Below are positions 1 through 64,000 of a DNA stretch of 64,000 bases, piece by piece; positions within the stretch are counted from its first letter, which is position 1; each line of letters begins with the position of its first letter. Source of the DNA: a virus (taxonomy: Duplodnaviria > Caudoviricetes). The notes below the pieces were generated by a model. That model was not told where the DNA came from, did not search any database, and worked only from the letters and a program-made list of their open reading frames with translations. The stretch lies in IMG/VR virus record IMGVR_UViG_3300037420_000828, positions 4,400 to 68,399 of that record, one strand, 5' to 3'. The translations under genes were made by a program, and so were the position numbers.

Positions 1-71
1 CCCGGCCCGCAGCCAGACAGGACAACTGGGTGTCACCTGGAACAGTAGCGGGATGGGGCGCAGCGCCGGAC

Positions 72-479
72 TCAGCGATGCGGCATGATTCCGTCGCGGC
101 CGAGGACGCGCGTCAGCGTGAGGCAGAGATTGAGCCCAGCGACGGCGAGACCGAGGTAGAGGAGCTGGCGCACCTCCGCGAACCACCAGAACCGGTAGGG
201 GTAGAGGAAGCCGATCAGCAGCAGCGAGGACAGGGCCGCGTAGGCGAGGATCACCCAGAAGATGGCGCGAGCGGCCGGGACACGCCACCACGCGGTCCGC
301 AGGCCGAAGACGATCGAGAACGTCGTGGACTCGAAGGCCGTGACGGCGAGGAAGATCACCGTACCGGTCCGGGCCGAGTCGATGGAGATAGCCAGCACTA
401 AGCCCACCACCGCCATCGTGGTGTTGAGGACCAGGTTCCCCTTGGGCGTAAAGAGCAGTCTGCCGGGCATGATGATCAT
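72..479 (-). CDS. Multi-pass membrane protein (possible lysis accessory)
   Basis: About 4 hydrophobic segments; ATG overlaps the upstream TGA (ATGA at 476-479). Confidence 0.7.
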   Translation of the reverse strand: MIIMPGRLLFTPKGNLVLNTTMAVVGLVLAISIDSARTGTVIFLAVTAFESTTFSIVFGLRTAWWRVPAARAIFWVILAYAALSSLLLIGFLYPYRFWWFAEVRQLLYLGLAVAGLNLCLTLTRVLGRDGIMPHR

Positions 480-703
480 TGTTCCGTAGCACGCTGCTGG
501 AAGCCGAGACGTAGCTGGTTGGAGAACCCGTTGACCTTGCCCTTGCCGACGAGATAGGCCGTTTGGTCGGCGATGAAGGGAGCCAGCTCGTGCTGCTCCC
601 TTTCCATCTCGGCAGTCTCCGCCTGGAGCCGCCGTGTCTCGTCCCCGTCCTCCGTGTCCAGCCACGGGATCAGGCGCGTCAGCATGTCAGACCACTTCGG
701 CAT
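476..703 (-). CDS. Hypothetical protein
   Basis: 75-aa ORF overlapping both neighbours in a tight operon. Confidence 0.65.
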   Translation of the reverse strand: MPKWSDMLTRLIPWLDTEDGDETRRLQAETAEMEREQHELAPFIADQTAYLVGKGKVNGFSNQLRLGFQQRATEQ

Positions 704-956
704 CGGTCTCGCCGCCTACTACATCGGGCAAGGCGTCCAGGACTTGGACAGTTGCTGTGTTACCCCTCAAGAGCTGGTCGTTGTTCTTCTTCAGGACCTT
801 GTTGGCCGCCATCAACTCTGCGATGCGTGCGTCCTTGTCCGCCAGCCTGGCCCGCATGATTCGGACGGGCACCAGCCAGCCGAACATCACCATGATGAAC
901 ACTAGTCCGAGCAAGCCGGACGGCGTGAGCGACAAGAACGGACTGAGTTCGGCCAT
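687..956 (-). CDS. Single-pass membrane protein with coiled coil (holin-like/lysis accessory)
   Basis: N-terminal TM segment (GLLGLVFIMVMFGWLVP) followed by a coiled-coil-like stretch. Confidence 0.65.
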   Translation of the reverse strand: MAELSPFLSLTPSGLLGLVFIMVMFGWLVPVRIMRARLADKDARIAELMAANKVLKKNNDQLLRGNTATVQVLDALPDVVGGETDAEVV

Positions 957-1004
957 GTTCACCGGACCCTCCCTCCGTTCACCCCCGAGCATTGACCTCC
1001 CGGG

Positions 1005-1451
1005 CTATGCCTGGTCCGAGACCGGAGCCTGCGAAGCGGGCTGCGAGGCGGCCTGGATGGCGGACAGGATGTCGGCCTTCCGGGTCGCGCCGCCGAGGTC
1101 GATCTCCTCGCGCTTGGCGTAGTCGGTCAGCTGGGCGACGGTCCAGCTGTCGGACGGCTCGCCCTCCGGCTGATCCTCCGGCGCGTCGGCGGGCTGATCC
1201 TCCGGCTGGTCGTCCGGCTGATCGTCGGCCGGGGCCTCCGTCGGAGCCGCTTCGTCCAGCAGACCGGCGTCGCGCGCGATGCTCTCGGGCACGATGTAGG
1301 TCTTGCGGGAATTGGACCGGGTGTCCACATCGAGCAGTCCCGGGCCGCCCAGCTCCAGCAGCTTGGTGATGGCCGGGCCAGCCTTCTCCCGGTCCAGGAA
1401 CTGGATGTGCGCGAAGCCGTCGGTGACTTCGACCTGGATGCCTTCTGCCAT
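1005..1451 (-). CDS. Head-associated protein with acidic linker and C-terminal HeH/LEM-like motif
   Basis: RBS GGAG; DQP-repeat linker; WTVAQLTDYAKREEIDLGGATRKADILSAI motif; follows the capsid genes. Confidence 0.7.
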   Translation of the reverse strand: MAEGIQVEVTDGFAHIQFLDREKAGPAITKLLELGGPGLLDVDTRSNSRKTYIVPESIARDAGLLDEAAPTEAPADDQPDDQPEDQPADAPEDQPEGEPSDSWTVAQLTDYAKREEIDLGGATRKADILSAIQAASQPASQAPVSDQA

Positions 1452-1461
1452 GGTGTCTCTC

Positions 1462-2232
1462 CTAAGCGATTGTGACGGCGTGCACCGCGCACTCGTAGCC
1501 GACCGTGACCACACGCTCGGAGAGCGCGTAGACGGTGTTGTTGAATTCAGGGGTCTCATGGCTGCCGGTGGTCACTACCTCCTCGAAGGGCGTGGACCGC
1601 CAGACCGTGACCGGCCCGGTGGCAATGAGGGTGTTCCCCAGAGCCGAGTCGTATCCACCGCCGAACACCCAGGTGTTGCCCAGGTTGGTCCGGAGGACGG
1701 CCGACCCCGAGGCGGCATTGAGGAATCCCGCCTCCACCGCCCACTTGCGGCTGGCGTGGATATACCCGTTGAAGCCCTGCTCACCGAGGAAGACTTCGAG
1801 CTGGCCGATGGCGTCGGTGAGGCTGGTGGCCGCCGCTGTGGCTCCGGCGTCGGCGAGCAGCTTTGTCGCGAACGCGGACTCCACGATCAGCGGCTCGTGC
1901 AGGGTGCGGAGCTGGCGGGCACGCGCCATCTCCTCGTCCTCGGTCTGGTCGGTCGCGCACTCAGCCGCCGCCCACACCACGAGCGGGTCGAAGTGCTGGA
2001 GATCGGGCCGCGCGCCGGGGAGCTTATTCGGTGGGGTCGGGTCACACAGCTCCGGCGAGTAGCTGCCCACGCCGGTGTCGCAGTTGAACGGGAAGATGTC
2101 GACACCCGCCAGCAGCTCACGCGGGATCTCGCCGCTGTCGAGCAGAGTGGCCGCCGAGTACAGGCCGTATCCCTGGGCGGGTACGGCCGGGGCCTCGTAG
2201 ACCACGGCCATCGGAGTTGTAGGTGCGGTCAT
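1462..2232 (-). CDS. Major capsid pentamer protein (putative)
   Basis: 256-aa gene directly after the large capsid gene, as in cluster B-type phages; RBS GGAAGG. Confidence 0.65.
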   Translation of the reverse strand: MTAPTTPMAVVYEAPAVPAQGYGLYSAATLLDSGEIPRELLAGVDIFPFNCDTGVGSYSPELCDPTPPNKLPGARPDLQHFDPLVVWAAAECATDQTEDEEMARARQLRTLHEPLIVESAFATKLLADAGATAAATSLTDAIGQLEVFLGEQGFNGYIHASRKWAVEAGFLNAASGSAVLRTNLGNTWVFGGGYDSALGNTLIATGPVTVWRSTPFEEVVTTGSHETPEFNNTVYALSERVVTVGYECAVHAVTIA

Positions 2233-2325
2233 GGCGCTTTCCTTCCGGGTCTGAGGTCCGAAGATGCCGGAGGGCGCGGCCAGCGGTCTGAGCCGCCGAC
2301 CGCGCCCTCCGGGTCACTTCAGATC

Positions 2326-4362
2326 CTACGAACCACCCTCGGTGGTGACGGTGACCGTCGCCGTGGGGTTGGTGCCGCCGGTGAGAGCGGAGGTGACCGT
2401 CATCTTCGGGACGTTCGCGCCCTTGAACCGACCGCCGAAGGTCATGGTGACCGGAGCGGTGCCGAGGGCACCACCCGCAGCCGTCACGTCCCCGACGTTC
2501 ACGTTGGTCAACGCCTCCAGCGCGGACTGGACGGCCGCAGCGGTGGCGTTGTACGCGATCGGCGCGGTGCTCTGGCCCTCGAAGGTCAGGGTCACGGTGC
2601 CGCCCGTCGGCGAGCCGGAGGTGGCCAGGGCCTGAACCTCGTCCGCCGGGGTGTTGCAGGTGACGGTGATCGGGCCACCGTAGCCGCCGTTGACGCAGGT
2701 GGGGATGGTGACCACCAGCGACTCGTCGCAGCGCTTGGCCACGGCGTAGGCGTCCTCGGTGAAGAACCGGCTGTACCGGTTGAGCTGAAGCAGCTCACGC
2801 GGGTACTGCACGCCGAACTCGATGACGTTCGACAGCGAGCGGAACCAGGTGCCCGCCGGGTACATCAGGACCGAGACGCTGCCGGGCCACTGGAGGGTGG
2901 CCAGGTTGCCGGGCATACCCGCCTCGCGGGTCTGCCAGTCGGCGACGAACTGGAAGCGGATGCCCCGGGCCGAGAACCAGGCGTCGATCTGGGCATCGGT
3001 GACGCTCTTGATGTCCAGACCCTGCTGCTGGGCGAAGTCGGCGCGGATCAGCGCGTGCAGCCAGTTCGGGGCCACGCCCTCGATCGGGTAGCCACGCGCG
3101 TAGCCCTTGTTGAGGCGCAGGTTGATCGCCATCAGCTCCAAGGTGTTGAGCACCGAGGAAGCGGCGGAGACGCCGAGCGCGGCCGTGGTGAGGCTGATCG
3201 GGGTCGAGCCGGAGACCATGTTGAGGATGGTCCGGCGGCTCAGCGCGCGGAAGTGCTCCTGGGTGATCGACCGCATGAACCAGTCGATCAGCTCCGGCCA
3301 GCCCTGGGTCTGGAGGATGCCCGCCTCGACGCAGTAGCCGACCGCCGACAGGCGGATCTCATTGAACTCGTCGGGGCACGGGATCTCCACGCACTCCTTG
3401 ACCGGAGCCGGGATGGCCTCCAGCTCGGGCTCGGTGAAGAAGAACTCGAAGCTCTCGAAGATGCTCGACAGATCCGGCTCGATCGGCCAGCGGACACCGC
3501 CGCGCCGGATGGTGATTTCCGGCAGCGCGACCAGGTCGGTCGCCAGCGGGACCTCGCAGAAGTCGTACAGCTGCTCCGACGGGGCGCACCAGCCACCCGC
3601 CGCCGTCAGCGAGCCGTTCTTGTCGAACGACGCCGGGCGGAGGTTGGACAGGTCGGTGGCCTCCTTGATGGCCGCGACCAGCGCGTGGCTGTCCTCGACC
3701 ACGGGCATGTCACCGCGCTCCAGGGCGAACAGCGGTAGCGAGGCGTAGGCACCTTCCTGGCGGACGTTGCCGCGCGGGCGGTGACCCTTCTTGACGGCGT
3801 CGATGCTGGCCGCGATCTCCGCGAAGCCCACCAGCTCACGGCTGGGGTTGATCATCGAGTCGTACATCCGGAAGCCGACGTTGTCGGTCGAGCCGGTGCC
3901 GCGCGGGATGTGGGTCGGGGTCTTGCCCTTCTGCATCCCGGCGAAGGAGGTCTGCTTGCGGGCGACCTGCTTGGTGGCGGACTTACCGGCAGCGGCGGTG
4001 ACCGATGCGGCGGCCTCGGTGATCGCCTCGGCCTCCTCGACCACTTCCTCGCCGCCCTCGGGATCGGTCTCTTCGCCGTCGTCGTCACCCTCGGGCTCGT
4101 CACCCTCGGGCTGGCCCTCGGCCAGCAGCTGGGAAATCTCCTCGTCACGCCCGGTGGCGTCGGAGGCGGCGGCCAACGCAGCGTCCAGGGTCTTGCCAGC
4201 GGACACCACGTAGCGGAGCTGGTCCAGCTCCTCGTCGCTCAGAGTTTCACCGCCGTCCACCTTGCCGCGCAGGCGGCTGAATGCCTCCTGGGCTGCGGCC
4301 CGGAGGGCGGTGAGGTCTTCGACACCGGCAGGCAGTTCATCCGGCAGTTCGAAGGGGTCCAT
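2326..4362 (-). CDS. Major capsid hexamer protein with N-terminal scaffold-like region and C-terminal extension domain
   Basis: 678 aa; acidic/helical N-terminus, SLTAAGGWCAPSEQLYDFC motif; strong RBS GATAGGAG; downstream of the protease. Confidence 0.85.
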   Translation of the reverse strand: MDPFELPDELPAGVEDLTALRAAAQEAFSRLRGKVDGGETLSDEELDQLRYVVSAGKTLDAALAAASDATGRDEEISQLLAEGQPEGDEPEGDDDGEETDPEGGEEVVEEAEAITEAAASVTAAAGKSATKQVARKQTSFAGMQKGKTPTHIPRGTGSTDNVGFRMYDSMINPSRELVGFAEIAASIDAVKKGHRPRGNVRQEGAYASLPLFALERGDMPVVEDSHALVAAIKEATDLSNLRPASFDKNGSLTAAGGWCAPSEQLYDFCEVPLATDLVALPEITIRRGGVRWPIEPDLSSIFESFEFFFTEPELEAIPAPVKECVEIPCPDEFNEIRLSAVGYCVEAGILQTQGWPELIDWFMRSITQEHFRALSRRTILNMVSGSTPISLTTAALGVSAASSVLNTLELMAINLRLNKGYARGYPIEGVAPNWLHALIRADFAQQQGLDIKSVTDAQIDAWFSARGIRFQFVADWQTREAGMPGNLATLQWPGSVSVLMYPAGTWFRSLSNVIEFGVQYPRELLQLNRYSRFFTEDAYAVAKRCDESLVVTIPTCVNGGYGGPITVTCNTPADEVQALATSGSPTGGTVTLTFEGQSTAPIAYNATAAAVQSALEALTNVNVGDVTAAGGALGTAPVTMTFGGRFKGANVPKMTVTSALTGGTNPTATVTVTTEGGS

Positions 4363-4458
4363 GATGGGCTCCTATCGTCTCAGTTCGGGTCGGTTACCGG
4401 ATTCGCCCCCGGCCCGAAGCCAGACGAGGTTCATCACGTCTTGCACAGTAGAACAGGG

Positions 4459-4650
4459 CTACGCAGGGTGGCTGACCGTGCGCCGCCGGACCGTGCCGCC
4501 GCCGTTCTGGCGGACGGCACGCTTGGCCTCCAGGGGGGTGGAGAAGGTCTGAGTCTCCGCCGTCCCGGGGGCGGTGAAGTCGTAGACGAACGACTGGCCC
4601 TTGGCCTGGGCGGCGGCTGCCCGCCGCGCGCCTCCACATGCGCAGCCCAT
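4459..4650 (-). CDS. Small conserved head-region protein (MGCACGG...)
   Basis: TGATG coupling to the protease stop; Cys-rich N-terminus typical of this position in cluster B-type phages. Confidence 0.7.
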   Translation of the reverse strand: MGCACGGARRAAAAQAKGQSFVYDFTAPGTAETQTFSTPLEAKRAVRQNGGGTVRRRTVSHPA

Positions 4651-7379
4651 CAGAATGCTCCCTCGATCAGAGCGGCGGCCTGCCGCTGGACTTCCTCCGC
4701 GATCAGAGTCTTCGCCAGCGCGGCGCGGCGCTCCTCGGCGCGGACCTCGGTGACGATGCTGCGGACGAACTCGGTGAACTTCACCGAGTCCGAGGACAGC
4801 TGCGCGATGGGGTCGGACTCCTGGGCGCACGGGCCGAGCGAAGCCACCAGCGCCAGAGGCGAATCGGTGTCGTCGGTCGCGCCGGAGGCGAGGATGGGGA
4901 AGCCGGGGGTGTTGACCGCCAGCGCCGCCACCAGCTCCAGGTTGCCGCCGACGTTGCGCCAGTCTCCGGACAGCGGCGCAGCCAGTCCGGCTGCCACCTG
5001 CTCCGGCGTCGCGCCGGGGGCGGCCACGCCGGAGAACCAGACACCGTGCTCGTCCTCGCCGACGTGGACCAGCGCGAAGCATGTCCCGGCGTTGTCGTAG
5101 TGGGCGATGGTCGCGGCGGGGTTGAGCCGGGGACCGGCGTGCCCTCCGCCGACGGTGAGCCGCCCGACCTTCACCGGACCCTCGGAGGTCTTCACCGGCG
5201 GAGCGGTGTGGAACCAGGCGTAGTCAGTCTGGCTGCGGGGAGCCATCACGCAGGCGTCCTGGATGCCGATGTGGCAGACGTTGAAGGCGGCGAGGTGGCC
5301 CATGATCCGGCCGTCCTCGGTCATGTGCGGCAGCGTCGGCCCGTCGAATTCGGGGTTGGCGAACAGGGCCGGGTCGTACACCGGCTGGTCGATCAGGCCG
5401 GGCTGCGCCAGCGCGGCGGCGGCCACCACCGCGTCCGGAGTCTTGGTGACCTCCCCGCTGAGGGTGATCGAGGTCTGGCCGAACGCCGGAGTGGCGACGA
5501 GAGTGGCTGCGAGGATCTTGGCGGCGGTGACGGTCTGGACGAACTCCATGTCCGGGTTGGCGCGGTACTCCTCTTCGGTGACCGGCCGTCCCTGCGCGTC
5601 ACGCAGTTCCCAGGTGACGTCGCCGAGGTCTACCGAGGGACCGGTGACGCCGTGCTCGATCTGCACCGCCGCCTGGTCCGCCTCTGGGGTCTGGAGCAGG
5701 TAGCCCTTGCCGATGACCTCCTTGCCGACCACCCCGGCGGACTCGATGACGCCGACGGTGTAGGCGTTGATGTGCCCGCCGGAGGACTGCTGCTGCCAGA
5801 GCAGGGGCAGCGGGAAGTCCCGGAAGCTCAGCTCGATGTTGTCGGCGAACATGCGCCCGTCATCGGTGGGCGTGCCGATCACGGCCAGCACGCTGGTGAA
5901 GCTGCGGTAATCGGTCATGGACGCCACTTTCTCAGAGACGGGCGCAGCGGCCGTGACCTCGGGCTCGTCCGCCAGCGATTCGACCCACTCCTCCGCCTGC
6001 TCCTGGGCGGCGGAGCTGGTGACCTTCTTGCGGGCGGCGCACGCCTTCAACTTCTCCCACTGGGTGACCGCGTTGCACGCCTCCGCGCGCGAGCCCGCAT
6101 TGACGTTCTGCTTGCCGGGGAAGTTGATGTCGCCGGTCTTGCACATCTTCTTGCAGACATTGACCGCCGTGGCAATCGCCTGGCTCTCCGGCATCCCCTT
6201 CTCTTGGAGGTGCTTGGTGATGCGCTTGATGAACTTCGGCAGCCCGCCACAGGCGTCCACCCAGTTCTTCGCCTTGCCCGCGAACTCCTCGATCTCGGCG
6301 AGTTCGTCGGGGTCCGGCTCGATCAGCTCGAACAGCTCCAGGTTCAGCTCGTCCATGATCGCTCCCAGGTATCCGGTGAAGTCCGGCTCTCCGCCGTTGT
6401 AGGTGTAGGGCTGGCCGCTCATCGACTCGGCGAATTCGGCGGCGAGTTGCTGGGTCCGGCGGCCGACCATCGAGGTAGCTCCCCCCGCCGTGAGGTCCGG
6501 GTGGGGTCGGGTGAAGTAGGCGAACAGACGGCACCGGCAGTTGATGGTGTTGTCGATGTCGCCGAGCGGATCGCCGGGGAAGCGCAGGGATTCTCCGCCG
6601 ACGTGGAATGCCACGCCCGGCCGCCGACGCTGGCCGTTGGCCTCGGCGTGCGCGGCCCGGGTGTGGGAATCGAGGATGGCGACCCACGCCACCTCCATCT
6701 CCCGGCCGGAGTCTCGGGCGGCCTGCTGGAGGGCGGCGTTGAGGGTGCCGGAGCCGTGGGTCTGGCCGACCTCGTCTGCCGCCGCCTGCCACTGCGGGTC
6801 CAGCGGATCGAACACGGCCACAGCCTGCTCCCGCGCGGCGGCGGTGTCGGTGGCTTTGTCGTTGCCGGAGCGGATGCGCCGGTAGACGCGACCGACCGCG
6901 TCTATCACGCGCTGGCCCACGTTCTGCGCGTGCTCCTGAGCAAACGAGCGCACCTGCGGGTTGGCTGTCAGCATCAGCTCCACGGAGGTGACGCTGATGC
7001 TCAGGCGGCGGCTCAGGATGGCCCCGGCGCGGCGGGCCAGCTCGTCTCGGGTCGGCATCCCCGGCATGTTGTGCTTCGCGGTCGCCACGATGGCCTTCGC
7101 GACCGCCAGCGGAACGCCGGTGAGCACTTCCTGGGCCTTGGCGTAGGCGTCGGCGGCGATGATGGTGACGCCGTAGAGGATCAGCGCGTCCACCAGGTAG
7201 TTCCACTGAGCATCCTGCTCAGCGGCGGCGCTGGCGTTCGGCGGAGGCGGAGCGGCGGCCAGCACCGCGCTCTCGGCCCGGGGCAGCCATATCTCCAGTG
7301 CCAGCTCTACGAGGTCCGAGATTGCCCGCTCCGTCAGCAGCTGTTCGAGAAGGGCCGATTCCTTGGACTCGGGGTACAT
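4650..7379 (-). CDS. MuF-like minor capsid / capsid maturation protease fusion
   Basis: MuF motif WVAILDSHTRAAH...FPGDP...NCRC; C-terminal domain starting SFTSVLAVIGTPTDDGR; between portal and capsid; start coupled to the portal stop. Confidence 0.85.
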   Translation of the reverse strand: MYPESKESALLEQLLTERAISDLVELALEIWLPRAESAVLAAAPPPPNASAAAEQDAQWNYLVDALILYGVTIIAADAYAKAQEVLTGVPLAVAKAIVATAKHNMPGMPTRDELARRAGAILSRRLSISVTSVELMLTANPQVRSFAQEHAQNVGQRVIDAVGRVYRRIRSGNDKATDTAAAREQAVAVFDPLDPQWQAAADEVGQTHGSGTLNAALQQAARDSGREMEVAWVAILDSHTRAAHAEANGQRRRPGVAFHVGGESLRFPGDPLGDIDNTINCRCRLFAYFTRPHPDLTAGGATSMVGRRTQQLAAEFAESMSGQPYTYNGGEPDFTGYLGAIMDELNLELFELIEPDPDELAEIEEFAGKAKNWVDACGGLPKFIKRITKHLQEKGMPESQAIATAVNVCKKMCKTGDINFPGKQNVNAGSRAEACNAVTQWEKLKACAARKKVTSSAAQEQAEEWVESLADEPEVTAAAPVSEKVASMTDYRSFTSVLAVIGTPTDDGRMFADNIELSFRDFPLPLLWQQQSSGGHINAYTVGVIESAGVVGKEVIGKGYLLQTPEADQAAVQIEHGVTGPSVDLGDVTWELRDAQGRPVTEEEYRANPDMEFVQTVTAAKILAATLVATPAFGQTSITLSGEVTKTPDAVVAAAALAQPGLIDQPVYDPALFANPEFDGPTLPHMTEDGRIMGHLAAFNVCHIGIQDACVMAPRSQTDYAWFHTAPPVKTSEGPVKVGRLTVGGGHAGPRLNPAATIAHYDNAGTCFALVHVGEDEHGVWFSGVAAPGATPEQVAAGLAAPLSGDWRNVGGNLELVAALAVNTPGFPILASGATDDTDSPLALVASLGPCAQESDPIAQLSSDSVKFTEFVRSIVTEVRAEERRAALAKTLIAEEVQRQAAALIEGAF

Positions 7380-9310
7380 CACAGCCTCCGCAGCATCGAC
7401 TGCGTGATCACCGGCGCGGAGGCGGTGACCTGCGCCAGCTGCGCCACGCCCTCCACCATCGACCGGAAGCTCTCGGGACACAGGCCCAGCGTGACCAGGT
7501 CGTCATCGCACACCCCGGTGTCCCAGCCCTTGATCAGGTCCGCCGCCTCCCCGTTGCGGACGGGCGGCAGCACGGTGTGGGCGAGCTGGATCGGCACCTC
7601 GCGGTACAGCGCGGCGGTAGTGCGGGTCCGCCGCCGCTTGTTCGCCAGCTCCAGCGCCCGGTTGACGCACACGCGGGCGATAGTCAGGCCCGCCGCCTGG
7701 ATCGGGGCAGGCTCGGGCTTGGGCGCGCTGGCAGGCTCGGGCGGCTGCTGATCGGTGTTCTGACCGTCGCCGGGCTGCGCGTTCGGATCGGTGCCGGGGG
7801 CCAGGGCTGGCGGCGGAGGCGGCGCTATGTCCAGGCCCACCTTGCGGGCCGCCGCCTCCAGGATGGGCAGCAGCTGCGCGGTGTTGGCGGGGTTGGCGGC
7901 CATCTTGTCCAGCGCCATCTGGACCCAGCCGTCCACCGTGCCGTAGTCGTAGCCGTCCTCGTCATCGAACCCGAAGTGCTGGCGGAGGGCGGCGGCGGTG
8001 ATCGCGCCCCGGTCGAAGGCGTCCCGGGCCTCGTCGGTCTTGTCCGGGTCCTGGGACAGCGCGGTGGTGTCGTACCAGACGATGTACTGGTCCGGGTCGA
8101 TGCCCTCCTGGACCAGCTTCTCCCGAAGGATCTCCTGGGTCAGGGCGTCGGTGATGGTCTGGACCAGCGGCGCGACGTGGACCTTGATGTCGTTCTCGTC
8201 AATGGCCCACGCGGACCAGTGATTGCCCTCGGACATGCCGAACAGCCGCTCCGGGGCCACGTCCAGGCCCATCGCGAGACGGCGGATGTCCTCCTGCTGG
8301 ATCTTGAGCGTCGTCTCGGGGATGTCGCTACCCGGGCGAATCCAGTTGACGTTCTTGATCATCTCGCCGGGCACGGCGGCGATGATCGGCAGCATCGCCG
8401 CCTGGCTCTCGGGATCGCGCTTGGCGACGGAGGCGACGTCATACAGCAGGTCGGTGAGGGCCTGCGCGGAGTTGGGCTCGAAGAACGGGACCGGATCGTT
8501 GGTGTCGGCCGTGCCGACCGGCATCGCCACGGGGGCCTGCTGCTGGGGCAGGCTCATCTCCTGCGGGACGAACATGATGCCGTTGCCGACGAGCCGGTTG
8601 TTGTTGGCGGCGGCGATGGTGGCGTCGGCCTGGATGATGCCTTCGAGGACCTTGCGGTTCGACCAGATGGGACTGACGGGCTTGCTCGGGTCCATCGGGT
8701 GCTCGGTCCACACCCGGAACAGGATGTCGACATCCTGGTTGAATTCGTGCTTGCTGCCGTCGGGCAGCTTGAGGATCACGCCCGAGGGCGTGGACTGGAT
8801 CTGCTCCTTGCCGAAGACGTACCACTGTTCCAGCTGGTAGCCGGGCCGTGAGATGTCCACCGGCAGCGCCAGACCGTCGATGGTCTCCTCGCGCGCCTTG
8901 TCGCGGACGACCATGCCGACCCAGCACTCACCCACCACCGACAGCAGGTAGCCGCAGCGGTGGATCATCTTCGCCTGGCCGGAGACTCCGCCGCCGATGT
9001 CCCGGACGATCTCACGGACCTTCTCGGCGTTCGGATCGTCCTCGGGGATGTCGCCCATGGGCGCGCCCTGGTCGTCCATCGCGGAGGCGACGAGACGACA
9101 GCGGCTGGCCGACCACGCACGCCAGCTGACCACGTACTGAAGTTCGCCGACCAGCTCCAGGTAGCGCCAGGCGTCACCCTGCCAGCCGTCTCCGGAAGTC
9201 ATCGACTTGCGGAAGCTGGACGGGTTCTTGGCGTCCACCCTCTGCGCGGCGGCCGTCAGCGACTTGGTCTGCTGACGGCCGGAGCGGCGGCGAATGATGA
9301 CTCGGGGCAC
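7379..9310 (-). CDS. Portal protein
   Basis: 643 aa; SLTAAAQRV N-terminal motif; upstream of the MuF-protease gene. Confidence 0.85.
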   Translation of the reverse strand: MPRVIIRRRSGRQQTKSLTAAAQRVDAKNPSSFRKSMTSGDGWQGDAWRYLELVGELQYVVSWRAWSASRCRLVASAMDDQGAPMGDIPEDDPNAEKVREIVRDIGGGVSGQAKMIHRCGYLLSVVGECWVGMVVRDKAREETIDGLALPVDISRPGYQLEQWYVFGKEQIQSTPSGVILKLPDGSKHEFNQDVDILFRVWTEHPMDPSKPVSPIWSNRKVLEGIIQADATIAAANNNRLVGNGIMFVPQEMSLPQQQAPVAMPVGTADTNDPVPFFEPNSAQALTDLLYDVASVAKRDPESQAAMLPIIAAVPGEMIKNVNWIRPGSDIPETTLKIQQEDIRRLAMGLDVAPERLFGMSEGNHWSAWAIDENDIKVHVAPLVQTITDALTQEILREKLVQEGIDPDQYIVWYDTTALSQDPDKTDEARDAFDRGAITAAALRQHFGFDDEDGYDYGTVDGWVQMALDKMAANPANTAQLLPILEAAARKVGLDIAPPPPPALAPGTDPNAQPGDGQNTDQQPPEPASAPKPEPAPIQAAGLTIARVCVNRALELANKRRRTRTTAALYREVPIQLAHTVLPPVRNGEAADLIKGWDTGVCDDDLVTLGLCPESFRSMVEGVAQLAQVTASAPVITQSMLRRL

Positions 9311-9335
9311 GCCATCACAGTAACGGCGTGCCCCG
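9303..9335 (-). promoter_or_regulatory. Leaderless-type promoter: -10 TACTGT 6 nt before the portal GTG, inside an 11-bp inverted repeat
   Basis: CGGGGCACGCC-N11-GGCGTGCCCCG read directly from the sequence. Confidence 0.5.
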
Positions 9336-9339
9336 CAGC

Positions 9340-9687
9340 TCAGACCTCTTCGTCTTCGATCTCTACCTCGATGTCGTCATCGGGCTCCAGGTTGGTGGCG
9401 AAGAGGCCGACCAGGTAGCTGCCGGTGAGCGCCACCAGCGGGTAGAGGTACCCGGGCCAGTCGGCCGGGAGCCAGAGGACCCAGGCCGTGGCGAACCCCA
9501 GCCACATGCTCACGCACCAGGGGCACTGGACGAAGTAGGTCAGATAGGTCTCCGCGCCCTTGGACCGCTTGTAGGCCCAGATGCGCAGAAAGTCCGTCAG
9601 CCGATCGGCGACGATCAGACGGGTGACGCGCGCGAGCGCGAACACCCACAGCCCTCCCGTCAGGAGGGCCAGGGCGTAATCCTTCAT
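9340..9687 (-). CDS. Membrane protein with CPWC motif (DUF1360-like)
   Basis: ARVTRLIVAD...FVQCPWCVSMW, TM segments, acidic tail. Confidence 0.7.
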   Translation of the reverse strand: MKDYALALLTGGLWVFALARVTRLIVADRLTDFLRIWAYKRSKGAETYLTYFVQCPWCVSMWLGFATAWVLWLPADWPGYLYPLVALTGSYLVGLFATNLEPDDDIEVEIEDEEV

Positions 9688-9905
9688 GCAGTTGCTGCCT
9701 CTCGTGGAGTGTTCCGTTTCAGCCAGGCGATGGCGTTGCGCTCGCCTCGCCCACCGCCGAGCGAGCACGACAGTGTGCAGGTCTGTTGTACCTGCGGGTG
9801 GCGGAAGATCAGGTGACCGCTGCCGGAGGTCCGGACGTACTCCCAGCCGTTCGCCAGGGCGAAGGCTATGTCGGGTCGCTTGCGGTCGTAGCTACGAACT
9901 CTCAT
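9684..9905 (-). CDS. hicA: HicA-like toxin (dsRBD-fold mRNA interferase family)
   Basis: GWEYVRTSGSGHLIFRHP matches the HicA GSH signature; 73 aa; RBS GAGGGAG. Confidence 0.7.
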   Translation of the reverse strand: MRVRSYDRKRPDIAFALANGWEYVRTSGSGHLIFRHPQVQQTCTLSCSLGGGRGERNAIAWLKRNTPREAATA

Positions 9906-9960
9906 GTCTCCCTCTCGTGGGATCTGAGGGAGCCCCGGGGGCCGAGGCTCCCGGGGTGGA

Positions 9961-10218
9961 TCAGTTGTCCAGCTTCTCGGGGTCGATGTAGCCCCGATCG
10001 GACAACCACTGGTCCATCTCGGCCCACTCGGCGGCGGTGTCGATATGGGTCCAGCGCTTCTTCGCCAGGCACAGCTCCTCATCGAAATCATCAATCAGGG
10101 ACTGCATCTCCCCGTCGATGATCTGCTCGTTGTGGTCCTGGGGCGACGCGAGGAACTTCTCAGCGAACTCGCGTCGGAGTTCGGGGGTGTCGGTGTTGTT
10201 GCGCTTGAGGGCGGGCAT
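9961..10218 (-). CDS. Small acidic hypothetical protein
   Basis: 85-aa ORF with RBS GGAGG directly downstream of the promoter at 10255-10284. Confidence 0.7.
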   Translation of the reverse strand: MPALKRNNTDTPELRREFAEKFLASPQDHNEQIIDGEMQSLIDDFDEELCLAKKRWTHIDTAAEWAEMDQWLSDRGYIDPEKLDN

Positions 10219-10254
10219 TTCGAACCTCCGTGGTGGGGTGTGCGGGACTCCCCC

Positions 10255-10284
10255 ACTCTAACACGTGTCCCGTGCCTTGTGCAA
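10255..10284 (-). promoter_or_regulatory. Sigma70/SigA-like promoter with palindromic operator in the spacer
   Basis: TGCACA-AG-GCACG-GGACA-CGTGT-TAGAGT. Confidence 0.7.
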
Positions 10285-10350
10285 CCTCTTTGCAAATGTC
10301 CACGTATATCGGCTCGGGACTGGCGGAAACTATCTTGCCTGGTCACGGGC

Positions 10351-10379
10351 TAGACAACGCACGGATACCGTGTTAGGCT
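10351..10379 (+). promoter_or_regulatory. Promoter with palindromic operator (divergent partner of 10255-10284)
   Basis: TAGACA-AC-GCACG-GATAC-CGTGT-TAGGCT. Confidence 0.7.
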
Positions 10380-10423
10380 GGGGACACACCCGGAGAGACC
10401 GGGTCACCACCAAGGAGGATCAG

Positions 10424-11422
10424 ATGGCCCACGAACTGGAGATCGTCAACGGCACCGCGTTCTTTGCCGACTCCCGCACCGACGCCTGGCACCAGCTGGG
10501 CCAGCAGCTGGAGCGCACCATGACCGCCGAGGAAGCGCTGGAGTACGCCTACCTGTCCCGGTGGAACGTCCGCAAGACCCCGGCGTTCACCGCCGACGAG
10601 GACGGCAACATGATCGCGATGCCCGGCCGCTACGCCACCATCCGCACCAATCCCGTCACCGGCGTCAACGAGTACCTGGGCAACGTCGGCGAGCGCTACG
10701 TGCCCGTCCAGAACGAGTCCCTGGTGGAGTTCATGGACGCGCTGGTGGACGAGTCCGGCGCGCACTTCGAGACGGCCGGTAGCCTCCGGGGCGGCTCGCA
10801 GGTCTTCGTGACCATGAAGGTCCCGGCGTACATGACCTTCACCAGCGCCGACGGCAAGGTGGAGGACAAGACCGACCTGTACATCGCGGTCATGAACAGC
10901 CACGACGGCTACGGCTCGCTGAGCGTCCGGGTCACCCCGGTCCGCGTGGTCTGCGCCAACACCCAGGCCGCCGCCATCGCGAACACCAAGTCGTACTGGG
11001 GCACCCGCCACACGATCAACGCCCTCAAGGCGGTGGAGGCGGCGCGCCAGGCCCTGTCGCTCAACTTCGCCTACGCCGACGCCTTCGCGGAGGGGATGCA
11101 GAAGCTGATCGACCGCGAGCTGGACGCGATGGAGATGGAGAAGGCCGTCAACGCCATCTTCGACGTGGACGGGGCGGAGACCGAGCGGGCCAAGAACGGC
11201 CGCCTGGACAACGCCGCGCAGGTCATGACCGGCCTGAACCTCAAGACCGTCATGGGCTTCGAGAACACCGCCTACGGCCTCTACAACGCCGTGACCGAGT
11301 GGGTGGACCACCGGGTGGAGGTCAAGGACGGCGTCTTCGGGGCTCCGGCCGAGGGCCTGATCCTGGGCGGCACCTCCTACACCGAACTCAAGGAACGCGC
11401 CTTCGCCATCCTGTCCAAGTGA
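10424..11422 (+). CDS. DUF932 / phage-plasmid-like protein (TIGR03299-type)
   Basis: MAHELE...AWHQLG...FETAGSLRGGSQVF...NSHDG...TPVRVVCANT...HT signature; RBS AAGGAGG. Confidence 0.85.
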   Translation: MAHELEIVNGTAFFADSRTDAWHQLGQQLERTMTAEEALEYAYLSRWNVRKTPAFTADEDGNMIAMPGRYATIRTNPVTGVNEYLGNVGERYVPVQNESLVEFMDALVDESGAHFETAGSLRGGSQVFVTMKVPAYMTFTSADGKVEDKTDLYIAVMNSHDGYGSLSVRVTPVRVVCANTQAAAIANTKSYWGTRHTINALKAVEAARQALSLNFAYADAFAEGMQKLIDRELDAMEMEKAVNAIFDVDGAETERAKNGRLDNAAQVMTGLNLKTVMGFENTAYGLYNAVTEWVDHRVEVKDGVFGAPAEGLILGGTSYTELKERAFAILSK

Positions 11423-11428
11423 CAGCAA

Positions 11429-11462
11429 ACGGCCCGGGGCGTTGTGAGTCGCCCCGGGCCGT
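11429..11462 (+). terminator. Stem-loop after the DUF932 gene
   Basis: 13-bp perfect stem ACGGCCCGGGGCG/CGCCCCGGGCCGT. Confidence 0.55.
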
Positions 11463-11505
11463 CCGTCCCGGTTCTCCAACCGCTCCAACAGAGGAGATAT
11501 CCATC

Positions 11506-11871
11506 ATGACATGCACCGCGCCCGATCACGAGACGAAGGGCACGAAGTTCTGCCCGGACTGCGGCGAACGGCTCCAGCCGGACCCCGTCCGCATCGACAC
11601 CATCGGCCAGCTCCAGGAGCTGGCGCGCACGCTCCGCGTCCGGCCGGACTGGCACGAGCCCGACGAGCAGGAAGTCACCGCCCGGGTGTTCGGGCAGTTC
11701 TTCGACAACGCGGGGTTCTGGCCCTACGAGCCGAACGGCCGCTACGAGTCCACCAACAGCATCGACAGCGAGAGCCTGGAGATGTACGTCGAACTGCTCC
11801 AGGCGGGCAAGGTCGTCGCCCAGATCAACCTCGCCACGCTGTTCGCGATGGCCTGCCACACCCGCGCGTAG
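11506..11871 (+). CDS. Hypothetical protein with N-terminal zinc-ribbon-like motif
   Basis: C..H...FCPDCG; RBS GAGGAG. Confidence 0.7.
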   Translation: MTCTAPDHETKGTKFCPDCGERLQPDPVRIDTIGQLQELARTLRVRPDWHEPDEQEVTARVFGQFFDNAGFWPYEPNGRYESTNSIDSESLEMYVELLQAGKVVAQINLATLFAMACHTRA

Positions 11872-11886
11872 CGCTCGGACACACCC

Positions 11887-11919
11887 ACGGCCCCGGAGAT
11901 GATCTCTCCGGGGCCGTTT
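11887..11919 (+). terminator. Intrinsic terminator-like hairpin
   Basis: ACGGCCCCGGAGA/TCTCCGGGGCCGT stem ending in a short TTT. Confidence 0.55.
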
Positions 11920-11937
11920 GCACGTACCCTGTGCGTT

Positions 11938-12144
11938 ATGGCGAACATCGAGCGACGGCCGCACCTCCAGCGGCCGTGCCCCTTCCGTGAGCAGGAGGGC
12001 TGCGGATGGATGCAGACCACCTCCTGGTTTGTCGGCGGCCCCGACGTCACGGAGCCGGTCAGCGAGCTGGCACTACGAACAGAGGCCGAGAACCACTTCC
12101 TGCTGGCCCACCTGGGCCGTGCTCCCCGGCAGTACTTCACGTAG
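11938..12144 (+). CDS. Hypothetical protein (probably leaderless)
   Basis: TACCCT box 7 nt before the ATG, no SD. Confidence 0.55.
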   Translation: MANIERRPHLQRPCPFREQEGCGWMQTTSWFVGGPDVTEPVSELALRTEAENHFLLAHLGRAPRQYFT

Positions 12145-12149
12145 GCCCC

Positions 12150-12611
12150 GTGAGCAGCCCCGAGGACGATCGCTGGCAGCCGGACGAGGCCCTGGTGGTC
12201 ACCGTGCGCACCCGCTGCCTGGAGATGAAGGAACTGTCCGGGCCGGATCGGAGCTGGATCGTGGCCAGCCTGACTGTCCAGGGCTGGACCGTCGCGGCCA
12301 TCGCCGATCGACTGAAATGCAGCCTCCGGCTCGTGCAAACGATCAAGACCGAGCCGATGACGCGCGTGGCGCTCTACGCTCTGGAGCTGGCGGCGGAGCT
12401 GGCAAACGAACGTGCCCTGCGCCATCTCGATGCCGCCTCGGCCGCCGCCCAGGCCGCCGCCCAGGCAGCCACGATTTCGCGGCTCTCCGGGCAAAGGGAT
12501 GCCCTTCTTGCCCAGGTCCAGCTCTTGATGAAGGGACAGGCCCATGCAACAGACCCTATCGTCCTGCCCAGCGTGCGGCGGCCAGCTCGACGCCGGAGCG
12601 GAGCGGCATGA
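12150..12611 (+). CDS. Helix-turn-helix DNA-binding protein with C-terminal coiled coil
   Basis: GWTVAAIADRLKCSLRLVQTI HTH-like segment. Confidence 0.65.
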   Translation: MSSPEDDRWQPDEALVVTVRTRCLEMKELSGPDRSWIVASLTVQGWTVAAIADRLKCSLRLVQTIKTEPMTRVALYALELAAELANERALRHLDAASAAAQAAAQAATISRLSGQRDALLAQVQLLMKGQAHATDPIVLPSVRRPARRRSGAA

Positions 12612-12702
12612 ATTCTGCGCGTGGGCGCGGGAAGAGGACTGGCTGGCGCTGCGGCCGTGGCTCACCGGCGGAATGAGTAGGGTGCGCCTGAGCGGGGTAT
12701 GA
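12544..12702 (+). CDS. Small hypothetical protein (CPACG motif)
   Basis: MQQTLSSCPACGG...; weak RBS; overlaps the 3' end of the HTH gene. Confidence 0.4.
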   Translation: MQQTLSSCPACGGQLDAGAERHEFCAWAREEDWLALRPWLTGGMSRVRLSGV

Positions 12703-12759
12703 CCTAGGCTGGAATGCTGGTGCGGCCAATCCTTCCCCCCGAGCGGCCGACCTTCCCCT

Positions 12760-12790
12760 GGAACCCCCGGCGACCTCTGCCGGGGGTTCC
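12760..12790 (+). terminator. Terminator-like hairpin ending the rightward unit
   Basis: GGAACCCCCGG/CCGGGGGTTCC stem followed by TT. Confidence 0.55.
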
Positions 12791-12853
12791 TTCGGTGTTG
12801 GGGCACACAGACCGAGATTGTTAGCGTCGGTCCCTAACAAGCTACCTCCACGC

Positions 12854-12884
12854 AAATGCCCCGGCCGGGAGGACCGGGGCATTT
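12854..12884 (-). terminator. Terminator-like hairpin ending the leftward cassette array
   Basis: AAATGCCCCGG/CCGGGGCATTT stem. Confidence 0.6.
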
Positions 12885-12897
12885 CGCCGGAGAATTG

Positions 12898-13413
12898 TCA
12901 GTCTTTCTTGACCAGGTCCACCCAGAGGTCGATGGCCCGGCCGTCGTGGGTCATCCGCTCCCCGAGGACGAACCCCGGCGAGCACGGGCACGAGCACCCG
13001 GCGGTCTGGCTGAACTTGGGCCGAGCGCCGTCGAAGTGGACCATGGTGCCGTTGATGGCGGTGGCGAAGACGTCGGCGAGCATCTTGACCAGCGCGTCCG
13101 CGCCAGCCTTGACGGTCTCCCGCTTCCAGGCGTTCCAGATGGCCGCGCGGACGTTGTCCTCGGCCGAGCGGTACTCCGCCGGTCCGGCCGGGATGGCGTA
13201 GGCGTCGTCGCCGTAGTTGCCCGCGAACGGCTCCAGCTTCATCAGCCCCGGGACCAGAGCGTCCAGCGCGCCGTAGACGCGGGTGGTCTTGCGGCCCTCT
13301 CGGGTCCAGGACTTCGCCTCCTCGCCGGTGCGGTAGCGGCCCCGAACCACGTAGTCGTCGGTGGTGATCTCGAAGGCGACGTTCTGCGGCAGGTCGGTGG
13401 TCTTGACGTTCAT
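12898..13413 (-). CDS. Hypothetical protein (cassette gene; GCSCPCSPGF motif)
   Basis: Own promoter and RBS AAGGAG; phage-like codon use. Confidence 0.75.
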   Translation of the reverse strand: MNVKTTDLPQNVAFEITTDDYVVRGRYRTGEEAKSWTREGRKTTRVYGALDALVPGLMKLEPFAGNYGDDAYAIPAGPAEYRSAEDNVRAAIWNAWKRETVKAGADALVKMLADVFATAINGTMVHFDGARPKFSQTAGCSCPCSPGFVLGERMTHDGRAIDLWVDLVKKD

Positions 13414-13444
13414 TTGCTGACTCCTTGGTGGTGGTGGTGGTACC

Positions 13445-13473
13445 AATGTAGCACGGGCTCCGTGCGTTGTGCA
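13445..13473 (-). promoter_or_regulatory. Promoter with palindromic operator
   Basis: TGCACA-AC-GCACG-GAGCC-CGTGC-TACATT. Confidence 0.75.
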
Positions 13474-13532
13474 ACCCTTTTGCGGAAATAGGGTCCGATG
13501 TGCCCGGGGGCTCCGGCCCCCGGGCTGGCCGG

Positions 13533-13883
13533 TCAGCCCCGGGCCTTGGCTGCGGTCCAGCAGGCCGCGCTGTGGGCGGAGATTTCCTCCTTGGTGCCCC
13601 GGATGGTCTCCTGGCAGCAGGCGCAGCGCTGGCGGCGAATGACCGGGGCCTCCACCTTGGCCTCCTGGACTAAGGTCTCCACGGCCTGGGCCACAACTTC
13701 CTGGTGGCTGGCCTCCACGGCGTCCCGGCGGATGCAGGTCTTGCAGGTGACCGGGGCCTCGGTCTGGTGGATTCGGCTCGCCCCGACTCCGAATCGGTTC
13801 TTCCGGTACTCCGAGCCGCAGGTGGTTCCGCCGTGGGCCTGGGTGCTGTGGACTACCTTGCTGTCGTTGACGGTGATGTTCAT
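13533..13883 (-). CDS. Cys/His-rich hypothetical protein (cassette gene)
   Basis: H..C, CKTC and CACC motifs; RBS AAGGAG. Confidence 0.7.
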   Translation of the reverse strand: MNITVNDSKVVHSTQAHGGTTCGSEYRKNRFGVGASRIHQTEAPVTCKTCIRRDAVEASHQEVVAQAVETLVQEAKVEAPVIRRQRCACCQETIRGTKEEISAHSAACWTAAKARG

Positions 13884-13970
13884 TTCGGGGCTCCTTCTCT
13901 TGGTGGTAGTACCACTGTAGCACGGAGTCCGTGCCTTGTGCAACCCTTTTACGAATATTGTCTCTACCTT
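13881..13970 (-). repeat. Promoter-operator-RBS-ATG cassette repeat, copy A
   Basis: 83/90 nt identical to 14510-14599 (manual count); contains promoter 13914-13942 TGCACA-AG-GCACG-GACTC-CGTGC-TACAGT. Confidence 0.9.
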
Positions 13971-13988
13971 GGAGAAGGAGCCGCCGAC

Positions 13989-14273
13989 TCAGGCCAGCCG
14001 GTGGAAGGCCGTCGAGACCGCCCGGGAGCGGAAGCAGGGGTCTCCGGCGAACATGATGTCCATGTCCAGGCGGGCCGTATCCATGGCCTCCCAGCAGCTA
14101 TCGAAGTAGGTGACCTTGGACCACTCCCGGCCATCCAGCCGGTAGGTGGAGACCACGGCCCACTCACCCAGGCCGGTGAAGTTGGTGTGGGGCTCCTCCG
14201 GGAAGGACTGATAGCGATCGGCCTGGCTGGAGGGAGCAACCCCGTGGGGGTCGAAGATGAAGGTGTGGGACAT
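13989..14273 (-). CDS. Hypothetical protein (cassette gene)
   Basis: RBS AAGGAG; 94 aa. Confidence 0.65.
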   Translation of the reverse strand: MSHTFIFDPHGVAPSSQADRYQSFPEEPHTNFTGLGEWAVVSTYRLDGREWSKVTYFDSCWEAMDTARLDMDIMFAGDPCFRSRAVSTAFHRLA

Positions 14274-14293
14274 GGTGAGGCTCCTTTGGCCGG

Positions 14294-14512
14294 TCAGGCG
14301 GAGTAGCTGAGCGGCTGATCGCGGTGCAGCTGGTGGCTGGTGTAGAGGCCGTCGGCGTCCTGGAGGATCAACGTGGTCCAGCCCATGTCGTCGGCCACGA
14401 AGTCGACCAGCGTCCCGGTGATCTCGCGGGCCGGACGATGATCGGTCTGGAAGGACACGGTCTTGCCGATGAGATCGTGGGTGGCGACGTCGGCGGCGGG
14501 GATCTGGCTCAT
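14294..14512 (-). CDS. Hypothetical protein (cassette gene)
   Basis: RBS AAGGAG; 72 aa. Confidence 0.65.
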   Translation of the reverse strand: MSQIPAADVATHDLIGKTVSFQTDHRPAREITGTLVDFVADDMGWTTLILQDADGLYTSHQLHRDQPLSYSA

Positions 14513-14599
14513 TTCGGGGCTCCTTCTCTCGGTGGTAGTACCACTGTAACACGGGCTCCGTGCGTTGTGCAACCCTTTTACGAATATTGCCTATACCTT
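14510..14599 (-). repeat. Promoter-operator-RBS-ATG cassette repeat, copy B
   Basis: Contains promoter 14543-14571 TGCACA-AC-GCACG-GAGCC-CGTGT-TACAGT; near-identical to 13881-13970. Confidence 0.9.
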
Positions 14600-14697
14600 G
14601 GGAGATGAGTTGCTAGCTAGGCTAGCTAACGATCTTCGGGATGTGCCCGGACACGACAAAGGCCCAGGTCAATAACCTGGGCCTCGTCTCGGGGTGG

Positions 14698-14934
14698 CTA
14701 CGCTTTGATCAGCGCCTTCAGCTCCGCCTTGACCTCGCGGGCCTTGTCGCCGCGCCAGGACTTGGCGTTGGACAGGAAGTACCGGACGATGTCGGAGCCC
14801 CGGTCCTGGTAGTACATCTGCTCCGGCGCGTCCAGCTCGGCCATAGCGTCCACGTACGGGACGGCCCCGAAGTACATCTTCGGACCCCAGTCGGTCCGGA
14901 TGTCCTGCGCGATAGCGCGGAGGGTGCGAGCCAT
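14698..14934 (-). CDS. Conserved phage hypothetical protein (FGAVPY...YFLSNA..WRG..A..VK.EL)
   Basis: 78 aa, RBS AAGGAG, own promoter. Confidence 0.75.
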   Translation of the reverse strand: MARTLRAIAQDIRTDWGPKMYFGAVPYVDAMAELDAPEQMYYQDRGSDIVRYFLSNAKSWRGDKAREVKAELKALIKA

Positions 14935-14974
14935 GGTGATTCTCCTTGGTGAGTGGTGGTGGGTGACGCCTCCA

Positions 14975-15003
14975 ACTATTGCACGGGTACCGTGTGTTGT
15001 CTA
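14975..15003 (-). promoter_or_regulatory. Promoter with palindromic operator (leftward member of a divergent pair)
   Basis: TAGACA-AC-ACACG-GTACC-CGTGC-AATAGT. Confidence 0.6.
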
Positions 15004-15049
15004 GCGTTCACGCAGATCAGCCACCGGAACTGGGCCGATGGATTGGGGC

Positions 15050-15078
15050 TAGACAAAGCACGGGGTACGTGCAATAGT
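15050..15078 (+). promoter_or_regulatory. Promoter with palindromic operator (rightward member of a divergent pair)
   Basis: TAGACA-AA-GCACG-GGGTA-CGTGC-AATAGT. Confidence 0.6.
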
Positions 15079-15211
15079 TGGTCTACCGCGCCATCCGCAA
15101 CACCGGTCTCCGGCACTCGGGGGATGGCTAGGCGGAGGGGCCGCCCCCGGAGACCACCGGCCCCTCCCGTCCAACTTCACCGTTACCACCACCATCGCCT
15201 AGGAGGCACCC

Positions 15212-15622
15212 ATGGGAGATCGCGCCAACATCTTCGTCATCGACCGGCCGAAGGCCGCCAAGGACGACCACGAGGTCACCGGCATCTACCTCTACACCCA
15301 CTGGAACGGCAGCGAGTGGCCGGAGATGCTGCGGCAGGCCCTGTCCTCCGCCAACGCTCGTCGCCGGTGGGACGACGAGAGCTACCTGACCCGCATCCTC
15401 ATCAGCCAGCTCTACGCCGACGATCACGACAGCGATACCGGCGGTGGAGTCAGCACCATGCTGACCGACAACAGCCACGAGATCGTCATCGTGGACATCC
15501 CGGCCCAGATCGTGGCCTTCGCCCCTGAGGGGCAGGAGACCGACCGGAACAACTGGACCGACTCCATGAGCTTCGCCGACTTCTGCGCCCAGCAGACGGC
15601 GAAGTACCCCAGCCAGCGCTGA
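15212..15622 (+). CDS. Conserved phage hypothetical protein (MGDRA...YLYTHW.G...RWDD..YL.RI)
   Basis: RBS AGGAGG; 136 aa. Confidence 0.8.
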   Translation: MGDRANIFVIDRPKAAKDDHEVTGIYLYTHWNGSEWPEMLRQALSSANARRRWDDESYLTRILISQLYADDHDSDTGGGVSTMLTDNSHEIVIVDIPAQIVAFAPEGQETDRNNWTDSMSFADFCAQQTAKYPSQR

Positions 15623-15742
15623 GCCTGCGGTCCGGCACGGTGAGAGGCCCGTGCCGGTCCTGCGGGGAGTCCCTGGGTAGGCCCATAGCCCAGGGATTCC
15701 CTGGAGGAATCACCTCCGCACCACCAGGGAACAAGGAGAACC

Positions 15743-16276
15743 GTGCATAACCTGATTCAGGACGGCCCGCCCATCCTCGCGACCGTCACGCACACCGACG
15801 ATCCCGGTATCGCCGCCCGTGTGCTCTGCCTGGTCGACGGCTACGCGGCCGAGATCGTCCACGACGTCAACACCAAGCGTCAGGAGTACAACACCCACGT
15901 CCTGCGGATGTTCGATCCGCAGGAAATGACCTGGCGCGAGATCCTGCGCTGGGGATTCACAGAGGCGGGCCACGTCCCGATCCACCCGGACTCCGAGACC
16001 GTCGGCCACCTCGCCGGTCTGAGCGAGGTCATGTGGGCGCAGGCCAACGTGATCGTCGGACAGAGCCGGATGCGCCAGGAAGAGATCGACGTGGCGCAGT
16101 TCGTGGCGGAGCAGATGGCCCTCCAGGAACGCATGACCGACTACCGCGAGGCGGAGTCGGAGGAGTCGGCGACGCACCCGATCCTGCTCGGGGACGAGGG
16201 CGAAGCCGACGACGCTCCGCTGGCGTCGGACGCCCAGCTGGCCGAGCTGCGCACGAAGCTGGCGGGGGACGCCTGA
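15743..16276 (+). CDS. Hypothetical protein
   Basis: RBS AAGGAG, GTG start, 177 aa. Confidence 0.7.
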   Translation: MHNLIQDGPPILATVTHTDDPGIAARVLCLVDGYAAEIVHDVNTKRQEYNTHVLRMFDPQEMTWREILRWGFTEAGHVPIHPDSETVGHLAGLSEVMWAQANVIVGQSRMRQEEIDVAQFVAEQMALQERMTDYREAESEESATHPILLGDEGEADDAPLASDAQLAELRTKLAGDA

Positions 16277-16749
16277 TGCGTATCGGTAACTGGCCGCTGT
16301 TCATGCTGGCCGTCGAGTACATCATCCGCCACCCCGAACACCACATGCAGCACAAGTGGCGCTCGCCCTGCGGCACGTTCCGCTGCCTGGCGGGCTGGAT
16401 CGCGTTCTTCGGCGGCTACCGCGACGTGTTCGAGGACGGCCCTCGGGACCGCTTCGTGGGTGTCCGGCTGGAGGGGCTGACCGCCGAATCCGACATCCTC
16501 AGCGTGGAAGAGGCTGCGCTGAAGGCGCTGGAGCTGGACCCGGAGATATACGGCGAAGCGGCCGATACCAGCGAGCGTGACTGGTCGATGGACGAATTCG
16601 CCAACGCACTGTTCTCTGGCAGTCTTGATCTCGCTGACATCCTGGCCGTGGTCCGGGACCTGGCCAAGGCAGACGGCGTCACCCCGACGCCGATCATCGT
16701 GGACGAAATGGTGCTGTGCGGCATCGTGTCGAAGGAGAATGGTTTCTGA
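16276..16749 (+). CDS. Hypothetical protein (CGT..CLAGW motif)
   Basis: TGATG coupling; 157 aa. Confidence 0.7.
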   Translation: MRIGNWPLFMLAVEYIIRHPEHHMQHKWRSPCGTFRCLAGWIAFFGGYRDVFEDGPRDRFVGVRLEGLTAESDILSVEEAALKALELDPEIYGEAADTSERDWSMDEFANALFSGSLDLADILAVVRDLAKADGVTPTPIIVDEMVLCGIVSKENGF

Positions 16750-16904
16750 TGGACATCGTCACTGCCCTGCTCGTGATGCTCGGCGGCGTGCGGCACTCCG
16801 CCCCGGCGAGCTACCACGCTCCGGTCCGGACGCTGCCGCTCGTGGCCCCGGCCGACCCGGGCGTCCTGTCGGCTCAGCACTGGGGTCCGGCGTGTTCGCG
16901 CTGA
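16749..16904 (+). CDS. Small hypothetical protein
   Basis: TGATG coupling; short hydrophobic N-terminus. Confidence 0.35.
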   Translation: MDIVTALLVMLGGVRHSAPASYHAPVRTLPLVAPADPGVLSAQHWGPACSR

Positions 16905-16965
16905 TCCCCGACTGGGCATGGCTGGCGCTGATCGCGGCCTTCGGCGCGCCGACCGACCCGCACTC

Positions 16966-17148
16966 ATGATCTGCCAGGTGGGTCTCGTCGGTCTCTCCAA
17001 GCTGACCTGTCAGCACCGGGAGAGCGGCGGTTACCGGTGCGAGCGCATCGGCGAGCACACCGAGCACAGCGTCGGCCAGCACACCATCCACCACACGCTG
17101 ATGGGCAATGGGTGGGCTTGCTCGGCGGTAGAGGCTATGCTGCGGTAG
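16966..17148 (+). CDS. Small Cys/His-rich hypothetical protein
   Basis: C..H...C...H..H pattern; last gene before the terminator. Confidence 0.5.
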   Translation: MICQVGLVGLSKLTCQHRESGGYRCERIGEHTEHSVGQHTIHHTLMGNGWACSAVEAMLR

Positions 17149-17180
17149 CGGTCAAAACGACTGCCCCATCAGATCGAGGC

Positions 17181-17210
17181 AAGGCCCCGGGAGTTCGCCC
17201 CCGGGGCCTT
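17181..17210. terminator. Bidirectional terminator between the early island and terminase
   Basis: AAGGCCCCGG/CCGGGGCCTT stem at convergent gene ends. Confidence 0.65.
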
Positions 17211-17219
17211 CTTCGTGCC

Positions 17220-18905
17220 TCAGCCCACCTTCTTCGTGAGCCAGGGATTGCGGCCGACGGGCGAGCCGATCGGCCGGGCAATCTGGGCCTGCTTGCCGAG
17301 CATGGACATCAGCCGGTCGTGCGCGATCACCGAGGCGGCCACGCGGTCGGGCTGGTGGCGGCCGACGGTCCAGTTGACCGCCTGATCCTCCATCGCCGCC
17401 AGCTCGTGCCCCAGCACCACGCACGTCCCCACCTCCACGGCCTGGCGGAGGAGACCGGACCGGGCCACCGCATCGCCGGTCCCGCGCCAGCCTTGGACCC
17501 GGTTGAACAGGGCGTGGAGCTGGGCGAGCAGCCGCCGCTCCTCTTCCGTGCTGTCCCGCTTGCGCGCCAGCTCCTGCATCCGCCTGCTGATCTCGGTCTT
17601 GACCACGTTGATGTAGGTGGTCCCGGCGGTGTAGGTCTCGATGAAGATGTAGCTGGCGTCGGTCTCCAGCGCCAGGTCCACCGCCGCCCGGCCCCAGGCA
17701 TCGGAGGTCATCTGGCCGGAGCGGTCGTGGGTGAGAGCCACCTGCGGGTGGATCGGCGGCGGAGCGTCCTCCGGAGACATCAGCGCCGTCACAGTCTGCG
17801 TGACGCCGTTCGGCGGGTAGAGCAGCGCCGCGCCGATCACGCCAGCCTCGTCTCCCTCGCCGGATTCCGCCGGGTCGACCGTGACGATCCGGACCCTGGT
17901 CCGTTCCGGCATCTCCGCCAGCCGGTGCGCGTCGAACCACGCCTGGGAGAACAGGCCGCCCTCCGGCGGGGTGGGCGAGCCCTGGTACAGGGCGTTCCAG
18001 ACGCGCTTACCCACGCTGCGCTCGATGGCCCGGAAGTCCTCGGCGGTACGGCCCCGGGCGGACTCCAGCGCCACGCCCGGCGGCCGATCGAGGGCGTCAG
18101 GGATGGCGGGGTGGCTGATGGCGGGGATGTTGATGTAGTGCCACTCGCGCAGCTCCCGCTCCAGCGCCTTGTCGTGGGTGAGCAGCTGGCCGCAGAGGTC
18201 TTCGGGGTGCCAGCGGGTCTGGATGATGATGATGCTCGCGCCGGGGGCGAGGCGTGTGGTGGCGACGGAGTGATACCACTCGATGATCTTGGTGCGCATG
18301 GCGTGGGAGTCGGCCTCCTGCATGTTCTTGAACGGGTCGTCCACGATCAGCAGGTCCGCGCGCTTGCCGGTGATGGTGGCGTCGCGTCCGGCCGCTACCA
18401 GTCCTCCGTCGCCCTCGGCGATGCGCCAGTTGCTGGCGGTGGCCAGCTGCGGGTGCAGGCGGATGCCCAGCCGGTCCGGGAGCGGCTGGCCTGTCAGAGA
18501 GTCAACCACCCCCGATCCGAACTGCTGGATCAGCGCGCGGGCCGCGCGAGAGTGCTCCTCGGCCAGCCCGTCGGCGTAGGTCAGCAGCATCACCCGCCAG
18601 TTGGGGTGGAGCTGGAGCGCGCGAATCGGCGTGGTCACCGCGCACAGCATCGACTTGAATTCCTGCGGCGGCGCGGAGATCATCAGCCGCTTACGCCGAG
18701 ACCGCAGCACCTGCTCGATCTTGCGGCTGACCAGCTCCACCGCCGGGGTGATGACGTAGTCCTCGTTGCACGCCGCCATCAGCTCCGCCGGATGGGCGTA
18801 ACTGCTGACGATCCGCTGGCGGTTGGCGAGGGAGGCCAGCCGTTCGGCGGCGCGCTGGCGGCGAAACGGGCTCCACTCCGCCGCCGCCTCCAGGCCGATC
18901 GTCAT
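17220..18905 (-). CDS. terL: Terminase large subunit
   Basis: ISAPPQEFKS Walker A variant, GKRADLLIVDDP Walker B, QTRWHPEDL coupling motif, C-terminal nuclease (VDPA...DRV). Confidence 0.92.
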   Translation of the reverse strand: MTIGLEAAAEWSPFRRQRAAERLASLANRQRIVSSYAHPAELMAACNEDYVITPAVELVSRKIEQVLRSRRKRLMISAPPQEFKSMLCAVTTPIRALQLHPNWRVMLLTYADGLAEEHSRAARALIQQFGSGVVDSLTGQPLPDRLGIRLHPQLATASNWRIAEGDGGLVAAGRDATITGKRADLLIVDDPFKNMQEADSHAMRTKIIEWYHSVATTRLAPGASIIIIQTRWHPEDLCGQLLTHDKALERELREWHYINIPAISHPAIPDALDRPPGVALESARGRTAEDFRAIERSVGKRVWNALYQGSPTPPEGGLFSQAWFDAHRLAEMPERTRVRIVTVDPAESGEGDEAGVIGAALLYPPNGVTQTVTALMSPEDAPPPIHPQVALTHDRSGQMTSDAWGRAAVDLALETDASYIFIETYTAGTTYINVVKTEISRRMQELARKRDSTEEERRLLAQLHALFNRVQGWRGTGDAVARSGLLRQAVEVGTCVVLGHELAAMEDQAVNWTVGRHQPDRVAASVIAHDRLMSMLGKQAQIARPIGSPVGRNPWLTKKVG

Positions 18906-18906
18906 C

Positions 18907-19680
18907 TCAGCTCCCGGTGACCGCGAGTTCCGCCAGCCGACCGGCCAGGGTCTGGGTGTAGCCGAGGCGGATGTAGTCGGTGGTGTGGCGGCCGTCCCAG
19001 AGGTAGCCCCGGGCGAACGCCAGCGCTCCGGCCCAGCCCGCCCACTTCCACGGTGCCCACCAGTCCTGGAGGCGGCCCTGGGCCACGGCATCGAGCATCT
19101 TCGCGCCCCAGAGCAGGGCGTCCTCGGGGGTCTTGATGCTGTACCAGCCCACCAGGTCCGCCACCGTGCGCAGCGGGTTGCCCGCCGGAAGGGAGGCGAT
19201 CGGGTCACCCCACGCCGACACCCAGAACGTCGGGAACCGCACGGGGGAGATGGGGCGCTGGCCCGCGATGCCGTAGCCCTCGGAGACCGAACCCTGCCCA
19301 GGAGGGATCAGGCCCATGCCCTGCGGCCGGTAGCCGTCGGCGATCAGCGCCGCCGCGACCACGTTGTAGACCTCGCCCATGTTCAGCTCGGCGACGTCCT
19401 TGGCGACGTCCCCGGCGATGCACGCGCCCTGGCTGTAGCCCGCGAGCACCAGCGGAGTGCCCGCCGGGTATTCGTTCATCGCCTCGTAGAGGGCCGCCGC
19501 GCCGAGCCGCTTGGACTCCTCGAAGCTGTCCTCCAGGCCGCCGAAGCTGGCCGGATAGGGCACGACCCGCGTATCGAACAGCGCCGGGTCCAGGTGGGAC
19601 AGGAAGTCCGCGCTGATCGGGTCCGGCGAGGTGGGAAAGCCCGTGCCCGCCAGCATCAGCACGGTGATCTTGGAGCTCAC
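18907..19680 (-). CDS. lysB: Lysin B (cutinase-like mycolylarabinogalactan esterase)
   Basis: YPASFGG and AGYSQGA serine-hydrolase elbow, ALIADG, GDPI...H. Confidence 0.85.
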   Translation of the reverse strand: MSSKITVLMLAGTGFPTSPDPISADFLSHLDPALFDTRVVPYPASFGGLEDSFEESKRLGAAALYEAMNEYPAGTPLVLAGYSQGACIAGDVAKDVAELNMGEVYNVVAAALIADGYRPQGMGLIPPGQGSVSEGYGIAGQRPISPVRFPTFWVSAWGDPIASLPAGNPLRTVADLVGWYSIKTPEDALLWGAKMLDAVAQGRLQDWWAPWKWAGWAGALAFARGYLWDGRHTTDYIRLGYTQTLAGRLAELAVTGS

Positions 19681-20234
19681 AGTTCGGTCCTCTCGTGGAT
19701 GAGTGTGGATATCTCGTAGGACAGGATGTCAGGGTGGCCCGAGACCACGGTGACGCCGGGCGGCGGGTCGGCGGCGAGGTTGCGGGCGGCGGTGGCCCGG
19801 CCCGCCACCCAGGACGGGTTCTGCTCCCGGCCCAGTGTCTGCGCCCGCTCGCTGCGCCACTGATCAACGTACGGGTGGTCCAGGTGGGCCAGCAGCACCG
19901 CGTAGCCCGCTGCCGCAGCGGTGGCGAGGAAGCGCCGGTTGCCCAGGCGTGCGCCCTCGCCGAAGACGAGGTCAGCCTCCCTCTGGGCCACTATCCACGG
20001 GATCGCTGCGGTGATCACCGACTGCCCCAAGGCGTCCGTGCCCGCGAAGTGGGTCCGGCAGCGTCCCATCTCCACCGCCTCCAACGACGAGGTCGCTGGG
20101 TGCAGGAGGAAGTCCCTCGCCAGGGGCTGGGTCGGTCCCGGAACCCGAGTCCACTGGCGGGTCAGCTGGCGCATCAGGGTCGACTTCCCCGCCCCCGGTG
20201 CTCCCACCAGGTAGATCAGTTGTCGTCGGGTCAC
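19677..20234 (-). CDS. P-loop nucleotide/DNA kinase (hypermodification-associated type)
   Basis: Walker A GAPGAGKST, FAGTDAL and VFGEGARL motifs; last gene of the modification operon. Confidence 0.8.
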   Translation of the reverse strand: MTRRQLIYLVGAPGAGKSTLMRQLTRQWTRVPGPTQPLARDFLLHPATSSLEAVEMGRCRTHFAGTDALGQSVITAAIPWIVAQREADLVFGEGARLGNRRFLATAAAAGYAVLLAHLDHPYVDQWRSERAQTLGREQNPSWVAGRATAARNLAADPPPGVTVVSGHPDILSYEISTLIHERTEL

Positions 20235-20236
20235 TC

Positions 20237-21325
20237 TCAGCTCCCACTGTGGGCCTCCGCGATGTGCTGGCGAATGCTGGCGTTGGACACGGCGTCCACC
20301 ACCAGATGTACCCGGTTGACGCCGGAGGGGTTGGTGACGGCGTGCGGCTTGCGCGCGTCCAGGTAGTACATCCGCCAGGGCCGCAGGTGGGTCTCCCGGC
20401 GGGAGCCGTCCAGGTCCCAGGTGATGAGCTTGATGGACGGATCGGTGATGAGGGGGATGTGGAACCGCACAATCTGACCGTCGCGGGTGCCTCCGGCGCG
20501 GTCGGTGATGTCGGTGTGGCGGCCGAGCTTGCCTCCGGCGTTCATCTTGAGCAGCCGCACCCGCTCGGTCTCCCACCGCCACGGCATCAGCCGCACCCAG
20601 TCGGTGAGGGCGGGCAGCTCCCGCGTGAGCACGGTCCAGTCGCAGACGTTCGCCAGGGCAGCGCGGTTGGCCAGTTTCCAGGACTTCGGCATCTCGGCGG
20701 GCTTCACGCCCCGGCCGGGCTCGGCGGGCCAGAAGCCCTTGAGGCAGACCGCGCTCCAGCTGCCGTCGGAGTAGTAGGGGAAATCGTCATCCCAGCCTCG
20801 GACGATGTCCAGCTCGCCCAGGATGCGCTCCCGGCTCTGACGGGGGATGACCTCGCCGAAGTCGGTGACCGTGGCCCGGTCCCACGGTGCGTAGGCGGCC
20901 GGAGGGCGCGCCCCGATCGGCCCCCAGGTGTTGATCACCTCGGCGGCGGCGGTGACGCGACTGGCCCAGATGGCGCGGCCCTCACCGGCCAGCGCCAGAC
21001 TCAGCGGCCGGTCCTCCGCGTACGCCATCACGAAGTCATAGGGCGCGGTGTTGGGCAGCAGGTGCTCGCTGTGGGCGAGGTGGGTGGCGACGTAGGCCCC
21101 CTTGGGCAGGGTGAAGGTGCCGCCGGTGAAATCCGTGCGCACCGAGTCCCGCGTCAGCCGCCGCCCGATGACGATGGCGTACTGGTCGCCGTAGCGGGTG
21201 TTCTCGGTGATCAGGCTCGGCCGCGCCTCCAGCTCGCTGCGCATCGGAGTGGCGAAGGCTCCGGCGTGGTAGGCCTTCGCGTACGCCTGGAGCAGCCGGG
21301 GCACGTCAGCTGTGGGGGCGGTCAA
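20237..21325 (-). CDS. Fusion of an unknown (possibly degenerate GNAT-like) N-terminal domain and an Asp/Asn beta-hydroxylase-like 2OG-Fe(II) oxygenase
   Basis: C-terminal LGRHTD...RFHIPL.T...KPHAVTN...RVHLVVD (HxD...H facial triad). Confidence 0.75.
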   Translation of the reverse strand: MTAPTADVPRLLQAYAKAYHAGAFATPMRSELEARPSLITENTRYGDQYAIVIGRRLTRDSVRTDFTGGTFTLPKGAYVATHLAHSEHLLPNTAPYDFVMAYAEDRPLSLALAGEGRAIWASRVTAAAEVINTWGPIGARPPAAYAPWDRATVTDFGEVIPRQSRERILGELDIVRGWDDDFPYYSDGSWSAVCLKGFWPAEPGRGVKPAEMPKSWKLANRAALANVCDWTVLTRELPALTDWVRLMPWRWETERVRLLKMNAGGKLGRHTDITDRAGGTRDGQIVRFHIPLITDPSIKLITWDLDGSRRETHLRPWRMYYLDARKPHAVTNPSGVNRVHLVVDAVSNASIRQHIAEAHSGS

Positions 21326-22208
21326 TGATTCTCCCGGTGGCGCGGTAGATGGGCATCTTCGTGTCGTCTATGCCCCCGAGGGGGATCTCATTCCAAGGAT
21401 GCGGGATGACGGTGTACCACGCAGCCTTCGCCAGCTCCCGGTCCTCGGGGTCCGGCAGCGTCCATATCTCCTCCCGCAGGGCGGCGAGGTGGCGGCCGGG
21501 GTAGTAGCGGCCTCGGCGCATCACCAGGAAGTCACAGATCACCGTCTCGAAATCCACCCACGGCAGGTCCACGCCCTCGCCGTAGAGGTAGTCGCGGGTG
21601 ATGTTGGCGGCATCGTCCAGCTGCGCGGGGGAGGGGTTGATCATCCGGAACAGGTCCTCCAGGCTCCGGCGCGGGCCGGAGGACTCCCAGAGCTGGCCGT
21701 CGGCAGCATCCACCGGCATCCCGGCCACCTTGCCCATGAACTCCGCCCATTCGAACGCGCTCTGGCGGCCGACGCCCCACACCGTGCGCATCTGCTCGGT
21801 GAGCCGGGCGAAGTTGCGGCCGGGGTGACGCTGCGCGCCGATCCGGCCGATGGCCTGGGTCATCCACTCCGCCTCCGTGCGCCCGGCCAGCGCCGAGACG
21901 TAGGAGGCGTGGCGCTGGAGCACCCGGCCGCCCCGGAGGTTGCGACGCTCCTGGGTGCAGTTGAATTCGGCAGCGCGGTGCCGGTTTTCGGCCGCGCCCC
22001 AGTGGTGCGGGGACGGCCACAGCCGCATCGAGGACCACGCCGAGTGCAGGTCGTCGTGGGTGTTGTAGAGCGTGGCCAGCCATATTTTCTGGCTGCGGGG
22101 CAGCTCCACCGCCGCGATCACCTCCGCCCACGGCTCGATATCGTGGGTGGCCTTCTCGATGCGGGCGAAGGTGACCAGGTCGTTGAGGATGCGGGTGTCG
22201 ACGTTCAT
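21306..22208 (-). CDS. aGPT-PPlase2 / amino acid:DNA transferase family protein
   Basis: TQERRNLR, WGVGRQSAFEWAE and FETVICDF...GRYYPG motifs; between the TET and kinase genes. Confidence 0.75.
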   Translation of the reverse strand: MNVDTRILNDLVTFARIEKATHDIEPWAEVIAAVELPRSQKIWLATLYNTHDDLHSAWSSMRLWPSPHHWGAAENRHRAAEFNCTQERRNLRGGRVLQRHASYVSALAGRTEAEWMTQAIGRIGAQRHPGRNFARLTEQMRTVWGVGRQSAFEWAEFMGKVAGMPVDAADGQLWESSGPRRSLEDLFRMINPSPAQLDDAANITRDYLYGEGVDLPWVDFETVICDFLVMRRGRYYPGRHLAALREEIWTLPDPEDRELAKAAWYTVIPHPWNEIPLGGIDDTKMPIYRATGRIIDRPHS

Positions 22209-23068
22209 GCCTTGCCCGGAATCTTCATGTCCCCGGCGGCCATCCGCCTCGCCATCTCCGCCTCCCGCTCGGTGCGCTTGAGCTGCGCCCGGCGGGTCTC
22301 CTCGGCGGCGGTGCGGCAGTCCTTCATCCCCCGCAGGGCGTAGTAGACGATGCTGATGCGGTAGCCGTCGTCGGAGCGCAGACGGGCCAGCGGGGTGACG
22401 CCGTGGACCCAGCGCTTGCCGGGGAAGAGGGCGACGGTGGAATCGGCGCAGGCCAGTGCGACCCCGAATTCCGGCAGATGCAGATATCCGCCCCGTACGC
22501 CTCGGCGCAGGACCGGCATCGCACTCCAGGTGGAGAAGTTGAATCCGTCACGGTGGTACGGAAGGGCGGCGGTGTCGTTGACGACGCCGGAGGTCCAGAG
22601 TTTCGCCTCACCTATCCTCCAATCCGGCAGCACGTCGGCGAGCGTGGCCTGGTCGCGGGTGATGATGTCCGGGTCGATCTCCTTGAGCATCGCGGAGAAC
22701 TGGTCCGCATAGGTGTCCAGCACCGCCTCCACCCCCGGCTGGTCCCGCGAGAGTGCCGTCAGTGAGCAGGATTCGCGCCGGGTGACCACCCGGGGCGGCG
22801 CATAGCCGAACGTGCGCGAGCGGGAGCGGTAGGTGTTGTTGCGCTGGACGCCTCCGGAGCAGTCGATGGCCAGGGCTGCCCGGCGGAGGCGTCCAGCTTC
22901 GGCCAGCGGCAGATACGCAGCCACCGGCTCGCCCTCGCAGCTCAGGATGGTCGGGGCGGTGATGAGCCGGGTGCTCTCCGCCAGTTCCGGGACCGTGGTG
23001 CCGACCAGCTGCGAAGCTTCGTCCGGCGTGAGCCGCCGGGGCACATCGAGACGGCTCACGCCTTCCAT
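22205..23068 (-). CDS. TET/JBP-family 2OG-Fe(II) DNA base dioxygenase
   Basis: LPYHRDGFN (HxD), SAM..LR.G..GG.L.LPE, VHGVTP (second His), GYRISIVYY (2OG-binding Arg). Confidence 0.85.
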   Translation of the reverse strand: MEGVSRLDVPRRLTPDEASQLVGTTVPELAESTRLITAPTILSCEGEPVAAYLPLAEAGRLRRAALAIDCSGGVQRNNTYRSRSRTFGYAPPRVVTRRESCSLTALSRDQPGVEAVLDTYADQFSAMLKEIDPDIITRDQATLADVLPDWRIGEAKLWTSGVVNDTAALPYHRDGFNFSTWSAMPVLRRGVRGGYLHLPEFGVALACADSTVALFPGKRWVHGVTPLARLRSDDGYRISIVYYALRGMKDCRTAAEETRRAQLKRTEREAEMARRMAAGDMKIPGKA

Positions 23069-23073
23069 CGGGT

Positions 23074-23823
23074 CTACTCCTGGGTCTCGGCGGGGGCCGG
23101 GGCCTCCGGCGCGGTCTCGCCACTCCAGGATTCCAGCAGCTTGATGACGGCGGCGGTGTTGGACTCCAGGTCGAACTCGTCGCGGAAGCGGGTGAAGACC
23201 TCCTGCATCCAGATGAACTGCGGGATCGGCACCGTCAGCACCACGAGCCGCGTGGAGGCGTCCACGTAGGAATTGGCCTGGGTGTCGATGTCGGTGGAGT
23301 TGATCAGGCCGTCCTCGCCGGTGCGGGGCGGCTTCGGGGCGTTGTCGTCGCCGAGGCCCGCCGGGTCCAGCGCGTCGGGCAGGGCTTCCTCCAGGCTGGC
23401 GAGCAGGTCGCTGAATTCGTCGGCGGTGAAGGCCGTGCCCTCCAGGTCCGGCAGCCCGCTGAGGATGTCAGCCAGGACCTCCTGGTCGTAGCCGAACCCG
23501 GACTGGGCGGTCTTGTTGTCGGCGAGGACGATCCGGGCCGCCTGATCGTCGTCCACGTCGATCACGTAGGCGTCGACAGTGCGCCAGGCCGGGTTGTCGG
23601 GCTCGGCCTCCACCAGGTTGCGGAACGCCTTGACGGTGTGGTTGCCCGCCAGGACCTCGTTCGGGCGGCCGGTGTGGGTGCCGAGGTTCACCACGACCGG
23701 CCGGTACTGCCCGTTGACCCGCAGGCTGGACTCGATCACGGAGGGATTGCCCAGGTTCGGGTTGCGGTGGTAGAGGGCGAGTTCGCCCGGAGCGAACGCG
23801 CGGAGCTTGGAATCAGTGGCCAT
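23074..23823 (-). CDS. ParB-like nuclease domain protein (first gene of the modification operon)
   Basis: YHRNPN, GQYRPVVVN, EVLAGNHT, RIVLADNK ParB N-terminal motifs. Confidence 0.85.
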   Translation of the reverse strand: MATDSKLRAFAPGELALYHRNPNLGNPSVIESSLRVNGQYRPVVVNLGTHTGRPNEVLAGNHTVKAFRNLVEAEPDNPAWRTVDAYVIDVDDDQAARIVLADNKTAQSGFGYDQEVLADILSGLPDLEGTAFTADEFSDLLASLEEALPDALDPAGLGDDNAPKPPRTGEDGLINSTDIDTQANSYVDASTRLVVLTVPIPQFIWMQEVFTRFRDEFDLESNTAAVIKLLESWSGETAPEAPAPAETQE

Positions 23824-23852
23824 GCCAGCACTATAGGCGTGACCCGTGCGAA
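23821..23852 (-). promoter_or_regulatory. Leaderless-type promoter of the modification operon with an operator half-site
   Basis: GCACGGGTCACGCC-TATAGT-GCTGGC-ATG; no SD. Confidence 0.55.
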
Positions 23853-23930
23853 TACAGACAAAGACGCCCTCGGCGGTCGGAGCCGAGGGCGTCGAACCGG
23901 GTGTCAGCCCGGTGGGGTGCGGTGTCGAGT

Positions 23931-24467
23931 CTAGCGCGGACGCTCCAGGTAGTTGCGCAGGCGGGCATTGCCGCCCTCGGGCGTGTGACCGTCCCAGGGC
24001 GGAGCCGTGGGCAGCGCCGGAGCGTCGAACAGGTCCCAGTCCGCCTCCGGGTAGTGCTGGGTGACCTGGGCACCGTTGGGCAGGTAGAGGGTGACGATGA
24101 ACCAGCGCTCGCCGGGCTCGGTCTTGCCGAAGCAGGGCTCGCCGTCGTGGTGCCGCCAGGACTTCGACAGCATCGGCACACCCGGCGGCATTCCGGCGGG
24201 CTGATCCAGGATGCCCACCAGCGCGGACATCATCTTCACCGCCAGCGCGTGGTAGAGCATCCGCTGGTCGTACAGCTCGGCCATCGTGTGGAAGCCGTCG
24301 GAGGGCTCGGCCGGGTGTGCCTGGTCCCGCAGCCACTGGTCGAGAGGCAACGACGGCACATAGGGCGTCCCCTCCGCTCCGTGGTGCTCGTGGTGGTTGA
24401 AGATGTAGGTCATGAGCGCCTCGGCGTCCACGACCTGACCACGCAGTTCCGGGTACAGATCGGACAT
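23931..24467 (-). CDS. Conserved phage protein with WDGH motif
   Basis: SDGFHT..ELY..R, KS.RH.DG..CFG, WFIV..LP..Q...HY...WDLF, APPWDGHT. Confidence 0.75.
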   Translation of the reverse strand: MSDLYPELRGQVVDAEALMTYIFNHHEHHGAEGTPYVPSLPLDQWLRDQAHPAEPSDGFHTMAELYDQRMLYHALAVKMMSALVGILDQPAGMPPGVPMLSKSWRHHDGEPCFGKTEPGERWFIVTLYLPNGAQVTQHYPEADWDLFDAPALPTAPPWDGHTPEGGNARLRNYLERPR

Positions 24468-24468
24468 G

Positions 24469-24666
24469 TCAGTCTCCGTTTCCGATCGGCAGCTGGAGGG
24501 CGCGCAGGTTGGCCCGCAGCCCCTCCCAGTCCACGTTGTCCAGCATCTCGCGCAGGCCGGTGGCGAAGGTGTCCATCGCCTGGCGGACTCCCTCTCCGGC
24601 GCGGCGCAGGGATTCCCGCTGCTCCGGGGTCAGGATCTCCGGCGGCGGCGGCGGCGCGGCGCTCAC
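24469..24666 (-). CDS. Small hypothetical protein
   Basis: GTGA coupling with the upstream gene. Confidence 0.5.
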   Translation of the reverse strand: MSAAPPPPPEILTPEQRESLRRAGEGVRQAMDTFATGLREMLDNVDWEGLRANLRALQLPIGNGD

Positions 24667-24995
24667 CGGTACTGCCTCGACACGAGCCACGCCACGAACC
24701 ACACCGGAGCCCACAGGCCGCAGGTCAGCAACGTGAGGGCGGCGTGGAGGACGTGGTTGCAGCGCCGGTAGCCGCCGCCGATCCGGATCTGGTTGACGAC
24801 GCTGGAGCTGGCGGCCGGGCCGGGCGAGGGCGGAGCCTGCCAGTAGGGCTGCGGCTCGTCGTTCCAATGCGGGTGGGGCTCGTCGCGCCAGGCGGGCATG
24901 GGGTGATCGGACGGGTAGACGCCGCCGTACCCGGGCCGCTGGGGCTCCTCCGGGACGGGGACCGCGCCGAAGCCCGTGGTGAACGGTTCGGACAT
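24663..24995 (-). CDS. Membrane protein (Pro-rich N-terminus, NHVLHAALTLLTCGLW motif)
   Basis: C-terminal TM hairpin; RBS AGGAG. Confidence 0.7.
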   Translation of the reverse strand: MSEPFTTGFGAVPVPEEPQRPGYGGVYPSDHPMPAWRDEPHPHWNDEPQPYWQAPPSPGPAASSSVVNQIRIGGGYRRCNHVLHAALTLLTCGLWAPVWFVAWLVSRQYR

Positions 24996-25226
24996 CTGGA
25001 TTGCTCCTGGGGTGGTGGTTGCGGTGATAGTTCGAAGGCCCCGGCATCCACGTCACGCACGTAGCGCCGCGATCATGCCAGGGCCTTCGGCACCTTGGGT
25101 CTGCTGCTCCTACCGTCAGGCGTGCTATTCCCCGGTAGGCGGCTCCACCCCTAGGCCAGATACTCAGGGTGGTCTAGACACGATCCCCGGGTGTGTGGGG
25201 AAAGCTGGCCGTCTGGAACGAGGACC

Positions 25227-25255
25227 ACCGTAGCACGGACCGCGTGCGTTGTCTA
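25227..25255 (-). promoter_or_regulatory. Promoter with palindromic operator
   Basis: TAGACA-AC-GCACG-CGGTC-CGTGC-TACGGT. Confidence 0.7.
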
Positions 25256-25259
25256 GCGG

Positions 25260-25352
25260 TCAGCCGATCAGGGCCTGGACGAAGGCGATGAAGCCAGCGG
25301 CGATGGCGCTCCAGGGCAGTTCGGCAGCGGCGGCGGACAGGGATGCGAGCAT
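25260..25352 (-). CDS. 30-aa hydrophobic microprotein
   Basis: RBS GAGGAG; MLASLSAAAAELPWSAIAAGFIAFVQALIG; absent from the ORF track. Confidence 0.5.
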   Translation of the reverse strand: MLASLSAAAAELPWSAIAAGFIAFVQALIG

Positions 25353-25491
25353 GGCACTCTCCTCAGAACGTGTGGGGCGGGACGAGGTGGAGCAGCCACT
25401 GAATCAGCAGGTACATCATCCACGGACTCAACATGGCTGCTCCATACGCGACGGCCGGTCAGTACCCCCGTGACGTTACACGGAGGCCGTG

Positions 25492-25746
25492 CTACCGGAT
25501 ACCGACCTCGTAGGGGTTGAACGGCGGCAGATCACGCCGGTACTCCGAGCCGCCGGGCAGAGTGTGGCCCGGACCCCAGCCGCGCCAATCCTGGTAGCCG
25601 GTCTCCACGGGCTCGCTCTCCCCGGTGCGCAGAGCGCGCTCGTGCCCGGCGGCGAAGGCCATCCGGATCGCGTGCTCGAACTGCCTCAGCACGTCCTCCT
25701 GGACGGCGTACAGGGTCTGGCGGAATTCCTCGGCGGGACTGCTCAC
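25492..25746 (-). CDS. Hypothetical protein
   Basis: GTGA coupling; RBS GAGGAGG. Confidence 0.6.
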   Translation of the reverse strand: MSSPAEEFRQTLYAVQEDVLRQFEHAIRMAFAAGHERALRTGESEPVETGYQDWRGWGPGHTLPGGSEYRRDLPPFNPYEVGIR

Positions 25747-25976
25747 TGGTCCTCCTCGAACCACAGGACGATCTCGTCGTCTGCGGCGTAGACCCGCAGC
25801 CAGTCGTCGTGAAGGTTGCCGATGACGTGGAACACGTCCCGGTACTTCGTCTCCGCCGCCGCCAGAGCCTTGTGCAGCTCGGCGACGGGCGTGCCCCAGC
25901 CGCCGCAGGTGGCCCCGGAGACGCGCCATTCGTGGCGGACGCGGGTGACGGCGGCGTAGGTGTAGTTGTCAGCCAT
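25743..25976 (-). CDS. Hypothetical protein
   Basis: 77-aa ORF overlapping its neighbours. Confidence 0.65.
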   Translation of the reverse strand: MADNYTYAAVTRVRHEWRVSGATCGGWGTPVAELHKALAAAETKYRDVFHVIGNLHDDWLRVYAADDEIVLWFEEDQ

Positions 25977-26541
25977 TGGTAATCATCTCCGAGATGAGCT
26001 TGAGCGGGACGGGCTGAAGGCCGTGGGCGTCCAGGCCGACATGGATCTGCCGACCGACCGGCCCGGGGTCGGTGCTGTGGGTGTGGCCGTGGATCAGCCA
26101 CTGCCCCGCGTCCACCGGCCGCCACTCCGGGTACCGCGCGACCTCGGTGTGGTCGGCGGCGAAGGGGAAATGGCTCAGCATCACGCGCTGGCCCGCGATC
26201 TTGATGACCCCGGCCGCCTGGGCGGAGCGGAAGACCCGGAGGTAGTCGGCCTGGGCCTTGTGCGACTCGGAGTGCATCGGATGGCCGGAGTCGTGGTTGC
26301 CGAAGATCAGGTCCTTGATACCGGGCCGAGCGCCGATCCACTCCAGCGCCGAGGCGTGGCAGCGGCCCCGGCCGATGCAGAGGTCGCCCAGCACCTTGAC
26401 GTGATCCTGGGGCTTGATCAGTGCGTCCCACCGGCGCGCGAGTTCGGCGTCGTGGGCGGCGGTGTCGTCGCCGAAGCCCCGCTCCCGGGCCACGAGAGCG
26501 TGGCCCAGGTGCAGGTCGGCGGTGAACCAGATGTTGCTCAT
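25969..26541 (-). CDS. Calcineurin-like metallophosphoesterase
   Basis: ADLHLGH, LGDL, GNHD, SHFP and IHGHTH motifs. Confidence 0.9.
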   Translation of the reverse strand: MSNIWFTADLHLGHALVARERGFGDDTAAHDAELARRWDALIKPQDHVKVLGDLCIGRGRCHASALEWIGARPGIKDLIFGNHDSGHPMHSESHKAQADYLRVFRSAQAAGVIKIAGQRVMLSHFPFAADHTEVARYPEWRPVDAGQWLIHGHTHSTDPGPVGRQIHVGLDAHGLQPVPLKLISEMITNG

Positions 26542-26711
26542 GAGGTGATCCCTCCGATGCCCAGCCACCAGATGGCGGCGGCCAGGAAGATATGCATCCG
26601 CAGCCAGCCCGCCGGGACGACGGCGCGGTGCCGCCCTCCCGGGCTGTGGGCGTGACGCGGAACGGACGCGAGGCGGCGTTCCTGCCAGGCGTACGGGTCA
26701 GTCCTTCCCAT
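26538..26711 (-). CDS. Small membrane-anchored hypothetical protein
   Basis: C-terminal hydrophobic segment; coupled starts and stops. Confidence 0.5.
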   Translation of the reverse strand: MGRTDPYAWQERRLASVPRHAHSPGGRHRAVVPAGWLRMHIFLAAAIWWLGIGGITS

Positions 26712-26973
26712 CCCTGATCCTCTCCAGGAGGGCTTCGAGCGCCGCCTCACGGAGCCGGTCGACCTCGGCCTTGATCTGACGGACGGTGAGGATGCGTGCC
26801 CGGGTGGGCTGCTCGATCAGCCGCGCGTACGCCTCCATCGCCGAGGCGGCCAGCAGCCGGTCTGCCTTGGTGAGGCTGCTCGGGGCATAGCGCAGCCGCC
26901 ACGCGACGTCGTGGGGATCGTCCGGGTTGGGCCAGACGGTGCCGTCCTCCAACCGGAGGGTGAGGGTGCTCAC
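26698..26973 (-). CDS. Hypothetical protein
   Basis: GTGA coupling; RBS GAGG. Confidence 0.6.
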   Translation of the reverse strand: MSTLTLRLEDGTVWPNPDDPHDVAWRLRYAPSSLTKADRLLAASAMEAYARLIEQPTRARILTVRQIKAEVDRLREAALEALLERIRDGKD

Positions 26974-27257
26974 GACGCCTCGCAGTCGCGGACGTGGCGC
27001 ACGAGCGCGAGCGAGGCCGACTCCAGTGCCCGCTCCAGCAGCTGCGGATAGGCCAGCAGCTGATACCAGTGGACCGTGACCGTGTAGCCGTGGACCATGC
27101 CGCAGGAGCAGGACCGGATCTCCAGGACGAACCGGCGCACGTGGCTCAGATCCAGCGTGTGCGCCGGGACCAGCTGCCCATCCTCGTCGGTGTAGCTCGG
27201 CACCTCCAGCGGCGGGTCCTCGAACGGGCCGCATATCTCGATGCGGTCGTCCCTCAC
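26970..27257 (-). CDS. Hypothetical protein
   Basis: GTGA coupling; RBS GGAGG. Confidence 0.6.
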   Translation of the reverse strand: MRDDRIEICGPFEDPPLEVPSYTDEDGQLVPAHTLDLSHVRRFVLEIRSCSCGMVHGYTVTVHWYQLLAYPQLLERALESASLALVRHVRDCEAS

Positions 27258-27601
27258 GACGCCTCCCCCTCCGCCATCCGGGCCTCCAGGTACGCCTTCC
27301 ACGCCGCTGCCACGTCCTGCGGTGGGGTCAGCAGGGAGTAGACGCCCTCGGCCGCAGCGGCGTACCCGGCCGCGAACAGGTCCGCATCGGCCTGGCGTGC
27401 CTCGGTGAGGATGTCGATGACCTGCTCCGGGCTCCACGCGCAGACGAAGATCGACCGGTTGTGCAGCCAGACCGCGCACATGTCGAAGACCTGGGTACCG
27501 CGCCCGGCGATGGTGGAGCGGTAGGGCTGGACGGCGGAGACGGCGTGCGGGTCGACCGCGAAGACTCCGCCGGTGGTGTTGGGCAGCTCGATCAGCTTCA
27601 C
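27254..27601 (-). CDS. Hypothetical protein
   Basis: GTGA coupling; 115 aa. Confidence 0.6.
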   Translation of the reverse strand: MKLIELPNTTGGVFAVDPHAVSAVQPYRSTIAGRGTQVFDMCAVWLHNRSIFVCAWSPEQVIDILTEARQADADLFAAGYAAAAEGVYSLLTPPQDVAAAWKAYLEARMAEGEAS

Positions 27602-27840
27602 TGCGGCACCGCCGAGACGGTCGGGGTACCGGCGGGCACGGGGCCGTACCAGCGCTTGATCGGGCCGTACTTGAGCAGCTTGGCCGTGGGGATAGGTCCC
27701 ATCTCGTAGCCCTCCCAGAGGCCGTCGGCGCGCCGGACGGAGATATCCATGTCGGCGTCGATGACGGGGGTGCCGACCGGCAGCGCGTCCATCTGCTGCG
27801 GGGTCAGTCCCCGCCGGGCACGGTTGACGTTGACGGCCAT
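27598..27840 (-). CDS. Hypothetical protein (LPVGTPVID motif)
   Basis: TGATG coupling; 80 aa. Confidence 0.6.
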   Translation of the reverse strand: MAVNVNRARRGLTPQQMDALPVGTPVIDADMDISVRRADGLWEGYEMGPIPTAKLLKYGPIKRWYGPVPAGTPTVSAVPQ

Positions 27841-28091
27841 CAGCACGCCGCCCCGTAGTAGCAGCCGCCGCCGGTCTTGGCACAGGCCGGGGGCTCGCCG
27901 TCCTCGATCTCCCAGCGGCCGAAGTGGCACGACACCTCCGGCCCGGGGCAATAGGGCTGGACGGGCTCGTGGGACGGGGCTACCTCGTCGGCCGGGACAA
28001 CGGCCAGCTCGCCGTCGTAGCGGACGTGCGAGCACGACAGATTGTGCTGCCCCTCGCGGTGACATTCGCGACACGCGATCACGGTGATCAC
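27840..28091 (-). CDS. Cys-rich hypothetical protein
   Basis: CREC...H..SC and other Cys; RBS GGAG; downstream of promoter 28121-28149. Confidence 0.5.
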   Translation of the reverse strand: MITVIACRECHREGQHNLSCSHVRYDGELAVVPADEVAPSHEPVQPYCPGPEVSCHFGRWEIEDGEPPACAKTGGGCYYGAAC

Positions 28092-28120
28092 TCCCTGGTG
28101 GTTGAAACAGTGATCACTCC

Positions 28121-28149
28121 AGTCTAACACGTTATCCGTGCGTTGTGTC
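28121..28149 (-). promoter_or_regulatory. Promoter with palindromic operator (overlaps the 3' end of the upstream ORF)
   Basis: GACACA-AC-GCACG-GATAA-CGTGT-TAGACT. Confidence 0.6.
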
Positions 28150-28362
28150 GCTTTCGCCACCCCGGGTCTCCCACCGGCGCACCAGCTCGGCCGCGCGCTC
28201 GAAGGCCCGGATCTGGCCGGGACTGAGCGGCGGATCGGGCGTGAGCGTGGACGCGGGCACGGTGGTGAAGCCCGGCGCGAGCACGCCCCCGGCGTCGAAC
28301 GGCGGCTCGACCGTCGGCGGGGTGATGACCCACCGAGCCCAGCTGTCAGGGTCTCCGATCAT
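28132..28362 (-). CDS. Hypothetical protein
   Basis: TGATG coupling; RBS GGAGGAG. Confidence 0.5.
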   Translation of the reverse strand: MIGDPDSWARWVITPPTVEPPFDAGGVLAPGFTTVPASTLTPDPPLSPGQIRAFERAAELVRRWETRGGESDTTHG

Positions 28363-28520
28363 CACCGGCTCCTCCGCTCCGCGCTGGCGTAGCGGCACCG
28401 CACCAGCGGCCCATAGCCGCACTCGTAGTGCGTACAGCGCTCCGGGTAGGGCGGCCAGATCCGATCCGCCAGCCGGGACATCCCGTAGGCGCTCGCCAGC
28501 GCCGCGATCCACTTGCGCAT
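28362..28520 (-). CDS. Small hypothetical protein
   Basis: MRKWIAALASAYG...; fills the gap, coupled at both ends; absent from the ORF track. Confidence 0.5.
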   Translation of the reverse strand: MRKWIAALASAYGMSRLADRIWPPYPERCTHYECGYGPLVRCRYASAERRSR

Positions 28521-28521
28521 C

Positions 28522-29013
28522 TCAGTCTCCGAGGTCGGGGGTGGGCTCCGGCGCAGCGTCCCACTCCGCCCGGGACATGCCGTGATAGGTCTGGCAGTGC
28601 GCCTCGTCGGTGGCCTCGTGCGCGCCGACGGCCCCGCGCGGACGTGCGGCCAGCGCCTCGGCGAAGGTCATGATCGGGTAGCGGCGCACGTTGCCATCGG
28701 CGTCGGTGCTCTCCAGGTATTCGCCGGTGGGCGCGAGCACGCCCGATTGGATCGGCCGCGCCAGCCGATCCGGGCCGACCTCCGCCAGCCCGCACTGGCA
28801 CCGGGTGCCGGGCGCGCCGCTGGCGAAGGCGTGGGACATGGCGGTGGTGGGGGCGGAGCCGTCCGGCCAGGGATAGGACGGGATCTCGACCTCCCGGCAC
28901 TCCAGCTCCTCGCGCAGGCGAGGCGGCACCCCGACGGCGCAGAGCGGGCAGCCCTCCCCCAGGCAGCGCGCCCAGCCGTGGTTGCGGGCCTGGTGGTCTA
29001 CGTTTTCGCTCAT
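28522..29013 (-). CDS. Hypothetical protein with Cys/His clusters
   Basis: RBS AAAGGA; ATGA coupling. Confidence 0.55.
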   Translation of the reverse strand: MSENVDHQARNHGWARCLGEGCPLCAVGVPPRLREELECREVEIPSYPWPDGSAPTTAMSHAFASGAPGTRCQCGLAEVGPDRLARPIQSGVLAPTGEYLESTDADGNVRRYPIMTFAEALAARPRGAVGAHEATDEAHCQTYHGMSRAEWDAAPEPTPDLGD

Positions 29014-29288
29014 CGGGTTCCTTTCGGCAGGGGCAGCGGTGCGCCGGACCCGAGGTCGTCGGCGGCGTAACAGACTCCGAGGTGGCCCCCGAGCAGCACG
29101 CACCACTCCTGGACGAAGCAGGGGTTCGGAGGCAGGGCCAGCGCCCGCACCCGGGCCATGAGTTCGGACCAGGTGGTGGCGTAGCCGTTGCGCTGGTAGT
29201 AGTCCTCGAACAGCGCCACGTCCAGCCCGAGGGCCATCCACACGTCCAGACAGAGCGAGACCTGGACGCCAGCTACGTGTTCGCCCAT
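29010..29288 (-). CDS. Hypothetical protein (C...WC.L..GH.G.C motif)
   Basis: RBS GAAGG; overlaps its neighbours. Confidence 0.55.
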   Translation of the reverse strand: MGEHVAGVQVSLCLDVWMALGLDVALFEDYYQRNGYATTWSELMARVRALALPPNPCFVQEWCVLLGGHLGVCYAADDLGSGAPLPLPKGTR

Positions 29289-29764
29289 CCGTCGTCGCCT
29301 TCCTCCAGCGGCACGTCCATCTGCGGGTGGACCCCGAGCGCGCGCATGTCCTCGTCCACCGTGGTCGTGAACGCCTCCTGGTCCAGGCCCACCCGCACCC
29401 GGGTCGGCGCGAGCACGCCCGGATGGAGCTTGGCCTCGTGGTCGAGCACGCGGAGCAGGGTGCCCGCTGCGTCCTTGTCCCCGGTGGTCATGTTCGGGTA
29501 CACGGCGCGCTTGATGTCGTTGAGGACGGCCTGCTGCCGGGCACGCACGGTGTCGGCGTCGTCGGCCACCAGCTCCCGCAGCCCCGTCATCAGCAGGTGT
29601 TCGGCCATGTCCTCGGTCTCCAGACCGAGCGTGTCGGTGATGGTGCCGAGGGTCGCGCCGAAGTTGCGCAGGCGGATCGCCGCTGCCTTGAGCTCGTTGA
29701 GCTTCATCCGGCCCTCGGGCACGGTGGGGTTGACGTAGACGCCTCGGACCACGATCGCCGCCAT
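29273..29764 (-). CDS. Putative terminase small subunit (HTH plus helical oligomerisation region)
   Basis: AIRLRNFGATLGTITDTLGL HTH; GDKDAA..LLRVLDHEAKL..APTRV resembles actinophage TerS C-termini. Confidence 0.5.
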   Translation of the reverse strand: MAAIVVRGVYVNPTVPEGRMKLNELKAAAIRLRNFGATLGTITDTLGLETEDMAEHLLMTGLRELVADDADTVRARQQAVLNDIKRAVYPNMTTGDKDAAGTLLRVLDHEAKLHPGVLAPTRVRVGLDQEAFTTTVDEDMRALGVHPQMDVPLEEGDDGWANT

Positions 29765-29976
29765 CACCAGCTCCTTCCGCATTCGGGGCAGCAGGGATCG
29801 CCGTCCGCATCGAGCAGGATCGGCTTGCGCTCGTAGCGGGTCGCGGTGCGGTGCCACGTCGCTACGGTGCCCGCCTCGTCGTCCCGGGCCATGTGGTGCC
29901 CGTCGTGACCATAGGGGAGACCACAGATGTCGTCACCCCAGATGTCATCACAGGTGGTCGTGGTGGTTGCTGCCAT
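29764..29976 (-). CDS. Small Cys/His hypothetical protein
   Basis: C...C.L..GHDGHH and CPECG; TGATG coupling. Confidence 0.6.
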   Translation of the reverse strand: MAATTTTTCDDIWGDDICGLPYGHDGHHMARDDEAGTVATWHRTATRYERKPILLDADGDPCCPECGRSW

Positions 29977-30554
29977 CAGGCTGCTCCTCTCGTGCGGTGC
30001 CGCCAGCGGCGTGGTCGGTTGGCCAGGATCACCAGATCCTGCTGACGGATGCGCCTCTCGCTGCGGCCGCCAACGCGCCGGACCGGTACGCCGGAGGCGT
30101 CGATGACGCGCACAGCCTGATCCTGGGACAGACGCAGGACCCGGGCCACCTCCTTCGGCCCGATCCAGATGTTGCCCTCGGGGTCGCGGCGACGAGGCAC
30201 GCGCATCTCTGGAGGGATCTGATGGAAGACGAGCACGTTCCAGGTACCGGCGCGCGGGTCGTGGTCCACGTGGACGCCGAACGCCTGCGCGGGTAGCTCC
30301 TCGCGCAGGATCTTCGCACACCGGTACGCCGCCGCTGGGGAGCCGAGCACCTTGATCAGCTGAGTGTGGCTGTTGGCCATCTCGTCCAACAGCCGAGCGA
30401 AGAAGTGCCCACCGATCCGCTGGTGCGGCATCAGCATCGGCCTCCGCTCCCCGTACGCCAGCCGCCGCAGGAGATCGTCCGGATGGAGGTCCATGGCATA
30501 GGTGGGGCCGGGATACAGGATGCTGTTCCCGGCCGGAAACCGTGTCTTGGACAT
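29976..30554 (-). CDS. Protein with C-terminal HTH (excisionase/MerR-like) domain
   Basis: IGPKEVARVLRLSQDQAVRVI...RRIRQQDL; TACTCT box 6 nt before the ATG (leaderless). Confidence 0.65.
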   Translation of the reverse strand: MSKTRFPAGNSILYPGPTYAMDLHPDDLLRRLAYGERRPMLMPHQRIGGHFFARLLDEMANSHTQLIKVLGSPAAAYRCAKILREELPAQAFGVHVDHDPRAGTWNVLVFHQIPPEMRVPRRRDPEGNIWIGPKEVARVLRLSQDQAVRVIDASGVPVRRVGGRSERRIRQQDLVILANRPRRWRHRTRGAA

Positions 30555-30660
30555 GCCCTCAGAGTAACCCCGCAGACGACAAAGCACGGGTCTCAACTGA
30601 CCCTGGGCCGCAGATGCACTTTGCCGCATGTGTGTCCGGAGTCACGGACTTAGGGCACCC

Positions 30661-31020
30661 TCACCCGTCCATCCGCTGCCGCACGCCGGGGCAATCCCGG
30701 GTCCGCACGTGGCACAGATCCGACCCGTGGACCGGACACTGCGGGCTCCACTCGTGGACCGACCAGTTCTCCTCCCACCGGTCGATCTCGGCCTCGAACT
30801 CCTCGGCCCACGGCTCCACCAGCAGGCACACGCCCACCCCGCCGGAGAACCCGCCGATGACGGTGAGCCCGAATCCGATCGAGAACGTCCCGAAGAACGC
30901 CGTCCACCCGCCGACGGCCAGCGCCGCGAGCCCGGCGATCACGCACCACCACCCCCACAGCCGGGGGCTGGCGCGCAGCCTGCCCTCCCGGCGCAGGCTC
31001 TGCCACAGCCCGTGCATCAC
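30661..31020 (-). CDS. Membrane protein with two TM segments
   Basis: Hydrophobic hairpin, Cys-rich tail. Confidence 0.6.
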   Translation of the reverse strand: MMHGLWQSLRREGRLRASPRLWGWWCVIAGLAALAVGGWTAFFGTFSIGFGLTVIGGFSGGVGVCLLVEPWAEEFEAEIDRWEENWSVHEWSPQCPVHGSDLCHVRTRDCPGVRQRMDG

Positions 31021-31163
31021 TGCACCCGGCCGATATGCAGGGGGAACACTCCGTCGAACGCCCCGGCCATCCGCTCCCGGAACGTCAGGTCCGCCTCCAG
31101 CGGGCTGATGATGTCCTCGTCGTGGCTGATCTCCACGACGTACTGGATAGTCTTCTGAGCCAT
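31017..31163 (-). CDS. Small hypothetical protein
   Basis: MAQKTIQYVVEISHDED...; coupled to the downstream gene. Confidence 0.45.
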   Translation of the reverse strand: MAQKTIQYVVEISHDEDIISPLEADLTFRERMAGAFDGVFPLHIGRVQ

Positions 31164-31301
31164 AGTCCGTGCCTTGTCTCTCGTGGATCGAGGGGTATAT
31201 GGTGAAAGTCGTCGCCGCCCCTTGGGAGCAGCGATCTCGGAACCCCCGGATGACAGAGGTTGGCTGGTACCACCTCCTGGCCGCCCGGGGGTTCCGCTAT
31301 G

Positions 31302-32081
31302 TCAGGGCTTCCAGATACTCCAGCCGGAGTCGTCGGAGTCGTCGCCCTCTTCGAGGTCGTCCTTCGGCTTGTCGAACCGGATCTGCGGCACGCCGGGCGT
31401 GGTGTTCCGCTTGATCAACGTGGCCGCCGCCGGGAACTCCCGCTCCAGCAGGTCGTAGTTGACTGAGGTGCGCAGCCCGTTCTCCCGCAGCACGATCCGC
31501 CCGTCTCCGAGACTCCGGATGACCAGCGGCAGCTCGTTGGCGGTGATGAAGTCGATCAGGGCCTGACGCTCCGCTCCCGCCCGATCCTTCTGGTCGGCGG
31601 CATCGCGGCGCAGCTCCAGCAAGACCCGAGTCTGAAGGCTCACGTCCTCCCAGCTCAGCTCGCCGTAGCGCTCCTGGAGCAGACGTGCCCAGTGATCGGC
31701 ACCGGTGGCCTTCTCCTCGGACCACTCCTTCGCCGCCTTACCACCGAACACCGCCTCCAGCCGGAGCTGATAGGGCTTCTCGGGCTTGGTGACCGTGACC
31801 ACGGCCTGATAGGCGTGCGGATAGACCCGCTTGAGGGTGGCCTTGTCCACGGTCCTGCGGACCGCAGCGCGCGGATAGGTCCGTGTCACCCGGTACGGCT
31901 GGAGCTTGCTGCCCTCCCGGACCATGACCCTCTCGGGGATGACTTCGCGGCTCACGAGGTGGCCGGAAACCTCCTTGGCCTTGCTCTCGATGTAGGCCAC
32001 TCCGCCCTCTCGGCGCGCGATGGCGTGGGCCATCTCCAGGGCCTGGACGGTGACAGGGTCGTTCGGGCGTGTGAATGCCAT
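31302..32081 (-). CDS. Hypothetical protein with internally duplicated domain
   Basis: RBS AGGAG; two related segments (VDKATLKRVYP / VNYDLLEREFP). Confidence 0.75.
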   Translation of the reverse strand: MAFTRPNDPVTVQALEMAHAIARREGGVAYIESKAKEVSGHLVSREVIPERVMVREGSKLQPYRVTRTYPRAAVRRTVDKATLKRVYPHAYQAVVTVTKPEKPYQLRLEAVFGGKAAKEWSEEKATGADHWARLLQERYGELSWEDVSLQTRVLLELRRDAADQKDRAGAERQALIDFITANELPLVIRSLGDGRIVLRENGLRTSVNYDLLEREFPAAATLIKRNTTPGVPQIRFDKPKDDLEEGDDSDDSGWSIWKP

Positions 32082-32579
32082 GTGATTCTCCTGGCTAGGT
32101 TGGCTGGTGACCGAACCATAGCCCACCCCTCCACAGGCCGTCTACCGACTGTGCTCGCCGGGGGTGCCCTCCCGAGTCGTGCCCCCGAACACCCCCGTAA
32201 GGGGGTTCGGGTAGAGGCAGATGCTGCCGAGGAGACCGGTGGCGTCTCTCGCGCACGCCCGCGCGCACGCGCGTGTCAGAGACTGTCTTTGAGACGAAGG
32301 TCTTCGTCAATGACTACGCTTCACCCTCCGGGAAGCGAGCCCGAGGGTGAGCTTAGCCCATAGACAAAAACTTAGGCTAGCCCAAGTTTCGCGGTCAACG
32401 TAATTACATTGACGACGACATATTGCAATACATGCATATGTCGACCGGCCCCGGACACGAGGAAGCCCCCGCCGGGTCTCACCGCACGGGGGCTTCGTCG
32501 TATCGCCTTCACCTGTACCACCAAGGAGGCAGCTCCGATCATATCAGGGCAGGCCGTGACATGCAACGTGACCCGTGCA

Positions 32580-32608
32580 TTTACAAAGCACGGTTCACGT
32601 TATAAGGT
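32580..32608 (+). promoter_or_regulatory. Promoter of the replication operon with degenerate operator
   Basis: TTTACA-AA-GCACG-GTTCA-CGTTA-TAAGGT; a second degenerate site at 32563-32578. Confidence 0.6.
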
Positions 32609-32640
32609 TGACACCGCCACCAACTCACCAAGGAGAGCAA

Positions 32641-32979
32641 GTGAATACCGCTTACGAGCTGCCGACCCCGCAGCGGCCCGGCGTCGTGCGCCGCGCCTAT
32701 CGGCTCTGCCCGCCCTTCGAGAACCACGACGGCGAGCACCGCTACGTCGTGGTCTCCAACAACTTCCGGGAGGTCCTGGCCTTCCCGGGGCGGCTGCGCC
32801 GCAACGTCCTCGGCCGCCCGATCGTGCGCGTGGAGGAATTCCGCGAGCTGTCCTCGCTCTCGGGCACCCACCGCATCCGGGGCCTGCTGACGCAGATGGG
32901 CTATCCGGCCGTGGCCGACCTCACCGGCCGCGTGACCGTCCTCGGACCGAACGACGAAGGACCGGAGGACCGGCTGTGA
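32641..32979 (+). CDS. Hypothetical protein
   Basis: RBS AAGGAG, GTG start. Confidence 0.65.
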   Translation: MNTAYELPTPQRPGVVRRAYRLCPPFENHDGEHRYVVVSNNFREVLAFPGRLRRNVLGRPIVRVEEFRELSSLSGTHRIRGLLTQMGYPAVADLTGRVTVLGPNDEGPEDRL

Positions 32980-33254
32980 ACCCCGAACCCCGCTTCACCG
33001 CGAAGGCCGCGACGAAGATCAACCCGATCACCGCGCGGGAGCTGTCCGGCTCCAACATCGGCCTGGTCATCAGCTTCGACTGGACGCTCCCGACCGGTAA
33101 GACCTCCGCCCGGATCACCGGTGAGCTGCGCCAGATATATCACACGGCGGGGGAAACCGTGCTCCACCTCTGCTCCCACATGATGGATTCGGCCGGGGAG
33201 ATGGACGAATTCGTCCTGCTCGGCACGCTGGAGATCACCCTGGAGGACCTGTGA
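32976..33254 (+). CDS. Hypothetical protein
   Basis: GTGA coupling; RBS GGAGG. Confidence 0.65.
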   Translation: MNPEPRFTAKAATKINPITARELSGSNIGLVISFDWTLPTGKTSARITGELRQIYHTAGETVLHLCSHMMDSAGEMDEFVLLGTLEITLEDL

Positions 33255-33646
33255 CCACGAGCGAAGACCCGATGGTGCTGCACCCGCCGCACTACGGCTC
33301 GGCCCGCTTCGGCGTCGAATGCATCGCCTTCACCCAGCTGATGATGTTCAACCCGGGCAACGCCTTCAAGTACGTCTGGCGCTGCGAGGACAAGAACAAC
33401 TCCGTCCAGGACCTGGAGAAGGCTCGCACCTACTGGGGCTGGGCCTGGGAGAGCGGCGAGGCCATCTGCCCCGTCTACAACCGGCCCAAGCTGGAGCAGC
33501 TGTACTGGCGGCACCTCGCGCCGAAGCTGGAGACGGACTGGATGGCGCGGGTGCTCGGCGACATCATCTTCGAGGAATGGCAGGCCGTGGGCGGCGGCAT
33601 TGACGACCGGCACGAGTTCTTCGTGCTGAACGGAGGACGGCCGTGA
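33251..33646 (+). CDS. DUF3310 family protein (T7 gp1.7-like; possible nucleotide kinase)
   Basis: VLHPPHY...ECI...GNAFKYVWR...K...QDLEKA. Confidence 0.8.
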   Translation: MTTSEDPMVLHPPHYGSARFGVECIAFTQLMMFNPGNAFKYVWRCEDKNNSVQDLEKARTYWGWAWESGEAICPVYNRPKLEQLYWRHLAPKLETDWMARVLGDIIFEEWQAVGGGIDDRHEFFVLNGGRP

Positions 33647-33882
33647 CGCGCACGTGGGTCGGGGCCAAGGACGATCGCTGGATCATGATCTGCGATCAGA
33701 TCGGCTGCGTCACCCGCTCCGAGCCGTTCCCGCCGGGCGTCCAGCCTCCCCTGGAGATCTTCGCCGAGCGGGGCTGGTTCATCGCCCGCAAGTTCGGCGA
33801 CGTCTGCCCGGCGTGCCTGGCTGCGGGCGTGGTGCCGACGGTGGAGCGCTGGACTCCCCGCGCCGAGAGGGAGGGACTGTGA
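33643..33882 (+). CDS. Small zinc-finger-like hypothetical protein
   Basis: ICDQIGC...GW...DVCPAC. Confidence 0.65.
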   Translation: MTRTWVGAKDDRWIMICDQIGCVTRSEPFPPGVQPPLEIFAERGWFIARKFGDVCPACLAAGVVPTVERWTPRAEREGL

Positions 33883-35708
33883 CCGCGACCATCGCCCTGC
33901 CGCCCCGGCCGGTGCCCGACGATTCGGTCTGGCACTCCACCTTCGCCGCCTGGTTCCACACCGGAGCCAACGCCCGGGAGCGTGCGGGCACGCTCCCGGC
34001 CGGGCTGGACGTGGCGATCGACATCGAGACTCCCTCGGTCACCGATTCGTTCTCGATCAAGTGCGTCACCGCCGCCTGGGTGGAGTCCGGCGCGACGCAG
34101 GCGGTGCTCCTGGACCCCCTGCGCAACCCGGCCGACGCCGAGGCGGTGCGCACCATCACCGCCCGCGCGGGCTGGCTGATCCTGCACAACTCCCCGTTCG
34201 ACACGCCCGGTCTCGTCGCGGCCGGGCTGCTGGAGCTGCGCGACATCGCCAAGATCATGGACACGCTGGTCCTGGCCCGCTCGGCGTGGCCGGACACCCT
34301 GGCGCGCAAGAGCCTGGAGGCGCTGGCCGATCGGCTGCTCGGCATCAAGGACCTGGGCGAAACGCTCAAGCTGGCGCAGAAAGCCTCGGGACTCACCAGC
34401 AACGAGAAGTGGTTCCGTGACGGCGACATCCACATGCCCATCTACCGGGCCGGAGCCATCGCCGACACCGTGGTCACGCTCCGGCTGGCGCACCCTCTGT
34501 TCGAGGCCGCCACTTCCCGCCAGCTGGATCACCCGTTCAGCAAGTACGGCTGCACCGACAGGTCCGACGCTGCGGCGCTGGTGCTGCGGGCGCAGGAGGC
34601 CAACCGGGTGATGCTGCGGCAGGCGGCGCGCGGCTACGACGTCGACCTGGATTATCTCGACGCCTACGTGGACAAGGTGGAGGCGCAGCGCGAGCAGGCC
34701 AAGCTCACCCTGGCCGAGGCCGGGCTGCGGCCGGGCGTGGGGATGGACGTGGTGAAGTACCTCGACTCGGCCGGGCACCTGCCTCCGGGCTGGCCCAAGA
34801 CCGACAAGGGCAACTTCAAGACCGACAAGGAGACGATGGAGGACTTCCTGCCGGAGCACCCGCTGGCGGACGCGCACCGGGTGATCTCCGACACCAAGAA
34901 GATCCTCGGCTACATGGAGAAGGCGGCGGCCCGCTCGCGCATCACCGGCCGCCTCCACCCGCAGTTCCAGATCCTCGGCGCGTCGGCGACCGGCCGCATG
35001 TCGGTCTCCGAGCCCGAACTCCAGCAGTTCTCCGAGGAAGCCCGGCCGATCATCCTGCCCCGCTCCCAGGGGATGCACTCCGTCGACTGGTCCTCGATCG
35101 AACCCGCGCTGCTGGGCTGGATGGCCCAGGACTGGGAGTTCATCACGCCCTTCGAACTCGGCGCGGACATCTACGAGCCGGTCCAGGTCTCCGCCGGATG
35201 CCCCCGCAAGACGGCGAAGGTGGTGGTGTTGGCGGGCATGTACGGCCAGGGCCGGGCGAAGCTGGCGCGCAGCCTCGCGACCACGATGGACGCCGCCACC
35301 CAGCTCCAGCGCCAGATGCGGACGGCGATGCCCAAGGCCAGCCGGTTCATGGGGCAGGTGAAGCAGGTCGGCGACGACTACGGACTCACCATCACCGCCG
35401 CCGGGCGTGTCCTCACCATCCCGCGCTTCAATGGAGTTCCGGCCGGATACAAGGCCGTCAACTACATGTTCCAGGGGTCGTGCGCGGACCTGATCTACGA
35501 CACGATTATCGCCGCCGAGGCGCAGGGCCTGGGCGACGCGATCATGCTGCCGATGCACGACGAGATCGTCTGTGACTCGGAGGCCGCCGACGACATCCAG
35601 CGGCTGATGAGCACCCCTCCGGAGTACCTGTTGCGGTGGACGGAAGGGCGCGCCCCGGTGATCCGGACCGACGCCCAGGGTCCGTTCCCGCACTGGGTGA
35701 AGTGTTGA
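33879..35708 (+). CDS. polA: DNA polymerase, family A, with 3'-5' exonuclease
   Basis: Exo DIET and HNSPFD; TGRMS, motif A DWSSIE, motif B RKTAKVVVLAGMYG, motif C MHDEIV. Confidence 0.93.
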   Translation: MTATIALPPRPVPDDSVWHSTFAAWFHTGANARERAGTLPAGLDVAIDIETPSVTDSFSIKCVTAAWVESGATQAVLLDPLRNPADAEAVRTITARAGWLILHNSPFDTPGLVAAGLLELRDIAKIMDTLVLARSAWPDTLARKSLEALADRLLGIKDLGETLKLAQKASGLTSNEKWFRDGDIHMPIYRAGAIADTVVTLRLAHPLFEAATSRQLDHPFSKYGCTDRSDAAALVLRAQEANRVMLRQAARGYDVDLDYLDAYVDKVEAQREQAKLTLAEAGLRPGVGMDVVKYLDSAGHLPPGWPKTDKGNFKTDKETMEDFLPEHPLADAHRVISDTKKILGYMEKAAARSRITGRLHPQFQILGASATGRMSVSEPELQQFSEEARPIILPRSQGMHSVDWSSIEPALLGWMAQDWEFITPFELGADIYEPVQVSAGCPRKTAKVVVLAGMYGQGRAKLARSLATTMDAATQLQRQMRTAMPKASRFMGQVKQVGDDYGLTITAAGRVLTIPRFNGVPAGYKAVNYMFQGSCADLIYDTIIAAEAQGLGDAIMLPMHDEIVCDSEAADDIQRLMSTPPEYLLRWTEGRAPVIRTDAQGPFPHWVKC

Positions 35709-35721
35709 GAAAGGGAAGGTC

Positions 35722-36081
35722 ATGAGGGGAAAGGCGAAGGCCGTGCTCACGTCCGGCCAGGTTCGGCAGCTGTATCAGCTCTACGAGGAAGGAGCCGAGG
35801 CGAAGGTGCTCGCCGAGCACTTCGGCACCACGCTGGCCAACGTCACCCGCATCGTGCGGGGCCAGATTTGGGCGGAGGTCACCGGCGGACGCAACATCTC
35901 CCGTCACGACTCGAAGGTCACCTTCCGCAAGGCGTACATCCAGGCCCGCTGGGATCAGGGCTGCCGCAGCCAGGCCGTCCTCGCCGACGAACTCGGCATC
36001 TCCCGCCAGGCCGTCAACCGGTTCATGATCCGGCACTCGCTGGGTCACCACGCGAAGCAGCAGAAAGCAGAGGTCGCCTGA
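35722..36081 (+). CDS. Double helix-turn-helix DNA-binding protein
   Basis: AKVLAEHFGTTLANVTRIVRGQIW and SQAVLADELGISRQAVNRF. Confidence 0.8.
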   Translation: MRGKAKAVLTSGQVRQLYQLYEEGAEAKVLAEHFGTTLANVTRIVRGQIWAEVTGGRNISRHDSKVTFRKAYIQARWDQGCRSQAVLADELGISRQAVNRFMIRHSLGHHAKQQKAEVA

Positions 36082-38552
36082 TGCTGGGTGGCGTTACCCC
36101 GATCACCACGGTCCTGGGCGCGGCTCCGGACCCCACCGCCGACACCGCCACGCTCAAGTCCTTCGCACGGGCGGCGGCGGGTGTGGGTCTCCACCTGCTG
36201 CTGATCGAGCCCGGCGGGAAGAAGCCCGTCGACATGCGCTCGCCGGTTCAGCGCCGGACCGAGGACGGCGCGGCCAAGGATGCCGCCCGCGCGGAGGGCC
36301 GGGCCAACTGGGACAAGGCGAAGTCGCTGGGCGGGGTGTACCTGGCCACGAACGACACCAAGCTGCTGGACCGCTACATCGAGCGCTACCGCAAGACCTA
36401 CGGTGACGACGTCGCGGTGAACTTCGGCATCGCCGTCGGCCCGAGCAAGCTGATCGTGGTGGACTGCGATACGCAGGCGCAGGTGGATGCGTTCCTGTCC
36501 GACTTCGGCGCGGACCCGAACACCTCGCCCACGGTCCGTTCCCCCGGCCAGCGCGACGAGGCGGGCAACTGGGCGCACAGCAATGGCGGGCACTTCTACT
36601 TCACCGTGGACTCGATCCAGCCCGAGACCTCCGGGTCGCTCACCGGCCCCGGCGGGTACGCGGTCCTGTGGGCCAACCGGTACGTGCTGATCCCTCCGAG
36701 CGTCCGGGCCGAGGGTGCCTACACGCTCGTGGGCCAGGACTTCCCGGCCCCGGAGCGGCTGATCACCGCAGTCCACAATGCCGCCTTCGCCAAGCTCCAG
36801 GCCCGCGCCAGCGCCGAGGTGAACGCGGACGTGGCGACGGCGGTGGACACCTGGGCCGAGGGAGTGACCTGGGCGGAGATCCTGGCCCCGGCGGGCTGGA
36901 CGCTGCACGCGCGGCAGGACAACTGCGGCTGTGACATCTGGACCGCTCCGGGTGACCATGCGTCCCCGAAGTCGGCAACCGCACACGATACCGCATGTTC
37001 GCTGGGCCGCTATACGACTGAAAACGCTCCCCTTCACATCTGGACCGACAACCCCGGCCCGGAGCTGGAGGCGTGGATCGCCGAGCGCGGGACCAAGACC
37101 CTGTCCCGGCTCCAGGCCGTCGCGGCGCTGGAGTACGGCGGCAAGGTCGGCGACGCGATGCGGGACCTGAGCGTGATGCCGGACGAATCCGGCGCGCTGG
37201 GGTTCGGCAAGGATCTGGCGCACGAGATCGGCGCTCCGAGCACGAACCTGGACCAGCCGCTGGAGTTCGACCCGCAGATCCAGACAGCCGGAGCCGGAAC
37301 GATCGGACTCGGCCCGTTGGAACCGGAAGAGGTTGACGAATCCATTCGTGAGAACGTCAACCCCCCCGGCGATTTGTTCGCGATAGCTGGACATTTGCCG
37401 ACGGAGGAGGAAACTACCGAAGCAGCGGCTCCGGCCGCCGCCGAGGAAGAACAGCTGACCGGGGTGCCGAATATCATGCCGTTCTCACACTGGCGGGAAT
37501 TCCCCGCGCCGGAGTTCGTCATCGACGGACTCTTGGAGCACCGCGCCCTCACGGCAGTGATCGGAGCACCCGGCGTCGGCAAGTCAGGGGCGGTGTTGGA
37601 CATGGCCGCCTCGATTGCTCTGGGGAAGCGCTGGATGGGCCGGAGCGTGCTCCGCCAGCGCGTGCTCTACCTCCCCGGCGAGGGGTTGTCCGGCGCGGTC
37701 CAGCGGCTGCTGGCCTGGGAATCCGCGCACGACCTGGACGTGGGCGAGGACCTGCTGGTCGGCGACTCGATCATCCAGGTCGCCGCCAGCCCGCAGGCGT
37801 GGGGCGCGGTGATCCAGAAGATGCTGGAGTTCAACGTAGGCCTGACGATCATCGACACCTTTGCCCGCGCCAGCGTGGGGCTGGAGGAGAACTCCGCCAC
37901 CGACGTCGGCAAGGCCATCGCCCGCTTCGACCAGGTCCGCAAGGCCACCGGCTCGGGGCTGATGGTGGTGCATCACACGAACAAGGCCGGAGCCTCCGGG
38001 CGCGGCTCGTCGGCGCTCAACGGCGCACTCGACACCGAGCTGATGATCGAGGACGGGGACTGGTGGGACAACGCCGAGGGTCCGTGCCCCGGCCGCCCGC
38101 TGAGCCTGCGGGTGACCAAGCAGAAGAACGCCGCCGCGCCGGAGAACCCGATCCAGATGCTGGCGACGCCCTTCGGCAATAGCTTCATCATGACCGGCCC
38201 GTCGGGGCTGGTGGACGATCCGCTGGACGCGGTCGCGGCACCGCGCGCCATCATCCCCGAGACCGTGGTGAGCGTGGCGATCCGCTGCCAGGAGTTCGCC
38301 TCGCGGTTCCGGGGCCAGGGCATCACGCGCGGTGAGCTGGCCTATGGGGTGCCGATGGACGACTACACCAATCAGCGCCGGGACGCGAAGACCGCGTGGA
38401 AGCTGAAGGTGGCCGAGGCCATCGACCTCGGGATTCGCTACAACCTGCTGGAGACGTTCACCGGCCAGGCCACCGGCGCGCGCTACATCGACGGCCCGTG
38501 TTCGCCGGATGCGGCCCGGGAGCGCTGGGCCAAGGAAGCGCTGGCGGATTAG
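36081..38552 (+). CDS. Bifunctional primase-polymerase / AAA helicase
   Basis: PGGKKP, LIVVDCD, GGHFYF prim-pol motifs; GAPGVGKS Walker A, IIDTFAR Walker B, VHHTNK...GRGSSAL. Confidence 0.9.
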   Translation: MLGGVTPITTVLGAAPDPTADTATLKSFARAAAGVGLHLLLIEPGGKKPVDMRSPVQRRTEDGAAKDAARAEGRANWDKAKSLGGVYLATNDTKLLDRYIERYRKTYGDDVAVNFGIAVGPSKLIVVDCDTQAQVDAFLSDFGADPNTSPTVRSPGQRDEAGNWAHSNGGHFYFTVDSIQPETSGSLTGPGGYAVLWANRYVLIPPSVRAEGAYTLVGQDFPAPERLITAVHNAAFAKLQARASAEVNADVATAVDTWAEGVTWAEILAPAGWTLHARQDNCGCDIWTAPGDHASPKSATAHDTACSLGRYTTENAPLHIWTDNPGPELEAWIAERGTKTLSRLQAVAALEYGGKVGDAMRDLSVMPDESGALGFGKDLAHEIGAPSTNLDQPLEFDPQIQTAGAGTIGLGPLEPEEVDESIRENVNPPGDLFAIAGHLPTEEETTEAAAPAAAEEEQLTGVPNIMPFSHWREFPAPEFVIDGLLEHRALTAVIGAPGVGKSGAVLDMAASIALGKRWMGRSVLRQRVLYLPGEGLSGAVQRLLAWESAHDLDVGEDLLVGDSIIQVAASPQAWGAVIQKMLEFNVGLTIIDTFARASVGLEENSATDVGKAIARFDQVRKATGSGLMVVHHTNKAGASGRGSSALNGALDTELMIEDGDWWDNAEGPCPGRPLSLRVTKQKNAAAPENPIQMLATPFGNSFIMTGPSGLVDDPLDAVAAPRAIIPETVVSVAIRCQEFASRFRGQGITRGELAYGVPMDDYTNQRRDAKTAWKLKVAEAIDLGIRYNLLETFTGQATGARYIDGPCSPDAARERWAKEALAD

Positions 38553-38581
38553 CCACCGGAACTGGCCGTTTGTAAACGGGT

Positions 38582-38610
38582 TGCACAAAGCACGGAACAC
38601 GTGTTAGGTT
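38582..38610 (+). promoter_or_regulatory. Promoter with palindromic operator
   Basis: TGCACA-AA-GCACG-GAACA-CGTGT-TAGGTT. Confidence 0.75.
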
Positions 38611-38689
38611 GGATGGCGTTGGACGGGCCGGACTCCCCGGCCCGCCCGGCGCGTCAACCCCACCTCCACCACGAGAGGCAGCAACCCCT

Positions 38690-39565
38690 ATGCAGGGATT
38701 CATCGACGGCGCGACCCTGGAGCTGAAGGCTCCGGCGGACACGCCGATCATCAAGGCCATCGTCAGCCCGCAGACCGCTGAACGCTGGCTGGCCACGCAG
38801 GTCATCAACCGCAACATCCAGCGGGTCTCCATGCTCACCTATCGGGCGGACATGGTGGCCGGGCGCTGGGTCTACACCGCCGACCCGATCCGCTTCGACG
38901 CCGACGGCCACCTCATCGACGGCCAGAACAGGCTCGAAGCTCTGCGCGGCATCACCACCCGCAACTTCATGATTCCGTTCGCGGTCGCCCGGGGGCTGGA
39001 CCCGGAGAGCCAGATGTTCATGGACCAGGGCGCGCGGCGTACCGCCGGGCAGCAGCTGGGTCTCAAGGGCATCGCCTCCGGCTCGGCCATCGCGGCGGGC
39101 ATCAAGCTCGCCATGGTCTGGGAGCGCGGTCAGCTGTTCTCCGATCGCTGGGGCGCGGCCAACCCGGTCACCCACTCCGAGGTGATCGAGTGGGCGCAGG
39201 CCAACCCCGAGATCGTCACCGCCTGCCAGCGGCTCCTGACCCGGCTCCGCCAGATCGGGCTGCGCCCCAGCTCCGGGCTGGCGTTCGTGGTGCGGCTGGC
39301 CCCGACGCTGGCCGAGGAGCTGGAGCTGTTCATCAACGAGATGCACACCCTGGCCAACCTCCCGGCCGGGAGCCCGACGCTGGCGTTCGCCAAGCGGCTG
39401 GCCCGCACCCGCGCCGAGGCCAATCTCCACCTGTCCGACGTCGACCAGCTGGGATTCCTGATCCGGACGTGGAACGCCTGGGTCAACGGCTCCACCCGGC
39501 TCAAGCTCCAGCTCCCCTCGGGCGGCTGGAACCCCGAGAACTTCCCCACCGTGGAGGGTCTGTGA
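38690..39565 (+). CDS. ParB/Srx-fold protein (DGQNRL type)
   Basis: AERWL...NRNI, PIRFD.DG.LIDGQNRLEA, MDQGARRTAG motifs. Confidence 0.7.
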   Translation: MQGFIDGATLELKAPADTPIIKAIVSPQTAERWLATQVINRNIQRVSMLTYRADMVAGRWVYTADPIRFDADGHLIDGQNRLEALRGITTRNFMIPFAVARGLDPESQMFMDQGARRTAGQQLGLKGIASGSAIAAGIKLAMVWERGQLFSDRWGAANPVTHSEVIEWAQANPEIVTACQRLLTRLRQIGLRPSSGLAFVVRLAPTLAEELELFINEMHTLANLPAGSPTLAFAKRLARTRAEANLHLSDVDQLGFLIRTWNAWVNGSTRLKLQLPSGGWNPENFPTVEGL

Positions 39566-39807
39566 TGTACAAGCGCCGCAGCTACTACACCGAGGAATTC
39601 GCCATCCCGATCGCCGAGGGCCGCAACGCCCTGGACGTCCTGATGGCCCCGGTGCTCGCGGTCAAGGAACTCTGCGATCGCCATTCGCTGAATCCGGAGG
39701 ATCTGGAGACGGCGCACTGGAGCGTGGAGAGCTGGCCGGAATCCAGCGATCCCGAGCACCTGGTCGTCCGGATTCAGTGGGAGAAGCCCATCTTCCGGGA
39801 TGGATAG
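39565..39807 (+). CDS. Hypothetical protein
   Basis: TGATG coupling; 80 aa. Confidence 0.6.
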   Translation: MYKRRSYYTEEFAIPIAEGRNALDVLMAPVLAVKELCDRHSLNPEDLETAHWSVESWPESSDPEHLVVRIQWEKPIFRDG

Positions 39808-39833
39808 ACAACGCACGTAACCCGTGCTAGAGT
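39805..39833 (+). promoter_or_regulatory. Promoter with palindromic operator
   Basis: TAGACA-AC-GCACG-TAACC-CGTGC-TAGAGT. Confidence 0.75.
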
Positions 39834-39881
39834 GGGGGAGTCTCACCGCTCCCCCACTCCCCCGCCACCGAGGAGATTCCC

Positions 39882-40205
39882 ATGACCCCCACCGACGGCC
39901 CCCGGTATGTCCCGGGCGTGCCCGAGATCATCGTTCCGCTGGATCTGGAACGGATGCCGATCACTCCCGCCCGATTCGCTGTGAACGATCTCATCGCCGA
40001 CCGCGCTCAGATCACGTTCGAAGTGATCGACGGAGCCCCGGTCTTCCTGCGCATCGAGCTGTACGGGCGGATTCCGCTCAAGACCGGAGGGCCCAGCAAG
40101 CGCCCTCAGTCCGACGGGTACTGGTCCTTCGACCGCGACATGCCCGAGGCCATCCAGTCCGTGGTCGCCTTCGCCACCGATCACGTGAGGGAGATGCTGA
40201 AGTGA
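39882..40205 (+). CDS. Hypothetical protein
   Basis: RBS GAGGAG; 107 aa. Confidence 0.65.
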   Translation: MTPTDGPRYVPGVPEIIVPLDLERMPITPARFAVNDLIADRAQITFEVIDGAPVFLRIELYGRIPLKTGGPSKRPQSDGYWSFDRDMPEAIQSVVAFATDHVREMLK

Positions 40206-41830
40206 CCACGCCCCGCGAACTGCGCCCCTACCAGCGCGAGGCCGTTGACGCGGTCCTGCGCCAGTGGGGCAACGAAACCCGGCGCACCGCCGTGGTGCTG
40301 CCCACGGGCACCGGCAAGTCCACCGTCATCGCCAAGCTGGCCGTCACCGCTGGGGAGATGGGCCTGCGGGTGGCCATGCTCGCCCACCGGGGCGAGCTGC
40401 TGGACCAGATGGCCGCGACTGTCGGCGCGGTGGACCCTTACGCTCCGCCGGTCGGCATCTGCCGCGCCGAGCAGGACGCCCCGCACCACCAGATCGTCGC
40501 CGCCAGTTTCCAGACCCTGGCCAACTCCGACCGCCACGCCGCTCTCGGTCGCCGGGACGTGCTGTTGGTGGACGAGACCCACCACGTCACCGCCGACAGC
40601 TACCGGCGCGTGGTGGAGGACTTCGGCCCGAACGCCTTCATGTGTGGCTTCACCGCCACCCTCCGCCGGGAGGACGGCAAGGCCCTGCGGGAGCTGATCC
40701 ACTCCATTGCCTTCGAGCGCAACCTGCGCTGGGCGCTGGGGGAGGGCCACCTGGTCCGGCCCAAGGGCATCACCGTCAAGATCCCCGACCTGGACCTGGG
40801 CAAGGTCAAGACCACCGCCGGAGACTTCCAGAACCGCGACCTCGCCGAGGTCATGGAGGCGGAGACTCCGGAAATCGTGAAGGCGGTGCTCAAGCACACC
40901 TCCGACCGCCGCCCGATCATCTTCGCCGCCTCGGTGATGGCGGCGCACGACATCGCCGCGATGCTCGTGGACCACGGGATGCAGGCCGAGGCGGTGACCG
41001 GCGAGATGGGCTACGACCTGCGCCAGGGCATCTACCGCCGCTACCGCGACGGTTCGACGCAGGCCCTGGTGACGGTGATGGTGCTGACCGAGGGCGCGGA
41101 CTTCCCGATGTGCGACGCCGTGGTGATCGCACGGCCCACCCAGAGCCAGAACCTCTACAGCCAGATGGTCGGCCGTGCGCTGCGGCTCTACCCCGGCAAG
41201 CAGGACGCGCTGGTGGTGGACCTGGTCGGCACCTCCCGCGTGCTCAAGCTGGTCACGGTGTCCAACCTGGACGCCGGAGTCACACCGAAGGTGGTCGACC
41301 CGGACGGCAATGATCTGCCGCCCGACGAAGACGACGAGGTGGACGGCGGGCTGATCGCGCCGACCGCGCGCCAGCGCCGCATGGGTCCGATCGAGACCAT
41401 CGGCATCGACCTGCTCGGCCCGGACGAGACCAACGTGCTCTGGCTGACCACGGTGAAGGGCGTGCCCTTCGTCGCGCCGCAGGAGAGCGACTTCGCCTGG
41501 TTCCTGTGGGAGGTCGGATACGACGAGAACGAGCCGCTGTACCGGGTCGGCCGGATGCCGATCAAGGGTCGCGAGGGCGGAGGCTGGCTGACCGACGACC
41601 CGCTGCCGCTCACGCTGGCCGTCGCCTTCACCGAGGACGACATCATGTCCTCCGGCTACGGGATGCCGGTGCGCTCGGCCAGCTGGCGCAAGTACCAGCC
41701 GCCCTCGGAGGCGCAGCTCCGCTACGCCCGGGGCCTGGGCATCATCAACCCCGAGGACATGACCAAGGCGCGCCTGAGCGACGAGATCAACATCGCCCTG
41801 GTGAGCCGCCGTCTGGACGGGAGCCGGTGA
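40202..41830 (+). CDS. Superfamily 2 (DEAD/DEAH-like) DNA helicase
   Basis: LRPYQREA, LPTGTGKS, LVDETHH, GFTAT, LTEGADFP, QMVGRALR. Confidence 0.92.
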   Translation: MTTPRELRPYQREAVDAVLRQWGNETRRTAVVLPTGTGKSTVIAKLAVTAGEMGLRVAMLAHRGELLDQMAATVGAVDPYAPPVGICRAEQDAPHHQIVAASFQTLANSDRHAALGRRDVLLVDETHHVTADSYRRVVEDFGPNAFMCGFTATLRREDGKALRELIHSIAFERNLRWALGEGHLVRPKGITVKIPDLDLGKVKTTAGDFQNRDLAEVMEAETPEIVKAVLKHTSDRRPIIFAASVMAAHDIAAMLVDHGMQAEAVTGEMGYDLRQGIYRRYRDGSTQALVTVMVLTEGADFPMCDAVVIARPTQSQNLYSQMVGRALRLYPGKQDALVVDLVGTSRVLKLVTVSNLDAGVTPKVVDPDGNDLPPDEDDEVDGGLIAPTARQRRMGPIETIGIDLLGPDETNVLWLTTVKGVPFVAPQESDFAWFLWEVGYDENEPLYRVGRMPIKGREGGGWLTDDPLPLTLAVAFTEDDIMSSGYGMPVRSASWRKYQPPSEAQLRYARGLGIINPEDMTKARLSDEINIALVSRRLDGSR

Positions 41831-42051
41831 TGAAGGGCCACACCATGAGCAACGGGGCCGTGGTCCTGGAGACGGGGAAGTGCACGTGCGCCTACCCGGA
41901 CTGTGGGGGCTACTCCATGCACGAACCTCACTGTGGCCTGGAACTTGTGGGCTGGCTGCCGGGCGAGGCGTCGCACAACCTGCCCGGCACCTTCGATGAC
42001 GAGCCCACCCTGCTCCCCGCCATGCTCTGGGACTTTGGGGGTTCGTTGTGA
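41830..42051 (+). CDS. Small Cys-containing hypothetical protein
   Basis: CTC...C...HEPHCG. Confidence 0.5.
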   Translation: MKGHTMSNGAVVLETGKCTCAYPDCGGYSMHEPHCGLELVGWLPGEASHNLPGTFDDEPTLLPAMLWDFGGSL

Positions 42052-42227
42052 AGCTCGCAGCCCTGTACGACAAGCTCGGCCCCTACATCTGCCGTCGCTC
42101 CGGCCACCGCTGGATCGACACGAGGGTCCGCGACCCGCACACCGGCGAAGCGATCACCGTGGGGCGCATCTGCCCCCGGTGCCGCCGGGCCAACGTGCTC
42201 GATCCCCGGAACATGGAGGTGAACTGA
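42048..42227 (+). CDS. Small hypothetical protein (C...GH.W...C.RC)
   Basis: GTGA coupling; absent from the ORF track. Confidence 0.5.
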   Translation: MKLAALYDKLGPYICRRSGHRWIDTRVRDPHTGEAITVGRICPRCRRANVLDPRNMEVN

Positions 42228-42229
42228 CG

Positions 42230-42430
42230 ATGATGAAGCGCGAGACCCTGGAGGACTGGCGGCGGGTGGTGAGCAAGTTCGACCGCTACACCACCGTGGA
42301 GCCCCAGCGCCAGCTCATCGACTCCCACCTGGAGGCCCTGGATGAGATCGACCGGCTCAACCGTGAGCTGGCCAAGGCGGAGGAGTCCCCCATGCACCCG
42401 CTGGACTATGAGGGTGAGGACTTCGTATGA
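42230..42430 (+). CDS. Hypothetical protein
   Basis: RBS GGAGG; coiled-coil-like. Confidence 0.55.
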   Translation: MMKRETLEDWRRVVSKFDRYTTVEPQRQLIDSHLEALDEIDRLNRELAKAEESPMHPLDYEGEDFV

Positions 42431-42609
42431 GCGCGGACACCCCCGAGGGCCGGGCGGCCGAGGAAGAGGCGGCCCTAGTTGCGATCGAAGGCGTGCTCAG
42501 TGAGTACCTGCCGAACATGTTCGCCCACCACCTCCGGGAGGCGGCGCAGGAGGTGCTGGCGGCCCTGCCGCCGAGCTGCGACTTCGATTGCGACGCCTGC
42601 CGTGAGTGA
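42427..42609 (+). CDS. Hypothetical protein
   Basis: ATGA coupling; 60 aa. Confidence 0.5.
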   Translation: MSADTPEGRAAEEEAALVAIEGVLSEYLPNMFAHHLREAAQEVLAALPPSCDFDCDACRE

Positions 42610-43003
42610 CGAGCACCCCGCCTACACCGCCGACCCGGCCCTCGCGTGCTCCGCGACGGCGTGGGGCGGCAACCATACCTGCCAGTGCGTCTACCGCAAG
42701 GCCGTGTGCGATGGCCTGGACCATCTGTGCATGTGCGGCAGCGAATGGCGGACCGCCACCGGGGCCTACACCCGGTGCCACTGCAACCACGAGAGGAAGA
42801 CCATGGCCACACCGGTAGGCATCAGCATCTCCGCCCACCAGGGCGAATTCAACGTCAGCGTCACCATCAGCGCCGACGCCTCCATCACCCCGAGCAGCGT
42901 GCTCGCGGTTCAGCTCCAGCGCGCCGCCAAGGCGATGGCGGTGCTGATCACCCCGGCCGAAGAGTCCGGCCACCTGGAGGGTTACGAAGGCCCGGACTTC
43001 TGA
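42602..43003 (+). CDS. Hypothetical protein (Cys-rich N-half; alternative start at 42803)
   Basis: Open frame to the TGA at 43001-43003; internal RBS GAGAGG before MATPVG. Confidence 0.45.
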   Translation: MSDEHPAYTADPALACSATAWGGNHTCQCVYRKAVCDGLDHLCMCGSEWRTATGAYTRCHCNHERKTMATPVGISISAHQGEFNVSVTISADASITPSSVLAVQLQRAAKAMAVLITPAEESGHLEGYEGPDF

Positions 43004-44130
43004 TGCCCACAGCCATCGGCATCGGCGGGGAGGTGGCGCATCAGTCCAAGACCGCCGCCTACCCGCTGCCGCCGCCGCTGCCGGGCCGGGCCTTCGAGCC
43101 GCAGTTCAACGGCAATGGCCAGTACCGGCTCCCGGACCCCGTCACCGGCAAGATGACCAGCTACACCCGCGCCTCGACCGTCGCGAAGACGCTGGAAGAC
43201 ACCTGGATGCTGGACGCCTGGGCCAAGCGCATGATGCTGCTGGGCCTGCTGGACACGCCGGGGCTGCTGGAGCAGATCGGGCTCAAGATCGAGTCCGCGA
43301 TGAACCGCAAGGGCTGGGAATGGGGGGACTTCCCGAACACCCACCTGGCCCGGGAACTGCGCACGCCGCTCAACGATTTGACCGAGGAAGCGCAGTTTGC
43401 CGCCGGGTCAAAGGCGGCGGCAGAGTTCGGCACCGCGACGCACGCCTGGTGCGAATGGGTGGATCACGGGATGGGCAGCGTCTGGGACGTGCCGGAGATG
43501 TTCCGCCCGTGGGTCTATCACCACCGCCGGGCGCTCGCCGCCTACGGCCTGACCGCCGACCCGTTCTGGACCGAGCGCATCGTGCTCAACACCCAGTACG
43601 GGATCGCCGGGACGCTGGACCGGCTGTTCTGGAACCACGAGGGCCTGCTGTTCCTCGGGGACATCAAGACCTCCCGGGGCATGGACTACTCCTGGCTCTA
43701 CTTCGCCATCCAGCTCGCCATCTACCACGGTGCCAGCCACATGCTCAGTCTGGACGGCACCGCCTGGGAGCCGATGCCCGCGCTGGACGCGGGTACCGCG
43801 CTCGTGATGCACCTGCCCCGGGAGGACCCGGAGGCCGCGAAGGTGGTCCCGATCGACATGCGCTTCGGCGCGGAGGCCCTGCATACGGCGATGGTCGTGC
43901 GCCGCCTCCGCTCCGGCGCGGAGAAACGCGCGGGAACCGTGTTTTGTGGGTTAGACTCCTTCACAACAGAGCACCGCCGGTGGTACGCCGCCCGTTTCGC
44001 TCTGGAGACTTCCCGGACCGAGGCCGAAATGGCTGCGGTCTGGGAGCAGTACAGCGACATCTGGACAGATGAGCTGACTGAAATCGGCCGCAGGTCCCTG
44101 CGGTCAGCCAACGCCAACGCCCCCGCTTGA
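43003..44130 (+). CDS. PD-(D/E)XK (RecB/Cas4-like) exonuclease
   Basis: ERIV...IAGTLDRL...GDIKTS...IQLAIY. Confidence 0.85.
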   Translation: MPTAIGIGGEVAHQSKTAAYPLPPPLPGRAFEPQFNGNGQYRLPDPVTGKMTSYTRASTVAKTLEDTWMLDAWAKRMMLLGLLDTPGLLEQIGLKIESAMNRKGWEWGDFPNTHLARELRTPLNDLTEEAQFAAGSKAAAEFGTATHAWCEWVDHGMGSVWDVPEMFRPWVYHHRRALAAYGLTADPFWTERIVLNTQYGIAGTLDRLFWNHEGLLFLGDIKTSRGMDYSWLYFAIQLAIYHGASHMLSLDGTAWEPMPALDAGTALVMHLPREDPEAAKVVPIDMRFGAEALHTAMVVRRLRSGAEKRAGTVFCGLDSFTTEHRRWYAARFALETSRTEAEMAAVWEQYSDIWTDELTEIGRRSLRSANANAPA

Positions 44131-44141
44131 AAGGGACAACC

Positions 44142-44657
44142 ATGACCAACCCGTTCGCCGCTGCCGCCACCACTACGGCCCCCGCCGCCCCGGCGGAGAC
44201 CGCACCGGCCGCTCCGGCTGCTGCTCCGGCAGCGTCCACCGCCGTCGCCGACGCCCCCAAGAACCTCGGCATGGGCGACCCGTTCGCCGCGCCGCAGGGG
44301 ATCGGAGACGGTGAGCGCATCACCGACTTCGTGGACCGTCTGCTGCTGGTCAAGCCCACCGAGTACATCAAGGAGATGAACACCAAGCAGGGCAAGACCG
44401 ACGCCGTGCGGGTGGACATGGCCGTACTCGATGACCCGGCCGAGCCCGGCAAGATCGTCGTCGGTGTGCTGCTGTTCCAGCAGGCCCTGCGCCGGGAGGC
44501 GAAGGCCATCCTCGATGGCCCGCTGCCGTACCTGCTGGGCCGTCTCAACTGCGGCAAGACCGGCGGTGGCAACACGCTCTACACCTTCGAGGAAGCCAAC
44601 GAGGCGGAGGTCAACATCGCCCGCCAGTTCCTCGCCGCCCGGCCGAACGCTCTGTGA
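44142..44657 (+). CDS. Putative single-stranded DNA-binding/recombination protein
   Basis: Ala/Pro/Thr-rich N-terminus, beta-rich core; position after the exonuclease. Confidence 0.5.
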   Translation: MTNPFAAAATTTAPAAPAETAPAAPAAAPAASTAVADAPKNLGMGDPFAAPQGIGDGERITDFVDRLLLVKPTEYIKEMNTKQGKTDAVRVDMAVLDDPAEPGKIVVGVLLFQQALRREAKAILDGPLPYLLGRLNCGKTGGGNTLYTFEEANEAEVNIARQFLAARPNAL

Positions 44658-44791
44658 CCCTGGTCAACCTGATCGGCTCCGCCGCCCTCGTGGGAGCGGC
44701 GGCGGGGTCGGCGTTCGGGCATCTGGTGCTCGCCGGGCTGCGGCTCCGGCGGAGGATGAAGACGGGCCTGGTCTCAGCCCTTACCGAATGA
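44654..44791 (+). CDS. Small membrane peptide
   Basis: GTGA coupling; one TM segment followed by basic residues. Confidence 0.4.
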   Translation: MTLVNLIGSAALVGAAAGSAFGHLVLAGLRLRRRMKTGLVSALTE

Positions 44792-44829
44792 GACTCGGAC
44801 GGCCCCGCCGCCATAGGGGCCGTCCACCA

Positions 44830-44902
44830 GGATCTGTAGCTCAGTTGGTAGAGCGCTCGGTTGAAGCCCGAGAGGTCTCCGGTTCGAATCCGGCCAGATC
44901 CA
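44830..44902 (+). tRNA. tRNA-Phe (GAA)
   Basis: Acceptor GGATCTG/CAGATCC, D arm GCTC-AGTTGGTA-GAGC, anticodon stem CTCGG/CCGAG with loop TTGAAGC, T loop TTCGAAT; no encoded CCA. Confidence 0.85.
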
Positions 44903-45011
44903 CTGATGACGCGCCCCCGAGCGCCCCGAGTCCTCAAAGTGGTGGCTCACTTGGAAGACGGGCGCGAGCCACCCCGGTGTTGGCGCGTCATCCCCTACAC
45001 GAGAGGACCAC

Positions 45012-45257
45012 ATGAGCGGCGAGACCCCGGAGTTCTACGTCGGGCAGGTGCTGACCGAGCACGCGGACATCGACCGGCTACCCGTCGGTTCGATCATCGT
45101 CTGGGGTGATCCGGGCGACGAGGAGGTTGCCGTGGTGAACCAGTGGGAGGACGACGGGGAGCGCCAGCTGAACAACACCGCCATCTACTACGCCAGCCAG
45201 TCCTACGTGGTGACCCTCCCCTGCACGATCGTCCGGCTGGGCGAGGTGACCCAGTGA
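45012..45257 (+). CDS. Hypothetical protein (LPVGSII motif)
   Basis: RBS GAGAGG; 81 aa. Confidence 0.65.
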   Translation: MSGETPEFYVGQVLTEHADIDRLPVGSIIVWGDPGDEEVAVVNQWEDDGERQLNNTAIYYASQSYVVTLPCTIVRLGEVTQ

Positions 45258-45796
45258 TCATCGCCATCGACCCCAGCCTCGCCTCGACGGGGCTGGCGGT
45301 GCTCGGCCCCTCCGAGGTCCAGCCGTACTGGGCGGTGCGCACCATCCGCAGCACCCCGCCGGTGGCTCCGCCGAATCCGGCGCTGGCCCAGGTCCGGCGC
45401 ATGGAGAAGATCGTGGCCCAGCTGCGCAGCGCCATCCAGGAGCTCGCCTACCGGCCGACCTACTTCGTCATCGAAGGCCCGGCGTTCTCCAAGAACAACG
45501 GCATGGCCCACGAACGCGCCGGGCTGTGGTGGATGATCTACCAGATGGCCGCCGGACACGGCGGGCCGGTACTGGTGGTGAAGCCGAACCTGCGCGCCAA
45601 GTACGCCACCGGCAACGGCCAGGCGGGCAAGGACGAGGTGCTGCTGGCGGCCAGCCGCCGCTATCCCGGAGTCCCGATGACCAACAACAACGAGGCCGAC
45701 GCCGTGGTGCTCGCCGCCATGGGAGCGCGCATCCTCGGCCGTCCCGTGGACCAGCTGCCCAAGACACACCTGGAAGCCATGAAGACCTTGGGATAG
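45254..45796 (+). CDS. ruvC: RuvC-like Holliday junction resolvase
   Basis: IAIDPSLASTG, VIEGP, KYATGNG.A.K, NEADAVVLA. Confidence 0.9.
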   Translation: MIIAIDPSLASTGLAVLGPSEVQPYWAVRTIRSTPPVAPPNPALAQVRRMEKIVAQLRSAIQELAYRPTYFVIEGPAFSKNNGMAHERAGLWWMIYQMAAGHGGPVLVVKPNLRAKYATGNGQAGKDEVLLAASRRYPGVPMTNNNEADAVVLAAMGARILGRPVDQLPKTHLEAMKTLG

Positions 45797-45841
45797 TCGT
45801 GTAGGGTGTCCCTCGAACGTCGATCTCGTGCTGTGACCCTG

Positions 45842-45873
45842 AGAAACCCCCGGACCTGTGCCCGGGGGTTTCT
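45842..45873. terminator. Bidirectional terminator between the replication operon and the lysis genes
   Basis: AGAAACCCCCGG/CCGGGGGTTTCT. Confidence 0.7.
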
Positions 45874-45882
45874 TGGTGTTGG

Positions 45883-46140
45883 TCAGCGGTCGCGGGGCTC
45901 CGCGCCGAGCCCGAGCTTCGTCAGCAGGGCGTTGACCTCCGGGATGGCCATGACCTTCGTGAAGGCTCCGGCCACCAGCAGGGCGGTGCCCGCAGCGGCG
46001 TAGTTGCGATCGGCTCCGCTCATCACGATGACGATCGGGGCCGCCGCCGCCAGCCCGAGAGCGGTCTGGATGCCGGTGCGCACCGTGGCCCGCCAGGAGT
46101 GGCGGACCTGGGTGGGCGGCGGAGTCACCGGGGTCGTCAT
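45883..46140 (-). CDS. Holin
   Basis: Two TM segments; TQ.RHSWRAT.RT and TKVMAIP.VN motifs; coupled to lysin A. Confidence 0.75.
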   Translation of the reverse strand: MTTPVTPPPTQVRHSWRATVRTGIQTALGLAAAAPIVIVMSGADRNYAAAGTALLVAGAFTKVMAIPEVNALLTKLGLGAEPRDR

Positions 46141-46958
46141 GCCTTGCCCCCGGCGGCCAGAGCCTCGATGGCCTTGGTGAGCTTGTCCAGCTTGGCGTGA
46201 GCCTCGGCCAGCGAATCGACCACGGTCTTGCCGCCGAGCTGCGGCCAGCCGGGGAACTTCGCCGGGATGCCCTTGCGGGTGTCGATACCGCCGAGCTGAT
46301 CCAGGATCAGATCGGCGTGGTAGCTGGCGTACTTGAGCACGTCGGCGACGGAGACCTTGTTGCCGTAGGCGTCGGTGATCTGGTCGGACAGCTGCATTTC
46401 GTTATCTCCTTCGGGGGCTGCGGTTCCGGCGTACTCCGCCAGGTAGCGCGCGAATATGTCTCCGGGGAATCCCGGGCCGCAGTCGGTGTGGCTGCCCCAG
46501 CCGATCACGTCGGTGACGTACTGGTGGTCGGACACACCCTGGTTCGACTGGGTGTAGTGCCCGCCGGAGCCCAGCCACGCCGGGCTGAATCCGTACTTGC
46601 GGGCGTCCTGGACCGCGATCCACGCGGCAATCCGGAGGTCGTTGTCCCGCGCCAGCCACTGCGCCCGGCTCCACCCCGCGCGGCTCCCGGCGAAGCAGAG
46701 ATTGATCGAGTAGCCGTTGGCGTCGCCTACCGACCAGCTGGCCATGTCGGTGTTTACGACGTCAACCAGGACCCCGTCTCGGAGCGTGTAGTGGTAGCTG
46801 GCGTCATGTGACGGATCGTTGAGGTACCCGGCGAGGGATTCGGCGGTGCCGTCGCCTTCCTGGGTGTGGAGGAAGAAGTACCGAGGGCGCGCGCCGCCGC
46901 GCCCGTTGCACGAATTCCCCATGCGGTCGATCTCGGTGTAGTGCGGGGCTGTGGCCAT
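46137..46958 (-). CDS. lysA: Lysin A (N-acetylmuramoyl-L-alanine amidase, Amidase_2) with C-terminal binding domain
   Basis: FLHTQEG, ASYHY, SINLCFAG, SDHQY, SHTDCG Zn-amidase motifs; GWPQLG tail. Confidence 0.88.
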   Translation of the reverse strand: MATAPHYTEIDRMGNSCNGRGGARPRYFFLHTQEGDGTAESLAGYLNDPSHDASYHYTLRDGVLVDVVNTDMASWSVGDANGYSINLCFAGSRAGWSRAQWLARDNDLRIAAWIAVQDARKYGFSPAWLGSGGHYTQSNQGVSDHQYVTDVIGWGSHTDCGPGFPGDIFARYLAEYAGTAAPEGDNEMQLSDQITDAYGNKVSVADVLKYASYHADLILDQLGGIDTRKGIPAKFPGWPQLGGKTVVDSLAEAHAKLDKLTKAIEALAAGGKA

Positions 46959-46992
46959 AGGGCCAGGCTACGGTGGGATAACGCACGGGTCT

Positions 46993-47021
46993 ATGCTAAC
47001 GCACGTGTTCCGTGTTATGGT
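46993..47021 (+). promoter_or_regulatory. Promoter with palindromic operator (weak -35)
   Basis: ATGCTA-AC-GCACG-TGTTC-CGTGT-TATGGT; extra half-site at 46983. Confidence 0.55.
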
Positions 47022-47053
47022 GGTCTTCCATCACCACCAGGGGAAGGAACACC

Positions 47054-47245
47054 ATGACCAAGACCGCAGCCCTCGCTGCCGTCCGCGCGGCCGTCGTCGG
47101 CCTGATGGACGCGCAGGGAGGCACCATCGACCACTTCCGCGCCGCCAACGCCGCGCTGGCCATCGCGCAGCTCAACGCGGCCAGCGCCGGAGCCTCCAGC
47201 GCCGAGATATCCGCCGCCAGCGAGTGGAACGGAATCCCGGTATGA
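47054..47245 (+). CDS. Ala-rich hypothetical protein
   Basis: RBS GAAGGA. Confidence 0.6.
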   Translation: MTKTAALAAVRAAVVGLMDAQGGTIDHFRAANAALAIAQLNAASAGASSAEISAASEWNGIPV

Positions 47246-47481
47246 ACGGCAACATCTACGACCAGATCGCGCTGGCCCTGCACGAGCAGCTGGTTCAGGC
47301 GGACGGGCCGGTACTGGACGATCACGAATCCGGGCTCGTCGCCAACGGCGTGGAGCACTGCATCGACGCCCTGGTGACTCTGTTCACCGCGCGGGATCAG
47401 CTCTGGGCCGTGCTCGGCGGCGTGCCGGAGTTCGACGCTGGCCGCTTCGTGCGCCTGGCGCGGGAGGGAGGGGAGCTGTGA
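47242..47481 (+). CDS. Hypothetical protein
   Basis: ATGA coupling. Confidence 0.6.
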   Translation: MNGNIYDQIALALHEQLVQADGPVLDDHESGLVANGVEHCIDALVTLFTARDQLWAVLGGVPEFDAGRFVRLAREGGEL

Positions 47482-47732
47482 GCGTTACCCAGGCCGACGC
47501 CGAGGTTCTGCGGGCGATGGGCTTCCGGGCCGAGAGCACCCTGCTGGACGGCCCCCGGGTCGTGTTGGACTGCGACGACGTATACATCACCCTCGTCCCC
47601 GGTCCGGAGCGCGAGATCCACTGGGCCGTCTGGGCTCAGGGCTCCGGCCAGTTCCACGCCGGAGGCCAGCACGCCAACCCCGTCACCGCCGCGCACGAAG
47701 CGCTGGCGTGGATCCAGGACGAGTGGCGCTAG
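47478..47732 (+). CDS. Hypothetical protein
   Basis: GTGA coupling; RBS GGAGGG. Confidence 0.6.
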   Translation: MSVTQADAEVLRAMGFRAESTLLDGPRVVLDCDDVYITLVPGPEREIHWAVWAQGSGQFHAGGQHANPVTAAHEALAWIQDEWR

Positions 47733-47752
47733 ACGCCAAGATCGGGAAGGGG

Positions 47753-47781
47753 TTGTAAAGGCACGGTTCCCGTGTTAAGCT
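47753..47781 (+). promoter_or_regulatory. Promoter with palindromic operator
   Basis: TTGTAA-AG-GCACG-GTTCC-CGTGT-TAAGCT. Confidence 0.7.
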
Positions 47782-47810
47782 GGTCTCACCACCAAGGAAG
47801 GAAGACCACC

Positions 47811-48521
47811 ATGACCAGCAACAACCCCTTCGCCGCTCGAATCCGCCAAGCCGCCCAGGAGGGCTACGTGAACAGCCCCCGCCGCGACTGGAAGGCGGAG
47901 TACGCCCAGCGCGAGACCCGTCAGGAGCGCGCCGCCTACCAGGCGAAGATGGAGCGTGACCCGTTCTTCGCCGCTCCGAGCACCCTGGCCACCGACAAGC
48001 AGCGCGCCCTGATCGAGAGCCTGCTGAGCGAGCGGGACCTGGCCGCCGAGACCCGGCCCGCGTGGCGTGCCCGGGTGGCGAAACTGGCCGCCGACCACCG
48101 CGAGGTCGCCGAGCTGACCCGCGAGAAGGCGTCCAACCTGATCACCTATCTGTTCGGGCTGCCGGTCTACAAGGCCAGCACCCCGGCTCCGGCCCAGACC
48201 GACTTCCCCGAGGTCACGGCCGGGCACTACGCCCTCATCCGCAACGATGAGATCTGCTTCGTCCGGGTGGATCGTCCCACCGAGGGCAAGTGGGCGGGGA
48301 AGGTGTTCGTCGCCCTTCAGCACGGCGACGACTACACCAACATGAGCCGCCAGGCAGGGCTCACCATGCTTGGCTCGATCGTGGAGCAGGGTGTTCTGGA
48401 ATGCTCCACCCGATACGGCCGGGAGCTGGGCAAGTGCGGGGTCTGCCACCGGACCCTGACCAACGCCGAGTCTCGCGCCGCCGGAATCGGCCCGGTCTGC
48501 CGGGAGAAGTCCGGCTGGTGA
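47811..48521 (+). CDS. Hypothetical protein with C-terminal zinc finger (DUF6011-like)
   Basis: ATDKQ motif; CGVCHRTLTNAESRAAGIGPVC. Confidence 0.75.
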   Translation: MTSNNPFAARIRQAAQEGYVNSPRRDWKAEYAQRETRQERAAYQAKMERDPFFAAPSTLATDKQRALIESLLSERDLAAETRPAWRARVAKLAADHREVAELTREKASNLITYLFGLPVYKASTPAPAQTDFPEVTAGHYALIRNDEICFVRVDRPTEGKWAGKVFVALQHGDDYTNMSRQAGLTMLGSIVEQGVLECSTRYGRELGKCGVCHRTLTNAESRAAGIGPVCREKSGW

Positions 48522-48605
48522 CTTCGGTCACAATTGACAACTGAATCACAGACCTCCGGTCCAACCAGGACCGGAGGTCAAACCTATGTGAGAGATGGAA
48601 GGGAG

Positions 48606-48809
48606 ATGAACATGCTGAAGTTCCTGGGCCGCAAGGAAGTCGCGGAGCGGTTGGGGGTCAAGACGGACTCCATCAACGGCTACGACCTCCCCGAGCCCGA
48701 TGCCGCAATCGGCACACACCGTGGCTGGCTGCCGGAGACGATTGACGCATGGCGCATCACCCGTCCCGGCCGGGGAAATTGGGGCAAGGTGCACAAGTCC
48801 CACGACTGA
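48606..48809 (+). CDS. Small HTH DNA-binding protein (AlpA/excisionase-like)
   Basis: FLGRKEVAERLGV...LPEPDA.IG..RGWLPETIDAW..RPGRG. Confidence 0.8.
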   Translation: MNMLKFLGRKEVAERLGVKTDSINGYDLPEPDAAIGTHRGWLPETIDAWRITRPGRGNWGKVHKSHD

Positions 48810-48822
48810 TCCGACCGTCAGA

Positions 48823-48864
48823 CAGACTGCCGGGGTGCCTCCTATGGGGTGCCCCGGCAGTCTG
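48823..48864. terminator. Bidirectional terminator between the accessory unit and the tail operon
   Basis: CAGACTGCCGGGG/CCCCGGCAGTCTG 13-bp stem. Confidence 0.7.
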
Positions 48865-48873
48865 CTTTCATGC

Positions 48874-49569
48874 CTACTTCATCAGATCGTAGGTTCGGAC
48901 CCAGTCCTGGGCCGGGGAGTAGAACGGGCTCTGGAACACAGGGTAGTTGCCCTCCTGGACGATGAACCAGCGCCGCCGCAGCCGGTCTCCGGCCGGGACC
49001 GCCGCCCCGGAATCATCCCAGCTCAGGAACGACGAGCCGTTGACGAACGCGGTGAACACAGACTGCGTCGCCGAGTACATGCGCCGCTCCAGCCGGAGGG
49101 TGGCGGTGGGCGACACGGCCGTGGTGGTGGAGGTCCGCAGCACCGACGGGGAGGCGTCGGTGGTGCCGGGGGAGGGGATGGAAGAGGCAGTGCGGGTGAG
49201 GATGCCCGAGCCGAAGGTGGATGTGGTGATGCCGAAATAGATCAGCGTGAAGGTCCCGGAGTCCACCTGTCCGACGCCGATGCTGGTCATGTTGTCGGTC
49301 GCCGCGTTGCCCACCGGCGCGATCAGCTGCGACTCGACGGCCCAGTTGTCGGTGAGCAGCCGTCCGCCGTTGTAGGCGGTGGACTTGACGTAGGTGGCCC
49401 AGGCTCCGGCCCGGCCGTCCCCGTTGGCCGGAGTCTTGAACTGGACTCGGTTGGTGGCGATCTTCATGGTGTTGAAGTCCAGCCGCCAGTCGCTGCCCAG
49501 GCTGGTGCTATCGGCGCGGTTCCAGTCCTCCCGGTGGTTCATGATCGCCGGGGGCTGGACGATCATCAT
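48874..49569 (-). CDS. Minor tail protein (beta-rich, possible receptor binding)
   Basis: EDWNRADSTSLGSDW N-terminus; last gene of the tail operon; ATGA coupling. Confidence 0.65.
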   Translation of the reverse strand: MMIVQPPAIMNHREDWNRADSTSLGSDWRLDFNTMKIATNRVQFKTPANGDGRAGAWATYVKSTAYNGGRLLTDNWAVESQLIAPVGNAATDNMTSIGVGQVDSGTFTLIYFGITTSTFGSGILTRTASSIPSPGTTDASPSVLRTSTTTAVSPTATLRLERRMYSATQSVFTAFVNGSSFLSWDDSGAAVPAGDRLRRRWFIVQEGNYPVFQSPFYSPAQDWVRTYDLMK

Positions 49570-49979
49570 CGCCGCTCCAGGATGGCCTCGACCTTGAGCT
49601 GCGCGCCCACGGTGGTGTGGGTCATGGTGTTGACGTAGGCCCACACCAGATCGTCGGCGGCCAGCGTGGCACCCGGCGCGGTGAGCGTGGTCCAGCTGGG
49701 GCTCGTGGCCGGAGTCTGGTTGGTGCCGGTGATGACGTTGCCGGAGCCGGTGCCGTTGAGCCGCAGATCCACAGACATCGCGCCTCCGCTCCCGGCCACG
49801 GCTACCCGGTAGCGCAGCTTCACCAGGTAGCAGTCATAGGGAATCCACAGACCCATGTCCTGCTGGCCCGTCCCGGCGGCGTGCAGGGTGAAGGTCTGAT
49901 ACCACTGGATACCGTCCTGGAGCCCGACCAGTTTCCTGGTACGGACGTCCAGGTTGGACCCGACCGGAATGGCCGTCAT
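49566..49979 (-). CDS. Minor tail / fibre-associated protein
   Basis: Beta-rich, 137 aa, in the tail operon. Confidence 0.6.
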   Translation of the reverse strand: MTAIPVGSNLDVRTRKLVGLQDGIQWYQTFTLHAAGTGQQDMGLWIPYDCYLVKLRYRVAVAGSGGAMSVDLRLNGTGSGNVITGTNQTPATSPSWTTLTAPGATLAADDLVWAYVNTMTHTTVGAQLKVEAILERR

Positions 49980-50887
49980 CAGGACACCTTGATGACCGTG
50001 GCCCGGTGGCTGTTGGTGGCCCAGACCTCATCCGGCTCGATGCTGACGTTGTTGGAGTCCGTCGGCTTCCACGCCACGATCTTCTGGTAGCCGCCGGTCA
50101 GCTCCCGCACCACCACTTCGACGTCCGTGGAGCCGAGGCCGTGAGTGATCACGTACGGCCCAGCCGAGCCCGTGCCTACGTTCTGGCTGTAGCTGGCGTC
50201 GTTGTCCGAGACTCCGGCCGGGTTGAAGTAGACGAACGCCGCCGTGTCGGTGCCGAGGGTGAAGGTGTCGTTCGTCATCAGCGCGATCTGATCGGCCTTC
50301 GTGCCGCGCTTGACGATCCAGTACGACCCCACCACGGCCTCGCCAGCCGAGTCCCAGTTCCCCGGCCGGGTCATCGCCGCGCCGGAGCCGTTGAAGACCC
50401 AGGGGCCGTTCTGGCTGCCGGTGGTCTGCCCGGCCAGGAGCACCAGCTGGCCGGAGGTGATGGTCTGGCCGTCGAAGGTGGAAGTACCGGGGGATGCTGT
50501 GTTGACGTTGGAGGTCACCGCGACTTCGACGGTGCCCTTGTTCGTCAGGCCGCCGGTCACCGCCGCCAGTTGGGAGTCGACGTAGTTCTTCGTGGCCCCG
50601 TCTTGGGCGGAGACCGGGTCGGCGAGGTTGTTGATCAGCTGGGAATTGAAGTTCACCGGGCCGGAGGGCGCGACCATCGAACTCCACGCGATGGCCTGCA
50701 CCGCCGCCGTGAAGTTGGAGATGGTGCTCGCCAGCTGGGTGCCGGTGTGGTTGGCGCGGTTGCGGTCGGCCGAGGAATTGGAGTCCAGCTGGCCCTTGTT
50801 CACGGCGTCGCCGGAGGAGGACCCGTCGGCGACGTTGAGGACCTTGTGGCCGTTCACGTCCAGGTCGTTGGCGAATACCAGGCTCAT
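49979..50887 (-). CDS. Tail fibre-like protein with YadA-stalk-like motifs
   Basis: KVLNVADG...DAVNKGQL and INNLADP..AQD.ATKNYVD repeats; VLL.GQT..SQNG. Confidence 0.7.
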   Translation of the reverse strand: MSLVFANDLDVNGHKVLNVADGSSSGDAVNKGQLDSNSSADRNRANHTGTQLASTISNFTAAVQAIAWSSMVAPSGPVNFNSQLINNLADPVSAQDGATKNYVDSQLAAVTGGLTNKGTVEVAVTSNVNTASPGTSTFDGQTITSGQLVLLAGQTTGSQNGPWVFNGSGAAMTRPGNWDSAGEAVVGSYWIVKRGTKADQIALMTNDTFTLGTDTAAFVYFNPAGVSDNDASYSQNVGTGSAGPYVITHGLGSTDVEVVVRELTGGYQKIVAWKPTDSNNVSIEPDEVWATNSHRATVIKVS

Positions 50888-50897
50888 CGGTGACTCC

Positions 50898-51230
50898 TCA
50901 GAAGATGCGGGCGACCCCGGCCAGGGGAGGACTGACCCAGAGGCGGCAGGTGGTGGGGTTCAGCTGTTCCACGAACACCCCGTCGTACTGGAGGCTCATG
51001 TCCGGGGAGTAGACCAGCGCGCCGACGATCGGCTTGCTCAGGTTGTGGACGATCGTCCACGACGAACTGGGTGTGGATTGGGTGTGGTAGTACTCGGCCA
51101 CCACGCCGGAGCTGCCCGGCGGACCCGGAGGGCCGGGAGGTCCCGGGATGCCGACCGCGACCAGCTCGCATTCGTCATCGCATCCAGCGTTCAACACGCG
51201 CCCAGCCTCCCCTCCCACTTCGGTCGCCAC
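50898..51230 (-). CDS. Small tail protein with short collagen-like tract
   Basis: GIPGPPGPPGPPG; HTQ..PS..WTIVHNL..P motif; start uncertain. Confidence 0.6.
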   Translation of the reverse strand: MATEVGGEAGRVLNAGCDDECELVAVGIPGPPGPPGPPGSSGVVAEYYHTQSTPSSSWTIVHNLSKPIVGALVYSPDMSLQYDGVFVEQLNPTTCRLWVSPPLAGVARIF

Positions 51231-51550
51231 ATCTCCGGGTCACCGGCGTCGTAGTTCACGTCGATGACGAAGGTGGTCCCGCGCGGAAGCTGCTCGGTCT
51301 CCGCCGCTGTCATGTGGAACCGGAGATAGGGGCCGTCCACCGTGCCAGCGACAATCAGCTCGGTACCGGTGCCCCAGCTGAAGCGGATGCGGGTCTCGGT
51401 CCCGGCAGGCCAGTTGGCGTCAGCTCCGAGCCGTGTGCGCAGCTTGATCGTGCCGTCCCACACGAAGCCCGGCTGGATACAGAGCGTCACCCGGCCGAGG
51501 CACCCATTGAGTGTCACGGTCCCGTTGGTGCATATCTCCGGGCTGGTCAT
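51191..51550 (-). CDS. Tail-region beta-sandwich protein (LtfC-like)
   Basis: NWPAGT...F...G...F; TAGCGT box 6 nt before the ATG. Confidence 0.55.
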   Translation of the reverse strand: MTSPEICTNGTVTLNGCLGRVTLCIQPGFVWDGTIKLRTRLGADANWPAGTETRIRFSWGTGTELIVAGTVDGPYLRFHMTAAETEQLPRGTTFVIDVNYDAGDPEMWRPKWEGRLGAC

Positions 51551-51569
51551 GCCCTCACGCTACCGAGCG

Positions 51570-51851
51570 TCAGTGCATCCCCAGGGCCGCGAACGCATCG
51601 AAGTCGGAGTCGGTGTCGGCCTGCTGGATCTGCTTCTTGACCTCGGCGGCATCGGGTTTGTACAGCTCGTAATAGAACCGCTGGAGGGCGTCACCGCCCT
51701 CGTTCACCTTCGCTTCGACCGCCAGCTGCTCCACCACGTCCAGCACGGCGTGCATCGAGGTCAGCGCTGATAGCGGCGAAGGAAGACCGGCGAGGGCGAG
51801 CTTCGCACGGACGATGCGCCAGCTGTGGATGGTGGCGCGGGCGAGGCCCAC
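51570..51851 (-). CDS. Tail assembly chaperone-like, C-terminal (-1 frame) part
   Basis: No SD; overlaps the upstream ORF by 91 nt; frame is open through the slippery site at 51860-51866. Confidence 0.55.
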   Translation of the reverse strand: MGLARATIHSWRIVRAKLALAGLPSPLSALTSMHAVLDVVEQLAVEAKVNEGGDALQRFYYELYKPDAAEVKKQIQQADTDSDFDAFAALGMH

Positions 51852-52264
51852 AACTGCCGGAAAGGGCGGGCCGTCCCCACCGTCACCGCTTGGCGGTACA
51901 GCTCCATGTAGTGGACGTTGGTGAAGGTGTCGTCGGGGTTGAGCAGTCGGCGCAGGATCAGCGCGAAGTCCTCGGGGTGCATGTGATCGCGGAGGAAGGC
52001 GTTGATGGCCAGGATCTGCTGGCCGCCGCTGGCGTCGGCAATCTCGGCCACGCGCTGGAGAGCGACCGGGCCGGGCACCTTGACCCGCCAGAAGTGCTCG
52101 CCGTCGTGCACGGTGGTGTAGCCGGTTGGGTCCAGCATCGCCAGATCGCCCGCGAAGTCCGCCAGCGCTGGCGGCGGCTGATAGGGCGACTGGAAGTTGG
52201 AGCCGGTGCCCTCCGCGCTCACGCCCGGCCGGGAGACGGTGCGCCGTACGCTGGTGTTCGCCAT
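51761..52264 (-). CDS. Tail assembly chaperone-like, N-terminal (0 frame) part
   Basis: Leaderless-type start; ends ...TVGTARPF followed by a low-quality tail. Confidence 0.55.
   Translation of the reverse strand: MANTSVRRTVSRPGVSAEGTGSNFQSPYQPPPALADFAGDLAMLDPTGYTTVHDGEHFWRVKVPGPVALQRVAEIADASGGQQILAINAFLRDHMHPEDFALILRRLLNPDDTFTNVHYMELYRQAVTVGTARPFRQLWASPAPPSTAGASSVRSSPSPVFLRRYQR
51860..51866 (-). other. Candidate -1 ribosomal frameshift heptamer C CCT TTC
   Basis: X XXY YYZ in the correct phase, followed by a 9-bp stem CAGTTGTGG/CCACAGCTG (one G-U pair). Confidence 0.6.
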
Positions 52265-52281
52265 AACGCCCAGGGTACGTG

Positions 52282-52899
52282 CTAGATGATCGGGATGGCG
52301 TAGAGGTCGAGCCGAGTCGGACCGGTCATCACAGCCAGCTCCGCCTCGCCGCTGCCGGAGACGAGATAGGTCAGTGTCTCCCAGAAGTCTGCGTCCCAGC
52401 GCAACCGGATGCGCGTCTTCAAGGACTGACCTGGGGCGAGGGTTACGAACGGCCCTACGAGCAACGAGTGCTCCGCCTGGCGGACCTCGGTGGTGCCCCA
52501 GCGGGCATAGGTGGTGGAGCCGCTGGTGTAGGTGCTGCCGTCCAGCCCGGAGCCCATGCGCCCGAGCAGCGTGCTCGCGGTCGGGTCCGCCGGGGAAACG
52601 CCGGACGCCTGCCCGTAGTACATGGCGATGTAGGCCCGAGTCCGGGTGCCGGTCTTCACCGACGCACCGCCCCGGGTGACCAGCGCGTAGGTCAGCATCG
52701 ACATCGGCCCGGGGTTGGTCCAGGCGACCTGGAAGTTGACCAGGTCCTCGGCCTGGTTCCCGCCGTTGGTGTTGTAGGACTTCTGGACCGATCCGGCGGA
52801 GTTCGTGGCGACGTGCCGCCACTGCGCGTACGGCTGCGGGCTCAGCGCGCCGTCCCCGTCCACCACGAAGTGGTCCGGGTCTACGCAGGGGTAGCTCAT
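52282..52899 (-). CDS. Minor tail protein
   Basis: PCVDPDHF N-terminus; WTNP motif shared with its two neighbours. Confidence 0.75.
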   Translation of the reverse strand: MSYPCVDPDHFVVDGDGALSPQPYAQWRHVATNSAGSVQKSYNTNGGNQAEDLVNFQVAWTNPGPMSMLTYALVTRGGASVKTGTRTRAYIAMYYGQASGVSPADPTASTLLGRMGSGLDGSTYTSGSTTYARWGTTEVRQAEHSLLVGPFVTLAPGQSLKTRIRLRWDADFWETLTYLVSGSGEAELAVMTGPTRLDLYAIPII

Positions 52900-53489
52900 A
52901 CGACACTCCCGGTGGTCCAGGGGCTGACCCACAGGCGCAGCCGGGCGTAGCGGGCATTGGCGAGGAACAGCGGCTGCACCGCTGCCCGCCAGTTGCCCGG
53001 GGTGGAGAACAGGCAGCGGTACCGGAAGTGGACGCTCTCGCCCGGGTCCACCGCGCCCAGGCTGAGGTAGCTGGTGCCGTCGGGGAAGTCGCGGAAGTAC
53101 CGCAGGTAGCCGACGGGGATGGTGGTGGGCGAGGACTGGACCCGCTCGCCGGAGCCGTTGTTCGCGCCGAAGGGCGTGGGAGCGTTCGGGCTGACGGCGA
53201 TGTCCCAGCTGTAGGCGTCATCGAGGACGAGCATGTTCGGGGTGCTGGTGACGATCGAGCGCGGAGCCCGGTTGACCGAGGCCATCGCGTAGACCGGATC
53301 GTCGTAGCTGTTGGTCCACAGCATCTCGGCGTCGATGAACGTCACCTGGTCCGGAGACCGGTCGACCGTGCCGTCCTTGCCGGAGGTGACCATCGACTCA
53401 GCCACGAGAGTCGGAATCCACGCACTGCTGAATCCCGTCCCGGACGATTCCGAGACCATGAATTCGGCTGTACACACCCGCAGGCTCAT
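52896..53489 (-). CDS. Minor tail protein
   Basis: RVCTAEFM N-terminus; WTNS...NRAPR, paralog-like to its neighbours. Confidence 0.75.
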   Translation of the reverse strand: MSLRVCTAEFMVSESSGTGFSSAWIPTLVAESMVTSGKDGTVDRSPDQVTFIDAEMLWTNSYDDPVYAMASVNRAPRSIVTSTPNMLVLDDAYSWDIAVSPNAPTPFGANNGSGERVQSSPTTIPVGYLRYFRDFPDGTSYLSLGAVDPGESVHFRYRCLFSTPGNWRAAVQPLFLANARYARLRLWVSPWTTGSVV

Positions 53490-54106
53490 GGCAGCACCGC
53501 CGTATCTTGTGTCGGGAACGCCATCATCACAATGCGCGTGTTGTAGATATTCACGGAATGGGTCGGGGCATTGTTGTTGGCGTTGTTGCTCCACGGCGGC
53601 GGAGTCCACATGTACGCCCGGTACCAGATTTTCAGGGTCTCCCCCGCCGGGACCGTGATCCAATCCTCCAGCATCGTGCCGTCTTCGTATTCGTAGAACA
53701 CGGCAGCGTAGGGCGTCGCCCCGGAATCCGCGCCCACATCGCCGGAACTGCCGGATTGTCCGTGATAGGTGGAGGACGTGTCCGGGGTGCGCGGCGTATC
53801 GCCGTTGAGGGTGTAGGTGTACCGGTCTCGGATCTGGATCGCGTTGGGGTTCGACGTCCACCAGTCCCGCCGGGCACGTTGAATCCGCAGCAGCACATTC
53901 GCGTCCAGCGGGCTGGTGTTCACCCAGCTCTGGACGCCGGAGTCGATCATCAGCCGTCCCGGCAGCGTGGTGGCTGGCGTGGTGAACGTGCCGTCGCCGG
54001 TGCTGTTGTAGGTGGCGTCCAGCACCAGCCGGGGCACCGACCACGCCTCCAGGCCGAGGACTCCGGCGGTGATGCTCAGATTCCGGGATACACAGACCTC
54101 CGCCAT
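53486..54106 (-). CDS. Minor tail protein
   Basis: VCVSRNL N-terminus; WVNTS...QRARR. Confidence 0.75.
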   Translation of the reverse strand: MAEVCVSRNLSITAGVLGLEAWSVPRLVLDATYNSTGDGTFTTPATTLPGRLMIDSGVQSWVNTSPLDANVLLRIQRARRDWWTSNPNAIQIRDRYTYTLNGDTPRTPDTSSTYHGQSGSSGDVGADSGATPYAAVFYEYEDGTMLEDWITVPAGETLKIWYRAYMWTPPPWSNNANNNAPTHSVNIYNTRIVMMAFPTQDTAVLP

Positions 54107-54109
54107 CGC

Positions 54110-54775
54110 TTACCCCTCCCTCTGGGAAATCAGGCGAATCGACAGCGAGGTGTGGACCGAGGGGTCCGCGCCGGAGGACCCGAAATGGAATGTCCCGCTG
54201 GCTCCGAAATACGCCGCGCAGGAAATGATGTCACCGGCATTCAGGCTGAAAGTGTCCACGATGTACATGGCGGAATAGCCATCGTTGGTGCCGTATTCCT
54301 GCGCCCCGACGACCTCTCCGTTGATCATCAGAATTGCCTTCTGGATGCTGGACGCGGAGTCTCGGAATGCCAGGTGGTAAATGATTTCGTAGATGCCGTT
54401 GGCCGCGATATTGATATCGGTGCCCGGCGCGGAGAAACCCCAGTCGCTGGTCTGGTTGACCACGGTGTCCCAGATGACCAGGACCGCCGATCCGGCGGAC
54501 GCAGCCTGATCGCCCTGCCGCTCCACCTTGATGTACGGTCCACCGGCACTGGATATCTCGTCGGGGTTCGCCGAGGCGGCGGGCTTCACCGCGATGACCA
54601 CCGAACCGCCGTCGACATGGCTGCCGATCAGGTTGCCGGAGTCGGCGTCGGTGGACAGCACCCACTCTCCGATGCGCATGGAGGTGGGGTTCTCGGCCGC
54701 GCCGAGCCGCTTCTCAGTGTTACGCGCCCACTCCTGGTCGGTCTTGGGAGGCTTGACCTTCACCATGCCGCTCAT
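54110..54775 (-). CDS. Minor tail protein with C1q/TNF-like C-terminal domain
   Basis: PPKTDQEWAR...RIGEWVLS N-terminus; IWDTV...GIYEI...LNAGD.I. Confidence 0.75.
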   Translation of the reverse strand: MSGMVKVKPPKTDQEWARNTEKRLGAAENPTSMRIGEWVLSTDADSGNLIGSHVDGGSVVIAVKPAASANPDEISSAGGPYIKVERQGDQAASAGSAVLVIWDTVVNQTSDWGFSAPGTDINIAANGIYEIIYHLAFRDSASSIQKAILMINGEVVGAQEYGTNDGYSAMYIVDTFSLNAGDIISCAAYFGASGTFHFGSSGADPSVHTSLSIRLISQREG

Positions 54776-56466
54776 GCGTTGCTACCTCCTCCCACCAACC
54801 GTGCGATATCGTCCTGCGCTTCCAAGGCTACGAGACCCACCTGTACGTCGATGCCGCTGCTGGAGCCGGTCACGGTCACCTGGTCGAGCCGCATGAGCTG
54901 AGAGATCGTGCCGGAGTGGACGGTGAAGACCTTGCCCGGCACCAGATCGTCCAGGCTCACCGGAGCCTGATGATGCAGCGACGCCGAGCCCGGGACCACG
55001 AGCTGGTCGCGGATACGGCCGGAGTCCTGGGCGTATTCGAGGGCGGCGCGCTGGATATTGCCGACGCCCCGCATGTCGTCCATCGCCACCAGAGTCTGGA
55101 GGTTGAGTCCGGCCAGCTCCGCCACGGCGTTCTGCGCCCAGTTCTGACCCTGGACCCGGACGTCGTTGAAGGTGGCCGTACCGTCTCGCCGCCGCTCCAG
55201 CTCCACCATGAAGTCGCACTCCTCCAGCGTCACCACCGGTGAGCGGGAGAACTGGCCGAAGACCGGCCGTCCGGCCACCACGGTCCAGGTCAAGCCGACC
55301 TTGACCAAGTCGTCCATGAGCTGGTGCAGCATCCGCTGCTCGGCCTTCGCGGAGATGGTGAACGACTTCTGCACCGTCTCGGAGAGGACGGTGGGAGTGA
55401 CCTTGATCTTGTGCAGCTGGAGCATGGCCACCCACAGATCGAGCGCGATATCTTCGGTATGCGTATCCACCCATGTCCGGGTGACAGGTACCCTCGTCCG
55501 CCACATGAACGTGGCGGTGTCGCGAGCGGAGACCGTGGTAACGCTGGAGTTGATCTTCACACCCTGGATCGGCCCGGTCCACACCGAGGTCTCGTCGTGC
55601 CAGATGGTGACCCAGTGAATCCACGGCCGCAGGTCCTCCACCAGCTCCGGATCGGCCTGGGTGGCGGTCTCGAAGCTGCACACCGAGACTTCGTTCGCCT
55701 CTCGGCCCCAGCTGAAGCTGCTGATCGACCGGCACGGGAAGTCGCCGATGTGCCGCCCGTCGACCGTGTGGACGCTCGCCGAGACCTCGGTGACATCGAA
55801 CACCGACGGCAGCGGGGTGGGCTTGGGGACCAGGAGGATGTTGCCGGAGATCCCCCAGTTGACCGGCCGGGCTCCGGCCAGATCCAGGAACGCGCCCTTG
55901 TAGATGCCGCCGGTGATGCCCCAGTTGTTCGTCCGGGTGCCGCTGATGTTGCCGGTGATCGACAGCGTGCCCAGCCGCCCCCAGCTCTCGGTCGCCGTGC
56001 CGCCGATGACCTCCTGCGCGCCCAGCGTGCCGGAGATCCCCCACACCCGAGTCCGGCTCGCGTTGACCTGCTGGGTGGAGGTGAGCTGGTTGTACTCCAG
56101 GAACGTCGTGTTGCCGGAGCCCACGGTCTGCCAGCCGGAGCCTACGTTGGCCTGGGCCTGGAGTTCGAGGGTGTCCCCGGCGCTGACGCTGATAGAGGCG
56201 GAGGTGCGGATGGTGTTCGCGACAACGGGGCCGTCGACCACCGTGGTGCCGTTCTTCACCACCCGCATGTTCTGGCCGCTGCCGAACGTCGAAGTGAACG
56301 CGACGTTGTAGCGCAGCGTGCCGGTGCCGTTGGCGTCGATGACCAGCCGGTCGCTGGTGATGACGGTCGACCCGTAGCCCGACCGCGCCACCATGCCGGT
56401 CAGCTGCGAGTACGACGTGCTGTTGGGCAGGGTCTGGGTGGCAGCCCCTGTCCTGTCCATGCCCAT
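54772..56466 (-). CDS. Minor tail (baseplate hub-like) protein with extra N-terminal domain
   Basis: C-terminal 330 aa with FSWGRE.NEVS.C...LRPWIHW; N-terminal beta-rich domain and WG repeats. Confidence 0.75.
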   Translation of the reverse strand: MGMDRTGAATQTLPNSTSYSQLTGMVARSGYGSTVITSDRLVIDANGTGTLRYNVAFTSTFGSGQNMRVVKNGTTVVDGPVVANTIRTSASISVSAGDTLELQAQANVGSGWQTVGSGNTTFLEYNQLTSTQQVNASRTRVWGISGTLGAQEVIGGTATESWGRLGTLSITGNISGTRTNNWGITGGIYKGAFLDLAGARPVNWGISGNILLVPKPTPLPSVFDVTEVSASVHTVDGRHIGDFPCRSISSFSWGREANEVSVCSFETATQADPELVEDLRPWIHWVTIWHDETSVWTGPIQGVKINSSVTTVSARDTATFMWRTRVPVTRTWVDTHTEDIALDLWVAMLQLHKIKVTPTVLSETVQKSFTISAKAEQRMLHQLMDDLVKVGLTWTVVAGRPVFGQFSRSPVVTLEECDFMVELERRRDGTATFNDVRVQGQNWAQNAVAELAGLNLQTLVAMDDMRGVGNIQRAALEYAQDSGRIRDQLVVPGSASLHHQAPVSLDDLVPGKVFTVHSGTISQLMRLDQVTVTGSSSGIDVQVGLVALEAQDDIARLVGGGSNA

Positions 56467-56507
56467 TGAGGACACGGGCTACCTCCCTTCGGAGTCTCGG
56501 AGGGTGG

Positions 56508-56894
56508 CTAGGCGGCCAGCGGGGTGTTGTTCACCACGAAGGTCTGGATGACCAGGGTGTCGCCGTTGACCACGTTGCGCGCCACGGTCCACTGCCCGGA
56601 GAACAGGAAGTTGCCGCCGGAGGCCGCATCCCACACCGAGAAGTAGCCGATGGACTCCGTCGCGGTCATGGCGTAGTTGCCGCTCATGGTGTTCAGGGTG
56701 ATCGACCCACCGGAGGCGGCATTCATCGTCGCCTGGCGGCGGGTGGTCACGACCGAGGGGTTGGCGGTGCCCGCCGCGCCCGGGTCGCCGATGTGCATCT
56801 GGACGAACAGACCGGCGATGGTCGCCGGAGCCACCCCGCGCAGCCAGTTCAGATTGGGGTTGGCGATGTTCGCCGTGCTCAGGCCGACAGCCAT
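56508..56894 (-). CDS. Minor tail / fibre-associated protein
   Basis: MHIGDPGAAGTAN...VWDAASGGNFLFSG...V.NGDTL. Confidence 0.7.
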   Translation of the reverse strand: MAVGLSTANIANPNLNWLRGVAPATIAGLFVQMHIGDPGAAGTANPSVVTTRRQATMNAASGGSITLNTMSGNYAMTATESIGYFSVWDAASGGNFLFSGQWTVARNVVNGDTLVIQTFVVNNTPLAA

Positions 56895-56895
56895 G

Positions 56896-57057
56896 TCACA
56901 GACCTTCCTGTGCGGCCTCGAAGCGGGCCACGTCGTCTCCGGTTACCTCGGCCGGGGACTTCCCGGCCCACTCCGCCACGGCCAGCCGCAGCGGGCCGTG
57001 CTCCACGGCCACGTCACCGGTGGCCTCGAACCCCATGCTGATATCGGGTGTGCTCAT
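56896..57057 (-). CDS. Small hypothetical protein
   Basis: MSTPDISMGFEATGD...; ATGA coupling; absent from the ORF track. Confidence 0.5.
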   Translation of the reverse strand: MSTPDISMGFEATGDVAVEHGPLRLAVAEWAGKSPAEVTGDDVARFEAAQEGL

Positions 57058-58307
57058 GCGTCCCTATCCCTCATCTCGACCAATGTGGTGAACTGCGCGC
57101 CAGGGGCGGCCTCGGCGACCAGCTCCCAGCACATCACGGTATCCATCGTGATCGGCTTCCACGGCGCGCCCGTCGGCGTGCCGACGATCCCTACCTGCCG
57201 GTGCGACACGCCGCTCACCTCCACGTACGGGCGGCCGGTCACCGAGTCCGCGACGGCCGTGTAGCCGGGGTCCAGCCCGCCTATCTGGAGTGGGTTGGCC
57301 CGGTCGCACATCTCCGTGGACCCGCACGGCCGCCAGTAGAAGTTCACGTTGAGGGGATCGGTGCCGTCGTTGGTGACCCGGACCGTCACCACCATGTCGT
57401 CGCAGGCCGAGAGCATGGTGGGCATCTGCCACACGCGCCGCTCGATCGAGCAGATGGGCAGGCAGCCGCCGCAGACCGGGACCACCGCCGGAGAGATGTT
57501 GACGTTGGGCGGGATGCACTCGGCGTTGTAGATGGTCGGCAGGTCACAGCTGATGGTGTCCTGGCAGTCCGGCGCGTGCGCCCAGGTGATCGACTCGGTG
57601 ACCGTGGAGTCCCAGTTGACCGGGGTGACCATGGGGTCGCCGTAGGCGAACGGCTGAGTCGCCACCATCTCCCACTCCACGCGGCAGATGGACGCCTGCC
57701 GGTGCCGGTCTCCGCCGCCCTTACCGAGCATGTCCGCGACCGTCGCCGACTTGGTCAGCACCAGCCCGTACATCGACCGCTTCAAGGTCTCCGGATCGGC
57801 GGCGGTGTCCTCGGGGTGGGCCTTCCAGTAGCTCAGGTCCACGCCCGCGCGGGCATTGGAGGTCGCGAGGACGCAGTTGAGCCAGTCCTTGCCGTATTCC
57901 ATCCCGGCGTTCGTGCAGGCGACGATCAGCGCGGAGAACTGAAGGCTGCGGGTGGTAGGCCGGGCGCGGCCCGCGACACCTCCGGCGCAGATCGACTCCG
58001 CGATTTCGCGCTGATAGGGCGTGCCGTCCATGCCCTCGATCGACATCAGCCATATCCCGGCGAACTCCGCGCTCTCCGGCCGGGCAGCGTTGTACCAGGG
58101 GGCGTCGGTGATGGTGTAGGGGCCGTGCCCGAGGGCGGCCTGGAGCCCGGTCCAGCTGTCGTCGTACGGAATCCGGATGTGGCAGGCGCAGTTCATCATC
58201 GACGCCACCGCGCCGTCCTTGGTGGGCACGGTGGGCTGCATGTGGCTGATCAGCCGGGAGGTGTTGAACAGCTCCTGCCCGGCCAGCGCCGCGTATCCCC
58301 GGAACAT
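57054..58307 (-). CDS. Minor tail protein (distal tail-like)
   Basis: MFRGYAALAGQELFNTSR; PWY..ARPES.EF.G; directly after the tape measure. Confidence 0.8.
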   Translation of the reverse strand: MFRGYAALAGQELFNTSRLISHMQPTVPTKDGAVASMMNCACHIRIPYDDSWTGLQAALGHGPYTITDAPWYNAARPESAEFAGIWLMSIEGMDGTPYQREIAESICAGGVAGRARPTTRSLQFSALIVACTNAGMEYGKDWLNCVLATSNARAGVDLSYWKAHPEDTAADPETLKRSMYGLVLTKSATVADMLGKGGGDRHRQASICRVEWEMVATQPFAYGDPMVTPVNWDSTVTESITWAHAPDCQDTISCDLPTIYNAECIPPNVNISPAVVPVCGGCLPICSIERRVWQMPTMLSACDDMVVTVRVTNDGTDPLNVNFYWRPCGSTEMCDRANPLQIGGLDPGYTAVADSVTGRPYVEVSGVSHRQVGIVGTPTGAPWKPITMDTVMCWELVAEAAPGAQFTTLVEMRDRDA

Positions 58308-58318
58308 GTGTCTCCCTC

Positions 58319-61300
58319 CTACGTATTGAGCAGCGTCAGCAGCCGGTCGGCCGACTTCTCCGCCGCCCCGGTGCCATTGATGGTCATCGAGCCGACGTTC
58401 ACCGAGCGGTTGCCGCCCTTGCCGTCCAGGATTCCGACCAGGGTCTCGAAGGCCGTCGTCTGCCTGGGGGACAACACACGTTCCGGGGCAATTGTATTCT
58501 TCGGCATGTAGCCCAGGCCGGGCGCGATGCCGCCCTCATCGAAGCTGTCGATGGCCGCGCCAGCGCCGACGGCCAGCACGCCGGTAAACACCGCCGCCAG
58601 GCCCGAGAGCGCAGCGCCGATCGCAGCGCCGATCGCCGCGCCGATCGCGGTACCGATGATCGGAATGGCCGAACCGATCGCCGCGCCGATCGCCGTAGTC
58701 GCCAGCGTGATCATCGCGCCGAGGATGGCGGTGATGATCGGGATGAGCACGTTCACGATCAGGTACTTGATGACGGCCTTGATCAGGGCCTTCTGGATGC
58801 GTTCCTGCTCCGACTGCGCCAGCTCCATGCTCGTCGCCGTGCGCTGCACCAAAGCGGCAGTGTCACTGATCAACTGGCCGTTCTCATCGAACCCGTTGAA
58901 CGAACCCTCCCGGAACTTCTGGATCTCGTCGTAGGTGTTCTCCAGGAGGTCGCGGACCTCGATCTCCACGCCGGTCAGCTGGACGATCAGGTCCACCAGG
59001 TACCCGCCGGAGATGTCCTTGCCCAGCAGGCCCTTGGATTCGCCAGCCTTGGAGCGGGTCTGCTTGAGCGCGGCCGAGACCACCTCGTCGCGGACCTTGT
59101 TGAAGGCAGCGGTGGCCGCGCTGGACACGCTCTCCACGGCCTTCGCCACCTCGGAGGCAGCGTCGAACGCCGAGCCCGGCGCGCCGAATGCCGGAGGTGC
59201 CGGAGTCCCAGTGGGAGTGGGGCTGTCGGCGAGGTTGTTGACGGCGCGCGTGGTGCCGTTGACCGCGTTGACGACGTCCTTGCCCAGGCCGTCGATCAGG
59301 CCGTTGATGAAGTCGGTCCCGGCGTTCACCGCCGCCGACAACAGCGGGCCGAGCACGTCGTTGCTGAGCTTGCTGGCGATGTCCAGCAGCTGCTTCATCT
59401 GCGCGTCAGCCGCCGCCTGCTGGGCGAGGTCGGAGGAAGTCTGCGTGCGCTGGGTCTCGGCCGCCGTGTTGGAGATCAGTTCGACGGTGTCCTTCTGGCC
59501 CTGGTCGATCTGGGCCACGATCTCCATGAACTTCGTGTCCACGGCCGTCTGGTCGATCTTGTGGGCGTCGATGCCGCTGGACAGCCGCAGCGCGTCCACG
59601 CTCGCCTTGGACAGGTCCACGGTCACCGTCTGCGCGGCCTGGGCGGCGGCGGAGAGTCCACCGGACGCGATCTTGGACAGCGCCTGGACAAGGGCCTCGA
59701 ACAGCTTCGTCTGCTCCGGGCTCAGGATGCGCTCGGGCTCGATCGTGTTCTTCGCCAGGAACCCGGTGCCGTTGGCGAGGCCACCGGTGTCGAACGGGGT
59801 CAGCCGGTGGAACAGACTCTTGCCCGCGTCCAGCGCTGAGCCACCCAGATCGTGCGCTCGCTGCCAAACACCACCCACCAGAGAGCCGAGGCCAGTCACA
59901 GCCTTTCCGGCCGTCTCGGCGAAGAAGTGCGTGGTACCGTCCAGCGCCGCGATCGGCAGACCCCGGATGGCCGGAGGCGGCTGCCAGCCCGCGCCCTTGA
60001 GAGTGTCGCGGACCGGGTCGGTGGCCGCCTTGATCGCGGACTCGATGACCTTGGTGATGAAGCTGGACTGGTCGGCGACCGAGGGGCCGACAGACCCTCC
60101 GCCGCCGGGGCTGGGCTGGAAGAACCCGTTGGCCCCGATCGGCAGGCCATAGATGCTGGCGAAGCTGGCCGGGTTGGTGCCCCGGCCGTAGTGCACGTCG
60201 CCGATATCGCCGCCGGACTCGACCCGGGCGGCGGGGATGTTGAGTTCGGGGATGCCCCGCAGCTCACCGGCGGTGTGGCCGCCGCCCGGCCCGCCGGGGT
60301 CGTCGGTGATGCCGACGACCATGCCCACGCCGTCGAACAGGTTCTTGACCAGGCCCTGCGCGCCCACCTGCGGGTACCCGGAGAAGGTGGAGGTGGACCA
60401 GTACCGCCGCCAGGGATCGTCTCCGAGGATGGCGGCGATGACCGAGCCCATGAAGCCGGAGCAGTCGAAGCTGTCGCCGACGAAGCGCGGCCCGGCCCAC
60501 TGGTACGCCTTGCCGTTCTGGGCGCGGGCGAAGTCGTGGCCAGCCTTGAGCTGGTTCATCCACGGCATGATCACGCCACCGGTGGCGTGCTTCGGGATGC
60601 CGGTGAGCTGGTCGAACAGGCCCTCCGGCGGCACGTTGCCGACGCCCTTGGCCTTCACCGCCGCGCCGTAACGCTGGAGGTTGTCGCGGCCGAGATCGGA
60701 GATGAGCTTGCCGTTGTCCCAGGTGAAGGGGATACCGCGCGCGATCATGTCGCGGATGGCGTAGATGACGTTCTGGCCACCGGCGGCCATGACCTCCGCC
60801 GACGTGATCACGTGCTCGTTGTTGGATCCCCAGAAGAGGATGTCGTCCTTGGTCCCGTTGCCGGAGCCTCCGGAGCCGAAGTAGGTCAGCGGACCACCGG
60901 TCGCGCGGGTCGGGATCAGCGGCAGCTGCACGGCGTCGGGGAGGATGCCGCCGAGCAGGTTGTCGATCGAGCTCCACGCCTTGAGCAGGCCGTTGTTCCA
61001 GACCGTGCCGATGACGAAGTTGACCGGCCCGGCCGCCTTGTCCCGGAGGCCGTCCCAGATATTGCCGATCGCCTCGACGGCGGTGGAGAACCAGCCGCGC
61101 ACTGTGTCGACGGCGTGGCCCAGCGCCGGGAAGACGGTGTTCTGGAGCCAGTCGATGGTGCCGTGGACCGCGTCGCCGAAGTCCTGGAACCGCTCCTTCA
61201 TGTCCGCGATGGCGGGCTGGACGATCGGGATCAGGACGTTGTTGACGAGCCAGGTGAAGATGTTGATCACGTCGGTCAGGACCGGGATCAGCAGTTTCAG

Positions 61301-63856
61301 GACGTCTACCAGCGGAGGAATCAGCTGCACCGCCAGATCCACCAGCTGCGGCAGCAGCGGCGCAATCGAGGTCACCAGCTGAGCCCAGGCGTCGATCAGG
61401 TCGGGCAGCAGCGGTGCGAGCTGGTTGATGGCTCCGACCAGCGCGTTCGCGATCGTCGTGGCGACCTGCGCCAGGATCGGGGCCATGGCGTTGAACACCG
61501 GGGTCAGCTGCTGAGCGACTTGCTGAATGACCGGCGCGAAGGCATTGAAGATCGTGGTCAGGGCCGGGGCCAGAGCGCCGACGATGTCGGCGACGAGGGT
61601 GGCGATGACGGGCAGGATCGGCGCGAGGGCGTTCGCCAGCGCGACGAAGGCATCGGCCAGCGGGCCGATGGCCGGGGCGAGGGCGTCCAGGACCTGAGCC
61701 AGAGTGGTGCCGAGGAGCTGGATGAACTGCGACAGCGGCGGAATCAGCGGCATGAGGGCGTTGCCCAGGCTGATCAGCAGCTGCGCGAGTACCGGCAGGA
61801 TCGGCTCCAGGCCCTTGATCAGGGCGTCCAGGAACGGACCCAGGACCGGCATGATCCGGGTGAGCGAGTCCGCGAAGGTCCGGCCGATGTCTCCGAGGGC
61901 CGGACCGATCGTGGTGATGACGTTGCCGAGCGCGGTGAACAGCGGACCCAGCGCGGGCATCACCTTCGCGCCGATGTCGAGCAGCTGGGTGACCAGCGCG
62001 CCGACCAGGTCCGAGACTCCCTTGAGAGTGCCCTCGAACCCGGTGAATATCTTGTCCAGAGTGCCGTCTCCGGCCGCGCCGGAGAACGCCTTCGCGATCG
62101 AGGTGCCGATGTCGCCGAAGGCGTGGCCGATGCCCTCCAGGTGCGGCAGTGCCGTCGCTGCCACGCTCGCCAGGGCCTGACCGAAGCCCTCGGCTCCGTC
62201 GCGGGCACCCTTGATGAACTGCGCCGCCCCGGCGAAGGAATCGGAGATCAGCTGGATGCCGGTCTGGCTGCGGGCGAACTGGAAGAATCCCTGCGCTATG
62301 CCGTTGAGCTGGTCGGCGACGCCCTTCATCCCCGCCGCCAGGACGGGGATGACGGCGGTGGCGGTGTCGCGGAGCTGGTTGCCGAGGTTGGCGAACAGGG
62401 AGTCCTGGACGGCCTTGCGCGCCGCCTCCAGCGTAGGAGCGATGTCCTTGGCCGCCAGGACGAACGCCTGTGCGTTCGGGCTCAGCTTGGCCATGGCCTC
62501 GCTGAACTTGTCGGCGGAGGAGCTGCCCTTCTGGTGGGCCTTGGTCAGGTTCTCCTGGGCCTTGGCGACCGCCTCGTTGGCCTTGACGACACCCTTCTGG
62601 GCCTGCTCTACGGCCCGGTCCGCCTTCTCCTGCTGCTTCTTCGCAGCCACGACCTCGGGGGCCTGGTCGATGCCCTTCTGCTGAGCGTCGTTGGCCTCGT
62701 CCTGGAGCTTCTTGCCCGCCTCCTGGGCCTTCTGGAGATTGAACTCGGCGCGCTGGACCGCCAGCACGGCCCGCTCCTGCTCCAGGGGGTCCTTGAATCC
62801 GCCCTTGGCCAGCTTCTGCCGGGCCTCGGCGAGGTTGAGCGCCGCCTCGCGCTCGTTGAGGTTGGCCTCCTGGAGGCTTTCGCGGTAGCCGTCCAGCCGC
62901 TCCTGCGCGGTCTTGTAGGCGTCGGCGACGCTCTTCGCGGCGTCGGCCGCGCTCTCCTGGGCGTCGGTCAGAGACTGCTGGGCTGTGTCTACGCCCTCGT
63001 AGGCGGACTTGAGCTGATCCTGCGCGGCGCTGACGGCCTCGGCCTGGGCCTTGGAGTCGGCAGCGGCGTTGGCCGACACATCCGACATCGCCGAGAAGGC
63101 ATCCTTGATGCCCTTGAAGCCCACGACGGCCGTCGCACCGATAGCCGCCATCGCCGGGCCGAGACCCGCGAGCGCGCCAGCGAGGCCCCCTACTGCCCCC
63201 GCAGCGGCTCCGGCCGCACCTGCGATACCGGCGAACGCCGCGCCGCCCACCGCGATCTTGCCGAGGGCCGAGACCACCCCGCCGATCGAGCCCGACATGC
63301 TGCGAAGGTTGGAGTCGGCGGTGCGGGCGGAGTCGCTGTTGACGTTGAGATTGACGTTGCGGTCACGCAGTTCCCGCATGGACATCGCGACACGCGCCAG
63401 AGCGGCCTCGTCCGCTTCGACGTCGATCTTGATCTTGATGTCTTTGTCGGTGAGGTTCTTGATGGACCGCAGCGCCGGACCGATGGCCGCCAGCTTCGCC
63501 ACATCGGAGTCCGATATGTCGACGTTGACCTTGACCTTGATGTCGCTGTCGGTCGCGGACCGGAGAGCCCGCAGCGCGGGGGCCAGGCTCTGGAGCCGGG
63601 CCACGTCCGCGTCACTGATGTCGAGCTGGACCTTCGCCTTGATGTCCAGGTTCGCCGCTCGGAGCTTCTGCTGGGCGGCGCGTATGGCGGCGGTGGTGTC
63701 GATATCCGACACCTGGGCCTTGACGTTGAGAGGCTTGGCGTTGAGCTTGGTCTGGACCTGGGCCAGCGCCGGGGTCAGCGCGCGGTTGAGCTCAGCCGCG
63801 ATACCGCTGGCGTCGATTCCGACGCCGAAGTTGATCTGTCCGACTGAGATGGCCAC
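58319..63856 (-). CDS. Tape measure protein
   Basis: 1845 aa, Ala-rich helical, amphipathic repeats; embedded NlpC/P60-like motif. Confidence 0.95.
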   Translation of the reverse strand: MAISVGQINFGVGIDASGIAAELNRALTPALAQVQTKLNAKPLNVKAQVSDIDTTAAIRAAQQKLRAANLDIKAKVQLDISDADVARLQSLAPALRALRSATDSDIKVKVNVDISDSDVAKLAAIGPALRSIKNLTDKDIKIKIDVEADEAALARVAMSMRELRDRNVNLNVNSDSARTADSNLRSMSGSIGGVVSALGKIAVGGAAFAGIAGAAGAAAGAVGGLAGALAGLGPAMAAIGATAVVGFKGIKDAFSAMSDVSANAAADSKAQAEAVSAAQDQLKSAYEGVDTAQQSLTDAQESAADAAKSVADAYKTAQERLDGYRESLQEANLNEREAALNLAEARQKLAKGGFKDPLEQERAVLAVQRAEFNLQKAQEAGKKLQDEANDAQQKGIDQAPEVVAAKKQQEKADRAVEQAQKGVVKANEAVAKAQENLTKAHQKGSSSADKFSEAMAKLSPNAQAFVLAAKDIAPTLEAARKAVQDSLFANLGNQLRDTATAVIPVLAAGMKGVADQLNGIAQGFFQFARSQTGIQLISDSFAGAAQFIKGARDGAEGFGQALASVAATALPHLEGIGHAFGDIGTSIAKAFSGAAGDGTLDKIFTGFEGTLKGVSDLVGALVTQLLDIGAKVMPALGPLFTALGNVITTIGPALGDIGRTFADSLTRIMPVLGPFLDALIKGLEPILPVLAQLLISLGNALMPLIPPLSQFIQLLGTTLAQVLDALAPAIGPLADAFVALANALAPILPVIATLVADIVGALAPALTTIFNAFAPVIQQVAQQLTPVFNAMAPILAQVATTIANALVGAINQLAPLLPDLIDAWAQLVTSIAPLLPQLVDLAVQLIPPLVDVLKLLIPVLTDVINIFTWLVNNVLIPIVQPAIADMKERFQDFGDAVHGTIDWLQNTVFPALGHAVDTVRGWFSTAVEAIGNIWDGLRDKAAGPVNFVIGTVWNNGLLKAWSSIDNLLGGILPDAVQLPLIPTRATGGPLTYFGSGGSGNGTKDDILFWGSNNEHVITSAEVMAAGGQNVIYAIRDMIARGIPFTWDNGKLISDLGRDNLQRYGAAVKAKGVGNVPPEGLFDQLTGIPKHATGGVIMPWMNQLKAGHDFARAQNGKAYQWAGPRFVGDSFDCSGFMGSVIAAILGDDPWRRYWSTSTFSGYPQVGAQGLVKNLFDGVGMVVGITDDPGGPGGGHTAGELRGIPELNIPAARVESGGDIGDVHYGRGTNPASFASIYGLPIGANGFFQPSPGGGGSVGPSVADQSSFITKVIESAIKAATDPVRDTLKGAGWQPPPAIRGLPIAALDGTTHFFAETAGKAVTGLGSLVGGVWQRAHDLGGSALDAGKSLFHRLTPFDTGGLANGTGFLAKNTIEPERILSPEQTKLFEALVQALSKIASGGLSAAAQAAQTVTVDLSKASVDALRLSSGIDAHKIDQTAVDTKFMEIVAQIDQGQKDTVELISNTAAETQRTQTSSDLAQQAAADAQMKQLLDIASKLSNDVLGPLLSAAVNAGTDFINGLIDGLGKDVVNAVNGTTRAVNNLADSPTPTGTPAPPAFGAPGSAFDAASEVAKAVESVSSAATAAFNKVRDEVVSAALKQTRSKAGESKGLLGKDISGGYLVDLIVQLTGVEIEVRDLLENTYDEIQKFREGSFNGFDENGQLISDTAALVQRTATSMELAQSEQERIQKALIKAVIKYLIVNVLIPIITAILGAMITLATTAIGAAIGSAIPIIGTAIGAAIGAAIGAALSGLAAVFTGVLAVGAGAAIDSFDEGGIAPGLGYMPKNTIAPERVLSPRQTTAFETLVGILDGKGGNRSVNVGSMTINGTGAAEKSADRLLTLLNT

Positions 63857-63879
63857 GCCGCCAGACTATCGGCGTGGCC
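63851..63879 (-). promoter_or_regulatory. Leaderless-type promoter: -10 TAGTCT 6 nt before the tape measure GTG, inside a 10-bp inverted repeat
   Basis: GGCCACGCCG-N9-CGGCGTGGCC. Confidence 0.5.
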
Positions 63880-63886
63880 CGCAGCT

Positions 63887-64000
63887 CTAGCTCGCCTCGA
63901 TCTGCGCGACGCGCATGTTCACCAGGGCCTGGACGAGCGACTGGATCGACATCTCGGTGTCCGGGCGCATCAGCTCCATGATCACCTTGCCCAGGGACTG
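63887..64000 (-). CDS. 3' end of the gene upstream of the tape measure (tail assembly region), truncated by the window
   Basis: ...QSLGKVIMELMRPDTEMSIQSLVQALVNMRVAQIEAS-stop. Confidence 0.6.
   Translation of the reverse strand, partial: QSLGKVIMELMRPDTEMSIQSLVQALVNMRVAQIEAS

Follow-up and report, generated by a model that had tools for sequence, protein, structure and literature searches.

The locus and its transcription unit

The window, meaning the whole stretch of 64,000 nucleotides analysed, belongs to a soil actinophage related to the Cluster B mycobacteriophages, with a complete genome of 68,399 bp. Five close-packed genes occupy its minus strand from 23823 to 19677, encoding in this order a ParB-like protein, a TET/JBP dioxygenase, an amino acid:DNA transferase (AADT), a two-domain oxygenase (the D protein), and a kinase, after which come LysB and the terminase large subunit (TerL). 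The features, in the direction of transcription, are the following:

23863 to 23893, minus strand: GC-rich terminator-like hairpin just upstream of the cassette, 12 pairs, 10 of them G-C, then TTTGTCTGT
23830 to 23835, minus strand: TATAGT, a -10-like hexamer recognised by eye, six bases 5' of the ParB ATG, without a Shine-Dalgarno sequence
23074 to 23823, minus strand: ParB-like protein, 249 aa, pI 4.2, ATG at 23823 (PHROG 6392, 8e-75)
22205 to 23068, minus strand: TET/JBP-family Fe(II)/2OG dioxygenase (5mYOX), 287 aa (Pfam Tet_JBP)
21306 to 22208, minus strand: AADT (Pfam ADDT, formerly aGPT-Pplase2), 300 aa (ADDT 54.4 bits, cut-off 26.2)
20237 to 21325, minus strand: putative two-domain tailoring enzyme (D protein), 362 aa (AF2 model, fold searches, PDB profile alignment, invariant residues)
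19677 to 20234, minus strand: P-loop kinase of family Ploopntkinase3, 185 aa, GTG start (Pfam 164.7 bits, cut-off 27)
18907 to 19680, minus strand: LysB-type cutinase/esterase, 257 aa (Pfam Cutinase and PE-PPE; PHROG endolysin)
17220 to 18905, minus strand: TerL, 561 aa, final gene in the unit (tblastn to the TerL of related loci, start codon, Cluster B synteny)
17161 to 17182, minus strand: weaker terminator-like hairpin 3' of TerL (hairpin scan)

The original prediction had described five packed minus-strand genes spanning 19677-23852. All five reading frames are indeed present, with a high third-position GC (0.87-0.93 where computed) and junctions ranging from -20 to +5 nt; the 19677 end holds, whereas the 23852 end takes in the promoter region. 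At the upstream hairpin a WDGH-domain gene ends and a new transcription unit begins, which runs from the ParB-like gene through TerL with terminator-like hairpins at both ends. As for the leaderless-type promoter proposed earlier, TATAGT and the missing Shine-Dalgarno sequence agree with it, and the hexamer may be the promoter of a leaderless mRNA, but a consensus promoter scan found no full sigma-70 site upstream of the ParB-like gene. LysB is co-transcribed with the cassette and lies outside the modification pathway. The original prediction had suggested a coupling to packaging from the placement next to lysB and terL; what the loci show is that the adjacency of the cassette to terminase genes recurs.

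The TET/JBP dioxygenase and its ParB-like partner

The catalytic motifs previously called intact in the TET, the AADT, the second oxygenase, and the kinase Walker A are all invariant in homologue alignments, and the Tet_JBP, ADDT, and Ploopntkinase3 profiles all score over their cut-offs. In the TET, the invariant residues are H172-R-D174, H222, and R237, besides a conserved C251 and a conserved C-terminal extension of 36 aa, and the best PDB matches of its profile are NgTet1 and TET2. Its Tet_JBP score is only marginally over the cut-off (35.2 bits vs. 34.9 in Pfam; 36.5 bits in the genome scan), which we count against our best explanation. The label “queuine tRNA-ribosyltransferase” of PHROG and GenBank finds no support.

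We predict that this enzyme oxidises thymine to 5-hydroxymethyluracil (5hmU) on DNA. Lee et al. (NAR 2021, PMC8989533) had predicted TET_JBP proteins as a substitute for dUMP hydroxymethylase and, more recently, ParB-dependent phage T-dioxygenases were demonstrated in vivo and in vitro, with the neighbouring ParB as their activator (PMC13229309, O'Toole et al., PNAS 2026). The same study describes this 5mYOX subclass as “consistently linked” with P-loop kinases and AADTs and as carrying a C-terminal extension beyond the conserved Cys, and finds that the ParB-associated clade C1 enzymes produce 5hmU in vivo. The premise of the original prediction that characterised phage TETs act on 5-methylcytosine (5mC) is thereby outdated, and the ParB, which it had left without a role, stands beside the TET as such activators do. 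Because the ParB-dependent enzymes characterised so far oxidise just 1-35% of T, with a sequence preference (PMC13229309), the modification could be sparse, a point that we also count against our explanation.

The ParB-like protein matches solely PHROG ParB families and has no Pfam match at E<=0.1; in PDB its profile finds Noc first (E 0.015), whose ELIAGERR stands opposite EVLaGNHt. A linker joins its N-terminal ParB/Noc-type domain to a C-terminal domain that is also conserved, which leaves no space for an HTH DNA-binding domain. The GERR box of chromosome-segregation ParBs reads GNHT here, again counted against the best explanation. By analogy with PMC13229309, this acidic protein is predicted to be the activator of the adjoining thymine dioxygenase.

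The original prediction had noted no methyltransferase, glycosyltransferase, or hydroxymethylase in the window, and a profile scan now extends this to the complete 68,399-bp genome, which gave no match at E<=1 to Thymidylat_synt (ThyA-type, dUMP hydroxymethylase), Thy1 (ThyX), C5 DNA_methylase, N6_N4_Mtase, or Glycos_transf_2 (GT2), the last being the one glycosyltransferase family scanned. Given that no hydroxymethylase or methylase profile matches genome-wide, the route is best read as fully post-replicative. The same lack of a C5-methyltransferase match speaks against a dioxygenase acting on 5mC, like the phage TETs that were characterised first, within a cassette that hypermodifies cytosine. 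The TET/JBP family does include 5mC oxidases, and according to PMC13229309 both of the T-dioxygenases characterised there accept 5mC in vitro as well; on the other hand, its partners, the AADT and the kinase, belong to the thymidine pathway and the ParB-associated clade C1 enzymes yield 5hmU, so that we consider cytosine a most improbable target.

The transferase and the kinase

The AADT profile matches PDB 25qc (3.7e-13) and PaMx11 gp46, 8z2m (6.6e-7), and the alignment with 25qc brings both the ERR and the ETVxC cysteine into register. These belong to its invariant residues, E87-R88-R89 and E221-T222...C225-D226, the latter containing the ETVICD cysteine. In the published AADT mechanism, Cys247 attacks 5-phosphomethyl-dU (PMC11472151).

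The kinase has the Walker A motif GAPGAGKS, and a 301-aa reading frame was rejected for it as an upstream over-extension, the GTG start giving 185 aa. We predict, by context and not by orthology, that it is a 5-hmU DNA kinase. The context supports the kinase activation of 5hmU proposed originally, but its family is unlike the validated enzymes tested: Ploopntkinase3 matches nothing in PaMx11, ViI, M6, phiW-14, or SP10, the five phages whose 5-hmU DNA kinases have been validated, and similarity to PaMx11 gp49 is confined to the Walker A surroundings. Besides, most of 376 Mycobacterium phage records have a homologue (46-47% identical) as gene 1, immediately ahead of the terminase, with the TET present in only 64 Mycobacterium records. 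About 300 Cluster B1 records keep the kinase beside, and overlapping, the terminase gene, apparently without ParB, TET, or AADT, and one B1 genome scanned directly had neither a Tet_JBP nor a ThyA-family match. Because the family is unvalidated and persists in these B1 records, the kinase step is weaker than was assumed.

These observations would suit a terminase-linked P-loop protein of packaging or nucleotide metabolism, merely adjoining the cassette, and so would the PRodriguez-type cassettes, where the kinase is paired with a glycosyltransferase and a phosphate leaving group is unneeded; in that case, a different enzyme would have to activate 5hmU, or the substrate of the AADT would be a different one. 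We find this unlikely, given that known AADT chemistry requires a phosphorylated hydroxymethyl (PMC11472151) and the cassette has no second kinase. Moreover, the kinase lies immediately downstream of the D homologue in 28/28 IMG/VR loci (D at least 40% identical; some of these loci are one phage from several samples), and it stays with the AADT or D where LysB, TerS, or other genes intervene before TerL, as in this phage, Tonitrus, Wooper, and a Kribbella prophage, the last with its own TerS in the order ParB-TET-AADT-D-kinase-TerS-TerL. The kinase follows the modification genes, and we keep the prediction of a 5-hmU DNA kinase.

The two-domain oxygenase

The D protein starts at a TTG with a GGGAG ribosome-binding site, and this long form is supported because homologues conserve residues 10-27. 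Its AF2 model is confident (pLDDT 95, pTM 0.90). Residues 1-145 tentatively suggest a GNAT-like domain, by fold matches of Z 7-9 to the model; the acetyl-CoA motif Q/RxxGxG/A was not found in it, and neither PaMx11 gp48 nor any GNAT family of Pfam resembles it in sequence. The remainder, residues 145-362, is a 2OG/Fe(II) oxygenase whose closest folds are those of proline 3-hydroxylase and cis-4-hydroxylase (Z 16) and of AspH (Z 15), with an Asp_Arg_Hydrox score 0.5 bit short of the Pfam cut-off (22.1 vs. 22.6 bits). H270-x-D272, H328, and R338 are invariant among homologues, and H328 and R338 align with “PH” and “RLHLVVD” of 4p7w. The fusion of a GNAT-like fold with a proline/Asp-hydroxylase-like 2OG oxygenase is previously undescribed and new here.

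The D protein is always paired with one AADT subfamily, found immediately upstream (46-68% identical) in 26/26 of the loci with flank, mostly behind ParB-TET. This strict pairing fits a substrate on or off the DNA. An oxygenase hydroxylating a free amino acid before its transfer by the AADT, or else a protein, would recall the nearest solved relatives, since proline 3-hydroxylase and L-proline cis-4-hydroxylase use free amino acids, and AspH and P4H use proteins; besides, no DNA-binding feature was identified in the D protein. The family median pI of 7.2 might point the same way, but it does not discriminate, because the DNA-acting AADT family has a median of 5.6. Against an off-DNA role, which we judge rather improbable, all characterised tailoring enzymes of the pathway act on the DNA polymer (PMC8989533), and distant D homologues are fused within a single chain to a PLP enzyme and a DNA methylase-like domain (P0501), an arrangement that puts the module at DNA.

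The proposed pathway

We consider it likely that the cassette carries out a ParB-dependent, TET/JBP-initiated, post-replicative hypermodification of thymine and is expressed together with LysB and the terminase as a single unit. In double-stranded phage DNA, the TET/JBP enzyme, switched on by its acidic ParB-like partner, would hydroxylate the C5-methyl of some thymines to 5hmU, and the P-loop kinase would phosphorylate the new hydroxyl. The conserved AADT cysteine would then attack C6, expelling the phosphate and installing a free amino acid via its alpha-amine, for the D protein to tailor. Most likely, its 2OG domain would hydroxylate a side-chain carbon of the appended amino acid or, less likely, the alpha-carbon, after which the adduct would be cleaved to 5-aminomethyluracil, while the GNAT-like domain may hold the substrate or acylate an amine. 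This order from TET through kinase and transferase to oxygenase, already put forward in the original prediction, fits the gene content, the genome-wide absences, and the literature, and is our best reading as well.

Our direct observations are the set of genes and its conserved order, the catalytic residues, all intact, the folds predicted for the proteins, and the lack of pre-replicative matches among the profiles searched; for relatives, others established T oxidation and ParB dependence (PMC13229309) and AADT chemistry (PMC11472151). Every activity of the cassette proteins themselves is inferred from these, and so are the use of an amino acid, the base that finally results, and its biological role. 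The literature yielded no published base-composition or activity data for any Cluster B phage.

Comparison with known systems

Cassettes of this kind have been published before (Lee 2021, O'Toole 2026) and are already labelled in GenBank in Gordonia and Rhodococcus phages. The 5mYOX176/ParB176-type clade C1 clusters (PMC13229309) likewise have adjoining ParB-like and TET/JBP genes, no neighbouring C5-methylase, a linked kinase and AADT, the 5mYOX extension after the conserved Cys, a short ParB with no obvious DNA-binding domain, and often a terminase nearby, but no cupin or hydroxylase partner is described for them, such words turning up only in a reference title.

PaMx11 gp46-gp49, the pathway to 5-acetylaminomethyl-dU (PMC8989533; structures in PMC11472151), shares the order AADT, tailoring enzymes, kinase, and the AADT motif with its catalytic Cys. 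Its 5hmU is made pre-replicatively by a ThyA-type hydroxymethylase, in contrast to TET plus ParB here, and the two kinases belong to different P-loop families. In PaMx11, tailoring falls to an oxidative flavoprotein plus gp48, a canonical GNAT (Acetyltransf_1, 55.7 bits), whereas here a GNAT-like domain without GNAT sequence signal is fused to a 2OG oxygenase.

Another close system is that of LilMcDreamy (Mycobacterium phage, Bclasvirinae, NC_051582), which alone among the cultured phages of the collection has a D protein. Its left-arm genes 1-5 keep the identical five-gene order before TerL (ParB 42-43%, TET 58%, AADT 61%, D 60%, and kinase 48% identical), annotated as “queuine tRNA-ribosyltransferase” (gene 2), hypothetical (genes 3 and 4), and “terminase small subunit” (gene 5); in our phage, LysB is inserted between kinase and TerL.

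Wooper (Gordonia), Tonitrus (Rhodococcus, PMC11955845), and Phelemich and PRodriguez (Mycobacterium) likewise begin with ParB-TET, and their kinases fall into the family of ours. For Wooper and Tonitrus, the existing annotation already reads ParB-like, Tet-like J-binding protein, and aGPT-Pplase2, with “5-hmU DNA kinase” for the Wooper kinase, but AADTs of this group are just 27-31% identical to ours. The tailoring slot differs as well, with an uncharacterised protein of ~290 aa in Wooper and Tonitrus, a TET-associated glycosyltransferase plus a PIG-L deacetylase in PRodriguez, and, between AADT and kinase, an FAD oxidoreductase in Phelemich. Given this Phelemich enzyme and the logic of PaMx11 gp47, the slot occupied here by the D protein would be the place of the adduct-tailoring enzymes.

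Organization of the Cassette and of Its Genome

The five-gene cassette with intact motifs that had been read from the sequence was confirmed by Pfam and PHROG matches and by invariant residues, with the named catalytic residues of all four enzymes being invariant in the homologue alignments. The cassette belongs to a run of seven packed minus-strand genes (junctions of -20 to +5 nt), as follows:

23893-23863: terminator-like hairpin, 12-bp, GC-rich, just upstream of the cassette
23823-23074, minus strand: ParB-like protein
23068-22205, minus strand: TET/JBP dioxygenase
22208-21306, minus strand: amino acid:DNA transferase (AADT; Pfam ADDT)
21325-20237, minus strand: D, two-domain protein of 362 aa
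20234-19677, minus strand: P-loop kinase
19680-18907, minus strand: LysB (LysB-type cutinase), between the kinase and TerL
18905-17220, minus strand: TerL
17182-17161: weaker hairpin after TerL

As to the leaderless promoter originally proposed for these genes, a TATAGT lies six bases 5' of the ParB ATG and a Shine-Dalgarno sequence is absent, which, as read by eye, is compatible with a leaderless start, whereas a consensus scan found no full promoter. Beyond the strong terminator, the upstream gene (23931-24467, minus strand) encodes a 178-aa WDGH-domain protein (PF25311, 86 bits).

The parent record of the window is a complete 68,399-bp IMG/VR virus genome with 127-bp terminal repeats, with a GC content of about 68% and T making up 16.3% of the bases, and the stretch is present in two soil or rhizosphere metagenomes, possibly its source. 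By megablast, the DNA matched Cluster B phages at 70-76% identity and over short lengths only, as well as short Microbacterium phage stretches, so that the phage is a distant relative rather than a known isolate. Since the kinase gene of the Cluster B phages examined directly abuts TerL, LysB looks inserted into the late operon. The adjacency of such cassettes to terminase genes recurs in several lineages and may simply reflect late expression.

The TET/JBP Dioxygenase and the ParB-Like Protein

The second gene product matches Tet_JBP (PF12851) marginally, scoring 35.2 bits where the cut-off is 34.9, and 36.5 bits when the genome was scanned, and the best solved matches of its profile in the PDB are NgTet1 and TET2 (E 0.008-0.07). 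The residues H172, D174, H222, and R237, that is, the HxD...H triad and the 2OG arginine, are invariant in 34 homologues, as is C251, which is presumably equivalent to C280 of the TET/JBP-type dioxygenase 5mYOX176, and which is followed by a 36-residue tail with invariant E257, R265, E269, A273, R275, and G279. The window TET thus has the C-terminal extension past the last conserved Cys that characterizes clade C1, the ParB-dependent T-dioxygenase subclass (PMC13229309), and it also has a second clade C1 feature, an adjacent ParB without a neighbouring C5-methyltransferase, with the ParB-like gene ending 5 nt before the TET start.

The ParB-like protein (249 aa) was matched by PHROG ParB families only (8e-75), with no Pfam ParB_N match at E<=0.1 in the protein itself, some of its homologues carrying PF02195, and with Noc as the best, weak solved match of its profile (E 0.015). 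Its sequence is conserved in the N-domain and in a C-terminal block, with a variable linker between the two, and the protein is very acidic (pI 4.2; family median 4.3). The position of the GERR arginine box is taken by G60-N61-H62-T63, invariant in 36 homologues; if this weak alignment is right, the CTP-phosphate-binding arginines of the segregation ParBs would be missing here, and this would fit the published observation that activation of the dioxygenase by ParB survives nucleotide-site mutations (PMC13229309). A TET-ParB complex prediction made with the proteins' own alignments scored 0.02 against a mark of 0.32, a value that is a basis for no reading either way.

The Amino Acid:DNA Transferase and the Kinase

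The AADT matches ADDT (PF18724) with 54.4 bits against a cut-off of 26.2, and its profile matches two solved AADTs, PDB 25qc (3.7e-13) and gp46 of phage PaMx11 (8z2m; 6.6e-7), the ERR motif and the Cys of ETVxC being aligned in the printed 25qc alignment. Single-sequence PDB searches with the AADT, the ParB-like protein, and the kinase found nothing useful, so profiles were required. In the AADT homologues, E87, R88, R89, and C225 are invariant; in gp46, Cys247 is the proposed nucleophile on C6 of 5-phosphomethyl-dU (PMC11472151).

The kinase, with the Walker A sequence GAPGAGKS, matches Ploopntkinase3 (PF18751) with 164.7 bits. At E<=0.01, this family was not found in PaMx11, ViI, M6, phiW-14, or SP10, which are the five phages with validated 5-hmU DNA kinases (PMC8989533); PaMx11 gp49 matches AAA_33 and Zeta_toxin instead of PF18751, and by BLASTP the window kinase shares with it only 37% identity over 43 residues around the Walker A. 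The window kinase is therefore outside the family of any validated 5-hmdU DNA kinase (5-HMUDK) tested. Furthermore, among 376 Mycobacterium phage records, gene 1 of the B1 records is a kinase homologue with 46-47% identity that overlaps the gene for the terminase; Bluephacebaby (MW534381.1:1-2351) and about 300 other Cluster B1 records keep it in this position, while TET is found in only 64 Mycobacterium records, and the one B1 genome scanned had no Tet_JBP or ThyA-family match. On the other hand, the kinase stays with AADT or D when other genes intervene before the terminase, namely LysB in the window, TerS in a Kribbella prophage, five genes in Tonitrus, and one in Wooper. That the kinase would activate 5hmU is thus suggested by context and by the chemical need of the AADT, rather than by orthology, and "5-hmU DNA kinase" as a routine label for Ploopntkinase3 proteins would express context only.

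The Two-Domain Protein D

At least 296 metagenomic homologues of D were found, nearly all of about 360 aa, and its AlphaFold2 model, built on a 53-sequence alignment, reached a pLDDT of 95 and a pTM of 0.90. In this model, residues 145-362 have the double-stranded beta-helix fold of 2OG oxygenases (Foldseek E 4e-11), the closest solved structures being proline 3-hydroxylase and L-proline cis-4-hydroxylase (1e5r, 4p7x; Z 16.0, rmsd 2.7-3.2, 158-189 residues), followed by a beta-hydroxylase of a nucleoside-antibiotic pathway (Z 15.1) and AspH (Z 14.9). The C-terminal part of D scores 22.1 bits against Asp_Arg_Hydrox (PF05118; cut-off 22.6), a family carried by many close homologues and reaching 37-50 bits in distant ones. 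H270-x-D272, H328, and R338 are invariant in the homologues, and the latter two align in 4p7w with the distal His and with the Arg of RLHLVVD.

The N-domain (residues 1-148) folded alone with a pLDDT of 91, and all of the 50 VIA matches listed for it are GNAT-fold (Z 7.0-9.0, 112-133 residues aligned). The Foldseek match is weak (E 0.04), no GNAT Pfam family was found in the domain even at E<=10, and an ESM Atlas search was uninformative (best score 0.76). By eye, its consensus has no conserved Q/RxxGxG/A acetyl-CoA pyrophosphate loop, and hhalign showed no relation to PaMx11 gp48 (probability 0.05%). The GNAT assignment, which comes from the predicted model, would accordingly hold at the level of fold only. 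When 1.84 billion representative proteins were searched with the N-domain profile, 149 clusters were obtained, almost all of about 350-420 aa with the domain N-terminal. Of ten hits scanned with Pfam, among them eight longer than 400 aa, seven carried PF05118, three no family, and none a GNAT family; we therefore regard D as a stable two-domain enzyme and not as a recent fusion. The pI was discarded as a proxy for DNA binding by D, since the AADT family acts on DNA and yet is acidic.

In the 28 IMG/VR loci with a D homologue at least 40% identical, several of which are one phage from different samples, the P-loop kinase gene always adjoins the AADT-D pair, directly downstream of D, and in each of the 26 whose flank is long enough, the gene immediately upstream of D encodes an AADT 46-68% identical to that of the window, in most cases with ParB and TET ahead of it. 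In cassettes that lack D, by contrast, the AADTs share only 27-31% identity with the window AADT, so that D goes with a single AADT subfamily.

Distant D homologues (30-35% identical; 380-396 aa) were also seen in another recurrent phage cluster, with the order ParB_N plus N6/N4 DNA-methylase fusion, D-like oxygenase, and PALP-type PLP enzyme of about 245 aa (loci L035:4046-9036, L043:4152-7711, L046:2933-6928, L037:798-3691, and L034:4934-7080). TerL is next in L035 and ThyX lies just upstream in L034; the cluster showed no detectable TET, AADT, or kinase. Some proteins join these parts in one chain, as in P0494 (PALP, N-domain, and oxygenase) and P0501 (1357 aa; methylase, PALP, N-domain, and oxygenase). 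The cluster may constitute another DNA modification pathway.

Distribution among Phages and Gene Labels

In those Cluster B (Bclasvirinae) mycobacteriophages that have TET, and in some Gordonia phages, the left end reads ParB-TET-X-Y-kinase-TerL, and in Microbacterium and Rhodococcus phages the TET gene also lies near the left end. The middle slot is modular: it holds a TET-associated glycosyltransferase and a PIG-L deacetylase in PRodriguez, AADT and an FAD oxidoreductase in Phelemich, and AADT and D in LilMcDreamy and the window. Among 50,697 phage records, the kinase was found in 403, TET in 101, and AADT in 17, while D was found in LilMcDreamy only, under two accessions. The whole module is also present in Kribbella sp. 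(GCA_042730855.1, JBHWKR010000008.1:206941-226059), where ParB-TET-AADT-D-kinase-TerS-TerL-portal lies inside a prophage, with Prim-Pol and helicase-like genes ahead of it and the protease and capsid genes behind; the module is thus carried by temperate phages too, in a cultivable host genus.

In actinophage records, the TET gene is labelled "queuine tRNA-ribosyltransferase", "DpdA-like tRNA-guanine transglycosylase", or "oxidoreductase", and the kinase "terminase small subunit" or "adenylate kinase", the former label being also that of the validated PaMx11 kinase gp49. The TGT-type label of the TET gene traces to phrog_6059 and older GenBank records; we reject such an identity because the sole Pfam match at E<=0.1 is Tet_JBP, and because the PDB profile search gives TET enzymes and zero TGT. 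Similarly, "terminase small subunit" was rejected for the kinase, which belongs to a P-loop kinase fold family, the Kribbella prophage having a separate TerS. These TET and kinase labels are inconsistent, and many of them are probably wrong.

Proposed Pathway and Its Significance

The original prediction, in which TET makes 5hmU on DNA, the kinase activates it, the transferase substitutes it, and the fused oxygenase tailors the product, is supported by the gene content, the genome scan, and the literature. A scan of the complete genome at E<=1 found no member of the ThyA family, to which the dUMP hydroxymethylases belong, nor ThyX, C5 (PF00145) or N6/N4 methylases, or GT2, the glycosyltransferase family covered; each of these profiles did match in control genomes. 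By these profiles, the claim that neither a methyltransferase nor a hydroxymethylase is present thus extends beyond the window as well.

By analogy, D would tailor the amino acid appended by the AADT. Our first choice would be a stable hydroxylation of a side-chain carbon of this amino acid, ranked first because the relatives of D hydroxylate amino-acid side-chain carbons; our second choice would be hydroxylation of the alpha-carbon, upon which the adduct would collapse to 5-aminomethyl-dU, with the N-domain possibly acylating the product. With somewhat less than even confidence, we suggest that AADT and D could make a thymine derivative not yet catalogued, for instance, a side-chain-hydroxylated and possibly N-acylated N-alpha-aminoacyl-thymine.

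If true, D would be the first known example of a 2OG oxygenase that tailors a DNA-attached amino acid, and such an oxygenase would extend DNA modification chemistry by an enzyme class and could be a tool for site-specific DNA functionalisation; the same module in the ParB-methylase/PLP cluster would then suggest one more DNA modification pathway. Thymine hypermodification started after replication by a TET/JBP enzyme was shown only recently, and for AADT-containing, TET-started cassettes there are zero chemically identified end products. The variant described here occurs in soil and rhizosphere viromes, in the Kribbella prophage, and in LilMcDreamy. As the latter is easily grown, with M. smegmatis mc2 155 as its host, the final base and each step are directly testable.

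Comparison with Published Systems

Lee et al. predicted that TET_JBP takes the place of the hydroxymethylase, and in-situ formation of 5hmU was proposed by them (PMC8989533). More recently, O'Toole et al. 2026 described phage T-dioxygenases in two subclasses, in vivo and in vitro, one of which needs an adjacent ParB homologue for activity on dsDNA (PMC13229309). The enzymes of this ParB-dependent subclass extend C-terminally past a conserved Cys, and P-loop kinases, AADTs, and GATases are "consistently linked" with them; the associated ParBs retain nucleotide-binding and C-terminal domains but have no DNA-binding domain (PMC13229309). The original view of characterised phage TETs as acting on 5mC together with a methylase is outdated by that work, where ParB is also given a defined role, one that was absent from the original prediction (PMC13229309). 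[quoted passage not shown]

In summary, the system is of a known kind that was described, and in part validated, in publications of 2021 to 2026, and what is specific to the window is the previously undescribed GNAT-like/2OG-oxygenase D tied to one AADT subfamily, together with a kinase from a family outside the validated 5-hmU DNA kinases. The closest biochemical precedent for the later steps is the AADT-FAD lyase-GNAT-kinase set of PaMx11, where a glycine adduct is oxidatively cleaved and acetylated to give 5-acetylaminomethyl-dU (PMC8989533). In Phelemich, the slot that holds D in the window is taken by an FAD oxidoreductase.
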